A stretch of DNA of 64,000 bases from Anthoceros angustus (Eukaryota; Plantae; Anthocerotophyta): positions 1 to 64,000 of the forward strand of contig MU008182.1 in NCBI GenBank assembly GCA_010909165.1, given 5' to 3'. The position numbers and the translations under genes were made by a program. The notes beneath the pieces were generated by a model, which was given only the letters and a program-made list of their open reading frames with translations, did not search any database and was not told the DNA's origin. Each line of letters begins with the position of its first letter. Position 1 is the first letter of the stretch. Positions 1-64,000 of the stretch are shown here, piece after piece.

Positions 1-199
1 GGGCCGGGGAATGATACTATTGAAGGCGAGCAAGCAATGGAGGAGAGCGATAACTTTGAGGCGGACGATATGGACGCATCCGAATATGGCGGTGGTTCTT
101 GACTCGATGTCGATGCAAGGCATGGATGAGTCGCCGAGCCGCACTCTTCAATGACTATTGTCGATGCCGATGACCACTCCCTCCTTTAGCGGATGTTTG

Positions 200-1767
200 T
201 TGCAATGTTCTTCTTGACGATTAAAATGAGACTCCCTCTAATGCAGGATTGTTTTCATTGTGTTCCACCACTTCAAAGTAAAAGTTTTCGGTTGTAATAA
301 ACATATAAAAATGGCAGCCCTCTAAACATTCTACAAAAGCGCGAGGCCCACACCCTCATGCTCCGGTTCTAGGGTGTTCACTTGAAAGTCGTCTTTTATC
401 AGTATGACCTCGGAAAGGGTGTGTGCATTATCAAAGTAGGGCACATATCTTGTTCTAGGTAAGGTGTTCTTCGTTACAAGGGGTCATTTGTGATGGACCG
501 AAGGGGGATATCCCCTTCAAAATTATGTTTCTATCAATTCCTTCCTTACATAAGCCCTTTGTGCCAATGTATATTTACGCCTCTAGTAGACCACAAAAGG
601 TCATGGTTACCTTCTCTCAACTTGTATGTTAGACATTGCAAAAGCGTCTCCATTGCTTGCTTCTCACTATAGATCTCCTGTACTACAAGCTTCTCCAACC
701 TCCTATACATCATCTTCAACGTTTCACCTTGCTTTCTTGTGAAAGTAACTCTTGAATCTTCTCCTGAGGTCTTTGGAAACTCATCACGTAGAATATCCAT
801 CATGTCACCCGCGGGATCTGTGTGCCATGTTGGTCAGATCGCCGTCTCTGCTGTGGTGATGATTGTCCTCGGCATCTCCGGTTTGTGCTACGATATGTCG
901 CGAGCTTCCCCGGATGTCTCGCCATTTGGATAAATCCAAACCGTGCACTGTAGCCTTGTACATTCTTATACTGCAGCTCTCCAAGAATGGCTTCCAGCTT
1001 ATCCTCGAACTCCTCAAATGTGAGCGCCCCTGGCCTGCCTGTAAACAGCTCATGCCGCGAGCCATGCTCACGACTATCCATGCTGTTTTCAACTCCTAAC
1101 AGCTCAGTCTTGTCGTCCTCCTCTTGCCCACGTCTCCAATTACCTTTTGAATACTTGAGCAAAGGTGTTTTAACTGACACGTACGTATCTTCAGCAAAAT
1201 CGTACCAACAATCCTCAGGGTTCATACCAACACCATCAACTTATGTCAAATAACAAGTGTTATTCAGCTATCCTCACTGCAGGGTCTTGTATACAAGTCA
1301 CCACTCAGCTCACATCAATCACTGTTCCACCCTTCTGAATTGCTGGTCTCAACTTCAGCTTGCATGCACTCTAGTCGTTCTTGCTCCCACCAATCTTCTA
1401 ATGCTGAGATCTCCTGATCTGCTGCTGGACAATCAAGCCCATACACACAATGATCTTGTAGTGCACTCCACGACTCAGTACAGGCCCCAATCCAACAAAA
1501 GCCTGCTCTCGACTTCAATTCAGCCAAGCCTAACCATGGTTTGGCTAGCTCACGTAATTTGGACAACCCACAGCCGCACTCCACAAATGCTTCAGCAATT
1601 TCTTTTGCAGCGTTGTAAGCTTGGACACGACCGTTGGGTCTCACAATCCAAAATGCTTCTTCCCGAGCTGCCTGTGAGGGCCTTATCTTTGGAAAAGGAT
1701 CATTCACCTCTTGCACTTCCTTGTCCGAGCTTGCTAGCACTTGACCTCCGCTCGAACACTTCTTCAA
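200..1767 (-). mobile_element. Degenerate LTR-retrotransposon gag region (retrotransposon-gag-like, frameshifted)
   Basis: ORF fragments 1767-1315, 1225-800 and 803-546. The last reads 'ILRDEFPKTSGEDSRVTFTRKQGETLKMMYRRLEKL', a FxxKxGETxxxxxRRLxKL gag signature also seen at 47091-47480. No pol domains visible. Confidence 0.55.
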
Positions 1768-4324
1768 GCTTGCCGATTCGACTAAGCTGAACTAGTTGTC
1801 GCCTTTTCAACAACATGATCTTTTCGGGAACGACTCTCCCTTTTACGTGCCTTCTTGCAGTCAACGCTCACCACCCACGATTAAGACAATCTTGCCGACT
1901 ATTGCTATAATTCCACCAAGTTCCTACCACGGTCACGGATAGCATCCACCGAACACATATATATCCGCTTATAGTGAGATCTTCCTGTTTCTTCCCATGA
2001 AAGTCTGCTTCATCCTTGCAGTCATGGTCTCTAAGTTCTTGCAGCAACTGGTCAAGCTACGCATTCACAACACAATTTCAAACTGCTGCCTCACAAGTTG
2101 CATGTTTGCATTCTGCAACAATACACACTCGGAACCCCCTTGTATAGTCATCAACTCAATTGTTGATCACCGACACAAACACCTGCCTCACGGACAACAT
2201 CATCTACGACATCCCATGCAATCACTTCAACTCTCAACATTTAGCTTCCCAATGATCAATCACAGTGATCATTATTGCCTTCTGCACATGTAGATGACTT
2301 AAGTAAATCAGCAATCAACCGGGCCTTCACCACAAAGCTGCAGCGTCACGACTTCCATTCAACTGGGCGGTCACGCGTCAATCGGCAACATCAAAATGCA
2401 AGCCGCAATCTGAGCCTTTGATTTACACCGAACTTTTGTTTTCACATCAACTTTGCAAGAATCGCACGCTTTGATCCCCATTCTCAGAGCGACTTCATTA
2501 GCATGCCACCATTTTGCTTACAATGCTTACACCGCAATCAACATGAGCACGCGTTCAGGTTTTCAGCGATCAGCAATCAGCTGGCAATCCGCTCATTACA
2601 GATGTGCCCTTCCTTGTTCTGCACGCCGCCTGAGGCTCACAATTCAACCATAATTCAGACCGTGCACACTCACTCATCTCGCAGGCCTGCTGAGCTTAGC
2701 AACCTTGCGCAGATCCATTACCGTGAATCCAATCTGATCAATGCTCTCACATCACAGCTGCGGCATCCACACTCATGCAGCGCTACCACACAACCTAGCT
2801 GCTCTTCACTCGAAATATGCTACGGTCACCTCGATTATACGCTCGGTGAGCACTAGGCGCCATCGGTGTCTTTGGTAAAACAACCGAGCTAAGCGCACTG
2901 CCTTTGCCAATATCCACCACACTCATTTGCCGTCATGAGGCTTGGAAAGAGTCGTAATCCAACACACGCATATGCACACACACCGCGTTTATTGCCTTGG
3001 ACCCAAACCCAACTGGTTGTACAAAGATGAACCTCAGCCTTTTCAAAAGCGGCGCTCGTCGTCGTCCGTCTTTCGTCTGCCTGACCGTTTTCCTACTTTC
3101 TACTTGCGCATGAAGCTTATGGCTATGACCTATTTCCATACCGTACATCGTCGGCTATGATGCCAAGACATCAGTTACACAAATACCTAATTAAGGATGA
3201 GTAACCGAGTTCTATGACGACTCATGACACATGTTAAACACGGGCAAGAACATACACAAATTTTAGTTCGCTATGAAGTATACGGTTCTCATTTGCTCAT
3301 GGCCTCGATCTACGCGGTCCTTCGCTTCTCGCTCTACTTTTGTCTGGCGCTCTCGCTCTACCGGCGTCATGCGACGCGACCATGCTCGTAGAGCCATGCA
3401 TTCGGGCATTATCGATGGCATGGATAGGCCATGTAGTCGATCAAACCTTTGAAAATACGCTTGTACTGCGAGCTTTTTGGGTGCAAGCATTGTATGTTGT
3501 TTTTCATAAAGCCCTTCTCTGTTGGTCCTTATTACAAGCTTGTTTGGGGTAGTTGGTGCTATGTGCACCCGTGGCGATGAAGGCCTAGGAAGCGTTGCGA
3601 TATGCAGTGATTGCAACCTTTGACCTTGCGTAAGAACCAACCCGGCCCAGTAGCAAACATGGCGATGGTATAGCATAGCGCCAGCGCGGTGCACGGTGAA
3701 AGCGCGGCGCTGCCAACGGCAACAACCCTAATTATGGATGCAGCGGTCGCGGACATGGCATGTCACTTTGCAAGCGACAGCGCAAATGACCTCAACGCAA
3801 CCTTTACCCCAAAAGAAAGTTTACGTGTGTCGTAGAATCATTTTGTGTACCATGGGATAGGTTGACCACATGGGACAGGGGGCAGCCCAGCAGAGTGTGG
3901 TCATGTGTATGAAATAGTTCGCCCGTGTCGAGACTATTCTATACAATGATAATCGTGTGACGGATTCCATACAAGAAGGCATCCAACCACCTATATTAAA
4001 TGGGGAGGCTTGTGGGAGGAGGTAGGAGGATGCGGGAGGATGTAGGAGGAGGCTGGAGGGAGCGATGGCACATGCACAAGTAGGAAAGTAAGATTGTGAG
4101 GCCAAAATATGAGGGATCAATCCTGGGTTATGGGTGCATGTGGATTAAAAAAGATTGAAGTGGAAGTTTGGTAGCGCTTGGAATCCAATGTGGCCATGCT
4201 CTTTCCACTTCCTATAGTTTATTTTTCCTCATCTTCATCATCATGCCTTCCATGTAGTGTTGTTGGGGGATGGTGCAATAGTAGGGTCCGGGAGGTCGTG
4301 GTGGCGGGCCCGCGGTGAGCCGGG

Positions 4325-4790
4325 TTCCAGGTTTAGGGCTCATAAGTTTAGGGTTTCACATGTTTAGGGTTTTGCGGATGCTGATCTTCTAGGTTTAGGG
4401 TTCCATAGATTTAGGATTTGCGGCAGTTGATCTTCTAGGTTTAGGGTTTCACAAATTCAGGGTTCCACAAGTTTAGGGTTTCATAAAAATAGGGTTTCAT
4501 AGGTTTAGGGTTTTGCAGCTGCTTGTCTTCTAGGTTTAGGGTTTTATAGTAGCTGATCTTCTAGGTTTAGAGTTTCATAAATTTAGGAGTCCACAAGTAT
4601 AGGGTTTTACGACAATTGATCTTCCAGGTTTAGGGTTCCATAAATTTAGGGTTCCACAAGTTTAGGGCTTTATGGCAACTGATTTTCAAGATTTAAGGTT
4701 TCACATGTATAGGGTTTCACAGGTTTAGGGTTTCACATGTATAGAGTTTCATAGGTTTAGGGTTTTATGGCAACTGATCTTCCAGGATCA
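4325..4790 (+). repeat. Telomere-motif (TTTAGGG) higher-order tandem array
   Basis: About 22 units, each with a (G)TTTAGGG core, in two lengths: 16 nt (AGGTTTAGGGTTTCAY) and 31 nt (AGGTTTAGGGTTTTRYRGCAGCTGATCTTCT), often ordered 16-16-31. Confidence 0.9.
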
Positions 4791-7040
4791 GGGATGGATA
4801 CCGGCTATGTTTGACAAACAAATCAGAGAGTGGAGCACCCTAGTTTTGGATAAGGTTCCTTCATATTATTTTTTCCATGGGGCCTCCTTCTTCCGCTTCT
4901 GGGAAGAACACTTCTTGCCTCGTCTGTAGAATTTTATATAAGGGTGTTGTTGGTGCAAAGAGGCACATAGGCATGATGCACAAGGACTTTTGACCGGAAT
5001 GCATTGGAGGTTCAAGTGAGGGCTACATCTTCCGGCGTTCGAGGAGACTATTGTTGCTCTTCGGGCCCTTCACCCAGCTCCAAATGTACCCATCCCACCA
5101 AATATCTTGGATTTTGTGGGTGAGAACTCTGGACAAGGTGGTTTTGGTGGCGCTCTAACTCTGCGCCCGCTCTCTTAGAGTCTTTAGCAGGTCTAAGATC
5201 ACTTCCATAATTCCTTCTTTTCTGAGGATCCCTTTAGTGGTTTTTTGGAGCTCATTATCCTGCCAATGGCTGTCGTGTGGGGGGAGACCCCCATCGGATT
5301 TTGCGGGTGCTGGGTGCCAGCAAGCTTTGGGTTATGGAGAAGCCCACACCGGGGGTGCGCCCTATCGTCGCAGGAGAGGCATTCCTAGGACTTATTAGTC
5401 GCAGCGTTGCCCTCTAGCTCAAGGAGCAATGCCGGGCTCATCTTAGCCCCCATCAATTTGGCATCGCCACCTCGGGGGGCTGCGAGACGGTAAGTTTTGG
5501 AGTCGAGGCGGTTCTCCAGCTACATCCGGATTGGGTTGCTCTTCAGGTCGATGTTGAGAACGCTTTTAACGCTGTATCCAGGGGAGCCATCTTCCAAGAG
5601 CTTAAAGACGCGGGCGGGCAACTGACAAGTCTTATTCCTTTTGTTCGCTCTTTATATGGTTCCCCATCTAACCTATATTATTAGCACGGCCCCTGAGTGG
5701 AGGGAGTCTCCATGCTTGACTCCGCAATGGGAACCAGGCAAGGGGATCCCTATGGGGGAGCTCTCTTTGCTATGGCGCATTTTAGGGCCTTGTCAATAAC
5801 TGCCTCCTTGGTGTGGGAGTGCCTCTTTTCGTCGGTGGCCGATGACACCCACATCCTTGGGCCGGTGGACAAAGTCAAAGATGATTTCGACCTCTTCTCC
5901 TTGGAGCTCTCTCGCCTTGGCCTGAAGGTCAAGATCTTGAAGTGCAAGGTGTGGTCTCCGTCTGGTCTTACGCTCCCTCTTCATTATCCCCGGGGGGATA
6001 TTGATTCTCCACAAGGGTTGCGGGTCCTCAAAGTCTCGGTCAAGCCCCAGGGCTTTATACGGGAATTTGTGGATGCTGCTTTGAAAGAGGATCTTGCGCA
6101 TATCGACAACTTCTCTAGATTGGGCGACCCGTAGGTGGCCTTCGGCATCCTCTCTTCCTGCTTCGTGCGCCGCTCTGGGTACCTCATTCAGATTGTCCCC
6201 CGGGGGCCCTCCAGTTTTTCTTTCTCAACTTGGAGATTTCGACAAGCAGGTTACGGAGTCTCTGGGAGACATTATTGGCCCAGGTTCCTTCAAATGTGCG
6301 GTCGGGGACTCAGCGTAGCGACAAGCGTCCCTCCCTGCCGCTTCTGGGGGCGCAGGTCTTTTGGCCATGGAGGCCTCGGTGCCAGCGGCTTTTCTAGGAA
6401 GCTGGACCCTCTCGACCCCAATTTTGGCCTCTCACTTCCTTATCCGAGAGAGCAGCATTTTGGAGAGTTTTGTTGCAGGAGTTGAGGAGGGGTGCTTCCC
6501 CCTCGAAGTGTCCCTAAGGTCGGCTAGGGACCTCTTACCCTCTTTGGCCAGGGAGGCAATGCATTCTTCTTCTTCGTTTCTCGCCGATGGGTTTCGAGGG
6601 TTGGAGGCTTCTCTCCAGGAGAAGCATTATGGGCAGGTGCTGTAGCATCTTCTTCTGGATTCTTTTACTCCTCCTCCTGCTAGAGCTTGCTTTTGCTCTT
6701 GCTTACGAAAGGGTGCAGGTTCCTAGCTCCTCGCCCGCCCTTGTGTCGAGGCGTTCTGAATGCACCAGCTTCTTTTTCTACTGCGATGAGGTTTCGCCTG
6801 GGTCTGGTCTAACCACTAGCCTATTCTCTTCTAGCCTGCTGTTGTGGGGCCTCCATCGACGACCCTGGGGACGATTTAGTGCATTGTCTAATGGGTGGAC
6901 AACGTATTACTACACACGACGCCGTTCGAGATGTCATGTTCTCGATATGGCTAAGGAGAGCGGTTTCTTCCCTTTCAAAGCGGCGGTATACTACGCTCAA
7001 TGGCGTCTCTATTAGAGCTGACCTTTTCTTGGAGGCGAGG
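4790..7040 (+). mobile_element. CRE-clade-like non-LTR retrotransposon (RT + CCHC + restriction-like endonuclease), degenerate and 3'-truncated
   Basis: Stitched frames give RT motifs GGVRPIVAGE (~5350), LQVDVENAFN (~5560), QGDP (~5740) and SVADDTHILG (~5835), then CCCGASIDDPGDDLVHCLMGGQRITTHDAVRD (~6830-6935) and RADL (~7015). In-frame stops present (e.g. ~5682, 6132). Confidence 0.85.
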
Positions 7041-7299
7041 TCTCGGTTGTGGGCGTGGTTATGTGACCCAGAGATTATTAACAACACCATAATATTTGAG
7101 CCGTGGAATATACATCAAGCGGCTTTATGCATGTATATCTGTTGAACGGGTTCTGGATGGTCACTAAATCATGTTCTGCATGTAGTCATGGAGAATGTGT
7201 TCAAAATTATGGTGAATCACATTAGGTTCAAAATTGCAGCACACGCCAAAAAGGGTATGGTGGGGACATGCCAATGGGGTTTACCTTTGGTCTAGCCGT

Positions 7300-10200
7300 T
7301 CAAACTCCCTTTGTGCGGGATAATGAAACCGGCGATCTTTACATTATTGCCTTATAGTGAAGGGGAGCAGAGTTTTGTGGTTCCCATTTATGTAGAAGGT
7401 ATGGAAAATGTCTGTTTATATAAGTGTACAAGGGTGTACAAACTACCGCGCGCAATGCGCGCATGCGGCGCCATGTATCTACTGGCGAAATCCTTATCCA
7501 TTCCCTTTGCACAAATATGCCCAACATGGCCTTTTTAATATCCATTGTCGGAGGTAATGTCTTGTCTGTTCCATGTTCCTCTTCACCCCAGCAAAACCGA
7601 TTACATGGTATCTTGGCTGGGAGTTTCACGGAACATTGGGTGGGCGCCTAAGCAGATCCAGGGAACAAAGTCATGGCAGGCCGGTGAAATGAAGGTGCCA
7701 ATAGGAGCGGACACGAGAAAATGTTGTCGTGATGGGCTTAAGCATGCCACCACAAAGGGTGTGGAAAAGAGTTGCCGTAATTTGGAAGGGCGGACCATGG
7801 GTGGAATATATGTCGAGCCGTTCGGTCATTCACTCCTCACGACTCCAGACCGTCGGTTTCTCCATGTGGAATAAATCGTCATCACCATCATCCTCATTGT
7901 CCACCGGCGAAGTGCGAGGTTGAAGATGGGGCGGAGGCATAACTTCTCTTTGATAGCTTTTTATCCGCGCGTCTGGATGTTTCCTAAGTGAGATTGAACC
8001 CATAGTACACAATGGATCTTATGTACAAACAACCACGAGCGTTGGGTGGCTTCCATGCTTTTGCACCTTTGTTGGTAATGAAATTGTCTACCCTCCTCGG
8101 TCGACCAAGTATTCTCAGACATACTTGCCCTCGTAGGCATCGGTGTGCTCGGTTCGCCACGATGCACCGGCAAGTATGGGTCATCGGTCGGTGCACACTC
8201 AACACCTTTGCAACCCGAATGCCACATTGTGTGTCCCCTCACAAGGTGACAATAAACATACCTTTTTAATCATGATGTCACCATTCATCGCTCGACCTCT
8301 TGCTCCGTCTCTCCACACTCTGGTAAGCACCCAAGTACATGTCCGTTGAGGCACGTCTCGCAATAAGGCTTCGTCCAAGATAGCCTCCTCTGCGGCGGTA
8401 CAAGTGCCTGCTGCGGATCATCGCCACTTCCACGGACTTTTCAACACAAGGCCAATGTTGTCCACTATAGTTGCAATCTCCTCTTGATCCTTCGAAGTCA
8501 TTCCACCACTCCTCCTCTGCTGCGTTAACATATGTGGAAAGTTTGCAAACCCTTCCTTAAGTGCTCTACTCCTTCCGTGCGGTGAGCTTTCCATTGCCTT
8601 TCTTGTCCTTGGCACATAGAGCTAGCGTTGTGGGTCCTATCTCATTTGGAATAAAAGACAAGAACTCCATCTTACATTTCCCATAACGGTGAGGTCAGTC
8701 TTTACTCGGATACGGTAACTTTACCTGGAGTTTTCCTCAGCGTGATTTTGAATTGGTGTTGGAATGATAGATTATTGACTTGCGAACGCTGACTTTAAAC
8801 TTTAGCACACCTTTGTTTTCAAGCGGCGAAAGAGCGAAAGGAACCTCGGTCGGGACCTTCACTTACGGGTTTGGCGTGAGCATGTGGTCAATATATCGCA
8901 TAGCAGGAAGAGTTTTGGCCTCTTTGTGCTTCAAATGCTTGGAGAAACACGAGAACATTTGGTCAACTGGTCATGTGTGTGACCGAAGAAACCCACCTTC
9001 ACTTTCTCAAATGTCCCCATCTCCACGAGCATATTCGGATAAGCAAGCAGTTGATTCTTGTTCTCCGACATGTGTTGTCCAGTTGCAAATATAGAACCTT
9101 GGGAAGTAAGCCAACACGCATTATGTATCACATCTTGTATAATGCATATGGTTAAATTAGCATCGTTCGCAAATTTGCGTAGTGCGAGATCGCCCTTGTG
9201 AGCGTGTGATTGTGAATCATACACCCCACCACATGGTGTAACGGCTATCTTCCTTTAGCTCCTTAGGCCATCTAAGTATATGTCGGTAAGATGTTTTTTG
9301 ATCCATACCATCGATACATAATAACATGTACTTGTGAGGCTCGGTGTATCCTTTCGTTCGATGTTTTGTCAACTTCTTCCGCTCCTCCATAAGCTTTGTC
9401 GATGTTTGTTCAATGCCTCGATATATATCGCCGTAACCAAATGTCATGTCGGTGTCCATCAAGGACATATACCATCATTCACGACCCGGCGACCCTCCCA
9501 CTAACGCCTCATTTCAAATGCAATAGGCGAAGGGGTCGACTCCATTATAAGGGGGTCTGGCGATTGTCCTTGTAGAAAGGGGCCTAACCGCCTCGAGGTC
9601 AACCCCTAAGCGAACCTAGGGTTCGGGTTGTGTGGTCGTGTTGGGCCCTCAATGGTCCTCAGCTAGGCCCGCACAGGCGCTCTGAAAATCTTGAAGGCGA
9701 AGTCGGTGGCCGGCGTTCATCGCCCTTCAACCCCAATATGGTGGCGGCGGCCGCCCCCGTTTCCTCCTCCCCTTTCCCATCCCCTTCCACCTTCCACCAG
9801 GCGCGGCATCTGGCCTCATCTCCTGCGGGCCCCGGCATGCAGGCGCCGCCTCCCGCCCTTTCCGGGCATCCCGCGCCCTCCTCATCTCCCCTCCCGGCGA
9901 GAGCAGGCGCGCGGCATCGCTCCTCCTCTCCTCCACCCACAGGCGCATTCTAGAGAACATGCCCGCTTCCTCGACCAAGGGCGTCTGTCGTACCTCGACC
10001 AGGGTCAACATCCACCATCACAACGCCTTGCGTCATCGGATGGCCCACCTGTTGTCGCCCAACCTTTTTGCCCCATACCATGCCGAGAAAGCGGTGTGCG
10101 CGGAGCATACCTTGATCGTCGCGATCCGATTACTCGGATGTTGAACTTTAGGCGCGAACATGTTGAAAATCGATTGGATTTGGGTATCTTCACGGCGCGA

Positions 10201-12790
10201 AGTTACGCTCCCATAGTCTCGAGAAAATACTCTGAAATATCTGTTTTGCTCCATGCCACATTTGTATTGTGTCCACACTTCTAGCTTGGTGAAAGTGTCA
10301 GGAAGATTGTAGACTTCAACATTAGGCAGCCGCTCTGCCAATTGCAGAAATGTTGCATCCATCCATGCAATAGCGCCCAATGCATGAGATGATTTCACTC
10401 GGGGGTTTGGCTTGCTACCATCCCATGGTGAATTCAACAGTACTCTGCCCTTCACCTCCTCGTACCTTTCCGACCCTATGCAATACACCCTTCTGAAGGA
10501 TTTCAGGCAACACTTGATTGGAACCGGTGCCTTCGAAAATCTGGACTCTTTTCCTTTGATCCATTGAGTCGGGGCCTTACAAGGGTCTCTAGTATGTCTC
10601 TGCTCGGACCTTCCCAACATAAAAACCTTTGCCTCTCTTCTTGAAACCCTCCTTGAAAGTCGTTGGATACATACTTTGTTGCAACACGGTTTAAAATCTT
10701 AGAAGTGTCGCCTCGGTCTTCTTCAAGGAGACACCAGCCTCGCAAAGCAAGGTCGCTCGCTGCAATGTCTCCGACATTGGCTTGGATAATCTGACCGCTG
10801 AGCGAGGAGGGCAGGGAGGATGGGGAACGTTGCCATATGACAATATCTGCTCCCGATGCACCAAACTCCACGAGCATATTCGGATAAGCAAACAGCTTGA
10901 TTCTTGTTCTCCGACATGTGTTGTCCAGTTGCAAATATAGAACCTTGGGAAGTAAGCCATATGTATGTATCACATCTTGTATAATGCATATGGTTAAATT
11001 AGCATCGTTCGCAAATTTGCGTAGTGCGAGATCCCTTGAGCGTGTGATTGTGAATCACACCCCACCACATGGAATGGCTATCTTCCTTTAGCTCCTTAGG
11101 CCATCTAAGTATATGCGGTAAGATGTTTTTTGATCCATACCATCGATACATAACATGTACTTGTGAGGCTCGGTGTATCCTTTCGCTTCGATGTTTTGTC
11201 AACTTCTTCTTCCTCCATAAGCTTTATGCGATGTTTGTTCAATGCCTCGATATATATCGCCATACAACCAAATGTCATGTCGGTGTCCATCAAGGACATA
11301 TACCATCATTCACGACCAACCCCACTAACGCCTCATTTCAAATGCAATGAGCGAAGGGTCGACCATTATAAGTGGGGTCTAGGCGATTGTCCATGTAGGG
11401 GCAAAGGGCAGACCCTAACCCCTCGGAGGTCAACCTAAACGAACCTAGGGTTCCGGGTTGTGTGGTCCATATTGAGGCCCTCAATGGTCCTCAACGCTAG
11501 GCGCCCGGGCTGGCGCTGAAAATCTTGAGGCGAAAGTGTCCAGGCCCGGCTCATTCGCCCTTCAACAATATGGGCGCGGCGCGCGAACCCCTTCCTCCTC
11601 CCCTTTCCCATCCCCTTCCACCTTTCCACCAGGCGGCATGCGCCTCCTCCCATCTCCCTGCGGGCCCGGCGCAGGCGCCGCCTCCCGCCCTTTCCGGGCG
11701 CGCATCTGCCGCGCCTCCTCATCCCCTCCCGGCGGCGGCGCGCATCTGCCTCCTCCTCTCCTCCAAACGAGGCGCATTCTAGAACATGCCCGCCTTCCTC
11801 GACCAAGGCCGCCGATCGTACCTCGACCAAGGGTCAACATCCACCATCACAACATACCATATCGGATGGCCCACCTTGACGCCCAACCTTTTTGCCCCTT
11901 TATACCATGTGAAAAAGCGGTGTGCGGCGATGAGCATACCTTGATCATCGCGATCCGATTCGGATGTTGAACTTTAGACCGGTACGAGAACATGTTGAAA
12001 ATCGATTGGATTTGGGTATCTTCGCGCTTGAAGTTCGCTCCCATAGTCTCGTAGAAATGCACGAAATATCTGCAGCCGTTTTGCTCCATGCCACATTTGT
12101 ATTGTGTCCACACTTCTAGCTTGGTGAAAGTGTCGGGAAGATTGTAGACTTCAACATTAGGCGGCTACGCCAATTGCGAAATGTTGCATCCATCCATGCA
12201 ATAGCCAATGCATGAGATGATTTCACCCGGGGTTTGCTACCATCCCATGGTGAATTCAACGATGCTCTACCCTTCACCTCCTCATACCTTTCCGACCCTA
12301 TACACACCTTAAAGGATTTGAGGCAACACTTGATTGGAACCGGTGCCTTGAAAGTCTGAGACTGTCTTTCCGATCCTTGGTCGCCTTACAAGGGTCTCTA
12401 AGTATGTCTCTCACCTCACCTTCCCAACATAAGAAACCTTTGCCTCTCTTCTTGAAACCCTCCTTGAAAGTCGTTGGATACATACTTTGTTGCAACACGG
12501 TTTAAAATCTTCGCGTGTCCGCCGGTCTTCTTCAAGGAGACACCAGCCTCGCAAAGCAAGGTCGCTCGCTGCAATGTCTCCGACATTGGCTTGATGATAT
12601 CTGGCTGCGCAGGAGGGAGGGGGGGGGAACGTTGCCGCCAGCAATATCCCTCCCGATGCACCAAACACTCCACAGGCGCGAGACCTCATGGCACGTTGAT
12701 TCGACCGGCGGGCGATCGCCTCGTCTCTCGGGGCTAAGTTCCATAGCCGCATACAAGCGAGTTCTCGGTGGCACATAGGGAGGCACGAGA
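7300..12790 (-). mobile_element. DDD/E transposase-like gene (resembles the family I recall as DUF7869; Sola1/CMC-like motifs), frameshifted and partly duplicated
   Basis: Motifs in order on -: WMDATF.QLAE..PNVEVYNLPDTFTKLEVW, IPKSNRFSTCS (~10190), KHRTKGYTEPHKYMLLCIDGMDQ (~9300), LPKVLYLQLDNTC(R)ENKN (~9050-9105), GHTHDQ(I)DQMFSCFSKHL (~8930-8983), HQFKI (~8750), CKGVECAPTDDPYLPVH (~8170-8215). Confidence 0.8.
9021..12673. repeat. Tandem duplication of ~1.8 kb (9021-10865 / 10866-12667)
   Basis: Sequence from 10866 (CTCCACGAGCATATTCGGATAAGC...) repeats that from 9021. CTCCAC microhomology at 9021, 10866 and 12668. The copies differ by many small indels. Confidence 0.9.
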
Positions 12791-14579
12791 ATGGTTATGA
12801 GTCCTTGCCATCCACAGGCACATCACGATTTTCACGAGAACAAGGTGAAGCACATCTCATCCGATTACCACTCCGGCAAATCGGTGAGCCGATTTCGACT
12901 TGTCTACATAAACGTACGATACACGGGTTGTCCACAAAGAGCATTCGGGCTTCGGTCCCTTGCTGGCAAAGTTGCAAGCGTTTGGAAATAGATCTGGATG
13001 CCCTTTCGCATGTAGGCCTCTTTGAGCGAGGCATTACGATGTATACAAGTTCCGCCATCTGCGTCGATCGACGCATGACACCGGTATGAACAACGTTCCG
13101 GTGATAGGACTACGAGCGTGAAGGCGTATTATGAAAATTACCTCTGTGTCTTCGCCGGTATGGGTGGAGTGGAGCATGGTGTTGCAGAGGCGTCTGCGGC
13201 GTGACGCGATCGCACCCTATGAACAGGAGGAACACAAGAGGGCACAATCATATGAGACATAGCGAGGCGGATGCCTCGGGAAGGCATCTTTCCAGCATTC
13301 CTGGCGGAAGATTTACCTATCGGCACGGATCCGGCCGTTATTCTAGCGGTCATTAAAGTTGCGGCTTTTGCCGTTAGGGATCGGAAGGCTTTAATGTATG
13401 CCAGTGCAACACGGTTGGAAAACATGGGCACCGTGTTAATAAAATCGTGCAAAAGGTGCGCCACACCAAATAGGTTAAGTGGAAAAACAAACATCATAGG
13501 CGGTGCGATTCATCTGCGCTATTAACCCCTTGCCACGATTTTTGTAAGCCAATTTCCTTTAATGGGCGTTCACGGTCTGCCTGTTCATCGCGTGAGTTGC
13601 GCTCCACTGAAACGTGAAGGCCTGCAGATTGCACTCCTCCAAGCGCGGTCGATTTTTGACGTGCGGGCGCCATTGCGATTGTGAGTGCGCGTCACGCCTC
13701 CTTTGCAGCGGAGAGGAATTTGGTGTCTCCGTATGCATCTTGCTTGTGATCGGGGCAATGGCAAGTGGGCGGCCGGAAGGACTTAGCGGGGTGGGAGAAG
13801 AAGGCGCCGCATGTGGACAAACCAAAAGCGTCGGAAGAAATCAAAGCGAAGGCGAGCACACGCACAGCCGTGTGGAGTGGATGGACACCAAAGTTCGAGC
13901 CGACTGGTTCCAATTGGCGCATCGGCTTGGAAGTAACGTGAACACGATGTTGGAGGCGCCACGGCCAACTTCTGGATCCGGGATCGGTGAGCACGAAGGG
14001 AGCGGGGCGGGAGGAAATCGAGATGGCCAAGTCACGAAGGCAGTGCCAAATTCTAATCCTTCACCTTTTCGTTTGAGGCTGTTCAATTGCAGACACACTA
14101 AGATTGATGAGACGATTGTCAGAAGGCGGCTTGTGACACAGTGCGCGAGATGAAGACAATGTGGTGTGGACACCTATGTTGAAATTATGGATTTATGGCC
14201 TGGTGCTGCCGAATCGACGAGGCTGGATTTGTGGTATGGGCAACTTTAATAGAAGCGGAAGGAGATCCGGATATTCGGTCTTGGTGACTTCAAGCCTTAT
14301 GGGTTTGAAGCTTTGCGATTGAGTCGACTACGGTGTGTTGTCTTGAGCATAGCGAGGCTTGGCAAAAAGTGTGAGCCACGTGTTGTCTCTTAAATTAGAA
14401 GCTCTTGACCACGGATTGTAAGTGTGTGCATGTCTTTGGTTGCCATTGATTTTGAAGTTTGCATCATCTTGCATCCACTAACCACTTTTGGAACTTCTAA
14501 CGTTGCGAATGCAAGGAATTTTTATCGATGCTTATGTGAGGTGATTACAAGTTCTATCATCAATCACCGTCGAGATGTC

Positions 14580-17500
14580 TTTTGAAGGACCAGGTGGGCG
14601 ATTATGAATTGGAAGGAGATGAGGCGAGGCAGTATGGACCCTCGGATGAAGAGGATGATATCGGGCTTGGCCAAACGGATATGTGTCGGAGGAGGATGGT
14701 GATAGCAGGTGAGGAGGCGGATTGCAGTTTCCTCCATCTTGGTATGCCAGTGCCTTACAATCCTGAGTGAGGACATGGGTCGCGGCCGGCGGTACTGCCG
14801 GTGGGAGAACATGGGTTGGGCACCTCAGGCGGCTGGTTTATATCGGTATGAAGGCATGGGAGGCGGGCGTGCCGGCGCCTTCCACGCCTCCCGCAGGAAG
14901 GCGGCATCCGGCCTACTATGGGGTGCGCAGCCACCAGTCGGTGGAATGGAAGGAGGCGCCGGCATCTGCCGCCTGGCGCCACAGGGGGCGGCATCAGCCC
15001 GGCTGCGGATGGGGCGGGCGTAGGCATGCGCGCCCACCGTGGGATGCGAGAGGGCGGCGCATGCGCGCCTCTGCCCTGGATCTCTGCGAGGAGGAAGGCG
15101 CGGCATGCGCCCCGCCATGGGAGGCGGATGGTGGGCGGCATGCGCCTCCCGGCCTGGGGAAGCGGAGGAGGCGGCATGCGGCGCCCTCCCTGCGAAGAAG
15201 AGGAGGCGCGGCAGGCGCGTCAGGCTGAAGATGGTGGGCGTGTCGGAGTCTGGAAGCGAGTTCAAGCGGTTGGTATGGGGGTCGTGGGCGGCGAGATTTG
15301 AGAAGGAAGAAAATGGCGCGTGAGCAAAAGATGATATTGAGCTATGCATGTCGGTGATGGGGAGAGGTGGAGGCCTCCATCGAGGATGAAGATTATTTGC
15401 GGAATATCGGAGGCCTTACGAAAGAAAGTGGTTCGGAAGCAGTTCTTGAAATTAGAGAATTTAAGGCTGCATCCTTTCTTCTCCGGATGCATTCGGATTG
15501 TGGATGAGCTTGGACCAACTACGGCTCGATTATTTGAAAAGGTTGAGGAAGGTGTCTTGCCTCTATGCATGATTGACCCGGTGCGGCGACATTCTATATC
15601 TGAGTTTAGAGCCAAGAAGTATGTCATGGGAGTGCTCGGTGGCAATCACACCTGCGATGAAACATCGGGACATATCTCCATCGAAGGCGAGATACCAATG
15701 GATGGAAGCCCATGTCTGTGTGGGCTCACTTTACGAGAGATGAGGTTACGGCCGACCACAACACCATGTCGACAAGCGGAGGAAGATGAATTTCATTGAG
15801 CAAGTTAGTACTGCGAGATGAGTTGCAGATAGCAAAAGGATGGTCAATATGACCATGAGCTGGAAGTTCAACTGTATAAGGTCTTGGCTTGATAGATGAT
15901 GATGAGGCGAGAGAGGATGGCCCTATACCGAGTTGCTTGGCCAAACAGATGACGAACCGTCGGAGGAGGATGGTGATGGGTGAGGAGGATGATTGCAGAT
16001 TTCCCATGTTGGTGCCAACGGTGCCTTACAATCCGGTGAAGATATCGCATGGGTCAGGGAATTGCCCGTGGGAGAACATGGGGTTGGGCACCCCGCGCCT
16101 GGTTTATATCCTGCATGAGGAGGAGGAAGGCGGCGATGCCCTTCCTGACCTCCTGCAGAAGGCGGCATCCCAAAGACACGGCAGCACCCAGAGTCGTGGA
16201 AGGAGGCGCCGCATGCCGCGCCCGCCGGCCCGGGATGGAGGGGGGCCGGCGCCCTTCCGCCTTTTGATGGAGGCGGCCGCATGCCGCCCGACCGCCATGG
16301 GATGGAGGGAGGCGCATGCCGCGCCTCTGCCAGGATGGGAGGAAGGGCGCCGCATGCCGGCGCCATGGGAGGCGCCGGCATGCCGCCCGTGCCATGGGAG
16401 GATGGAGGGCGCGCCGCCGCTCACGGAGGACGGCGCGCATGCCGCGCCCCGTGAACTCAAGATGGTGGAGGCGATCCGGAGTAGGGAAGCGGGAGTTCAA
16501 CCGCAGCTTGGTATGGGGAGGTCGCCAAACGTGGAGGCCGGCGAGAATTGAGAAGGAAGAAAGGCAAGCGCCAGGGAGCCGATACCAACGATATTCCGAC
16601 TATGCATGTTGCGATGGGGAGAGGCGGAGGCCTCCATCATGATGAAGATTATTTGCGGAATATCGTAGACCATACGCCAAAAAGTGAAAATGTTCTCGGC
16701 TAGAGAATTTAAGGCCCATCCTTTCTTACTCCGATGCATGATTCGGATTGTGGACAGGCATGGACCAACCACCGGCTCGAGTTATTTCGAAAGGTCGGGT
16801 TGAGGAAGGTGCCGCCTCATGCATGATTGACCCATCGACGCAGCGACATTCAATCTATAATAAGTTTAGAGCCAAGAAGTATGTGATGGGGAGTGCTCGG
16901 GGGCAATCACACCTATGCAGCGATGAAGCATCCGTATACATATCCATCAAGGCCGATTCCAATGGATGGAAGCCCATGTCTATTGTGGGCTCACACAGAG
17001 ATGAGGGTTCCGCCATGACCACAACACCATGTCCGATAAACGGGAGGAAGATGACTTTCATTGAGCAAGTTCGGTATCTGCGAGATGAGTTGCGTAGCAA
17101 AAAGGGACGGAGTCAATATGACCATGAACTGGAAGTTCAACCTATATAAGGCTTGATAGATGATGATGAGGCCGAGAGGATGAGTGATAAGCAAAACAAG
17201 GTCGACAATCGCACATATCCTTTGCATCATCTTGAGGGAGAGTGTGGGAAAATGTCGATAAGATCTTCACAGTGGGAGGCCATGGAGTTGCGAACAAGCC
17301 AAACATGTTCTGCGAGGAACAAGCAAAAAGCAAGGGAAGCGGAAGGCTGCGGATGAGGCGAAGTCGGTGGACCAAAGTTTTGTGAAGCCAAAAGACATGC
17401 AAGGAAGCCTTGGCGAAGTTTTGAGGTATTCCACCGGGTGAGGGCCAAAAATGTTGATCGATGTCATGAGAAGGTCTGACAGTCTCATAGACCTCAATGG

Positions 17501-18620
17501 TATGGCCAAGGAGATCACTCTTGGAAGAAACTACATGTGATCCAAGTGGCTATGGCGAAGCATCTAGGCTGCAATTCATTCGAGATGGTGAGGAAGGAGT
17601 ACCCGGTGCACTCAACGGATGAAGTCATTGCAGTTCGGCTTTGAAGGAAGGTGAGTTTTGTTGTTCTTACGTATAGAACTATTGAGGCGGCATGCGCTCC
17701 CTATTGTCCCCATAATCGACTTTCGGCAACCTCACTTGTTTTGTGTTATTTTGCAAGTTAAAGATGTTGAAGACGAAAAAGCTACGAAGATTTCCAGCTT
17801 TTATATTAGAGGTCCACACATGGAAAGGGCTGGAGGATGAGCGGAGGGCACTTGCGGACATGGACATGGAGGAAGGGCTGCAATCATCGTGCCCAAAACA
17901 GAGGAGTTAGTAAAGTATCAAGTGGTGCTTGAGATGTGGCGAAATGAGAGGGTTTCTTTGGGTCGGAGTATACAGCGGTGATGGATGTCCCAGTTCAACA
18001 AGGGAAGTATGATGTCAAACTTGAGCGCAAATGGCAAACATATTTCATTCCTTCCATGACATGACAATGTGCGACGAGATCGAATGATAGTAATGCATGG
18101 TGTGGAAGAGCATATTGTCGGGGAGAGTATGAGGAAGTGGTGTGCGGTGGAGGCATGGTCTCATTTGTTTGGGACAAAACTAATATGCACAATGACCAAG
18201 GAGGCTTTGACCATGGAGTACATCAACATGGGGTGGGGTGTGACTGCACGAGCAAGAAGACAAAGGTGTCCATCTTTGCCGAATACCTTGCGGGCTCTTT
18301 CAATAATGGGCGGTTATTGCACAGCCGTGGTGAAGAAGTTATTATACATGTCATTTGGACAATTTGGTTGTTTCGCGTATCGAGGCCAGGTCTAATGATG
18401 AAGTTGATCAAGAACTTCTCGAGAAGGAGATTGGATATTAGATGCATGTGCGGTGGAACAACGACATTAGCGGCACTCCTTTGTGGTGCATTCTGCATTG
18501 TGGAGGTTGACAAGCTGCGAGTTCATTCATAAAAGTTCATGGCTATGAAGTTTCTGGAGGAGGAGTTGACCCATGAGCCACCTGAGGCCCCACCCAGTGG
18601 GCAAAAGAATTGAGCTTGTC
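14580..18620 (+). mobile_element. Spliced gene for ParB-like domain + beta-class N4/N6 DNA methyltransferase (TE-associated, frameshifted in this assembly)
   Basis: ParB-like: GVLPLCMIDP...KKYVMGVLGGNH (15632-15649; again 16893-16910)...WMEAHVYCGLT...HDHN...MTFIEQVRYLRDEL. Intron donor AAG/GTGAGT at 17651. MTase: YTAVMDVP (~17970-17992, motif IV position), FVWDK (~18165-18180), LMMKLIKNFS/REGDWILDACA/GGTTTLAALLCGAFCIVEVDK (18390-18515, motifs X-I-II). Confidence 0.75.
14618..17164. repeat. Tandem duplication of ~1.27 kb (14618-15900 / 15901-17164) covering the ParB-like domain
   Basis: Both units contain the GC-rich GGCATGCCGGCGCC-type tract followed by the GGNH block. GATGAGGC(C)GAG microhomology at 14618, 15901 and 17165. 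Confidence 0.9.
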
Positions 18621-18956
18621 AGAAGGATGCATCCCGAGGCCAGTAGTCCCACTTGGGTTGAGCGGGATGAAGAGGCGGAGATCTTATAGATGATCGCCGC
18701 AAACCTGTCTGCATTGTGGCATCGACTATTTGGAGAAGAGCAAGGAGGATGCGACGATATCGCGGAAATGCTATGGTCAGCGACAATTTTGAGGATCCAG
18801 GGATGCTCGACTCCGAAGGACGGAAGTTGTGTTAGATAGCGTGTCAGGACAATGCCCTCCGGAGCCACAGTCTCAAGCCGAGAATCCCCCTCTGTAGGGA
18901 AGTGAGTCTAGTTTACTTTTGAAAGTACCATAACCTGCATGGTTAGAACTCAGACA

Positions 18957-18978
18957 GGGCGCCGGCATGCCGGCGCCC
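18957..18978. repeat. Perfect 22-bp palindrome GGGCGCCGGCATGCCGGCGCCC
   Basis: Self-complementary by inspection. Degenerate versions of this motif fill 9780-9960, 11620-11790, 14860-15200 and 16130-16450. Confidence 0.95.
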
Positions 18979-20246
18979 GTTATGCCTCCTTCTTTAACTA
19001 TGAGCGACATTGTTATTCGTTTTGTCAGGATGACTTCTGTTGACGGCTGCAAAATATCCATAGAGCTCGTTTCACACCTATAAGACATTCGTCGTGCACC
19101 GTAGGAGAGGTCCAGAATGCACCAACATACCCACATTCGTGTGAAAGCACCCACAAAGCGGGATGCATGGAAACACTAAACTTGCGGACTACCGGATTTG
19201 GATGGGGAACGTTGGTCCGGGTTTTCAGCGGTTCGTATATTCCGCGGTTCAAATATTATGGTGTTTAGCAACCATGTCATCATCAATCCTCCAGGTTGGG
19301 CAGCGGAAGGGAGCGCAACTAAGAAAATTTACAACATGTGCCTATGCAAAGAAGGTCACATTTTCATCCCCTTGCCATTGAAATCCATGGGGCCTTGGGT
19401 GAGTTTTTCTAGTTTTATCAGTGCGCAAGGGCCTACCACAACGACAGGGGCGGGGTTGGCCTCCCCCTTTCCAATGTCGTGGCATATTTCAGGCAACGGG
19501 TTTCCATCGCCTTGCAAAGGGCGTTGGCCGGCGCCATCTTTAGGACGATCATGAGTATTGGAGACGGGGCATCGGCGGCACCAATGGTAAGTAGGCCCTT
19601 CCCTATCTCAAACGGTGACATCATGGGGGCGGTTGGGGGTTATAGGGTAGATTAGTGCAGGGGCATGCCCCCCCCCTAGCTTGGTGCCCCATCGTGGGTT
19701 GTCCCCTTTCGCCTAGGGGTAGATGGGATTTCCCATTTCGTTCTTTTCATAAAGTCTCCACATCCCTATCTTATTCTTGGCACCTTTGATCGGTTTGGAT
19801 GCTCTCTTTTATGTTTTGTTTGCAGCTTTGTTTGGCTTTTCAACTTTGCGCCATGTTGAGCATTCATATGCAGATTCATTTTCTTAAGAATGAGAGAATG
19901 AGGTGTCTTAGTCTTATCATGCCTAAATTGTCATGGTATTTGGTGTATGCATCAGTTGGGTGGCATTTTATGGTGCGAAAGTGTGGCGGCCTAGATGTTC
20001 GGAAACAAGGTGAAATTTCATACATATGTATGTAAATAGATTACATATAGACTACTTACTATATGTCTAAACTCTTAGGGTATTTGATGCATGCAATCTA
20101 GACAATGATCAAAAAGTCAAATACCACACTGGATTAACAATAGCATTGCGCCGAGTTGCAACCGGCCATTTGAATATGCTGTGTGTTTTTAATGTTTTTG
20201 CAAGAGATGGTAACTACTCTTAAAGGCATTCATAACATAATCTGTT

Positions 20247-20319
20247 GCACCAATGGTCTAGTGATAGAATAGTACCCCACCGTAGTATAGAGATTAGGGC
20301 GCGGGTCCCACCCGGTGCA
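20247..20319 (+). pseudogene. tRNA-Gly-derived pseudogene (possible SINE head)
   Basis: GCACCAATGGTCTAGTGATAGAATAGTACCC...CCCGGTGCA matches plant tRNA-Gly(GCC) (GCACCAGTGGTCTAGTGGTAGAATAGTACCC...GGTGCA). Anticodon loop altered; T-loop/B-box (TTCGA) destroyed. Confidence 0.75.
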
Positions 20320-20399
20320 TAATTCAATTCAATAAAAGTGGTCTCACACACACAACTCCCTGCATAAATTGTTTAGCGATAAGTCAGAATAATTTGAGA

Positions 20400-21060
20400 T
20401 ATAAATCATCACTTCTACCTTGTGCCCACGGCATTCATCCTATTCCCTCTTTCCTTAATAAATATCGCATCACCTTCTAATCTTAAATAAAAACCACATA
20501 ACTCTTAAGGAAAGAACTACATAATTATTTATGACTCCTCTTTTCTTATAAAAACCACATACCTATTAAAGAAAGAACCACATACCGGTATAGGCCTAGT
20601 GCCTTGTGTCTACGGCGTTCATGCCATCTTAATGAATAGTGTATTACCTCCTAATCTCCTCTTTCTTTAAATAAAAACTCAAACCTCTTAAGGAAAAAAC
20701 TACATACATATTCTCCTCGACCCTTGATAAAAACCACATTTTAATAGAACCATATACCTATGTAGGTATACCTCGTGCTTTGTACCTATCGCATTCACCT
20801 CACCTCTTCTTTTCTTAATAAATACCGCACCATCTCCTAATATCCTCTTTCCTTCATAAATACCGCATCACCTCCTAATATCCTCTTTTCTTCAATGAAA
20901 ACCATATATCTCTTGAAGAGAGAACCACAAGCGTATGTCTCCTCTTTCCTAGATAAACTCTACATACCTGTTAAAGGAAGAACTACATATCTATGTTGGA
21001 ACACCTTGTCCCTCCCGAGGGACATAGGGTTTAGGACTCAATTGCCTCTGGAGGATACAT
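20400..21060. repeat. AT-rich degenerate tandem repeats
   Basis: Recurring AAAAACCACAT, AAGAACTACATA and CTCCTAATATCCTCTTT modules. Confidence 0.6.
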
Positions 21061-21099
21061 TTATGAATTATGAACACAAAATGCAAATGCTTAACAAAA

Positions 21100-21810
21100 C
21101 ACAATCGTTGAATGCTATAAAAGAATGAATAGTGCCATCATTGCGCAAGGAAAAATAATTGATGTTGTGAATCATTGCCGAGAAGCTGTTTGTTTCATTT
21201 TATACCCTACCACCCCGTCTCCCCTTATGTTTGCTTCCTAATCCTATTTTAGAACCATACATGTGTACAATTGATGATGTGAATCATTGCCTAGGAGGCT
21301 ACTTGGTTAATTTTATACCCTAGCACCCCGTCTCCCCCTACGCTTGCTTCCTAATTCTATCTAAGAGCTGTCCATGTGTGCAATTTTGCTATCGCCTCCC
21401 AATATATAAGTCATCTTTGAACCGTCCATGTGTGCAATTTTGCTATCGCCCCTCCCAGTTAGTAAGCCATCTACACAGAGTCAACAGCCTACAAGCCATC
21501 TTTGAACCATCCATGTGTGCAATTTTGATATCGCCCCTCCCAGCTAGTAAGCCATCTACAATTTTGCTATCGCCCCTCCCAGTTAGTAAGCCATCTACAG
21601 AGAGTCAACAGCCTGATCAAATTTTATATTTTCTTATTGAACTTTTCACTCATACATAAAGCATTATGAAGGTCAAGAAAACATGAATGTCCTCCCTTCA
21701 TTAGTGACACATTAGCCAGAAAATTTTCACTCATACATAAAGCACTAAGAAGGTCAAAAAACCATGGACGTCCTCTCTTCATGAGTGACACAATAGCCAA
21801 AATTGTGTGG
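21100..21810 (+). repeat. Composite dispersed repeat with internal tandem units (copy 1; related to 26165-26420)
   Basis: ~120-bp duplicated unit (TTGATGTTGTGAATCATTGCC...CACCCCGTCTCCCC...), 3-4 copies of CCATGTGTGCAATTTTGCTATCGCCCCTCCCAG, and an ~80-bp duplication at 21630-21800. Confidence 0.75.
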
Positions 21811-22099
21811 TTAAATGATTTTTTGGTCGATCGCTTATGAGATGGGATACCACCCACCCTCGTTTCCTCTTGGAGTGCCTAATTTGAAGTGGAGATGGTG
21901 AACCCAACATTAATGGGAGACCCCATCGGTCACTGTAAATAGGAGTCACGCCTTCGTCTTCAGTCACATCCTGCGCCTACAATATCATAACTAGGGAGAT
22001 TGAATGACCTACATATTACTGAACTAGTCAAAAGTGCATCTCTAGTTATAGATGTTGTCCATAAGATAACCTAGCAAGTGCCCCCTTGGAGGGCAATAG

Positions 22100-22660
22100 A
22101 TACATGCTGCCGAAAGAACGCTGTGAAATAGGAAAGAGGTAGCCCCGCTCCATATCTCCTTGTATGGTATGCTAACGGCCATAGGAAAGAGGTAGCCCCG
22201 CTCCATATCTCCTTGTATGGTGTGCTAACGACCCATAAGTCTCCAAGGCAAGCGGGATGAAGAGGTCGCTGTTTGGTGTAGAGTCGCTAATCACCACGTC
22301 TGCCATAAAGACTTTGGACAACCCGATGAGGTAAAAATTGGTCAAGATAAATCCACCTTGATCGATAGTCAAAACATACCCACTCTCCCTCAAAATCATC
22401 CGAGCACGAGTCATTATAAATATAACGTAACTTTATCTCCAATAGTCAAAGCATACCAACACTCCCTCCCAGCCATATAACCAAGACCTAGGGCAAATAT
22501 AATGTCATGAATGGGTGACAATAGTGCAAATATAATGTCATGAATGGGTGGCAATAGTGCAAATATGACGTCATGAATGGGTGGCAATAGTGCAAATATG
22601 ACGTCATGAATGGGTGGCAATAGTGCAAATATGACGTCATGAATGGGTGGCAATAGGTTG
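22100..22660 (-). mobile_element. 3' fragment of a second CRE-like RLE LINE with internal tandem amplifications
   Basis: 'LRESGYVL...MADVVISDST...FIPLALETYGSL' is the RLE C-terminus. Also five 33-bp repeats (22493-22656, translating HDVIFALLPPI) and a ~54-bp direct duplication (~22128-22235). Confidence 0.7.
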
Positions 22661-22935
22661 AGGAAAAAGGACAATGGAGGACGCGTTAATGGTTTGGGGA
22701 AGTGGTGCTTGTGTAAATTGGGAGACGATTCGCTTACCATTCTTGTGCTAAATGCTCTGTCCAAAGTCATGACATCTGGTGGCAGCCATGTTGTATTAGG
22801 TTCCAATTCTTCTGTGTTGGTGTATGTTGGCATGGATAATAAAAACCGTCTTCAGGGTGCTGTGATCATGCGCAGTACCTGGCATCCTGGCTTTCTTTGT
22901 TGTTAGCCTCGTCAGCCGCTAGCGCTCCCTGAACT

Positions 22936-25513
22936 ATGGCCACAGTTTGGCCACAGGACCCGTTGTGGACCCCAAAAATCGGTTTGTATACAGAGATTTT
23001 ACGAGGAGCTCCCACAGACCTCACCTTAGAGAATCACCCGCCAGCATACAACGAAGCCTCCAAGTGCAGCAGCCTAAGGAGCCCAGCAATTCCACTTCCC
23101 AGAAAATCTGTGGGTGGGGACGGATTTTCCAGCGATGGTCGTCGCCAGGAGCAGGAGCACTTGTGGCAACAATTTTTTCTGGAACCTACCATGTGGTGGG
23201 ACAACAGAGGAGATAAGAGGAGCTCCCGTTCGCCTGACTTCCGGCATAAGGGGTCCGGGCAGGTCCTGTGGTTGAACAGCGTCCTCAAGCCAGCTTGGGT
23301 TGATGAGCAGCTCGTTTCTTTGGATATGCAGATGGGTCATGGTGCCTCTCCTTCCGGCTCTGGGGACAGGTCTGAAGCTGGAAGGCGTACAGGATCGGAA
23401 ATGGGCGACGTAACAGCTGTAACCGTGAGCACGTTATGTCAGCAGGGGAAGCTTAGTGAGGCCGTTGGAGCCCTGGAATCTTTGGCACAGGCAGACGCTG
23501 CCATTTCTCAGTCTCTGTTTTACACTGTGCTAAAACTGTGTTCAGCTAAGAAGGATTTGGTTGTGGGGCGACGAATTCATGATCTCACTGCCAAACTTGG
23601 GTACGAGTCGGATGCATACTTGGGGAACCATATTTTGCGCATGTATGCATGCGGAGGCAGGCTAGAGGACGCCATGGATGTGTTCACCAGGGTGAGCGAA
23701 CCAAATGTCTTCATGTGGTTTTCCATAATCTCCGCGTACGCTAAACATGGGAAGCCTGAAAAGGCCATACAACTGTATCATGACATGCGTAGGTCAGGAG
23801 TGAAGGCGAATGGTCACGTTTTTGTAGCTGCCCTTCAGGCTTGCGCATTTGCAGCGGACTTAGAATCTGGCAGAAAAGTGCACTCCGATGTGCTTCAGAG
23901 TGGCATTCCTCCCAACTTGTTTGTTGCCACCTGCCTGGTGGACATGTATGCAAAATGTGGTGAACTGAAAGCTGCACGCCAGGTTTTTGACAACATGGCC
24001 ACGAAGGATGTGGTGACATGGAATGCCTGATTGCTGGGTATGCACAGCAAGGGCTCAGCCAGGAGGCGCTTGTTGTGTATGGACAAATGGAGCAGGAGGG
24101 CCATTTTGGCTGACCATGTTACTTTTGCTTGCCTTCTGAAGGCCTGTGCAAGCACTGGTGCCTTACAGAAGGGCAGGCAGCTGCACTTACAGATTGTGGA
24201 AAGAGGACTGCTGGATGACGTACTGGTGGGCACCTGCCTGGTGGACATGTATGCAAAATGTGGTGAACTGGAAGATGCACGCCAGGTTTTTGACAGCATG
24301 AAAAGGATGTGGTGACATGGAATGCCCTGATTGCTGGGTATGCAGCAAGGACTCGGCCAGAGGCGCTTGTTCTGTATGGACAAATGGAGCAGGAGGGCCT
24401 GATTTTGGCTAATCACGTTACTTTTGTTTGCCTTCTGAAGGCCTGTGCAAGCACTGGTGCCTTACAGAAGGGCAAGCAGCTGCACTCACACGTTGAGGAA
24501 AGAGGACTGCTGGATAATGTGTGTTGGGCACCTGCCTGGTGGACATGTATGCAAAATGTGGTGAACTGGAAGATGCACGCCAGGTTTTTGAGAGCTTGGC
24601 CACAAAGGATGTGGTGACTTGGAATGCCCTGATATCTGGGTACGGTACTTGTGGAGATGGTCACATGGCTCTAGCTTGTTTTGAGGAGATGTTAGTTGCT
24701 GGTATTCAACCTGATGATGCTACTTTTATTTGCCTTTTAGCGGCATGCAGTCATGAGGGACTGGTGCATGAGGGTCGCCAGCACTTTGCTTCCATGGCTG
24801 AACAGCATGGCATCAAACCTACTATTGAGCATTACGGTTGTATGATTGACCTTCTTGGGCGGGCAGGCCGTTTAGATGAGGCAGAGAAGATGCTATTATC
24901 ATGTGAGGGCCAAAGTACTGTTGTGGGCTTGACGTCTTTGTTGAACGCCTGCAAAAGTCACGGGGATATTGAAAGGGCGACGCGGTGTTTTGAGAGTCTC
25001 GTTAAACTGGAGCCTCAGAGTGCATCCGCATATGTGCTCATGGCCAATGCCTATGCAGATGTAGGGAGGTGGACGGATGCAGACAGGATTGAAACACAGA
25101 GAATAGTTGCAGGAGCTAACAAGAAACCTGCAGTGGCGACCATTGAGGTGAATAAGCAGGTACATTTGTGGTGGGAGAAAGGAGATATTGCGCTAAGGTA
25201 GAGCACGAATGCACGTCTGAAGCAGGAAGGAGGCCACGTACCTCACACAAAGTTGGTGTTGAAGCCACTGTCTGAGAAGGAAAAGGAAGATGTGCTTTGC
25301 GGGCATGCTGAGAAGCTAGCTCTGGCGTTTGGTCTTTTGAATACTCCGAGTGGAACACCTCTGGTGATAACGAAGAATCTACGCATGTGCAGTGACTGCC
25401 ACAGCTCCACGGAGATCATGTCAAGGCTTGAACAAAGAAACATTGTTGTAAGGGATGGGTACCGTGTGCATCGATTCGCAGCTGGTTGTTGCAGCTGTGA
25501 GGGTCGACCGTGA
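22936..25513 (+). CDS. PLS-class PPR protein with N-terminal OSB-type PDF motif and C-terminal E-DYW:KP ('GRP') deaminase domain; several small frameshifts in this sequence
   Basis: LWQQFF.EP.MWWDNRGDKRSSRSPDFRHK.SGQVLWL (23161-23315); P-L-S repeats (LVDMYAKCGEL..ARQVFD...KDVVTWNALI); KKPAVATIE (25121); HAEKLALAFGL (25304); KNLRMCSDC (~25375-25399); C-terminal CCSCEGRP*. No introns seen. Frame breaks near 24030, 24305, 24350, 24525 and 25170-25205. Confidence 0.9.
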
Positions 25514-26164
25514 AAATGAGAAGAGCTAGCTGGTGCTCAATTGTGTACGCCAGGGAGTATTTGCTTTTTCTTGTTGGTGAACTCCATTCCCTTTGAAACC
25601 AAGACATAGACATACCCTCCCTGTCGAAAGTGAGACATATGTACATGCATCGCTAACGTTGATTTTCCTCTGATCCTGACAGTGATCATCAGAATCGAAT
25701 GAATCTTCTGTCGTACGTAAGTACTATGAAGAAAGACGATTGCAAGTGGGAACTGAGCCATTATCATGTTGATACCCGGGAGGGAGTATTTGAAGAAGCT
25801 AGGGAGTTTGTCTTGGCCCATTACGGAACGTTTCTCTCCTTTCATTCAAGTGAAGGAAACGTTGTACAGCCAAGTTTTCTCGCGACAAATTGAGAAACCA
25901 GACCCCCGTATTGGATTTAATGTCATTCAGGTATTTAGAGGATTTGGTGGTATCCGCTGATGTGAGTGCGGTGAGAACAACCGGGCTTGCTCACCTCATT
26001 TGCTGGAAAATTTTCCGTTTCTCTGGCAAAAGGCAAACTGAATGCTAGTTATAACTTTTACCTTGAGCAGAATAGAGACACAGTAATTATCCTCCACACT
26101 ATTATGAATCACGTGTCTGCCAATTACAGGCAAGGAATTTCAGACGATGCCAGTTCTCCGTCTG

Positions 26165-26420
26165 CCGGCAAAGGGATGCTACGAAAGAATGAACGGTGGC
26201 GTCACTGCGCAAAGGGATGCTACGAAAGAATGAATGGCGGCGTCACTGCGCAAGGAAGAATAATTGATGTTGTGAATCCTAGCCTAGGCTGCTCCTTTGA
26301 CTCTGTACCTTGCCACCCCGTCTCCCCTTAAGTTTGCTTCCTAGTTCTATTCTAGAATCGTCCATATGTCCAATTTCGCTAACGCCTCCCAGACGGTAAG
26401 CCTTCTTTGGAGGCTCAATC
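26165..26420 (+). repeat. Dispersed repeat copy 2 (homologous to ~21105-21400), with a 41-bp tandem duplication
   Basis: GAAAGAATGAA..GGCGTCACTGCGCAAGGAAGAATAATTGATGTTGTGAATC...CACCCCGTCTCCCCTTA.GTTTGCTTCCTA aligns by eye with 21120-21250. Confidence 0.75.
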
Positions 26421-26755
26421 GCTCCAGGGAAGAGAGGTTAAAAAACGCTCTCCAGGCGCAGCGACGAGTGCGACTGCTCGTCTCCTTCCCACCACCCAAC
26501 AGCCACTGTATCCACAGGTGAGAACAGAGATCAGAACTGCACTGCTGTGTCCTGCTTCACACAACCATAACTGAACTATACAGGGAGAAACCGGTCAGGT
26601 GTAAGGGCAATCAAAGATATGTTACCTTCTTGGCGCAGGTGCCAGTAGAACAACCTTTATCCGTCACTCTACAAACCAAACTCAACATGGACCAATTCCT
26701 GCCTGCACGAGTATTGCTGAAACATCTATTGGAGGTGCCCCAGTTGAAAGCTGTA

Positions 26756-29700
26756 TCAATTGGCCTGGGATTGGGAGCCGACCAGCACAAGAGGAGCTCT
26801 GTTGGCGGAAACGGACTTGGGGCGACCAGAGCGACCAGCATGTTCCTCTTTACCTGCTCGAGTCCCGTTGGATTCCGACTTTACAGTCGTCTCTCCTCCT
26901 GGCGCCTCTCTGCCGCCACCTGGCTTACTACCGGATGCTCCATCATGGGTCGGTGAGATCAGTACCTCTGGACTCTGAGGAGTACTAGGACCTGACCCTG
27001 TCGACTTCGCTGGTTTGCCTGATGAAGATGGTGGAGGGGAGGGTGAAGAAGGCGGTGGTCCATCTAAGGAAGGAAAGGACGCAGGTGACGAAGCTGTCTT
27101 CTGCAGGGTGGGTATGGGCGCTACAGTAAGTCCTTGCCTACGTTGGTTGGCTGCTGGAACAGGCCGCCCAGGGCCGCTTGGTGAGCCACTAGATGGGAAA
27201 AAAACACCTGTCCCGGCACTAGGGGGCCTTGCGGGCCTGCTCGCTGTCGACCAGGCCGCTGGGGACAACACTTGTAGACCAGAGAAACCACTAGTGTGAG
27301 GAGATGTACTTGAAAACAAAGGTTGGATACCAGCAGATGCTTGAGGTACTGCACCTGCTGGCCTGATGGGCGGCACCGGTAACACACCTGATGTAGGAGC
27401 GAAGATATGGGCTTTGAATGGGGTCAATCCCCCACGGTTGGGAGACCCACTGCTGGGTCCAGGACTGCTGCTTATCCCTTGCCTGCTCGGAGACGTCCAT
27501 GAGGACGAGGGAGAAGATCCTAGCGACTGGTTGGCTTTGGAACTCTTGTTGACAAGCTTCCTCCCAAAAGTAATCGAGATCCTTCGACCTGACAGTGTCG
27601 GGATAGCAGACCTCGCCACATCCACACTGTTTCCTTGTAAAACCACAACAGAACTGCATGGAAGACACCCCGGCGGTCGTGCCATGCTTAGATAACGGAC
27701 TAGTCAGCCACTAGCCTCAAGAGAGCCTTCAGTTCCAACCGTCAACGGGCCTCACACCACAGCATGAAGTCATGCAGATCAGTTAACAGGAGCGGCTCAA
27801 AGAATAAATACCCAGGTGGGACAGAGAGTTTGAAAGGTCCGTTGAATTCTCCAGGGCGGTCCATTTTAAGGAAGCGCCCAAACACCATGGTGCACTCGGT
27901 CGAAATTGATAGGGCGCAAAAAGGCCTATCCCAGTTGTGATGGTCTCCGTTCGGCCGTATGTACTCTCCCTGAAAATGGCAGCAATACAAGGTATTAAAC
28001 TCACAGTAGAAGCAGAGCCAGGACAAAGAGACTTAGCAGAAGCTATTGAATGGCTTCCTTGTCTGCCTCATGCACTGGAAGATAGGGTACCTCTTCAGAC
28101 ACGTTGATGCTACAAAAGTCAGGCCTTTTGCTAGCGGGTATTATGTGCCAGCGCACGAGTCGTTCAACTACTGCTAGGAAAAATCCAGAGACTGATTCTC
28201 CTGCCTCATCTGCGCAGTAAGTACACCTGCTGTTAACTGATGCAAATGATGTCCCTCCCTCGTCTTTGCAGCTTGGACTTTTAGGATTCACACCAAGAGT
28301 GGAGTGAAAACTCGATAAATCACGTCTGCTCATGTCAAAATAGTATGAAGCAAGTTGCTCTGTGCAAAAAGACAAAAAGACTGATACAGTTGAGCTGAAC
28401 AAAAAGCAGTTTGCAGGCTCAACACAGTGCAACACAGCCAGCCTGGTGGAAATTTAAACGTGACCCCAGCTGTGAGGGAACAACTGGGAAGGGAAAATAA
28501 AGGGAAGGATAATGTGCAGACGTGACATCTTCTACTCCATCAAAGATGTAGCTACCTACACAGACTAAAAACAGACTGGTCCTGAGTAGTTCCCTGATAT
28601 TGTGACAGGCAGTTGGAAGCAAAAACATGAAGAAGCAGGAGCAAGAGTCACCTTTGACGAGAGAAGGTGATAGCTTGTCATCTTCATTCATATTGTCGGA
28701 TCTAGGAAGACCGAAGTGCAGTATTTCTCGCCCTTTATCCTTTTGCCATCGCCTTGAGCCATGTCCTCGCCCTGCATCCATACAGCAAAGGAATACCAGT
28801 TGTTTGTGCTTGCAGGCTGTGGATAAAATGCGCTCTGCATAAGGTGAAAGCCCATGGGCATAGCATTGTCTGTACTGAGGAACTTGCCAGATTCACCTCT
28901 TTTGCCTGCAGATAAAAGATCATTTACAACAGAAAGGAGTCGCGAAGTCTCCGAGTCATCAAACACGTTTTCGAAAAGCTCAAGGCCTTCCACCACGTTT
29001 ATCTGAGCGTTAGGTTAAAATCGTGTGAGAACAATACGTAGGCGTGGATGCAGAAAGCAAGGAAGAAGGTGCTCATTACAGAAAGACATACAGGTTTTCC
29101 TTCGATTATCTCAATACAGCTGTAGTTCTTTGTGGCCTTGACCAGAGCATGCCGTCTCTCTTCTTCAGTGGTGGAGGAAAATTGAAACTCTGCACCTAGG
29201 AAATAACCTGGCGAATGCGAAAAAAAGGCAAGAGGAGGACACAGCATTGAGTGAAATGCTTGCAAGCTCCAGCATCGGGCATGAAGTCTGATAATAGTTT
29301 GCTTGCCTGAGGGGTTGCTGCTGGTGTGCTGAGTCGGCTCCAGTTGCTCATAAAAAGTGTGAGAGGCATCAAGTGACTTGGCTTTCAACAGCGGAGGAGT
29401 TGAGGGAAGTTGTGGGGTGTGTTTGTCGTGTGTTGGCACACTGTTTCGGCCTGGAGGATCCGGAGAGAGTTCTGGTACACAAGACGCACTACATACTGGT
29501 GAGTCCAGCGCAGCGGCAGCGGCTTTGCTGACGTAGTCAGCAGAAATGGGATATTGGCATAGAAGCAGAAAGCAGGCAGATCCCCTGGCCCCTCCCTAGT
29601 CTGTTGAGGGATGAGAGGTACCTTGAGGCGACGCCTGGTTGTTGTTGTGCAGATGCTCCTTGTTGGCTTGATGTAGGGCAGGCGGGGCAGTGGAATCGAC

Positions 29701-30543
29701 GGGCGCGGTAGCTGGGATTTGCTCTTCCTCCGCCGTGTCCTGCGCTGATGCTGATGGAGATGGAGATCCTTTCTTGTAGAGATCCGGCTCCGGCTCCGGC
29801 TGTGGCTGTGGCTGTGGCTGTGGCTGTGGCTCTACCTGCACCTGTGGCTGTACGTCTAGCTCCTCCACCTGTTGCCGTTGGACGGCGATGATGTGGTCCC
29901 CTCGGTGAGGAGCAGGAGTAGGTGGTGATTTGGCGGATGCAGGCGCGGGCTGAGGGGCGGGGTCGAGGGAATCCGGATCGGAGGAGGCCTGGGGAAGCGG
30001 ATCTGTGTGCGGTGGCTGGGGAATGGCAATGGCGGGCTGGGGATCGTCCGGTTGGACGAGGCCAGCGGGATGGAGGTACAGGGGCACGGGAAGGGGCAGC
30101 TTGGCGGGGTGGTGATCGCTGGCGGGTACGAGGGGCGCGGCCGGGTTGGTGCCCTGTTGCTGTTGCTGTTGCTGCAGCTGCTGCTGCTGCTGCCTGCGCC
30201 ACAGAACCTGCTGAAGGGCCATGACAACCTCGGCCACAGAATAATACTGCTGCATGTGGAGCACCACAGTCCAGTTGTAGCGGCGCTGCTGAATGCAGGT
30301 GAAGGCGAAGTCGTATTCGCCGGGCTGCCCTACGAGCTGCAGATGAGTGCACAGGGCGTCGATGATGGCGTTGGCAGCGGCGAATTCCCCTCGCAGCCAG
30401 AGGATGAAGGCGTCCCGCTCGTCCGGCATCCAGTGGCGCTCCAACGGCGTGTGCATGGCAGCAGGTGCAGGCGGTTGCGCGTGCTTGGCGTCCGTGGTGG
30501 CCATCTCCGGCAAATTGGCAGCATCCAAGCCGGGAGCCCGCAA
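26756..30543 (-). CDS. ALKBH10: ALKBH10-like (AlkB family m6A RNA demethylase clade) multi-exon gene
   Basis: N-terminal WMPDERDAFILWLRGEFAAANAIIDALC.HL...QQRRYNW..VLHMQQYY is typical of ALKBH10 (closest in style to ALKBH10C). Later exons: NVVEGLELFE, KGREILHFG, VVERLVRWHIIP..KRPDFC, MVFGR, SVVVLQGNSVDVAR...RRISITF. Pro/Ser-rich tail; GT-AG junctions consistent (exon 1 ends 29622). Confidence 0.9.
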
Positions 30544-30679
30544 TCAGCCTGTAGATGTGGCGAGGCAGAGGCAATCTTATCCTAGTGCGGGCAGGCGGCA
30601 TTGGATGGACGTAGGGTGCGGTGGCGGAACCAACCTGGATGCGCGCTGAGGAAGGGGCAGGTGGAGCACAGGGTCATCT

Positions 30680-31232
30680 GCACAGCACAGAACAGCACAG
30701 CACAGCACAGCACAGGGGAGCGGCAGGGAGCCTCATTACGCAAGGAAGCGCAAATGCAGGAGCTTGGGGTGCGGGGAGAGCCAGGCGTTACCTCTTTGCC
30801 TCTGCCTAGCTAGCTGCCCGGTGCAGCAGGTGCAGATCTGGCGATCTAGCGCTCGGGCAGCAGCAGCAGCAGCGGTGTGCGGATCGGACTTGCTTGCTCG
30901 CTCGCTCGCAGCCCTGCTGCTGCTGTTGTGCTTGCTTGCTTGCCGAAGCGCTATGCGCTGCAAGGAGCTGAGAGGAAGGAAGAGGAAGGGACAGAGAGGA
31001 GGAAGAAGAAGACGTCGGAAGAGGAGGAGAAGAAGAAGGCCAGGGAGGGGGAGGAGGAGAAGGGAGTGGGGAGGAGTAGGGTCCGTCCAGGTCCAGGTCC
31101 AGGTCGCAGGTCCCAAGTCCCAGGTCCCAGGTCCCAGGTCCCAGGTCCCAGGTCCCAGGTCCCAGGTCCGGCTCTTGCTCCGGCTGCGACTCCCACTCCC
31201 ACTCCCTCTTCCACCCCGGCCAGGGGACCTCA

Positions 31233-31263
<31 letters not shown>

Positions 31264-32900
31264 CTGCTGCTGCTGCTGCTCCTCATTCCATTCCGTCCTT
31301 GCACAAGGCAACAAAGGAGCGACTCAGAAGTCGGGTCCTGCCATGTGCCTTGGGGCGTCACTTGTCACTCACGCAGATGGGGTAAAAACCCGACCAGTTG
31401 CATTTATGAGCTGGCCACGCAGCCTTTTCTGCTCACCGTCCAGCGGCCCCTCAGTGAATAACGGTAAAAACGCATCCACTTGGACATACACTGGCCTTGT
31501 AGCCCCGGGAGAGGGCGGTCAAGTAGTAATCCTGGCCAGTGTAGGGCCAGCACATGTGTATGTATGTATGTATGTATGTATGTATGTATGTATGGAAGGA
31601 GCAGTCCCGGGTGGCGGGTGGCGGGTGCCGTTCCGTTGGGCCCCCCGTTCGCCTTTGCCGCACCGCCATTAATGCAGCGCATGTGTGGGCAGCCTGACAC
31701 CCTAGATCTGCCAGTTGCACCTAATAAATCGCAAGGTATCGCATCGAGCACTGAACACTGCAGCCTGGGCCTCCTGCGCTCCAGTCTCCGCTCTGCTTCC
31801 TGCTTGCGACCGTACAGTACATGACCTCCTCCAGCCGGTAATCAGCGGTCTCTCCAGGGGGCCCGGCTCGCCCGGCTCGCCCGGGCGCTCCTGGCTACCC
31901 TGCAGTCGGCAAACACGTGCGCACGAGCACCAGTCTCAGGCGGTCACCGGGGTGGACGGGCCAGGCAGCGGCAGAGGGCAGCGGCTCCGGGTCCGGCTCC
32001 GGCTGCCCCGTCCCGTCCCGTCCCGTCCCGTCCCGTTACGTCCGCACATGGCTCTCTGACACTAACCGGAACGCCGGTGGGGTCGCCACTAACCGCACTC
32101 CAAGATTCCCCTCTTGGCTTGCATCACCAGCGTTCAGGCCAAGAAAGAGGCAGCCTCCGCCTCAGCCTCAGGCCTCCATCAGCCTGAGCCTGAGCCTCAG
32201 CCTGAGCCTCATCAGCCTCACCAGCTTCGGCCTCTGCTGCCGCTTCACCACCTACACCCACCTTCCAGCCTTGCTGCTGCCCCTTCCTTCCCCTTTTGCC
32301 TTGCCTTGCCCTTGCCTTCCCGTCCCTCATTCTACTCCATACTTACCGCACAGCCAGCGTTACATGTATGTAAGTGCATACGTACATAAATACAGGCTGC
32401 TCAGTACAATACCATCATGCACGTACAAGCTCTCATACACGTGTACACACGTGGTTAGTTGTTGCCTCCGGCCAAGCTGGGGGGCCGGTCGGGGCTGGCA
32501 ACCAGCTTGGATTTTGCGTGGCAGAACGAGGGGGAGGGGCAGGACACGCCAGGCCAGGCCAGGCCAGGCCAGGCCAGGCCAGCCCAGGCCCCAGGGCCCC
32601 CACCCCCAGGCCCCCCAGGGCACAGCAGCTGCAGCTGCACAGCCTCCAAGGCACCATGGCCGGACTCGGACGGAGGGCCGAAGGCAGCCTGGCAACGCCC
32701 AACTTCAACCATTGCCTTGTTATCCACGTCAATGTCAACCCGCGCCACCAGGCGGCAAGTTAACAAACACTGCTCTCCAATGGCACCCTGCTGCCTGCTC
32801 TGCCTGCTGCCAAGGCAGAGCCAGAGCCAGAGCCAGAGCCAAAGCCATAGCAAACCCTAGGGCTACCTACCTGCCTGCCACTGCCAACCTCCCACCTACC
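30680..32900. repeat. Microsatellite-dense GC-rich intergenic/5'UTR island
   Basis: (CAGCA)n ~30685, (CCCAGGT)n ~31085-31170, (CAGGCT)n ~31230, (TATG)~9 31555-31594, (CCCGT)n ~32006, (CCAGG)n ~32548, (CCAGAG)n ~32815; telo-box AAACCCTA ~32852. Confidence 0.9.
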
Positions 32901-33214
32901 TACCTACAACCTACCCACAACAGGCCCCGTCCGTCTCTGGATGCTCGCGGAAATGTACACATGGAAGAAGGAAGGGAGTTGGGATGTCGTTCAAAAGCTT
33001 AGTGGCACGCGGCGCCAGGCCGCTGCATTGTGCCCGCCACCTCCTCTCCCGGCGCCCAATCAGACCGCTTCAGTTGGCGCCACCAGCCTCATCACCGCTG
33101 CCTCACCGCGGGGCTCGGCTCGCCTGGGCCTGGCTGCGGGTCAGCTCGCCTCAGACATTCCTCACCTCTAGTAACATAACGGCTTCCGCACACCCCTCCC
33201 CACCAATCCCGCCT

Positions 33215-35827
33215 TCACAACTCCATGTCCTCCAAATCCGGCAAAGGAAACCTCAAAATTGCAGCTATGCCCGTTAGCTGTCCCAGCTCTGTCACAGCCC
33301 ACCACGCAAAATCACCTTTGGGCCGGCCGCCCAACTTCCATGTAACCCTCTAACGTACCACGCAGCAAAACCCACGTAAAACACAACTTACGTTCTCCAG
33401 ACACATGCCGCGACGAAAACACGTATGCCACACCGCCCAGCTCCTTCACCGACTCCACCAGCGTCACATACTTCCGCCGGCTCACCACATCAGAGTTTCT
33501 GCGAGCCACAAAAAAAGCTCAATCATTGCCCTCCCTTTCTTTTCACCACAACCCAACCACTCTTACCTGAACAGCTCGTCAGAAATCAGCAAAGTCTGCA
33601 CCGCCCCCTGCTCGTGTGCAGCCTCCACATGGCGAGGCCCATAAAATGCACGGCTTGGTTCCTGTGTGCACAAGCCTCCCAACACATCACCACCTATTCA
33701 ACAGGCCACCTGCCAAACCTTTCCCTCCCCTCCAGGCCCTTTACTCAATTTCCACAAATACTTACAGAGGAAAGCATTTTATAGAAATCATCCAGTGCCT
33801 TCACCTGCACATATCACACACCTGCTCACCACTTCGCTCCCCTCTTTTTCTCCCAAACTTTCACCACACCACAACCATGCTACAATGCGTCTACCTCCTT
33901 GGCTGCCTTTGTATCCTTAACCTGCATCATGATTGCAGGGGACGCCAGCAACTCCTTGAGGGCATGTCTGAACATTTTCCACAATCCACCTCAATACAAC
34001 CATCTTTGCATGCTTCATCCTTGCTGTGCTGCGCATACTGCAAAAACTCTTCGCACCCCATTCTTCCCATACGCACGCTCTACCTACTTGTAGCCAGATG
34101 AGGCATGACTTAGCACAATCTTCGACTTGTTCTCTATCAAAGCACGCAAATCTCGTCTCGAGGCTTCCAATAGCATATACTCATAGAACTGATCCTGAAC
34201 ATCCATCCAACAAAAACAGCCCCCCCTGCTCAACTTCCCCAACACAAACTGCATCTGCATCTTAACCCTTCACCACAACGGGTCCTACCTTGGTGAACCC
34301 TGGACTTGCTATGATCAAACATCGCACGACGGCAAAATCCACGTGGAGCAGAACAGCCTGTTGTCAGACTCTTATAGTTAGTACTCTGCTTGTGTCATTC
34401 AAGCCAAATTCCTTCTTCACAGCCTACTGCACCTGCAGTACATTCTTGAAGAACCCGCTCAATGCCTGCGGAGAGCAACAAGCCACGCCTTACTTACTGC
34501 ACCCAAACAAAATCGCACACGTCCACACAACCCACACCCACACCATTAACCACTCTGTCAATTCATCACCACATCCAACTTATATACATTTCTAACCTTG
34601 TCATAACCCGCAATAGCTGGGCCTCGTTTTCGTGGCATTGATGTTTCCACTCGAGCTTTGACAGTAGTTATACTGCCAAACTCACAGGCAATGCCGGGGG
34701 TGGGATGAGACATCATCCAATGCTTCTACTGATACACAAATCATAGAAAAAAAAACATACCTGGTTATGTTTCACCAAACGTACCTGGATCCTATAAGAC
34801 ACAGGTTTGCTAGACCCTCCTGCATCATCAAGGCTGCCAAGTCGGCACTGGCCCCAGCATCTGCACAACAAGGCATAACATGGATCACCCTGAATGGACA
34901 GACTCATGAAATACCGGTAACAAGAGGCGTATAACCTAGGGAAGAGAAACAACTTACCACAAGCTTGCGTGAGGGTTTCTGTGGCGAAAGAATCCCAGAC
35001 AGCCTACAGATTGAGATGCCGTAAGCACCACGTACTGAACTGGAATCATGCACTTTGGCCCTTTCCATACAAAAGGGAATCAAAGCTAGGGCATGAGACA
35101 AAAGACCTAAAACCTACCTTTCGTATGGAAAGGGTTCGTTTCTGCTCGATCTCTAGGGTATGATACGCTCCCAGCTGCAAAAAGATTTGATGCCATGTTT
35201 CCTTAGAGGACCAGCATACGAGGAGGGCGGGAAAGGGAAGACAGGCCCCTTAGGCCCCTGCATACCTTGACGTGGTCGTTTTCAGTAATGTTCTTCCCAC
35301 GGACGCGGAGAACAGCTGCCACGTTGTCGTAATCCACGTTCTGCAAATTCAGGTTACCTGTGCTCAAATTCTAGGGGTTGCAGTCACTGGCAATGAAGAA
35401 ATTTGTTCCCTTCGAGACTTCGAGAACACAGCGTACCTCAACCTCCACGCCAAGCTTAATCCGAATGCGCTCCGAGTCATTGGCCCCGGAGGAAGTCTCC
35501 TTGTGAATCTTCCTGTCAGTGTGGGTAGACGAATTTCAAACATAGCGATCCCGCTAGGAAGATGAAAATGATGACGATAGCAGCGCCCCCAGTACCATTC
35601 GTGCACCTGACTGTTACGGCGGAGACGACGTCCCCCTTGTTGATCAAGTTGTACACATGCCATAGATCATCAGACTCCTCAGGCAAAAGCTGCATGAATA
35701 AGCTGAGCAAGTGAGCGAGCAACCGTAGCGAGGGAGCAAAGACGGAATCGCCCACAGATATGTTGTAGAAAGTAACCTGCACATAGCCTGATTCTCCGTG
35801 CTTGAAATCCTGATTCACAAGCTTCAT
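33215..35827 (-). CDS. PELO: Pelota/Dom34 ribosome-rescue factor (eRF1 family), many short exons
   Basis: Exons read MKLV..., [140 protein letters not shown] (TGA 33215-33217). Confidence 0.95.
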
Positions 35828-36251
35828 GCTTGAGGATTTGGCCCTTGGCCGTCACCTCAGACGTAGAAGGGATGCCCACAAAGTCCGCGGCGCTGGGCCC
35901 TCCACTGCATCCATTAACAGTAGCACAACGAGCCTTGCCGGTTTTGCCCCCTGTGCGCATCCGAAGCCAGTGGAGTCACGGTATCCTCAAACGCCACCGA
36001 CGGAAACTGTGAGCAACGCTGGCAGTCGAACTTCTCTTGCTGGCTATGGCCGTGTCCTCTCCTGGGCGAGTTCAATTCAAATCGCGTCTTATTATCATTC
36101 TCGAGACATCCAACGCAAAGCCAGCATGTATCCATGGACCAGGGAAGAATGTTTCCATATATGTACATATGTATGTACATATAGCCCCGATGTATGTTTC
36201 CATATGTATTTACAATTTTGAAGTTATGAGTCGTCTTGCGTCTTCTCTCGA
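35828..36251. promoter_or_regulatory. Short divergent intergenic region (probable bidirectional promoter) between PELOTA and the Myb gene
   Basis: Start codons only 424 bp apart in head-to-head orientation; contains repeated palindromic ATATGTACATAT (~36158-36182). Promoter function is inferred. Confidence 0.45.
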
Positions 36252-38911
36252 ATGGAAAGGATGCTAGGAGAGGCATGCAGTGCGCGGACCAAGGGAAGGC
36301 GGCAGGCCAGTTCCAAGCTGCCTGGGCGAAGTGCAGTAGGAGATGATGCTGGGCTCGCGAGCGTGGCCAGGAAGCTTTTCTTCGTGTCAGAACATGGTCC
36401 GCCATCGCAGGCTGCAAGCGATGAGGCACCGGCACAGACACAGATACAGGCAAAGGCAGCCCCGGAGTCAGGCTCGTCTCGGGAGAAGCGCAAGGGGAGG
36501 GATTCAGCCAGCTCTGCCGCACTGCAAGAGTGTGGTCTTCATGGCACCGAGGAGCAGGCTCCGCAATCCGAACACGCAGGTGTCAAGAAGAGGCGCAGGA
36601 AGGACAAGTTCGGTGCAGCAAAGCTTGCAGATGCAGATGCAGATGCCGTGACAGAGGCCAGCTCAGGTGCACCGCTGGAGGCTCCGCGATCGGAACCCGC
36701 GGTTGACAAGAAGAGGCGCAGGAAGGACGAGCTCGAAGGCGCAGACCTTGCAATTGCGGATGCCGCCGTGACAGAGGACGGCCTAGCCGCATCTCGAGGG
36801 TCCGCTCCTCAAATCGTTGTGGCAGCGGTGTCCGCACTTGCCGGTGAGAAGAAGAGGCGGAGAAAGGACAAGTCCGAAGCTGCCAAGCTTGCTGCTGCAG
36901 ATGCCGTGACAGAGGGCATCTCCGGACTACCTGAAGATTCTGCTGCTCCTCAGGACAGTGCTGCAGCTCCATCCGAGCACGCAAGTGAGAAGAAGAGGCG
37001 TAGGATGGACAAATCCGGTGCAGCAGAGGTTGCATCTCCAGATGCCGTGACCGCCACACATGGCCAAGCGGCTCCTCAGACACCCTCCGCTCTGAAGCGA
37101 GCAAGCAACGGAATTTTGAAGCAGTCCAAAGGGACAACGCCGAAGAAGGTGCGGTTTCAGGAGGATCCGGTCGAGACACAGGCTTATGAAACCCTGCAAA
37201 ATCCAATATCTGCTGGTGAGGCACAAGATTGCGTGCACCGGCAGGACAAGGACGCCAACACGGACAAGGACACGGAAAGTCCTGCTGCTTCTGGTCACTC
37301 GCGGGAGTGTTGGTTTAAGGATAATAAGCGCAGGGACGTCCTCTTTGGCAGATTCTCTCCCGAAGAAGATGACATCTTGAAGCAAGCTGTGCGGGACTAT
37401 TTCGCAGTATGTAGCATTCCTACCTCTAACCCTTGTTCATGATCTTTGTTGTGTTGCCTGATCAATGTATGTCCAAATTCTTCTCAGGGGTGTGGCTGGA
37501 GCGAAGAAGACGGTCTAAGGAAGCTCCTGTCTGGGAAGGCACCCAAAGAGTGTGCTGGTTGCTGGGCTGAGATAGGTATCTCTCTGTCCTGTCTGTTTGT
37601 TACGGTCGGAGATAATCAGGGCTTCCTGGTGTTTAGAAGGAACTCTCACCACATTCTTGCAGGAGCAGAGGAAGTCCTTTGGCTCTTGATTTACTATTAC
37701 TGTCCTTTGCAGGCAAAAGTCTTCCACGCCGATCCCTGAAAGCTATCTACTCTCGGGCACAAAGGCTTTTGCATGAAAGTAACCATCTAGGGAAGTGGTC
37801 AGCAGAGGAGGAAGCAGCACTTATAAGGTAATTGAATGTGCTTCATCCTTCTCTCCGCGGTTTGAATGGTATCCACGTAACTTAGCCCATTGCCCGCATC
37901 TCGTGCAGGCTGCATGCTGAACACGGACCGAAATGGAAGAAGATCGCAGAGAAGCTGGGGAGATACGCATATGCTGCGAAGGACAAATGGCGAGATTTAA
38001 AGATTAAGGGAACGCGCCGAACCGGTTAGCAAGGTTTCCTTCCATTTAAGGTGATTGGCAAGCTCGAACTTTTGCATCGCCATCAGGTCCTTAAACTCGT
38101 CGACTGGTGTTTCATGACAGGACCATTTCTCCAGAGTGAATTGGAAACTGTTGCCACTCTGGTGCATAATTGCATTCGTGCTAAGGCTCAAATGACCCAA
38201 GATGGCGAGAAATTCGATCGTCGATTAGTATGATCCATTTGCTTTTTGTTTCATGGATGGATCTAGAGGGTGGATAGCAACCAGCAAGCGAATAACAACC
38301 ACCTTGGTATGGCAACAGATTCGTGAGGACATCAACTGGGACTCCATATCTGAGGCCTTGGGCACCCGTCCACACAGCATAGTTTGCAAGACCTGGTAGG
38401 TCTTCTCTTATTTCATCTTTCAGGTGTGCCATGTTGTGTTTTGAACGAGATGGTGTTTTCAAAACAGGTACGGGACTTTGCGGTCGTCCATGGTTGCGGA
38501 GGGACTGTGGGCCAACGTGGATGATTGCCTCCTACTGAAGAGGTGCGTCCCATGCATGTTGTGGCCAATGCACCCACGTCAAAAGCTCTCTCCCCCCCTC
38601 ACTTGCAACTGCTCACTGTTGTTGGCAGGTTACTGGAGTCTGGTGCATGCGCTGACGATGCTGTGGATTGGGATAGCCTTCTCGGGCACAGGTGAGGGAG
38701 AACGATAAGTGTGTTGTGCAACTAGCGGGCCACGTAGAGTGACAATTCTGAGATTCTGTATAGGGAGGGACACATCTGCAAACGGCGATGGGAGCAAATG
38801 GCAAAACATCTGGGTCCAGACCGTGTGCGGCCTTTTGAAGAGAAGCTACATCTGCTCCTGAAGCGCTATGCTCCAGATGTGCTGGCGGTGGTGCAGGGCC
38901 CGGCTGCGTAG
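36252..38911 (+). CDS. Myb-repeat protein of the TTF1/Reb1/DMTF1 type (Pol I terminator-binding-like)
   Basis: Long basic N-terminal exon with four KKRRR(K/M)D repeats; Myb exons GRFSPEEDDILKQAVRDY, LPRRSLKAIYSRAQRL...GKWSAEEEAAL, HGPKWKKIAEKLGRY...KDKWR, INWDSISEALGTR, WANVDDCLLL, CKRRWEQMAKHL; stop TAG 38909-38911. Confidence 0.85.
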
Positions 38912-39296
38912 CCGCCTTAGCATATGCCAACGTTATCAACAGATCTACCTACCGTATGTACATTTGTGGACACCGTACGCTTGATTAGAGCCGAGGTTTC
39001 GTAATTTCATCACGAGAGAAATTAAGTTGAGGTGTAATAATTAAATCTGCTTCTTGCATGCACCTACCTAGTACGGTTTGGTAGTATTGGCACGGCGAAA
39101 GCCGTTTCGCCGACCGCGAACGCGGACTACAAATCAGCACACCCCCCCCCGGCTGGTGCTGCGTGCAAGAGAATCCTTCCTCCTTTTTGCTTGCCTGTTC
39201 TCTCTCCTCTTTAGGGAGCCGATGGCCGAGGCCTGGTCTCCCTTCCGACATGTGAAGCTGCTTGCGTAGACAGCACGGGAGCCAAAGCTGGGCAGC

Positions 39297-42200
39297 ATGG
39301 GCGAGCGCGAAAGGGATCGCGACCGCGCTCGACCCTTCACAGACGCCGCATTGGCCTCGCTATGGATAGATTTTGTTCTGCTCCCCGACAAGCTGGAGGA
39401 GCATTTGGCCGGGCTAGCGTCTGGCTCGCTGGACGGGCCCCTCCCTGCGGATTTGATCACTATGTTGTTGGACCAGGTGCTGGTCAACCACAAGGCTGCG
39501 CTTGCCAGTGCCACCGGCTCCTCGGCCTCCAAGGACGGGGTATGTATTTTATGTGTATTCTTCATTTCCGTTCCTCTCTCATTTCTCCTCCTCTTGCAAA
39601 TCCGGTACTGTCTGTTTCAAATTGCTGCTTCTCTACATTGCATTCAACATTTGCTTATAGCTGCTCGTTCAACACCACCCCAGTCGGCCCGTCCCTCCTT
39701 TGGCCAGCGGGTTTCCCAGATCCTTGTCTGCTGCCGGCCTGTGTCACAGCCATGCCTGCATCGCTCACCAATTCCGGATTCCTCTTTGCTCTGCGCAACC
39801 CTCTTCTAGCTGGTAGAGACGGCACTCGGTTGCCTTGACGCCTCCCGTCGTTGCCTGTATTCTTGGGAAGTGCCGTGAAATCTCAGAACATGAACGAAAG
39901 TGTCCGCGCTGTGCCTTTCCATCTTCTTCCACCTCCGCAGACGTGTTTCTTTAAGCGAATTTGAGGCGAACTGACTTTGTTGCCTGGTGACGCTCTGAAG
40001 GTCCTTTGTATAGAAATTCGTTTTTTGAGACTGTAAGGTTTTCCACAAGAGTGTGGATAAATCACTGCACCATTGCGTGCACTATCGGAAGCTTTTCGCT
40101 CCCATATCTCTCCTCCGGTTCACCTGCTGGTGGCCAAAAGGTTGTCAATTGGCTAGCTGTCAAGGTACAGGTAGGTTATACCGTGTCTATTCTGTGAGCG
40201 GCCGGTGTTAGATTCTGTAGATATCTCTCTACAGTGTGTCTGTCACTCGCTATGGGAGTCTAAGGTAAGTTTTGATGTCCAGGAGAAGCCGAAGGGCTTG
40301 TGGGGAGGAAGAGCCACGAGGAGTCGACCTTGCATACTCCAGGATTTCCTCCTACCTCCAAGATTACTGCGGCACCATCCTGGCAGTAATGTGCCACTGT
40401 TATGATTTTTGTGAGATTGTCGTTCACTGAAGAATGGGGTTTGGGATTTTCACCAGAACAAGATTCTCACTTCATGGCTTGTATGTTGGGCAGTTTGCCC
40501 AAGGTGTTGAGGGAAGAACTCCGAACCCGCTGCTCGGGACTCATCCAGGCCATGCACATTTGTATGGCAGGCTCTCGTGCCTGGTGTGGCCGAGTGCAGA
40601 ATCTTCTTTTAAAAAATTGCCCTCTAATTTGACTTATTGTTGCATACTGCTATTCTCGTCAGATAGTGAATGGGGAGGATCGAGGTAGTGTGGAGTGAGG
40701 TACATGTATGAGTCCAAAAGAATGAGTTTACGTCGTGACCTTGCTGGCTGCTACCAACCCCTATGCCGGATTATCACATCAAATAAACTGCCCTGAACTG
40801 CGTCAATCTGCATGACGTGAATTGGCCTGACAATTTCGCTTATGGTTGGTTCTGTGGTACAGGATGGCCAGACTGCATTAAATGGGACAAGTAAAACTGT
40901 GGGCAAAACAACGGCCTTGTTATGCGAAAGAGCGGCCAGAGTGGCTGTTGCTGCAAACCTGTCACTTTCAGATATTGAGTCCTTGATATCTTCTCAACAA
41001 CATCAGTATCTTTTACTGAGAGCTCTAATGCAGCATGATCAAGCCAGATTACTAGTCCACGAGTGCAATCTGCATAGGTGGCGTATCCACAATTCACTTC
41101 ATGCTGCAAATGTGCACTCATTTGATGATCTTGCTGACCTGTTTAAGGCTCCAAGACCGGGAGTTGTTGATCCTGTGTCTACTAGAGCTGCGGGTGATTC
41201 TGTTACAGAAGAGGAAAGTTCTTCAGTTCATTTTTTGGAACGAGTTTTCTGTCAAGATGAGAATCAGATTGCAGCTCCTGCCAGTATGTCCAGGGATATT
41301 GAGGTCCAGCCTTTGAAGAAAGATGACGGTTTTGATGAAATTCCAAATGTTGGAAATGGAGGTCCTGTGAAGAAGTTACAGCTTTTCAGCATTGATTACC
41401 AGTGCAAGGCTTTGTTCGATGTTGCTGAGGCTCATTTCATGAGGGGGCGAATTGCAAGAGCTCATGCAATTTTTACAAAGTGTGGACAGCTTTTTGCATC
41501 ATCTTCGGATGTCCAAAGTGGGTGTAGGAAGCAACGACAGGTAGGGGTGCAGGAGGATAGGCTGGTTGGCTTTATAATAGCCTGTAGAATGCTGCTGGCT
41601 AAAGCGAACTCTCCAAACGGTGACCAAGATAGAGTGATAGATATCACAGCTTCCCCACTACCCGAACTTGGGGCTCCAACTCCTGCTCAATCGGCTGTCA
41701 TAGCCTGTGAGCAGAGTAGATGGCTTGCAAGGGAAAGTGGGAGAGGACTTTCCACGGAGAAGCAAGGACTGCATAAGCCTCTGTCCGTGACTGAACCAGC
41801 CAGTGAATTAGGCTTCAGATCCAAAAGGTGTGCTGAAGAAAGGGAGTCAGAGACATCCGTGAGTAAGAGGAGGAAATTGGAACTGCTGCAACCAAACCAG
41901 TTAAATCAGACCCAGTTCCCAGGGGAAATGGAAGATGTTAGAGGGGCTCCAGCTAGTACGGTTGATGGGCAGATGTCAGTAGGATTCTTGGAAGGGAGCT
42001 GCCTTGTCCGTGGGTGTGCCCAGGGAAGTAGGGGTGACCACCTTGTACCCTGTCCAGCAGCAGAGGAGACTGATGTCGCTCGAACAGTTGATTCGAGAGA
42101 TGCTGCAAGTCAGCAGGTGGGTCAAGAAATATTGCACCGGGAGACTAAAGATGCTTTTAGTGCTGCCAGCAGCATGCAGTCAGTAGCATGCAAGGAGATT

Positions 42201-44916
42201 GTCCAAACGTTTGTGGAGGACCTACCCAATGGGTTTTTATCTTGGGGCTATGCTCTGTCCGTTGAACAGGATCCAAACCTTCCAGCCTCTGTACAATGCC
42301 AACTTGCAGGCTGTAATATTGTACGTAGTGTTCTTGAAGGGGCTCCGGTTGAGTCATTCCTCCGTGTTAGCAACCGGTTTGAACATAGCGAGGTTGGCAT
42401 GGAGTTCTTTCTCAAGCTTGTGTTTTCTGCAAGAGGGATGGAAATAAAAACTTCAAAAAGAACTCTTAGATGTGTGAGAAGGGGTGCAAGCAAAGTAGGT
42501 CAACTGGCACAGCAATTTCTCACGCATGGAGTAGATGAAATGTCACAGGGAGTACTGGAGGGCGACTTGCTGGCTCAGCGGATGGATGAGCTGGCTATCT
42601 ACGCGTGTTGCATAATTGATCAGCCTTGGTGCTGGGCGTTAGCAACTTCCACTGGCTTCACCATACCTGCTGGTCTGACAGGATTGTGCGGAGATAGCAC
42701 CTCTGTGGAAAATTGGGAACAAGGTGCTGCAATTGGTCCACAGGGTGGTAAGGTGCGTGATGCAGGTGGATTGTCAAGCCAAGAAAGGTTGAGGTTTGGG
42801 ACTTCAGATCTAGATCCAGAGATCATTAAGGGGCGAGTCATGTTTGCACTAGTTCAAGCAGACTCTCTTTCAGAATTTGAAGCCATTGTATCAGATGCCA
42901 AGATATTCTTAAGCACCCAAGTTGTTGATGCGAAGGGACGCATGTATGGAGATAATGAGGTGTTCAGCAAACGGTGCATGACCTGCTCATATCAGTCCCA
43001 GGGAGGTAGTGCAACAGAACTCTGTGCTGTGTGTCGTGCTTCAGCTGATGGCAATTCAGAAACTCTAACAGCAAACATGGCTGGTATCTTGAGGCAGAGA
43101 GCTTTTGATGCCTTAGAGAACATGAAGGAGGTAGCGATAGCAAAGCGCTTGTATCAATTAGCAAAAGTGTGTGATCCGGGTGATTTTGATAGCGAGGTAA
43201 TGCTATGGTTAGTGGACAAGCTGATTCCAACAAAAAGTGTAGGAACAGATAACCGTAGCGAAGGACTTCCAACAGGTCTCAGAACTTTTTTTCTCCCTAG
43301 TTCTCACCTTGTGGAGTATGTCATTTTAAGTCTTATAGACAGGGAATCCTGGGTTTACTTGAGGGAATTTTGTCAGTGGTGTACAATGCTGCATAAGGAG
43401 ATGTCACATCCAGAACGAGGGCCTCAGAAGTTTCAGGGTGAGGGACATAAAAGCAAAGCCCGACCAGTATCTCTAGAGGGGGATCCTAGTATGGTGTTCG
43501 CTCATGTTGACATGCTAGCTAGCCACCGGAAGCAACTACAGACACTGAGGGTGGCCACGGCTTTGGGGGACTTGATGCCACTCTGTGAAGCAGCTGCTTC
43601 CAGGAATCATTCTAATGAGGAGGCAAGCAGACTTGGCTCTACTTTGTGGCAACGTTTTGAAGATTTTTTGTGTCTTCTTGTTGGGGTGGAGGTTACTAGC
43701 TCAGTCCAAGGACGCGAGGATTCCATGTTGAAACCACCATACCCTGGTGCAAAAGGTGTACCCCTTCTATCAAGGGTGCAAAATCCAGCAGTGCTCACGA
43801 GTTTGGCTAGCTTGACAGCGGGTTGGCTTCGGAGATGCAATGCTGCAGGCTTGACACCATGGGCCCCAGCTGTTGACAGGTACGGGGTCCTTGCGGCAGT
43901 GACAGGAGGAGCTTCGCTGCCTCCCCCTATTGGGTCCTTGCCCCATGCTGCTGCAATTTACCGACCTGTGCTGCCCAAGGTCTCGCCTGAGTTTGGTAGG
44001 GACTTGTTCAGAGTTTTGTTAGAGGGAATTGTGGCTTTGCCAGGAGAACCGGATGGAGGGAAGGAGAGGGGACATTGCTGGCTGCAAGGTCTCGCTGATT
44101 TAGCTTATGAAGATGAATTCTATGTGAAGGCTTTGCAGCTGTACCTTCAGGTGTTCTACCCATCTTGTTTCCCTGCAATAGGAGTGCGAATCCTTTCCCT
44201 TGTTTCAACACTGAGCAACTGCTGATGATCTACGAAATGTTGTTCAGATTCTGTGAAATGTTGACAATTGTGTGAGAAACTTGTGGCAGGCAGGTGCCAT
44301 CAGAAGTGCACATTACTGTGATTCCAGTTCCTCCATGCCAGGCGACATCTTTACTCAGGAAGTGGTATGTTCTGACCCGTTCTACCATGTCAGGCGCTGA
44401 GATATGCTGTGTTGTGAAGAAACTGAAAAAATGTTTTTCTCCTCCTTACACAGATCAGAAGAATGATAAATGCATGCAGAGCGATAGGAGGAGGTCTGCA
44501 GGCTGCCATTCTGTGTCAATGTCTCACGCCGCCAGACTATGAATCCGCTTTTCGTTATTTACAAGATAATTTTCCTATTTTGGATAAGGATGCCGCAGCA
44601 TACTTCCAATGTATCTGGGAGGTGCGCACTCTCCTTCAGTACGTCCTTGCTTGCCTTTTAAAGAAAGTGCTCGGACCGTGTTGTTAGATTCAGGACACTG
44701 AGTTTGGCTTTCGGTTGGGATTTGCAGGTTCCACTGCTTGAGCTTCTCGTCCATATGTATGAAAAGGGAGGGGATGAAGCACGCGTCAACATTCTTATTG
44801 GTTATCTTCAACATCCTGCGATGAACGTGCATAATCCACAAGCGATACGAAAGGCGCACATAACTTCAATGGAACAGCGGTTCCTGCAGCAGCTCTCACA
44901 AGAGCTTCTCGGATGA
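39297..44916 (+). CDS. INTS8: Integrator complex subunit 8 homologue
   Basis: N-terminal WIDFVLLPDKLEEHL...GPLPADLITMLLDQ and C-terminal LADLAY...ALQLYLQ/AGA...IFTQEV/IRRMINAC...AAILCQ...DYESAFRYLQ...YFQCIWE/VPLLELLVHMYEKGG...MNVHNP...RFLQQL match metazoan INTS8 as I recall it. One 3.3 kb exon (40863-44150). Confidence 0.85.
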
Positions 44917-45783
44917 TGCAGAGAAGACGATCTGCCCAGTTGCGCTGTTGGTGTCACTGAGGGCTGCGCGGTATGCACATGCCTCACACTTCCCTGTGTT
45001 CCGTGTATGGATTTGCAATTGCTGATGGAAATGTGTCTGGTTAGGAATTCGGATCAGAATTCATCTCCTTGAAGTCTTCCACGTGACACTAGTGCTTCTA
45101 CACCAGAGGTATAGATAGGCTCCGAGCCCTGGTGTTTTTGGGTTCCGAAATGTTGGGGTTGGTTACCGTCATCTGTGCCGACGTCCTCAGTTGGCCTTTG
45201 TTCAACAGGCAAGCAAGCACGTCCTCAACTGGATGCAGGTCCCCGCATCCTTGAGCTTGAACTTCGCTGGACCCCAAGAGACTCTTCATCATGGTTGCCC
45301 GACCGGTATGCACGATGACTACCAATTGAAAATGGGGTGCGCATCGTGTCATATCTATTCCGGCTCTTATCTGATGTTAACGCATCTTACAGGTGAGACA
45401 CGGTTCCGATTTGTCGAGTTTAAAGCGAGGGGCGCTACCGTGCTGTTGGGCCATCGTGAGGTATAGGAAGATGTGTATCGCTTCTACATAGCTTCTAGCT
45501 CCCGAGACGGACCTGTGCCTCGGGCCTCGGCTGCTAGGCGGCGAGGCTGTGGTGGATGTGGAAGGTGAAAATCACTACAATCCATCCGCACGATTGTGAA
45601 TGTTTGTACAGTAATGTGGGACACACGTTGTGCCTAGATTTCGTTCCAAGTGCCGTCTGCCTAGTGTCGTGTGCGATTAAAGTTCGTAGGTTAGTTGCGG
45701 CATGCGCATAAGAAGCTGAAGGCTGAAAGATGTTTGTGAGACGGTTCGCCAAAGCAAGAGCAGGAGGTCCGTTCCAGACGGCC

Positions 45784-46109
45784 ATGGCTTCCTGGAATCT
45801 GCTCGGTGTTGTTCTGGCTGTGCTTGGGCTCTTACTCCACAGCCAGGCTGGGGGCCCCGCGAAGTTGAATTCCAGTGTGAAGGCAGAGGAGTCGGAGACG
45901 GTGGTGGCGCCCTGGTTGGACAAGTACGGGGCTCCCTCCGCCAGGGTGAAAGTCTACTTCCATGGACACGAGCTCAAACTGGGCCGCCTGTACGTTCTTC
46001 ACGGTGATCATGGTGGATCCGGACGCTCCCAGTCCCACCAACCCTCAGGTCTCCAATGTGCTGCACTGACTGGTCACCAACATTGCTGGCTCCATCAAAA
46101 CATCCCAAG
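45784..46109 (+). pseudogene. PEBP-family (MFT/FT/TFL1-like) gene with predicted signal peptide, disrupted
   Basis: MASWNLLGVVLAVLGLLLHSQA (hydrophobic leader)...VVAPWLDKYGAPSARVKVYF; after a deletion/frameshift (~45990) FTVIMVDPDAPSPTNPQVSNVLH*LVTNIAG (TGA 46067-46069 at the conserved Trp); phase-1 donor G/GTATGT at 46110; LTR sequence begins ~47 bp later; last exon not found. Confidence 0.85.
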
Positions 46110-46156
46110 GTATGTACAGTCGGCCTCCCTAATGGGAAGTCTATAAATGGGATTCC

Positions 46157-46850
46157 AGTAACACCCCCCTTTTCAGCGAAGTGGGGCAGTCACGTAGTTA
46201 GCGACAAAAACATCACCAGACACCAGCACTAGGCCTCCAAATAGCACTAGGCCTCCAAATAGCCCGCCGTCCTTCCACAGGACGACTTGCAGTCAGCACG
46301 TCTGCCACTGCTGTTTATTCCAACAAGAATGCATGAGAGATCAGAGAGAGCTCCCCATCTTTGCCTAAGCTAGGAGCTTACCTCTCTTCCCTCGATCTCC
46401 TCCTCAATAGCTCTCCTCTAGCACGTTCACACTCTAGGCTCACAAGGCCTCTAGGCACCACAGTCCTATCCTCACGAGTGTAGCTCCCAATGCTAGGATC
46501 ATAGGATCTTCCTCTTGGGCTAGCCTCATCTCCTTTTATAGGGAGGCTTACATCATTTCCAAAGTAACTGCTAAAAGCAGACTTTCTTCCTTAAGCCCTA
46601 AGCTAAGTCTTACCACCACTACTTACAACTTACTAACGAGATCCATGGCTACATGCCTCTCATGCAAGGCTTCTTACTTTCTCCCCCAATGGGAAAAGAA
46701 TCACTGTCCTCAGTGATAGCCAACGTATCGAGACATCATCCAGGATCCTTTCTGAATATCCTCTAACGTTACCCAAACTGGATCTGAGATCCCACGCAAC
46801 TTTACCATATACTGTGGTATGATTCCATGTTTTGTAGGTACGCTACTCTC
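46157..46850 (-). mobile_element. LTR-like sequence (3' LTR of a minus-strand element); right boundary uncertain
   Basis: Left edge (A)GTAACACCCCC, i.e. ...GGGGGTGTTAC on -, a typical LTR end. CTATAAAAGG TATA box on - (~46530-46540); 19-bp tandem GCACTAGGCCTCCAAATA x2. Confidence 0.5.
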
Positions 46851-46884
46851 TGCAAGGAATTCCTCAATTTCCCGTAATCCTTAA

Positions 46885-47750
46885 TTATGCTGCATGAGAA
46901 CACTGTACGTTAAAACATACCGTAACAACATGACCCGTCTTGTGGCAATGTGTACAATATAATGCTTCCACCGCACATTTGCAAGCTGGTGACAAATGAT
47001 CAGAACTGCCACAGCGATTACACATAGTAGTCGTGACTGCAGTAGCTGAGATAGCAATGACCACCTTAGCCATCTTAACTTTTGTCGAGCTTAAGCACCA
47101 GCGGTGAGGGCTGCACCTCCAGAAGATACACCCTTCCCAGCAAACATGGTCTGATAATGAGCATACGACTTAGTGTGCTTATAAGCATAAGCAGAAAACG
47201 CCAACTCCTTCCGTTCTGCCTCCTGGAAGACCTGATCTAGAGTGTATTGATCTCCATATTTGTCCACAAGCGAGGTAAACAGCTGAAAATGAAACAATGG
47301 TTCCGTCTCAAGAGCAGCCAGAAACTTTTGTGCTGCCTCTTGATCAGTCAACATACCAGTTCCATCCCTGAGCTTTTGCAGCCGACGAAATGCCATTTGC
47401 ACTGTCTCTCCCTTCTTTCGTTGGAAAGCAGCAAGTTCAGCTATCTTCTCCGGGGTTTTAAATGGAAAAGCCTTCTCCAATATAGTGAAAAACTCCTCTA
47501 CAGGATTGGCAAACTTGGGTACAACAACGTGCTCATCAATCCCGGCGTGCGGTAGCCTCTCTTGGTATCATCTGACCACTTTAGGCCCTTACGTGGCCTT
47601 CCTGGCAACTGAGCTTGATGATGAGCCATTGCTGCTGCATGCAAATTATTGTATGCAAGCTGCAACGCCTGCTGATAAGCCGGATTGGGAGAAAGCACGG
47701 TTGCCGACAATCGTGCTGCTTCAAATCCAACGCCGTCACTCATATATCCG
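46885..47750 (-). mobile_element. gag with two CCHC zinc knuckles; no pol (non-autonomous LTR element)
   Basis: LEKAFPFKTPEKIAELAAFQRKKGETVQMAFRRLQKL...; CNRCGSSDHLSPAC and CTHCHKTGHVVTVC; LTR-like sequence follows directly. Confidence 0.8.
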
Positions 47751-49349
47751 GAAGTTGTTCAAACATATATCGATGAGAATATCTTGGGACCATGCTTAAA
47801 CTTCACCTTTGGTAAAATTGAAAACATTCAAATCTCTCAACGCTTTGAGTCCTGCTGCTGAAAATTTATCGATCCTAAGCACCGATCCAAGCTCGCCATC
47901 TCTTACGAACCACTCGAATCTTGGCCTCTTCAACGCCAAATCGTCCTCAGTTGATCACCACGTTTAATACCGACAAGGGTGACCAGCTAGCCAATTGTTG
48001 TCCAAAGATCCGCCGCATGCAACGCGGCCTCCCCTCAACATCAAATCGCTCCTTTGGTTCAAGTTACACTCCACCGTCTCGGTAACCCCTCTTGACGAGT
48101 AACCTCGGATGACGAGGAACCACTCGAGATCTCAAGCAATAGCGTGGCTCTTCATCCTCCTCGACATGCATTACCAATGACATGTCACGTAACCACCGCG
48201 AGCATGAGTAGAAAACCTCCTACCGCCCCTAACCAATGTATGGGTGACGCTTCTCACGACCAACGCGAGCAAATTGTCATACCTCCTCCTTCCACCGAAG
48301 CCAAAATGCAAAGACTCGGTGAGCGGTTGTGAGAGTAGAGGTTCGAGCTAAATGAAAATGAAACAATGGTTCCGCCAAGTTGAGTGGAGAGTTCCCTAGT
48401 CCACAAAAACGCAGCATCATCAACGTGCGGTGTGGCTCATGCTCACTCGATCATGCAACCTATTGTTCCAACCTGGATGAATTGCATAGAAAAGAATGAC
48501 AATCGTGAGCCATTGCTCGGCGATCGCGCTTTCGACTCTGAGACTCTCTGGACTCACGGCTACCAACATGTGACCTCTTAAGCTCGTCCCTGCCTCATCC
48601 GCTCCATCTCGTACAATCGCCTCGATTCTCTCCCGCCTCCCGCCATCACTCCTCGGTAACTTTGTTGGCGCCATCATTCATGCGCCGGATTCTCAACCAA
48701 AAGCCTAAATCTCGCGCCTATTCACATAGGCACCGCACACTATTGACCTAATCATGTTTTTTACGCATTTATACCCACATGCGAATTAACCTAGAACCGC
48801 TTATGCTAGCCATATCGCAAAGATGACACCCTTACTGCGAGAGGATAGTCCTTGACACTCCCAACCGCGATGACAAGGTCCACCGGTTGCCCAAGACAAC
48901 TCAAATGGGACAACCCTATCATGCGAACATCCATCGGCGGTGCCGGTAACCCTTCACCGACTCCCACGCCGAGGTTAGGTACTCCCCATCAAGTCTCTTA
49001 CGCCCTGACACAATCCTTGCTTTTGGATCCGGGTCACAATGCACGATCTTCGCACTTTGATGCCACACTTTAGCACCGCCCAAGCCGATCGATGCCTCCA
49101 AAGAGTTCCACGAGCACTATGCCGCCTTCCCGAGGTCGCCATGTGATGACCGGTGTTTAGGTCACAAACAGCTCAACCCTAGGCAAGAACTTACAGTTCT
49201 CCGGCTCATAGGACCTTGGTCCTCTTGCACCATCCTCCACAGCCTTTTGCACGGCCATCACGCAGTCACCACCCGTTAGTGACTTGAAGAACCTCCTCCG
49301 AGGGTGGTTGCAACCCTAGCTTGTCTTCCTCCTCCTCGCCGAAATCCTC

Positions 49350-50890
49350 CATCAGTCGATTGCGGTTGTTAGACACACGCCAAGAGGTTCAAGCACGTAT
49401 GGCGTGTCCTTCACTACGGCGCCAAACACTTTGGGTAGCTGTTGTGGCAATGAGGTTCTCATGATCCTTGCCATGCCTGAGAGGATGCGGGCAATCCGTT
49501 CATCGGTTTTGCTCCAGCCTTCTCCACCGGTCGATAGTAGAATCTCCGTCCACAAATCCACCATGACTCGAGGTTTGTACAAAGCGTCCGCCTCCAAAGA
49601 AGACATCAAAATGTATGCGCATCGGTGACCAAGCGGTGTACCTCGACAAAGGTGAAGTCTCTGTTCTTGGTTTGAATGAAACCTTCAGCTTGTACCTTGT
49701 CACCCCAACACATGCTCCGTGGTCCCAGCGGGGATCTTCCACTTGGTTTCCTTCAACCTTTCTTGGTGGAGACCCAACGCTTCCTTCACTCTTCTTCCAA
49801 CGATCACCGGTGCTCGGTGTCAATCAACACCTCCTTGGTGCGAATCCATTGATTTCAATGTGCCTCTCCGATTGTTGACCAAAGCCACTCCCACTGCAAA
49901 GATTCCGCTTCTCCACAGAGATGCTTGGTTCGAGGTCAAGAATGACATCATTGCCACTGTGGCAAATCTTGGACACTTGCTTCGCCTTCAAGGGTTGTCA
50001 ACATCCGCCGAGTCAAACCCCGACTTCCTTCACGCCAACCCCATGTCTTGTAGGTCAAACATGGCATCTCCGAAGCTTTTGTGCCATCGTCTCACCGCAA
50101 CTGCATGGGTTTCTCCACATCGCCCACTCGACTTTGATGTTGCTCCACATGTTCGCTGGCAATGGCTCAAACGACTTTGGCATCTTGGCATAGGTTCTGG
50201 AAGAGGATCCCAAGCTTCCTTCCGTGTCTTCCGTGACCGGTGTCAAGACATCCTCTTCTTCCTCCGAGCTATCTTCTAGCCGCCAGAGGTTTCTTCCCTT
50301 GCCCTTGATCCGTCACGCCGCCATGTATCCAAGCTTGTGCTCATCTTCTTCCCTCCGATGATGAACCGCCTCCTTGATCTTCGCCCGCACCAACTTCTCC
50401 AGCTTTGCAAGGCGTGCCACGAGCTGTCCATCGCCTTCTTTGATGCTTCCCGCTTTTGTCCACGGACTTCGCCGGTGCCTCCTCCACGGCGCCTTTGCTC
50501 TTCCGATTTTGTGGATGAGGTTGACGCAGATGCCGGGTTGCCGACAACCCGTAGGCCGCACCCGGATGCCCCAACATGCCGCTCATTGTGCCCGCATTCT
50601 CCACACCTAGGGCATGGCTCCTCACCCTTGACTCCTCCGAATGCATGCTCGCACTCATGAGGGGAATGGCCCGTCCCTCGGCACCTCACACAGGGGCTCG
50701 TCACTTGGGCTATGTGGGTGGCTTGTCTCGCCGAGCTCCTCCACTCGACCTCCGCGTCGGCCATGTCGTCCACCACTCCTATTTGTGCTGGAGTAATCAC
50801 TTGCAACAAGACGAGAGAAGTGTCATGCGCCAAAGATGTCGCCTTGGCTAACAGGCCCAGCTTGACGGTGGGCGCCGACAAGCGGCGCCC
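49350..50890 (-). mobile_element. Degenerate Ty3/gypsy-like gag (zinc knuckles) plus aspartic protease remnant
   Basis: CVRCRGTGHSPHEC and CPRCGECGHNERH; stitched IEINGFAPRR.LIDT(G)APVIVG...LVTDA.TFDV...ALYKPRVMVDLWTE (protease DTG region ~49810-49830). Confidence 0.7.
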
Positions 50891-50939
50891 CCAAGCCGAC
50901 GCCCACTGTCAAGGAGAACATTTCATGCAGTTTCAACCA

Positions 50940-52350
50940 CTTCAAAATTGAATTGAAATTACCTTGCCCTCAAACGCCGTTTGGAATCTAGCGACAACTT
51001 CGTCAGTGGAGTGCTGAGGATACTCCTGTCTCACCATCTCGAAAGATGAACACCCAAGGTGCTTGGCCATTGCCACCTGAATGATATGCAACTTTTTTCG
51101 CAAAATAATTTCATCCGACATACCCTTCAAATCGATGAGACCAGTGAGCACTTTTTCAGTTGCATTGATAAGCATTTGCTGCCCGCTTTCGCCTGTTGGA
51201 ATGCCTTGAAAGCAACGCCAGGGCTTTGTCTGCATCTCCTTCGGTTTCACAAATACCCCTTCCTTCCCTACTAGAAAAGGGCACCCTATGTTACAATCGA
51301 TGTTGGAATTTTTTGTTACACTTCCACATTGCAACATGTTTTGGAGGTTTGGTATTAAGTTTGTTAGTTCTGTGCCCGTTTGGTGCAGCCATCTTAACAC
51401 GAACCTAGCACTCTCTCTTCCCACCTCACCCTTCTCGGTACACCCCTCTCTCACAAGCATTGTTAATAATTTCCCACCGCCTTGTTACGTGGTTGCAATT
51501 TTATGTAACACTTCCAACTTGCAACATGTTTTGATGGCTTGGTGTTAAGTTGGTCCATTTTTCTCTTCCTTCTCCCACCATCCTAACACAATGCTTGGTC
51601 TCTCACTTCATGTACCACTTCAAAATTGCAACACTTTATGGTGGCTTGGTGTGTGGTGTCAATTTCTTATCCACCTTCTCACCCCATCTTAACACAATGC
51701 TTGGTCTCTCTCCTCTCACCTCACCCGCTAGTTATTGCCCCTTATCACACCCTTTTATACTCTTTCACTTCTCCTCCTCCATCATGACCGTGAGAAGGAC
51801 CTCCCTATCACAACCATTTTATACTCTTCCCTCTTCCTCTTGCAACATGATTGTAACAAGGACCTCTCTCTCCGGGGCCTTCCTTCCTTCCTATTTTACC
51901 TCCTTTGCATATCCTTTGTATACATATATATGTATATAGGCTTCAAGACATAAGTATGTGTAAGTATGTGTACATATATATGTACACATCCATCTGTTAT
52001 ACTTATATTATATTAGTGTATTTATATGCCTCCTTTGTATATATATATGACGTATATAGGCGTCAAGACTTGTTTATATAGTAATATGTATAGCTAACCC
52101 TTACGTCACTCTCATACCTTGCATATATAAGTGTTTGATTTTATTGACAAATTAATTGGAATTTTTGGAGTTCAAGCGTCCTCTATCCCTTTTCAAAGAT
52201 CGGCTTTTTGTTGCCACGATGCAATTGGCTTTATCTACAAACATGTACGCCTTCCAAGTGATATGGCCATATGCTCTTGACGCCACTTGGTGACTCTTAC
52301 CAACACCATTGTTTTCGTGGTTCCTCCACAACTTCCTAGACCTATCCAGC
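50940..52350 (-). mobile_element. Second, diverged fragment of the ParB-MTase gene family
   Basis: FVKPKEMQ.KPWRCFQGIP.GE...LIDLKGMSDEIILRKKLHIIQVAMAKHLGCSSFEMVRQEYPQHSTDEVVARFQTAFEGK/ aligns with 17370-17650 and ends at the same intron donor (50961-50962). A weak GGNH-like remnant and FVNKIKHLY lie at ~52110-52335. Confidence 0.75.
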
Positions 52351-55300
52351 CTCAATCACCACTTTCACGGCGAAGGACCCTGTAAATGCTAGGCTATAAA
52401 GGTGGGAATACCAATTCCATCTGCTTGTTGCCGATTGACCATCACCGGTCCACCACTCGCGACTCTCCCGCAAGAAAATGGCTCGAACATTCACATTCCC
52501 TCCACAAACGGCCCACCGCCACGGTTGTTTTCCAGTTGCATGCGCTCCCGCATTCTCTCATCCATCCAGTTCCCCACCATCTCTCCAGTGCTCCTCCCAC
52601 ATCCGTGTTCCCCACCATCTCTCCAGCGCTCCGCTCCCACATCCGTGTTCCCCACCATCTACGTTGCCTCCAAGATCACTTGACGACCCTGCTTGCCACC
52701 TTTCCTCCATCTTCCTTCTCTCCACTAGTATCCGTGCCTTCCTTCGACATGGCCTTCACCTTCCACCGCCTTCCTTCCCTTCTTCCCTGCAGTCATGCAC
52801 ACACATCACTTAGAGCTCACGTCCTACATATCACCACGTCGCACCAACCAGTCAACTCCTCATTCTCCACCCAACCTCCATCGCATAACCGGCTCACAGC
52901 CATGTACACTCCACCACGCCCATGCAGCCTGCACAACACGGCAATGACGTCGTCTAGTGGCTTACCGGCCAACTGCTCCATCAATTCTCCAATTTCAGGT
53001 AGTGGCAATGTAGTCGGTATGTCCGTCTCCACCTCATCATCCGCCATCTCCACATCTGCCTCCTCGCTCGCGCTTTCCCCATCATTGCTGCCACTGGTGT
53101 CCTTCTCCTCACCGTCCTCCTGACCATCATATGCACGCGTTCCTTGGCCCGCCTCCGCAACCGCCTCCTCCAGAGACCAGTCTCCACTCCTGTGGCAGCT
53201 TTCCTCCTCCACAGCATCCTCCTCCCACGTTGTTGGGGTTATCCATCGCCACCGAGAAGGTCCACAAGACCAATGGCCTCTCTCGCCACCACACGGTCGG
53301 CCTCTTGGGCAGCACCACCATGCTCCTCCCGATCACCAGCCCTCTTTCTGACTCACGCCAAATTCCTCCTCCCCTCCGATGTCACGGCCCAGATTCCTCC
53401 TCCGAAAGTTTTGGATTCTCTCCTGCAAAGCAGCTCAGTAGCTCCCCACCTATTAGAGACACCCACTCCCTTGCGGCCGCTTTCTCAAGATCGTCCTCCT
53501 CTTTGGCGCAGACTCCACCCCGAAGTTGCTCCTCCAAGACCCGACCGCCTCTCGCCGCCTCCGCTCCACGCGATGATCATCCACCCTCTCCACTTGATGA
53601 ATCCGCATTCTCCACGGCGCCCACCTCACTTGCGCTAGGACCATCCTTCGCGTGCTTCCATCCAAGAAGGGGACTACGTGGCATGCCATGCCACTGGCTC
53701 CTTGCCTTGCCATGCCACCTTCTGTTATTTGTGTTTGTGCACGGCGCACACGAAACCTTCCTTGTCCACGATGCCATTCCTCCATGCATGCCATATATAG
53801 TCCCCTTTTTATGACCATTTCGTGACCCAAGGACAAGTGTTTGCAATGCGATTTCGAGTGGCCGATGACCAAGGAAGTGCCATGCCATGACAAGGTCATG
53901 GCCATCTTACAACCGCCATGAACCAAGGACAATGGTTCCCTTTCTCTCAAATAAAATTCTCCCCTCCACAATGGTCCAAGGAAGGTGGGTGCAAGCCATT
54001 AGAATAATTGAAAACTCATGGCATGGAAGAAAACATGCCATGTCTGAAGGTCGTTTGAACTGACGGACGCGCTGTTCCACTGTTTCGGTATCTATATCAA
54101 CATCTACACCATTGTGCAAGGACGGTGGGTGGCACGTGAGAGCCATTCAAGCAAACTAAATGCCCCCTTTCATTATGCCATGAATGAAGGACCGTCCGTA
54201 TGTGAATTTGCCATAGATATGCCAATTCCCGTTCTCCTAGATAATGATGTCCATCGTTCGAGACTCCCATTCTCGCTTCCACCAATCATGCGTCACATGG
54301 CGAGGCGTAACGATAATGTATTCACGGCACCATGCTAGGTGACGGCTCGACGCCACTATGGCACGTCGCAAAGGATTTCCAGCCCTTAGGAGACATGAAA
54401 ACAAACTCGATTCGCTCCTCTGGCAGCGCGCGCCACCTTCACACTCATTGCATTTACTAGCAACCGTCCATCTTGGCAGCCCATCGAGCCATGTTTGGTT
54501 TGTCACATGTAACAGCTTGAAATTACCGGGCAAAGTGCGCACACATTCAAGTTTGCAGCGATGAGTGGGCATGGTGGACAAACGGTAACAGTGCACTGCA
54601 TACCGGCAGCCTTCAAGCTTGGAGACAAGGGGAGGCAACCTTTCGAGGGATGGGCGGTGGCAGCGATTGCTAGAAGGGAAAGTGGAAATCGTGAAAGGGG
54701 CCGGTGGAAATCATGAAAGGGGTGATAGTGGGGGTTCTGTGCCTGAGTTCCTTCAGCAGATAAGATAGGGAGTGTATGAAAAGACACTAGAGGTTCAGGC
54801 TATTGCAAGGAGAACAAGGGAAATGACCATTTTGCTTAACGACATTGAATTGAAGATGGATCTTGATATGGTGGCCTTTCTGAGACGACGGAAGGAAGGG
54901 GTGGGAGGCAACGATGGTGTACGAGGTGGTGACATGGACGAGAGGCTATCAAGGAATGGATGGCGCGAAGGGGCTTGGGAGGAAGGAGGCCGAGGGGCGA
55001 GGGACAACGGACTTTGAATGGGGAAAGGCGATGATGAACAAGGAGCGGAAGTGGAGACGCGAGGCGCAATCTTGAGGAAGCATGCAGGAGGGAGGCAGGA
55101 GGGGAACCGAGTGACAAGCAGGTGGTGCCCGCGACACCACGATTGCCTAGGGTTGGTGGAAGCCGCATGCCCGGATTGGGGTCAATGGAGGCAACGAGGG
55201 CCGTGTCGTGGGCAGCAAGCAAATAATGGAAAAGAGGTGGAGGGTGCCCGACACCGCCAGGTGACGGCCATGTATGGGGAGGGTGGAGGCTGGGATCGAT

Positions 55301-56589
55301 GGAGTGACGACGCCCGATGGAGGGCGGAACAAGGTGTGTGGAGGGGTGAGTCGGGTGGTGGAGCACGGAGGGGCAACCATCACTGAAGAAACACACTTGT
55401 GTGCACTATGGACAGCCAAAAATCGCAGGGGACTAGGAGGAGCGGGTGGCGGAGGACTAGAGTGGATCACCCAGCAGCCATGGTGGGGGCAAAAGGCGCC
55501 AGAACGAACATGAGGCGATGTCGAGGGGAGAGAGAATGAAGGAGGACTAAGAGGGCAACATGCGTGTGCGCTTGATATCGCAAAGGCCAAAGGCATGATG
55601 GAGGCCGTGGGGACAGACGGGGGACGAGAACATGGACGCAGCAGAGGAGGCAGTGTCAAGAGGACGATGTGCCCACTTTCGTGCGCATACATTGCAGCCT
55701 CGGATGCCGAGAGCATGGACTGCATAGTGGAGCCCCGCTGAGGCAACGCCACTGTGATAAAGGGTGGAGGCCGAAGAGGAAAACGGGAGGAGGAGTAGAG
55801 GAGGCAGGCGTGGGCGAGTGACAAGGGCACGCGCTACCGGAAGAAGGAGGACGGAAGAGGAAAATGTCCAAGAAGGGCGTAAGAAAAGAGGAGGGACCGA
55901 GGGAAGGTAAGGCAAATGGACAGCTTGTGGAAACCCATTAACGCTGGATAACTCATGACGGCCATGCTGGTGGTGTGTGTGCCCGCAGAAGGTGGAGGAG
56001 GAAGTGGCAAAGCTTGCCTCACCAACGCAAGTGGGAGGAAGAAGAAAATTGCGAATCGAACGGAGGAAGTTTCGTAGGTGCATACGATGACGAGTAGGAA
56101 GTGCCTTACATGGAGGCGTAAAAGCATAAGCCAACAGATACCAAATCTCCTCCGACAAAGACAATCTTGTAGGGGCATAACCTCACTGTGATGCGTCACA
56201 ATAAGGTGATAGGTGGGGACAATATCTTCTTGGGCGCCATGGCGAAGCCAATGGCTATTGTTGACGTGGAAGGACAAACCGCAAGCCAGATGCTATAAAG
56301 TAGGGGTATAAAGGGCATTTATTTACACGTATAGTAAATACAAAGTATCGTATCATGAATATGCATGCATAGGCGATTAGGGAACTGGACGCTGCGAGAA
56401 GCGTGCCACGCGAGAACGGTCGAGGCCGTAGGGCGAGACCGTTTAGGCCGCGGCGCCCGACGCGGCATTCCCTCGGCGAAGGAGCGGCCGAGTCTAGGGC
56501 CGAGATGCGCGCCCACCATCGGCACTGCAGACCAAGGCGATAGCCGAGGTCTGTGAGTACTTTAAGAGCTGTTGCCCTATCCCCCCGGC

Positions 56590-58260
56590 TTATAACTCTC
56601 TTTTCTCTCTCTTTCTGGTAGGGAAGTCACGCTTGTGCAGCTGGTGAAGTCCAGGAGGTGTGCTTGCGTAAGTGAGCTTAGCGATCCGGTTCACGACTTG
56701 GACGAGCTCCTTCTCCTCTGCTTTGTTCGTGGATGCCGAGAACCACGTTCTTAAGTGATCGAGAATTGGAATTTCGGGCTGTCTTGTGGTAAAAGCCGAC
56801 GACTTGAACACGTCTCCCATCCTCTACCTCCAAAGACCTGCGATTTCCATGTCCCGCAACCAGCACATACACAAAGGTGAGCCCTGGCTTAGTCAAGAGT
56901 CCTGAAGGAATCGGGCCGGTGAACTGGTTGGTCGAGACATTCATGATCGGCAAACAACCAAAGCAATCAGCAGCCGAAGAACAAACTTCCTCATATATAT
57001 AAAAACGCGCCAAACAAAAGTCAAGCCAGTGCCAACCAACTTATTTGGCTGTTATGTCTTACAAAAGTGTCAGCGCAGGAAGAGTCGCCAGGAAATCTGG
57101 GAGCTGGGTGTTCAGGTTATTGTTTTGCAGGTCCCTGCTCACTCAAGTAGGCACAACTTAGGGCATTGCATAAGCAAGACGAGCTGCTTCAACGGTCAAG
57201 GACAAAATAAGTAAGATCAACCAATTCTGACACAGAAGGACCAAATACTTACAAAGTAGCTAGATTTGTGAGGGAGCCCAATGAGCTAGGAAGCGGCCCA
57301 GTGAAGGTGTTGGAGGAGAAATCGTTCCTGACGCCACATGAGATGCTAGTAAGCTTCTTATCGATCAAGAAAACGAGGTTTGAAACAGAACAAAGGGAAT
57401 CGTAAAGGAGTTACAAGGAGACACTCACAAGGAGTTTAAAGCCGGCAAGGACTGGAAAACATCTGGTATTCCGCCAGAAAGGTAGTTGTGACTCACATTC
57501 CTGCCACGAGGAGTAGGCCGGATCTGTGGCTGATAAAGCAAAACTCGAATACTAATGGCATTACTAAGCGTCGCATGGTAGCACTGACATGGTGACCAGA
57601 AACCCAAGGGTCGATAAACTGGAGGGCAGGTTCCTATATAATCTGTTAAAGGCAATGTCTCCGCAGTCGTAACAAACGAAAGGATGAGAGAAACGCTACG
57701 ACAGTGTGTTGGAAAGCCTCAAGCATTCAAATTCAGAAATATGCACTCCCCAGCAAGAATATTATGTGTTCAGAGAACAGTACAGGTTCTGAAGACTTCC
57801 AGGGAGTTGGTTCGGAAAGGCTGATGAGATAGCGTTCAAGCTCACGTCCCAGCAACACCACTCCAACACCAATCACTACAGGGCGTATGGCCTCGACACC
57901 TCATAAGTGCACACCCGCGCTTGACCAATATATGACGAGTTCCGCGGTAGCTTACAATGTAACCAGGGCTTGCATGCCTTGCAGCGCGGGGCCGGCATTT
58001 TGTAGGTTCCCTGCCAAGTTCAAGTTGGGCACCACACTAGAGGCAGTGTCAGGTCTGATGACCCCAAGGCCTGTCCCAGCCAACCGCACAAGCCACGTAA
58101 ATCACACGATGCAGTATTCTCATATCTGGGTAAGCTTGAGCTTGACATTCTCAAGCTCAAAATGAGGCGCACGCAACTTCAAGAAGGCAGCTCGATCCCA
58201 TGCAGACTTTTCAGTCATGACACGAATCCACGTGACATACCGGCGGTCGGCGGTGATGGT
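56590..58260 (-). pseudogene. STRUBBELIG-receptor-family (LRR-V)-like receptor kinase remnant
   Basis: One-LRR-per-exon series with L-split donors: NVSHNYLSGGIPDVFQSLPALNSL (57429-57500, 72 bp), DFSSNTFTGPLPSSLGSLTNLATL (57253-57327), DLQNNNLNTQLPDFLATLPALTLL (57063-57134, 72 bp), DVSLNAISSAFPNQLPGSLQNL (SRF-like QLP), DIAFNRLYRNLPSSL, NVSTNQFTGPIPS. Some acceptors mutated; only a short kinase-like piece (EEKELVQVVNRIAKL) follows. Confidence 0.65.
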
Positions 58261-59299
58261 GGAGTTCCGTGAAATCATGAACCTCCCGCAGCTTCAGAGT
58301 CATGAATCTTGTGCTTGTGGGCGATAGGCTGGCCTCTAGTTGCCTTGAGGTGCTGGAAGCGGCCCAGTGAAGGTGTTGGAAAGCCTCAAGCATTCAAATT
58401 CAGAAATCGCCCGCCGACACGCCTCTTAGCACCCTCTTGAAGACCTAAATTGCAAACATCGTGGCGTCCACTCATCGAACTCATTGCTTGACCATACATA
58501 CCCCGAGATGGTTCGAAGCTCAGGAAGAGAACCGCGAAACAAGGCGTGAGTTCAGCAAGCACACCTCACGAACTTCCTAATTTACAATTTGACACCCTTC
58601 CTCCTTCCTCTTCGTCTTGGTGACATAATCGAGCATGAGAAACGGATCAACTGCTTCACCGAACGGCTGAGAGCATTACCACAACCCATCAACCACAACC
58701 TAGAAATGACGCAAGATCTCTCTTAGGGCACCCAACTCACCCGCCAATGCGCGCGACTGCTGGTGGCGCCCACGCCTCCTTTGCCCACAGGGCCGCAGCC
58801 TTCACAGAGCTGCTTGGCGAAGGGCACCGGCCCTGTTGAGCAGTCGACCATGATGCGCTTGCGGGCGAAAGAAAGCGGAGGAGGTGGTGAGCGAGGTCCC
58901 GGCCAAGGAGTTGCCTTTGTTCGGAAGAGCGCGCGGGCGGGGCGTGAGGCAGAAAGGCTGAGGCGGAGGGCCAGGAGATTGGTGAAAAGGCGAGCGAGAT
59001 CAGTGGCCTGCAGGCGGGAGCTTGAGAGCTTGGCAACTCAAGGAGCTTGCAACTTTCTGTTCTTCACGAGCTCAAACCGGTTATTGTTGCATTCTAGTTT
59101 ATTGCTGGGTAGAACTCAATGCCATAAGCCCTGAAATAGACTGCCACACGCTTGCTCCAGCTCGCCCCTCGGCTCTGGCGGCTCCATTCCAGTGCTAGAT
59201 CCTTCCCATCGAGCAGTTTTTGTTACGCTCATGCTTTGAGGTTCGGGGTTAGGTTTGGTGGTTCAAGGCTAGGTTCGGCAAAAGTCGGGCTAGGTTTGG

Positions 59300-60030
59300 A
59301 AAGGTAGGGCAAGCGGCGACCAATCATGGACTTAGTTAGGTTTGGACTCACCTGGAAGCTTAGGTTCGGAAACTCAAAATGAGGCTGAGAAGAGAGGCAT
59401 GGCGGCCCACCGACGGAGGAAACCTAGGTTTAGGCTATTTAAGGGCTTTCTCCGCAGGCTGAGGTCTTTTCGACGGCCTGCTCCGAAGGCCAAGGTCTTC
59501 TTGTGTTTGCTCCTTCTGTCTTGTCGGCATAGGTTTGCATGCCCGAAGGCCAAGCGTTCTCTTTCAGTTGTGAACGTGATTTTGTTTTTGATTTAGAAGG
59601 CCATCTGCCTCTTCCCGAAGGCCAAGGTTATTTTGGTTCCGAAGGCCAAGGTTTCTGGAGGTTAAAGGCCAAGTTGCTACTTCATGATTGCCTGTTTCGG
59701 TATGGTGTCTGATTGTTCTCTCGTGTTGCGCCTGTTCTTGAATTGGTTTTTCGGTCACCTTGATTCTCGTTGCCGGTGCAGCTAGCTTTATGATTAGGTT
59801 TATACACGCTGGTACATGTGGTGTCTTAGCTCACCTCATGTATGTGGATTTTTGCATGTGGTTACGTCTCGGTTTCACTTATTCGAGTGCACCATTTACT
59901 TTCCTTGTTTATTGCTTTACGCCACGTATGCGTTGCATCTTACTTGCTCTCTCGAAGGCGTTACTTGCTCCTTGCTTTGTTCTTGTTTCATGTTGGTTTC
60001 TGTATGTTCTTTCCATTGTTTTACGTTGTT
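59300..60030. repeat. LTR/UTR-like region with repeated CCGAAGGCCAAGG motif
   Basis: Motif at ~59483, 59542, 59613 and 59639. Confidence 0.5.
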
Positions 60031-60036
60031 GAGAAC

Positions 60037-60442
60037 TGTAACGCCTAGTTCAAAAGACTGGTAGGTAACTGGTAGGACTTGTTGCAGTGTTGAAGCAAGA
60101 AAGTCTAAGTGAAGCCAACTGCCTTGGTCTGCTACTTTGGGGACTTGTTTTTTTTGTGTTTGTGAACGTTCTGTTCTCCTGTTTGTGGAAGACCACATGT
60201 ACACTAACCCCTCTCTGAAGTGTCGGGATGAACGATTTTTTTTTTTTGTTTTGGTGTGTTTGTATAGCAGTGCTTTGAGAATCGCTGGGTAAGGTCTTTT
60301 ATGAGAATGGTCCTTGGCCCTTGGGATAATAATTTTCTTTTGAACCTTAGGTTTTAGACCGGATAGGTAGGTCGGAAATAGAGTCCTTGGGTTTGGTGAT
60401 TTAGAAATAAGAAAGTGTCTATATATGTTAGGGGTGCCTACA
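60037..60442 (-). mobile_element. LTR-like segment (406 bp)
   Basis: Bounded by TGTA...TACA (TGTAGGCACCCC...GGCGTTACA on -), preceded on - by purine-rich GTGGGTGA. No target-site duplication seen. Confidence 0.5.
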
Positions 60443-62571
60443 TCACCCACGATTCGATCAAGGGAGGTGGCAGTTCCACCAGTGGCGAAGCAGGCGTCTG
60501 GACCGGGGAGTTTACAACCCTAGTGGCGGGGCGGGCTGCCAGTCGGGCGCAGCGAGAACACACCCGGCCTGGCAGTGTTTCGAGCCAGGCGTCGGAGGCG
60601 GGCTGCAGCAAGCTGGTAGCGCATGCACAGCTGCTGGGAGTCTCTGTTTATTTGTGCGGTGGAGGCAGCGTCGGTCAGTCGGAGCGGTGGCGGAGGAAGG
60701 AAACAGGCGGTAGCGAAGGAGGAAAAGAGGCGAGGCAAGGCGCGGCGAGGGAGTGGAGGCGTGCAGGGTGGTGTTCCCTTTTCGACCAGTCTGCGGTGGG
60801 TCGGTTCTTTTTGGAGAAACAAGGAGAAAGGAGATGGCGCGTGCTGCGAAATCCCACCATCGGTGGCCCAACATGGACCTTTGGAAGGTGAGGGGCGACT
60901 GGTGCGGGAGGCTGGGCTGGAATTTATGGAGAATGAAATGGTGTTCTGACTGACATTGGTGCAAAGTCGGCAATTGAGAACCAAGTTGCAAGAGGCGGAA
61001 GAGGCATAAGCGGGATTTGGGGCTCTTTCGATGTATATGGCGAAGCATCGGAGGATGGAAGCTTGGTAATTGACCCCAGGAGAGAAGACCACGAGGCTGC
61101 GTGCGCTCATGAAACTGGAGAAGTGAGGGTGAACAATGGATGGGTGACTCGCCAACTCGTGTCTGCTGGTGGGATTAGCCAAGTGGATTTTGTGTTTCTG
61201 CGAGCGGAAGTTGGATCATATGGCGGACCACTTCACGGTCTTTCTTCATGAGGTGGTTAAAGGTACACAAATCGATTGGGGCGGATGATCTTTGAAAGAG
61301 CACTGTGAGGAGAGGCGAATTTGCTCTCCCTTCCCTCGGCCCTCCTTGATTTCACCTTTTCTAATTCATGTGTTCGCGCATTAGGGTGTCTAGCGGAGTT
61401 GGGCGTGTCGCCCTTCATGGCTGAAACCGGTCGGGGAACTCAAGGTAGAGGAGGAGGAGTGTAAGGAGGATTAGGAAGGATTCCGGCGTTGGGAATCGCC
61501 TCCTAGAAGATTCGGATGAAGGTGGGGAGGTTTCCAAGGCGGAGGCGGCGGTGAGCAGGGGTCGGCGAAGAAGGAAGGACGCAGCGAAGAGGAACCCAGC
61601 CACCTAGGGTCACCGGTCGAAATCGGCAGCGAGCAGGTGAAGGAGGAGAAAATAAAGGAAGCGACAAGTTGTTCCCCTCTCGGTGCGGGGAGGTCGCTGC
61701 CGCTAGGAGATTGGAGGCGGATGAGGAAGTAGTGGCAAACCAACCCCTAGAAGAAGAGGTTAGTTTCGATAGCCAAGTCATGACGGACTCGGAACATTTT
61801 AGCGACATTTCGACCCGTCCGGTGAAGTGGAGCAGGTGACACCGCTCGCGTCGAGGTATTGTTGTGGAGGAATGGGCACGGGGCAGCCCAATTCGAGAAT
61901 CTGCGAGGCCACGACTTGACCATGGCTCGAGCAGGCGGATCTCCTCGAGACCATGGCTCTCACTGGGAGTGTCACAGGGCCAGGAAAAGTTGCTCAAGGA
62001 GAAGTTGGAGAGCCTGGCGAGAACAAGGTGGGGAGGCCTTGAGGCAGGAATGCGGCGGCCTATATGCAAGGCACAGGAGGCGGCTAAGGCCATGTCCACC
62101 CAGGAGGCCTTAGTGAATCGAGGTCAAGGCGCATGATGATTGAGGAGCTTCAAGATGAGGTCTCATGAGAGGAACAATGGAAACAATGGCGCCTGCTGGA
62201 AATTCAAGAAGGCGGCGGATATAGCGAGAGAGAGATGAAGCTAGGGCCGAGTCAAGAGGTGGCCAAGCAGAAGAAGGCGAGCCAGCAACAGATGGCAAGC
62301 CACCAGTGGAACCACCACCACGGTGGCTAAACCCACCGTCGCGGAAGGAGGAACCGAGGTGGGGAAGTCAGCCAGGAGGCTGCGGTGGGGATCACGATCC
62401 CCCAGATTCGGGAAGCGGCGCTCGGGATTGTCCACAGGGAGAGGTAAGAACCTCATGGCGAAGAAGGCGTGTTGCTCTGCGTGCGGATGAGGATGCTCAT
62501 GTCCCAGCCCCACACGCATGGTGGCGTGATGAGAATCATCATTGCTCTAGGTAGCAAAACATAGCGGATAG

Positions 62572-62800
62572 TGAAAGCTTTGCACAAAAGAGTTGTATGC
62601 ATTGATTATAATAGAAAGTACAAAGCCTTTATATAGGCTAGGTGGTTATAACCATAAGGTGGTTGTAACCATAAGTAGTTCTAACCTCTAAGTGGTTGTA
62701 ACAACTAACTACTCATTAAACTACCTAAAGCCCTAAGAACTAAATTAATTAATAGCCTTAGGTGCCCTAGTGAAGAGTGCCCTAAATAGGTCATATTTCA
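62572..62800 (-). mobile_element. Short 3' LTR (229 bp, copia-like) with polypurine tract
   Basis: Inverted termini TGAAA...TTTCA; PPT GTGAGTGGGAGTGA immediately upstream on -; CTATATAAAGG TATA box inside; internal GGTTGTAACC repeats. Confidence 0.6.
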
Positions 62801-64000
62801 TCACTCCCACTCACTATGAACTAGGTGTGAAGAATCGCTTCAAAATGAGACTAAAAGGCTAGTTAGCTCCCACTAACTTGAAAGCTATCCACTAACTAAG
62901 AAAACAATTAAAACTGGCTTAAGTTACATTTAAGCAGAATTTAATGTAATCAAAATTAATTACCAAAAACTTAATTAGGAAATGGTAAATTCCTAAACAA
63001 GGTAAAAGGTAAAAGGTAAAAGAAAACCATTAAATGGGTTAAACCCATGGGGCATGTGATGCCGTCCGCCCATGGGGGTCATCGTTAATGTACCCCCATA
63101 CGGTTTTATTCCTCCTCCCGCTCCCGCTCCTGCGCTCCCGCTCCTCCCGCTCATGAAGCACAAAGAACTTGCTATGGCGCCGGGGCACAAACTGGGCAAG
63201 GCGCGCGCCGTCGTGAGGGCCCAGCGGGCGCGCGCCCGCGCCGCCGCCATACTGGATCACTGCGGTGGTGCGGCGCCGATTCTGCAAGTAGATGGGTGCC
63301 AACCTGCGGTGGAAAAAGAAAGAAGAGTGCCGGGAGGGACGCGCCCGAGAGCAGACGCCCCCACTTGTGCAAACACGTGATCCTCTGCACCGTCTAAATG
63401 GATTCCAACCTTTGTGGAGAGCCCACCACGTTTTCGGTGGGATGAAGTGGTGAGCTCGTGTAGAGGTTGAAGTCACCGGGAGAGGTGGAATTTGTTCTGC
63501 AGGTCAAGATCGCCATTGATGTGTGAGTCGCCATATGCGAGTGTCTCACCCAAGCCGGAGATTAAAAGCGATCTTCCATGTCTTGTCTCAATTTCTCAAA
63601 AGTGCTGCTAATCCCAAGCCAAGCTCCAACTGCGGCATGTCGTCACCAGTTGTGCGGTGAGAGATCGTCGAGGAAGATTCAAAGCTCCTGTGGGAAGAAA
63701 TCGCCGAGATTGTTCTCTTATCGATACAAGTGCCTCGGAAGAATCTTCATTGAAGGGCTTCCACGCCTCGATGAAGGGAGGCTGAAATCTCAAGTAAGAT
63801 AGCGGCATGGTATAGCAGGCATTCCCCTTGTCGTGAAGGGAGGCACCTTTGCAGGATGCCCCCTTTGTCATGAGGAGAGGCACCTAGTTGTAAGCCCGTT
63901 TGTGGGCATCTTCAAATGACCATTTTCCAGTTCAAAATATTAATTGTGATGAATTTTCTGATACTATTTTCGCAGATTTATGTATGGAAAATTATGGGAA

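Follow-up and report, generated by a model that had tools for sequence, protein, structure and literature searches.

In the brown alga Ectocarpus, the element Sola1-1_Ec32 carries, opposite its transposase, a gene that combines a ParB-like domain with an N4C/N6A methyltransferase domain, and its authors propose that the product binds and modifies the element that encodes it (Dinatale et al, 2025; PMC12477816). Among the accessory genes of Plavaka transposons in Bostrychia and Chondrus, PAG2 has an N6A-methylase domain and PAG3 a ParB-like domain, and inverted-repeat arrays beside the ParB gene were proposed as self-binding sites (bioRxiv 10.1101/2025.02.11.637652). ParB-methyltransferase genes of phages and prophages lie in ParB-terminase loci, and a chlorophyte-type Dam is fused to a ParB helix-turn-helix (Iyer, Zhang & Aravind, 2016; PMC4738411). 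Prokaryote-type amino-methyltransferases also occur in eukaryotes as the host genes MpDN4MT1a/b of Marchantia and N4CMT of bdelloids, both of which write 4mC; the catalytic motif of MpDN4MT1 is TSPPY, and the paper mentions neither a ParB domain nor transposon carriage (bioRxiv 10.1101/2021.02.12.428880). A transposon that encodes a protein able to bind and methylate DNA could place a non-5mC mark on itself, an idea raised so far only for algae.

We analysed a 64,000-nucleotide stretch of land-plant DNA (the window) in which positions 14580-18620 encode remnants of such a protein. Rather than a host gene, this region is the accessory gene carried by a transposon at 7083-19265, and very probably a pseudogenised one within an old, dead cut-and-paste element. 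We found no report of a ParB-methyltransferase/transposase gene pair from land plants in the searchable literature. Judged by its architecture, the family of the window copy may be orthologous to the accessory gene of Sola1-1_Ec32; the latter has a brown-alga host and a 1104-aa product, whereas the window copy is a dead one from a land plant. As in the phage and chlorophyte systems, a ParB-type domain is combined with a DNA amino-methyltransferase whose predicted substrate is the DNA of its own element. However, the chlorophyte/chytrid family has a Dam (group-2) methylase, unlike the PF01555 enzyme of the window family, and the phage PF01555 enzymes keep DPPY, lack introns and have no DDE transposase partner. 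In Plavaka the domains are on two proteins, with fusions to SET and to 2OG-oxygenase, and the transposon superfamily is another one.

The host element spans 12.2 kb and has 31-bp inverted ends, which are the sole inverted-repeat pair of their kind in the window (0 expected by chance). The right end contains 2.1 copies of a 16-bp unit (19224-19257), and the flanking 4-mers, TAAC on one side and TAGC on the other, form an imperfect target-site duplication with a one-base mismatch. Between the ends lie two broken genes, head to head: the ParB-methyltransferase gene on the + strand and a transposase gene on the - strand (Table 1). The 8424-9384 segment aligned with the transposase of the related contig L003 at score 362 (z 68, 91/183 identical, 5 frameshifts) and with that of contig L002 at score 330 (11 frameshifts, 4 stops). 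The ORF at 8931-9224 matched PF25273 DUF7869 (31.8 bits, cut-off 26), as did the relatives' transposases in Pfam searches. A DUF7869-type DDE transposase would correspond to the type named Sola1 in brown-alga genome curation, a label that we apply through shared architecture. The element would originally have held two divergently transcribed genes, one for this transposase (-) and one, spliced, for the ParB-methyltransferase (+); tandem duplications inside both genes, 1-2-nt indels and stops would have followed insertion. In the source sample the family is high-copy, with a word depth of 100-260.

Table 1. Coordinates of features in the window.
Feature	Position	Strand	Detail
Left terminal inverted repeat (AACACCATAATATTTGAGCCG...)	7083-7113	+	29/31 vs 19265-19235 inverted
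Transposase catalytic part, copy b (DGMDQ, LQLDNT..ENKN, GHTHDQ), pseudogene	8424-9384	-	frameshift-aware alignment
Internal tandem duplication, transposase region	9021-12673	.	9021-10871 / 10866-12673, 86% identity
Transposase N-terminal Cys-rich part, copy b	10155-10689	-	score 203 vs L003 N-terminal exon, z 38
Transposase catalytic part, copy a, truncated at duplication boundary	10866-11211	-	score 235, z 78
Transposase N-terminal part, copy a	11987-12500	-	score 138, z 21
Internal tandem duplication, 5′ half of ParB-methyltransferase gene	14665-17182	+	14665-15919 / 15935-17182, 73% identity
ParB-like core, first duplicate (VLGGNHT.., YQWMEAHV)	15551-15845	+	tblastn and family profile
ParB-like core, second duplicate (VLGGNHTYAA, FQWMEAHVYCGLT, DHNTMS, MTFIEQVRYLRDEL)	16823-17146	+	z 24-38
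Helical linker, likely ParB helix-turn-helix part (VWENVDKIF, PWRSFEGI, VAMAKHLGCNSFEMVRKEYPVHSTDE)	17153-17651	+	runs to exon end
GT..AG intron, phase 1, 107 nt	17652-17758	+	GT donor 17652, AG acceptor 17757-17758
Methyltransferase exon start, putative motif IV D-V-P 17984-17992	17759-18080	+	position only
Methyltransferase C-terminal two thirds	18081-18530	+	z 8-9, 5-6 frameshifts
Perfect 22-nt GC-rich palindrome, GCATGC core	18957-18978	.	287 nt inward from right end
Right terminal inverted repeat	19235-19265	-	pairs with left end
Second, diverged family member (window copy 2), isolated linker/HTH exon fragment	50954-51247	-	same intron donor at end

Few family members are to be found among predicted proteins: two word-based protein searches returned few relatives, and it was an exhaustive phmmer search with window copy 2 that found four proteins and led to all relatives. 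Window copy 2 is a 172-aa ORF with 70% nucleotide identity to 17379-17625 (score 107 vs P0008, z 29); neither a ParB core nor a methyltransferase part was found near 50954-51247. Less decayed relatives with both genes are present on the public contigs L002, where the pair is divergent, and L003, where it is convergent. ParB-methyltransferase proteins occur in Ginkgo and Ceratopteris too.

Because plain tblastn with the relatives missed the methyltransferase part of the window copy, we wrote a frameshift-aware protein-to-DNA aligner, with z scores taken against shuffled DNA. With it, the ParB-like core and linker at 16823-17632 aligned with Ceratopteris P0008 at score 152 (shuffles 38±3, z 38), with L002 at score 146 (z 34) and with Ginkgo P0014 at score 139 (z 24). 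The first duplicate of the core matched exon A of L002 in two pieces (tblastn E 0.003 for each) and the family profile at E 0.0026. Profile evidence for the domain itself was sub-threshold: the PF02195 ParB_N profile gave no match in the family, and DUF6551 appeared in four of seven members at E 0.002-0.035; the linker of L003 gave a weak HTH_ParB match (E 0.038) and is included in the region that matched ParB_N+HTH_ParB proteins structurally. When the ParB-like alignment served as the profile for a PDB search, a lambda exonuclease (E 0.15) was the sole match, which we took as chance. Structure comparison placed the ParB-like exon with ParB_N(+HTH_ParB) clusters at TM 0.47-0.56, and seven of ten ESM-Atlas structure matches carried ParB_N. 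The top 19 Foldseek PDB matches of its AlphaFold model were all ParB, Noc, Spo0J, PadC or KorB (best E 3.6e-3, probability 1.0). The confidence of these models is low to medium (pLDDT 61; ESM 0.71), and a further AlphaFold model, of a 151-aa Ginkgo ParB segment, was discarded as too poor (pLDDT 50). The N-terminal part is predicted to fold like ParB, with modest structural scores from models of pLDDT 50-61. It contains a family-invariant V-x-G-G-x-H-S-x-x-A-R, which by its sequence seems to resemble the Srx-like GGxH motif more closely than GERRxRA, the CTP-binding GxxRxxA box. Comparison of this part between L002 and L004 gave a dN/dS of 0.055 with dS saturated, indicating purifying selection.

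The position of the intron is common to three relatives (window copy 2, L002 and L003). Removing the L003 intron (2517-2753) joins both exons in frame. In runs from a related species that appear to be RNA, contigs of 1.8-3.2 kb have matches on either side of the intron, and the distance between these is compatible with splicing of a message from a diverged family member.

Downstream of the intron, 18081-18530 aligned with P0015 at score 85 (z 9.1), with Ginkgo P0007 at score 80 (z 8.8) and with L002 at score 64 (z 8.0). The segment contains RMIVMHG, VWDK (18167-18178), YRRP for PYQKP, LIKNFS, EGDWILD-C-GGTTTLAALL and CIVEVD, with motif I (EGDWILD-C-GGTTT) at ~18408-18470 when read across frameshifts. 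The segment before it, 17759-18080, gave no significant local alignment to the relatives on its own (z <= 1.8), so motif IV was assigned by position: the DVP lies ~32 codons upstream of the aligned RMIVMHG, and EYTAVMDVP locally resembles Ginkgo EYSLMIVDIP. The sequence-only reading had put DVP at motif IV; position and local likeness support that placement, but the alignment of the segment itself does not. With motif IV (17984) ahead of motif I, the order is that of the beta class, as seen when the family is aligned with bacterial members.

Pfam searches with eight raw ORF pieces of the window gave no match, PF01555 included. Relatives aligned to the window did match PF01555 (P0007 65.7 bits, P0014 68.9, L002 exon 43.3, P0015 34.8; cut-off 26.7), P0007 matched phrog_67 at E 1.5e-27, and an ESM model of P0015 resembled PF01555 clusters at TM 0.74-0.82 by target. 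NCBIfam gave CcrM-type matches only, all sub-threshold, and ESM-Atlas searches with the decayed methyltransferase ORF returned noise. Against the PDB, the family profile matched the beta-class N6-adenine enzymes CcrM (6pbd), M.RsrI (1eg2) and M.MboIIA (1g60) at E 2.6e-12 to 4e-8 and, more weakly, bdelloid N4CMT structures (E 3e-7). The three bacterial enzymes share with the family the motif order, the QKP motif and motif I; they differ in having a DPPY motif IV, in lacking a ParB-like domain and in being bacterial host or restriction-modification enzymes. Across the family, motif I (GDWVLDLFSGSGTT) and NPYQKP vary little or not at all, and the W-x-K motif is conserved too. Motif IV departs from the canonical (D/N/S)-P-P-(Y/F/W): it reads DVPVQ in the window, DLPRG in L002, DIPHG in Ginkgo and DIPYG in L003, so that the second proline is replaced in every member seen and the aromatic one is frequently missing, giving a family form D-[ILV]-P-[YHR]. 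Indels found in other genomic copies would turn the window motif into DVPRFN. The family has D first, unlike the S-type MpDN4MT1 and N4CMT; bdelloid N4CMT has an S-type SPPY motif and is not known to carry a ParB domain. A D at the first motif-IV position fits adenine enzymes better. Since the family motif is not DPPY, its methyltransferase activity is unproven.

Much of the sequence-only reading is borne out. All the peptide strings that it quoted are present in the three + frames, the joining of a ParB-like part to an amino-methyltransferase is supported by the alignments at z 24-38 and z 8-9 and by the PF01555 matches of relatives, and the family alignments reproduce its order of ParB-like part, helical linker, intron and beta-class methyltransferase. 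Its GT-AG intron stands, as does carriage by a transposon, given the unique inverted repeats and the transposase remnants on the opposite strand; profile and structure searches likewise returned methyltransferases (PF01555, PDB) for the family and ParB folds for the ParB-like exon model.

It had also taken the locus for a plant gene, acquired horizontally. In the strong form of that idea, a working or lightly damaged intron-containing gene, taken up in recent times from a prokaryote or phage, would write 4mC or 6mA on host or transposon DNA; the domain order and the beta-class motif order are real, and the contigs from the related species do match on either side of the intron. Against this, the copy has no fewer than 14 frameshifts and 3 stops (for the ParB/linker frame a minimum of 8-10 and 2-3, respectively, plus 6 more frameshifts in the methyltransferase part) besides its 73%-identical internal duplication, no contig from the one same-sample RNA run was placed on it, and it is enclosed by inverted repeats and adjoins a dead transposase. 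A close prokaryotic donor was not found, the best phage methyltransferases being just 22-25% identical where at least half of the query was covered. A recent transfer also conflicts with the intron-sharing copies on two contigs, with the proteins of Ginkgo and Ceratopteris and with the published brown-alga case; the conserved intron and the broad distribution among eukaryotes speak for a eukaryotic transposon gene of long standing, and we regard a working, recently acquired gene as extremely unlikely. Because of the tandem duplications, the many 1-2-nt indels and the stop codons, the window copy makes no protein.

An intact gene broken only by assembly indels would account for breaks that are largely 1-2-nt slips, and at several break sites contigs of DNA run X2 do show indels relative to the window. 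However, these contigs are a high-depth repeat consensus from paralogues, most depth agrees with the window at some sites (e.g. 18082), in-frame stops are present besides the indels, and the 27% difference between the tandem duplicates reflects real age. The same window also contains unbroken ORFs of 1127 codons and, for a PPR protein, 364 codons, so the assembly is not indel-ridden, and we consider this explanation very improbable. Nor does it seem credible, beyond the slimmest chance, that chance, through nested or adjacent elements, placed an unrelated ParB-like part and methyltransferase part side by side: the poor alignment of the intervening 17759-18080 would allow it, but order, strand and intron position are identical in L002 and L003, the L003 splice fuses the exons in frame, Ginkgo gene models contain both parts, and so does the Ectocarpus protein as published (PMC12477816). 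A pseudogenised transposon gene remains our preferred reading of 14580-18620, a fossil without function whose interest lies in its family.

For intact members, we tentatively propose, as a possibility slightly short of even, that the protein acts on its own element. The ParB-like part would bind short repeated, often palindromic motifs scattered in the non-coding DNA of the element, and the methyltransferase would then mark the element in cis, adenine N6 being likelier than cytosine N4; the mark might tune transcription or transposition of the element or shield it from host silencing. With a degenerate motif IV the enzyme may equally be inactive. One version of this, suggested by that degeneracy, is a methyltransferase fold that no longer transfers methyl and serves as a SAM-binding pseudo-enzyme, a ParB-like clamp or transposon regulator. 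The second proline is missing in every member seen, and the aromatic is R or H in L002 and Ginkgo and, as we infer, in the family of the source genome; yet L003 retains D-I-P-Y-G, and conservation extends to motif I and to the QKP and W-x-K motifs, and we judge a pseudo-enzyme rather unlikely. That active members persist in the source land-plant genome or close relatives, with a ParB-like clamp that recognises palindromes specific to the element and an enzyme that, despite its non-canonical D-V-P-R motif IV, marks that element with 6mA or 4mC, seems a distinctly long shot; it would amount to a self-marking transposon and to a land-plant amino-methylation layer separate from the host 5mC machinery.

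Returning to self-marking by intact members, the intact L003 element has 22 copies of the 12-bp palindrome GATACCGGTATC in its non-coding segments, which the Plavaka inverted-repeat arrays parallel. Such a palindrome-studded relative, the purifying selection on the ParB-like part and the presence of the family in a land plant, Ginkgo and a fern make the idea testable. In the element of the window no exact palindrome is strongly enriched, and the degenerate motif GGCGGCATGC is the only one that is enriched. Towards the left end, at 7448-7471, there is a palindrome similar to the one near the right end (Table 1).

An exhaustive phmmer search with an intact 172-aa piece, from a second copy in the window, as query returned four proteins. 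Relatives were found in Ginkgo (gene models Gb_37443 and Gb_10123, here P0007 and P0014, plus others), in Ceratopteris (KP509_1Z236600, P0008), on contigs L001, L002 and L004, which come from a pair of public runs in one series (SRR33208241, SRR33208242), and on a 9.4-kb metagenome contig, L003.

Segment 14580-18620 lacks a long open reading frame on the + strand, and the protein strings quoted by the sequence-only reading, which had described a ParB-like domain fused to a beta-class amino-methyltransferase, are all present across its three + frames. A Pfam search of the raw ORF pieces returned zero matches. Because plain tblastn of the relatives against the window reached no further than the linker and some short stretches of the ParB part, a Smith-Waterman aligner tolerant of 1-nt frameshifts and of stop codons was written for the task, with scores compared to shuffled DNA. 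Frameshift-aware alignment confirmed both the ParB-like and the methyltransferase parts at the locus.

Remnants located by frameshift-aware alignment
Feature	Coordinates	Strand	Aligned with	Score	z	Frameshifts	Stops
ParB-like core + linker	16823-17632	+	Ceratopteris P0008	152	38	8	3
ParB-like core + linker	16823-17632	+	L002	146	34	10	2
ParB-like core + linker	16823-17632	+	Ginkgo P0014	139	24	9	3
Methyltransferase	18081-18530	+	P0015 (further relative)	85	9.1	6	
Methyltransferase	18081-18530	+	Ginkgo P0007	80	8.8	6	
Methyltransferase	18081-18530	+	L002	64	8.0	5	
Transposase remnants, first set	12500-11987 + 11211-10866	-					
Transposase remnants, second set	10689-10155 + 9384-8424	-					

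The copy is thoroughly disabled and dead, and its 5′ half is tandemly duplicated (14665-15919 and 15935-17182, 73% identical). Assembly errors are an unlikely source of its frameshifts, because the same window holds an unbroken 1127-codon ORF and a 364-codon PPR ORF, stop codons occur beside the indels, and the two tandem duplicates are 27% divergent. The 1127-codon ORF (40842-44225, +) has no Pfam match at E ≤ 0.001 and served only as evidence of assembly quality.

The GT-AG intron with its donor at 17651, read from the sequence, was borne out: it runs from 17651|GT to AG|17759 (107 nt, phase 1), and its position is common to a second copy in the window, L002 and L003. In L003, the exon end GATCAG|GT (2516) and the acceptor AG|2754 give an in-frame join to the methyltransferase exon. 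The only defect of this gene is a single in-frame TAG (2435-2437) at a codon for a tryptophan conserved in relatives, which led the gene caller to split it in two; the ParB/HTH exon is otherwise open. Both domains are fused in the Ginkgo gene models. Given the conserved intron position, the in-frame splice and the Ginkgo fusions, the ParB-like and methyltransferase parts therefore constitute one gene, as had been proposed, rather than separate elements. Presumed RNA runs from a related species (X5, X13, X20) yielded 1.8-3.2-kb contigs at depth 18-114 that match 17574-17601 and 18164-18211. These two matches are spaced by 496 nt in the contigs, by 562 nt in the window including the 107-nt intron, and by ~490 nt in spliced Ginkgo models; the contigs, whose run type was guessed, fit a spliced transcript from a diverged member of the family. 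The second copy is a minus-strand 172-codon ORF (50942-51460), a fragment of a diverged second family member with 70% nucleotide identity to 17379-17625, which stops at the same exon boundary as the main copy (...AFEGK|gt). Its family-related stretch, 50954-51247 (-), is a lone linker/HTH exon fragment; no ParB core, methyltransferase or transposase remnants were found near it.

At family level, the methyltransferase assignment was upheld by profile and structure searches. The Ginkgo proteins P0007 and P0014 match PF01555 N6_N4_Mtase (65.7 and 68.9 bits) and the phrog_67 'DNA methyltransferase' profile (E 1.5e-27 and 8.8e-21). Against solved structures, the family methyltransferase-domain profile matched CcrM (E 2.6e-12), M.RsrI and M.MboIIA, with bdelloid N4CMT weaker, and the ESM-Atlas model of P0015 matched ten PF01555 clusters, with a by-target TM of 0.74-0.82 for eight.

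For the ParB-like core, sequence profiles were weak: DUF6551 reached E 0.002-0.035 in four of seven members and HTH_ParB E 0.038. Predicted structure is the clearer evidence. With the AlphaFold model (pLDDT 61), Foldseek against the PDB placed ParB, Noc, Spo0J, PadC and KorB structures in the first 19 ranks (best E 3.6e-3, probability 1.0), with sulfiredoxin further down. Of 10 rows matched by the ESM-Atlas model built for the L003 exon (pLDDT 0.71), 7 were ParB_N or ParB_N+HTH_ParB clusters (TM 0.47-0.56, 214-235 residues). Residues V-x-G-G-x-H-S-x-x-A-R ... A-G-L ... D-H-N ... R are invariant across the family, and the stretch earlier called a linker probably corresponds to the ParB helix-turn-helix portion. 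Comparison of two diverged copies from one sample (L002:3375-4841 with L004:1716-2756) gave dN/dS of 0.055 over 150 ParB-like codons and 0.26 over the low-complexity N-terminal tail, rough ratios since dS was saturated. The ParB-like domain is thus under purifying selection, and by either ratio selection maintains the protein. Protein-language-model features place the L003 ParB-like exon (1457-2437) nearest to fungal DUF3723 clusters (score 0.96, 184/256 features), with no HMM support for the link, and this kinship is a lead only. DUF3723 is a subject of the Starship giant-transposon literature, as a conserved accessory gene.

The string 'DVP' had been taken as catalytic motif IV. Its position agrees, but the stretch from the intron to 18080 that holds it has no significant alignment to relatives (z ≤ 1.8), and motif IV in the window copy is thus putative, assigned by position only. 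The motif reads DIPYG in L003, DIPHG in Ginkgo, DLPRG in L002 and DVPVQ in the window, variants that count against catalysis in the family. High-depth DNA-run contigs differ from the window copy at 17976-17993 by +T, +T and +A; taken jointly, these indels of other genomic copies would convert DVPVQQ to DVPRFN, which suggests an R at the usual aromatic position in this genome's family, as in L002. Going by what is established about motif IV, aspartate at its first position, together with the best PDB matches, would favour adenine N6 as the family's target base.

Carriage by a transposon, also proposed earlier, is supported by DUF7869-type transposase remnants and bracketing inverted repeats. 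The best remnant score was 362 (z 68), at 50% identity to the L003 transposase; the remnants contain 5-11 frameshifts and 4 stops, and ORF 8931-9224 matched PF25273 DUF7869 above cut-off. The two sets reflect a tandem duplication (9021-10871 and 10866-12673, 86% identical). A 31-bp inverted repeat (29/31) at 7083-7113 / 19265-19235, with no other occurrence in the window, encloses both genes and is flanked by TAAC and TAGC. L002 has a DUF7869 transposase (168 bits) and the ParB-methyltransferase gene in head-to-head orientation, and in L003 the pair is convergent. Over 16900-18450 the source-sample DNA run reaches word depths of 100-260, which shows that the family is high-copy; the same-sample RNA run gave zero contigs matching the locus.

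The same domain pair opposite a transposase occurs in the 21.5-kb Ectocarpus Sola1-1_Ec32, in a 1104-aa protein with ParB-like and N4C/N6A methyltransferase domains (Dinatale et al. 2025, PMC12477816). Methylases linked to ParB in phages have been listed together with a Dam-ParB-HTH family of chlorophytes and chytrids (Iyer et al. 2016, PMC4738411). In a Bostrychia preprint the accessory genes for N6A-methylase-SET and ParB-2OG are separate, and arrays of inverted repeats adjoin the ParB gene (bioRxiv 10.1101/2025.02.11.637652). No land-plant report of a ParB-methyltransferase transposon gene was found in the searchable literature. The window locus is a further, dead case of an already described transposon gene type. 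The suggested horizontal acquisition was not substantiated as a recent event: phage methyltransferases are only 22-25% identical to the family where at least half of the query is covered, and hence nothing points to a recent donor among prokaryotes.

The intact element on L003 (1-9404) contains 22 copies of the 12-bp palindrome GATACCGGTATC with at most one mismatch, against 0.01 expected. Nearly all copies are inter-ORF: they form subterminal arrays (34-381 and 8039-8301) or lie in the conserved intron (2550-2711) or where the convergent genes face each other with their 3′ ends. The palindrome is a candidate target site, either parS-like or for methylation. In the window, the degenerate GGCGGCATGC is enriched (28 copies with at most one mismatch, 5.3 expected), 18 of them inside element 7083-19265, with clusters at 14900-15179 and 16161-16446 and one copy in the intron (17686); these counts are not independent, because the clusters fall within tandem duplicates. 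In an intact family member, the ParB-like protein would bind its own element and the methyltransferase part would act on that element in cis, a scheme with which the repeats and the selection are compatible. Short repeats also occur in the conserved intron of L002 (5100-5400), where TTCATGCTTAC is present six times and CCGGTCAACCGG twice, out of five occurrences on the whole contig for the latter. GC-rich palindromes with a GCATGC core lie at 7448-7471, 16349-16386 and 18957-18978, the first and the last of them near the two element ends.
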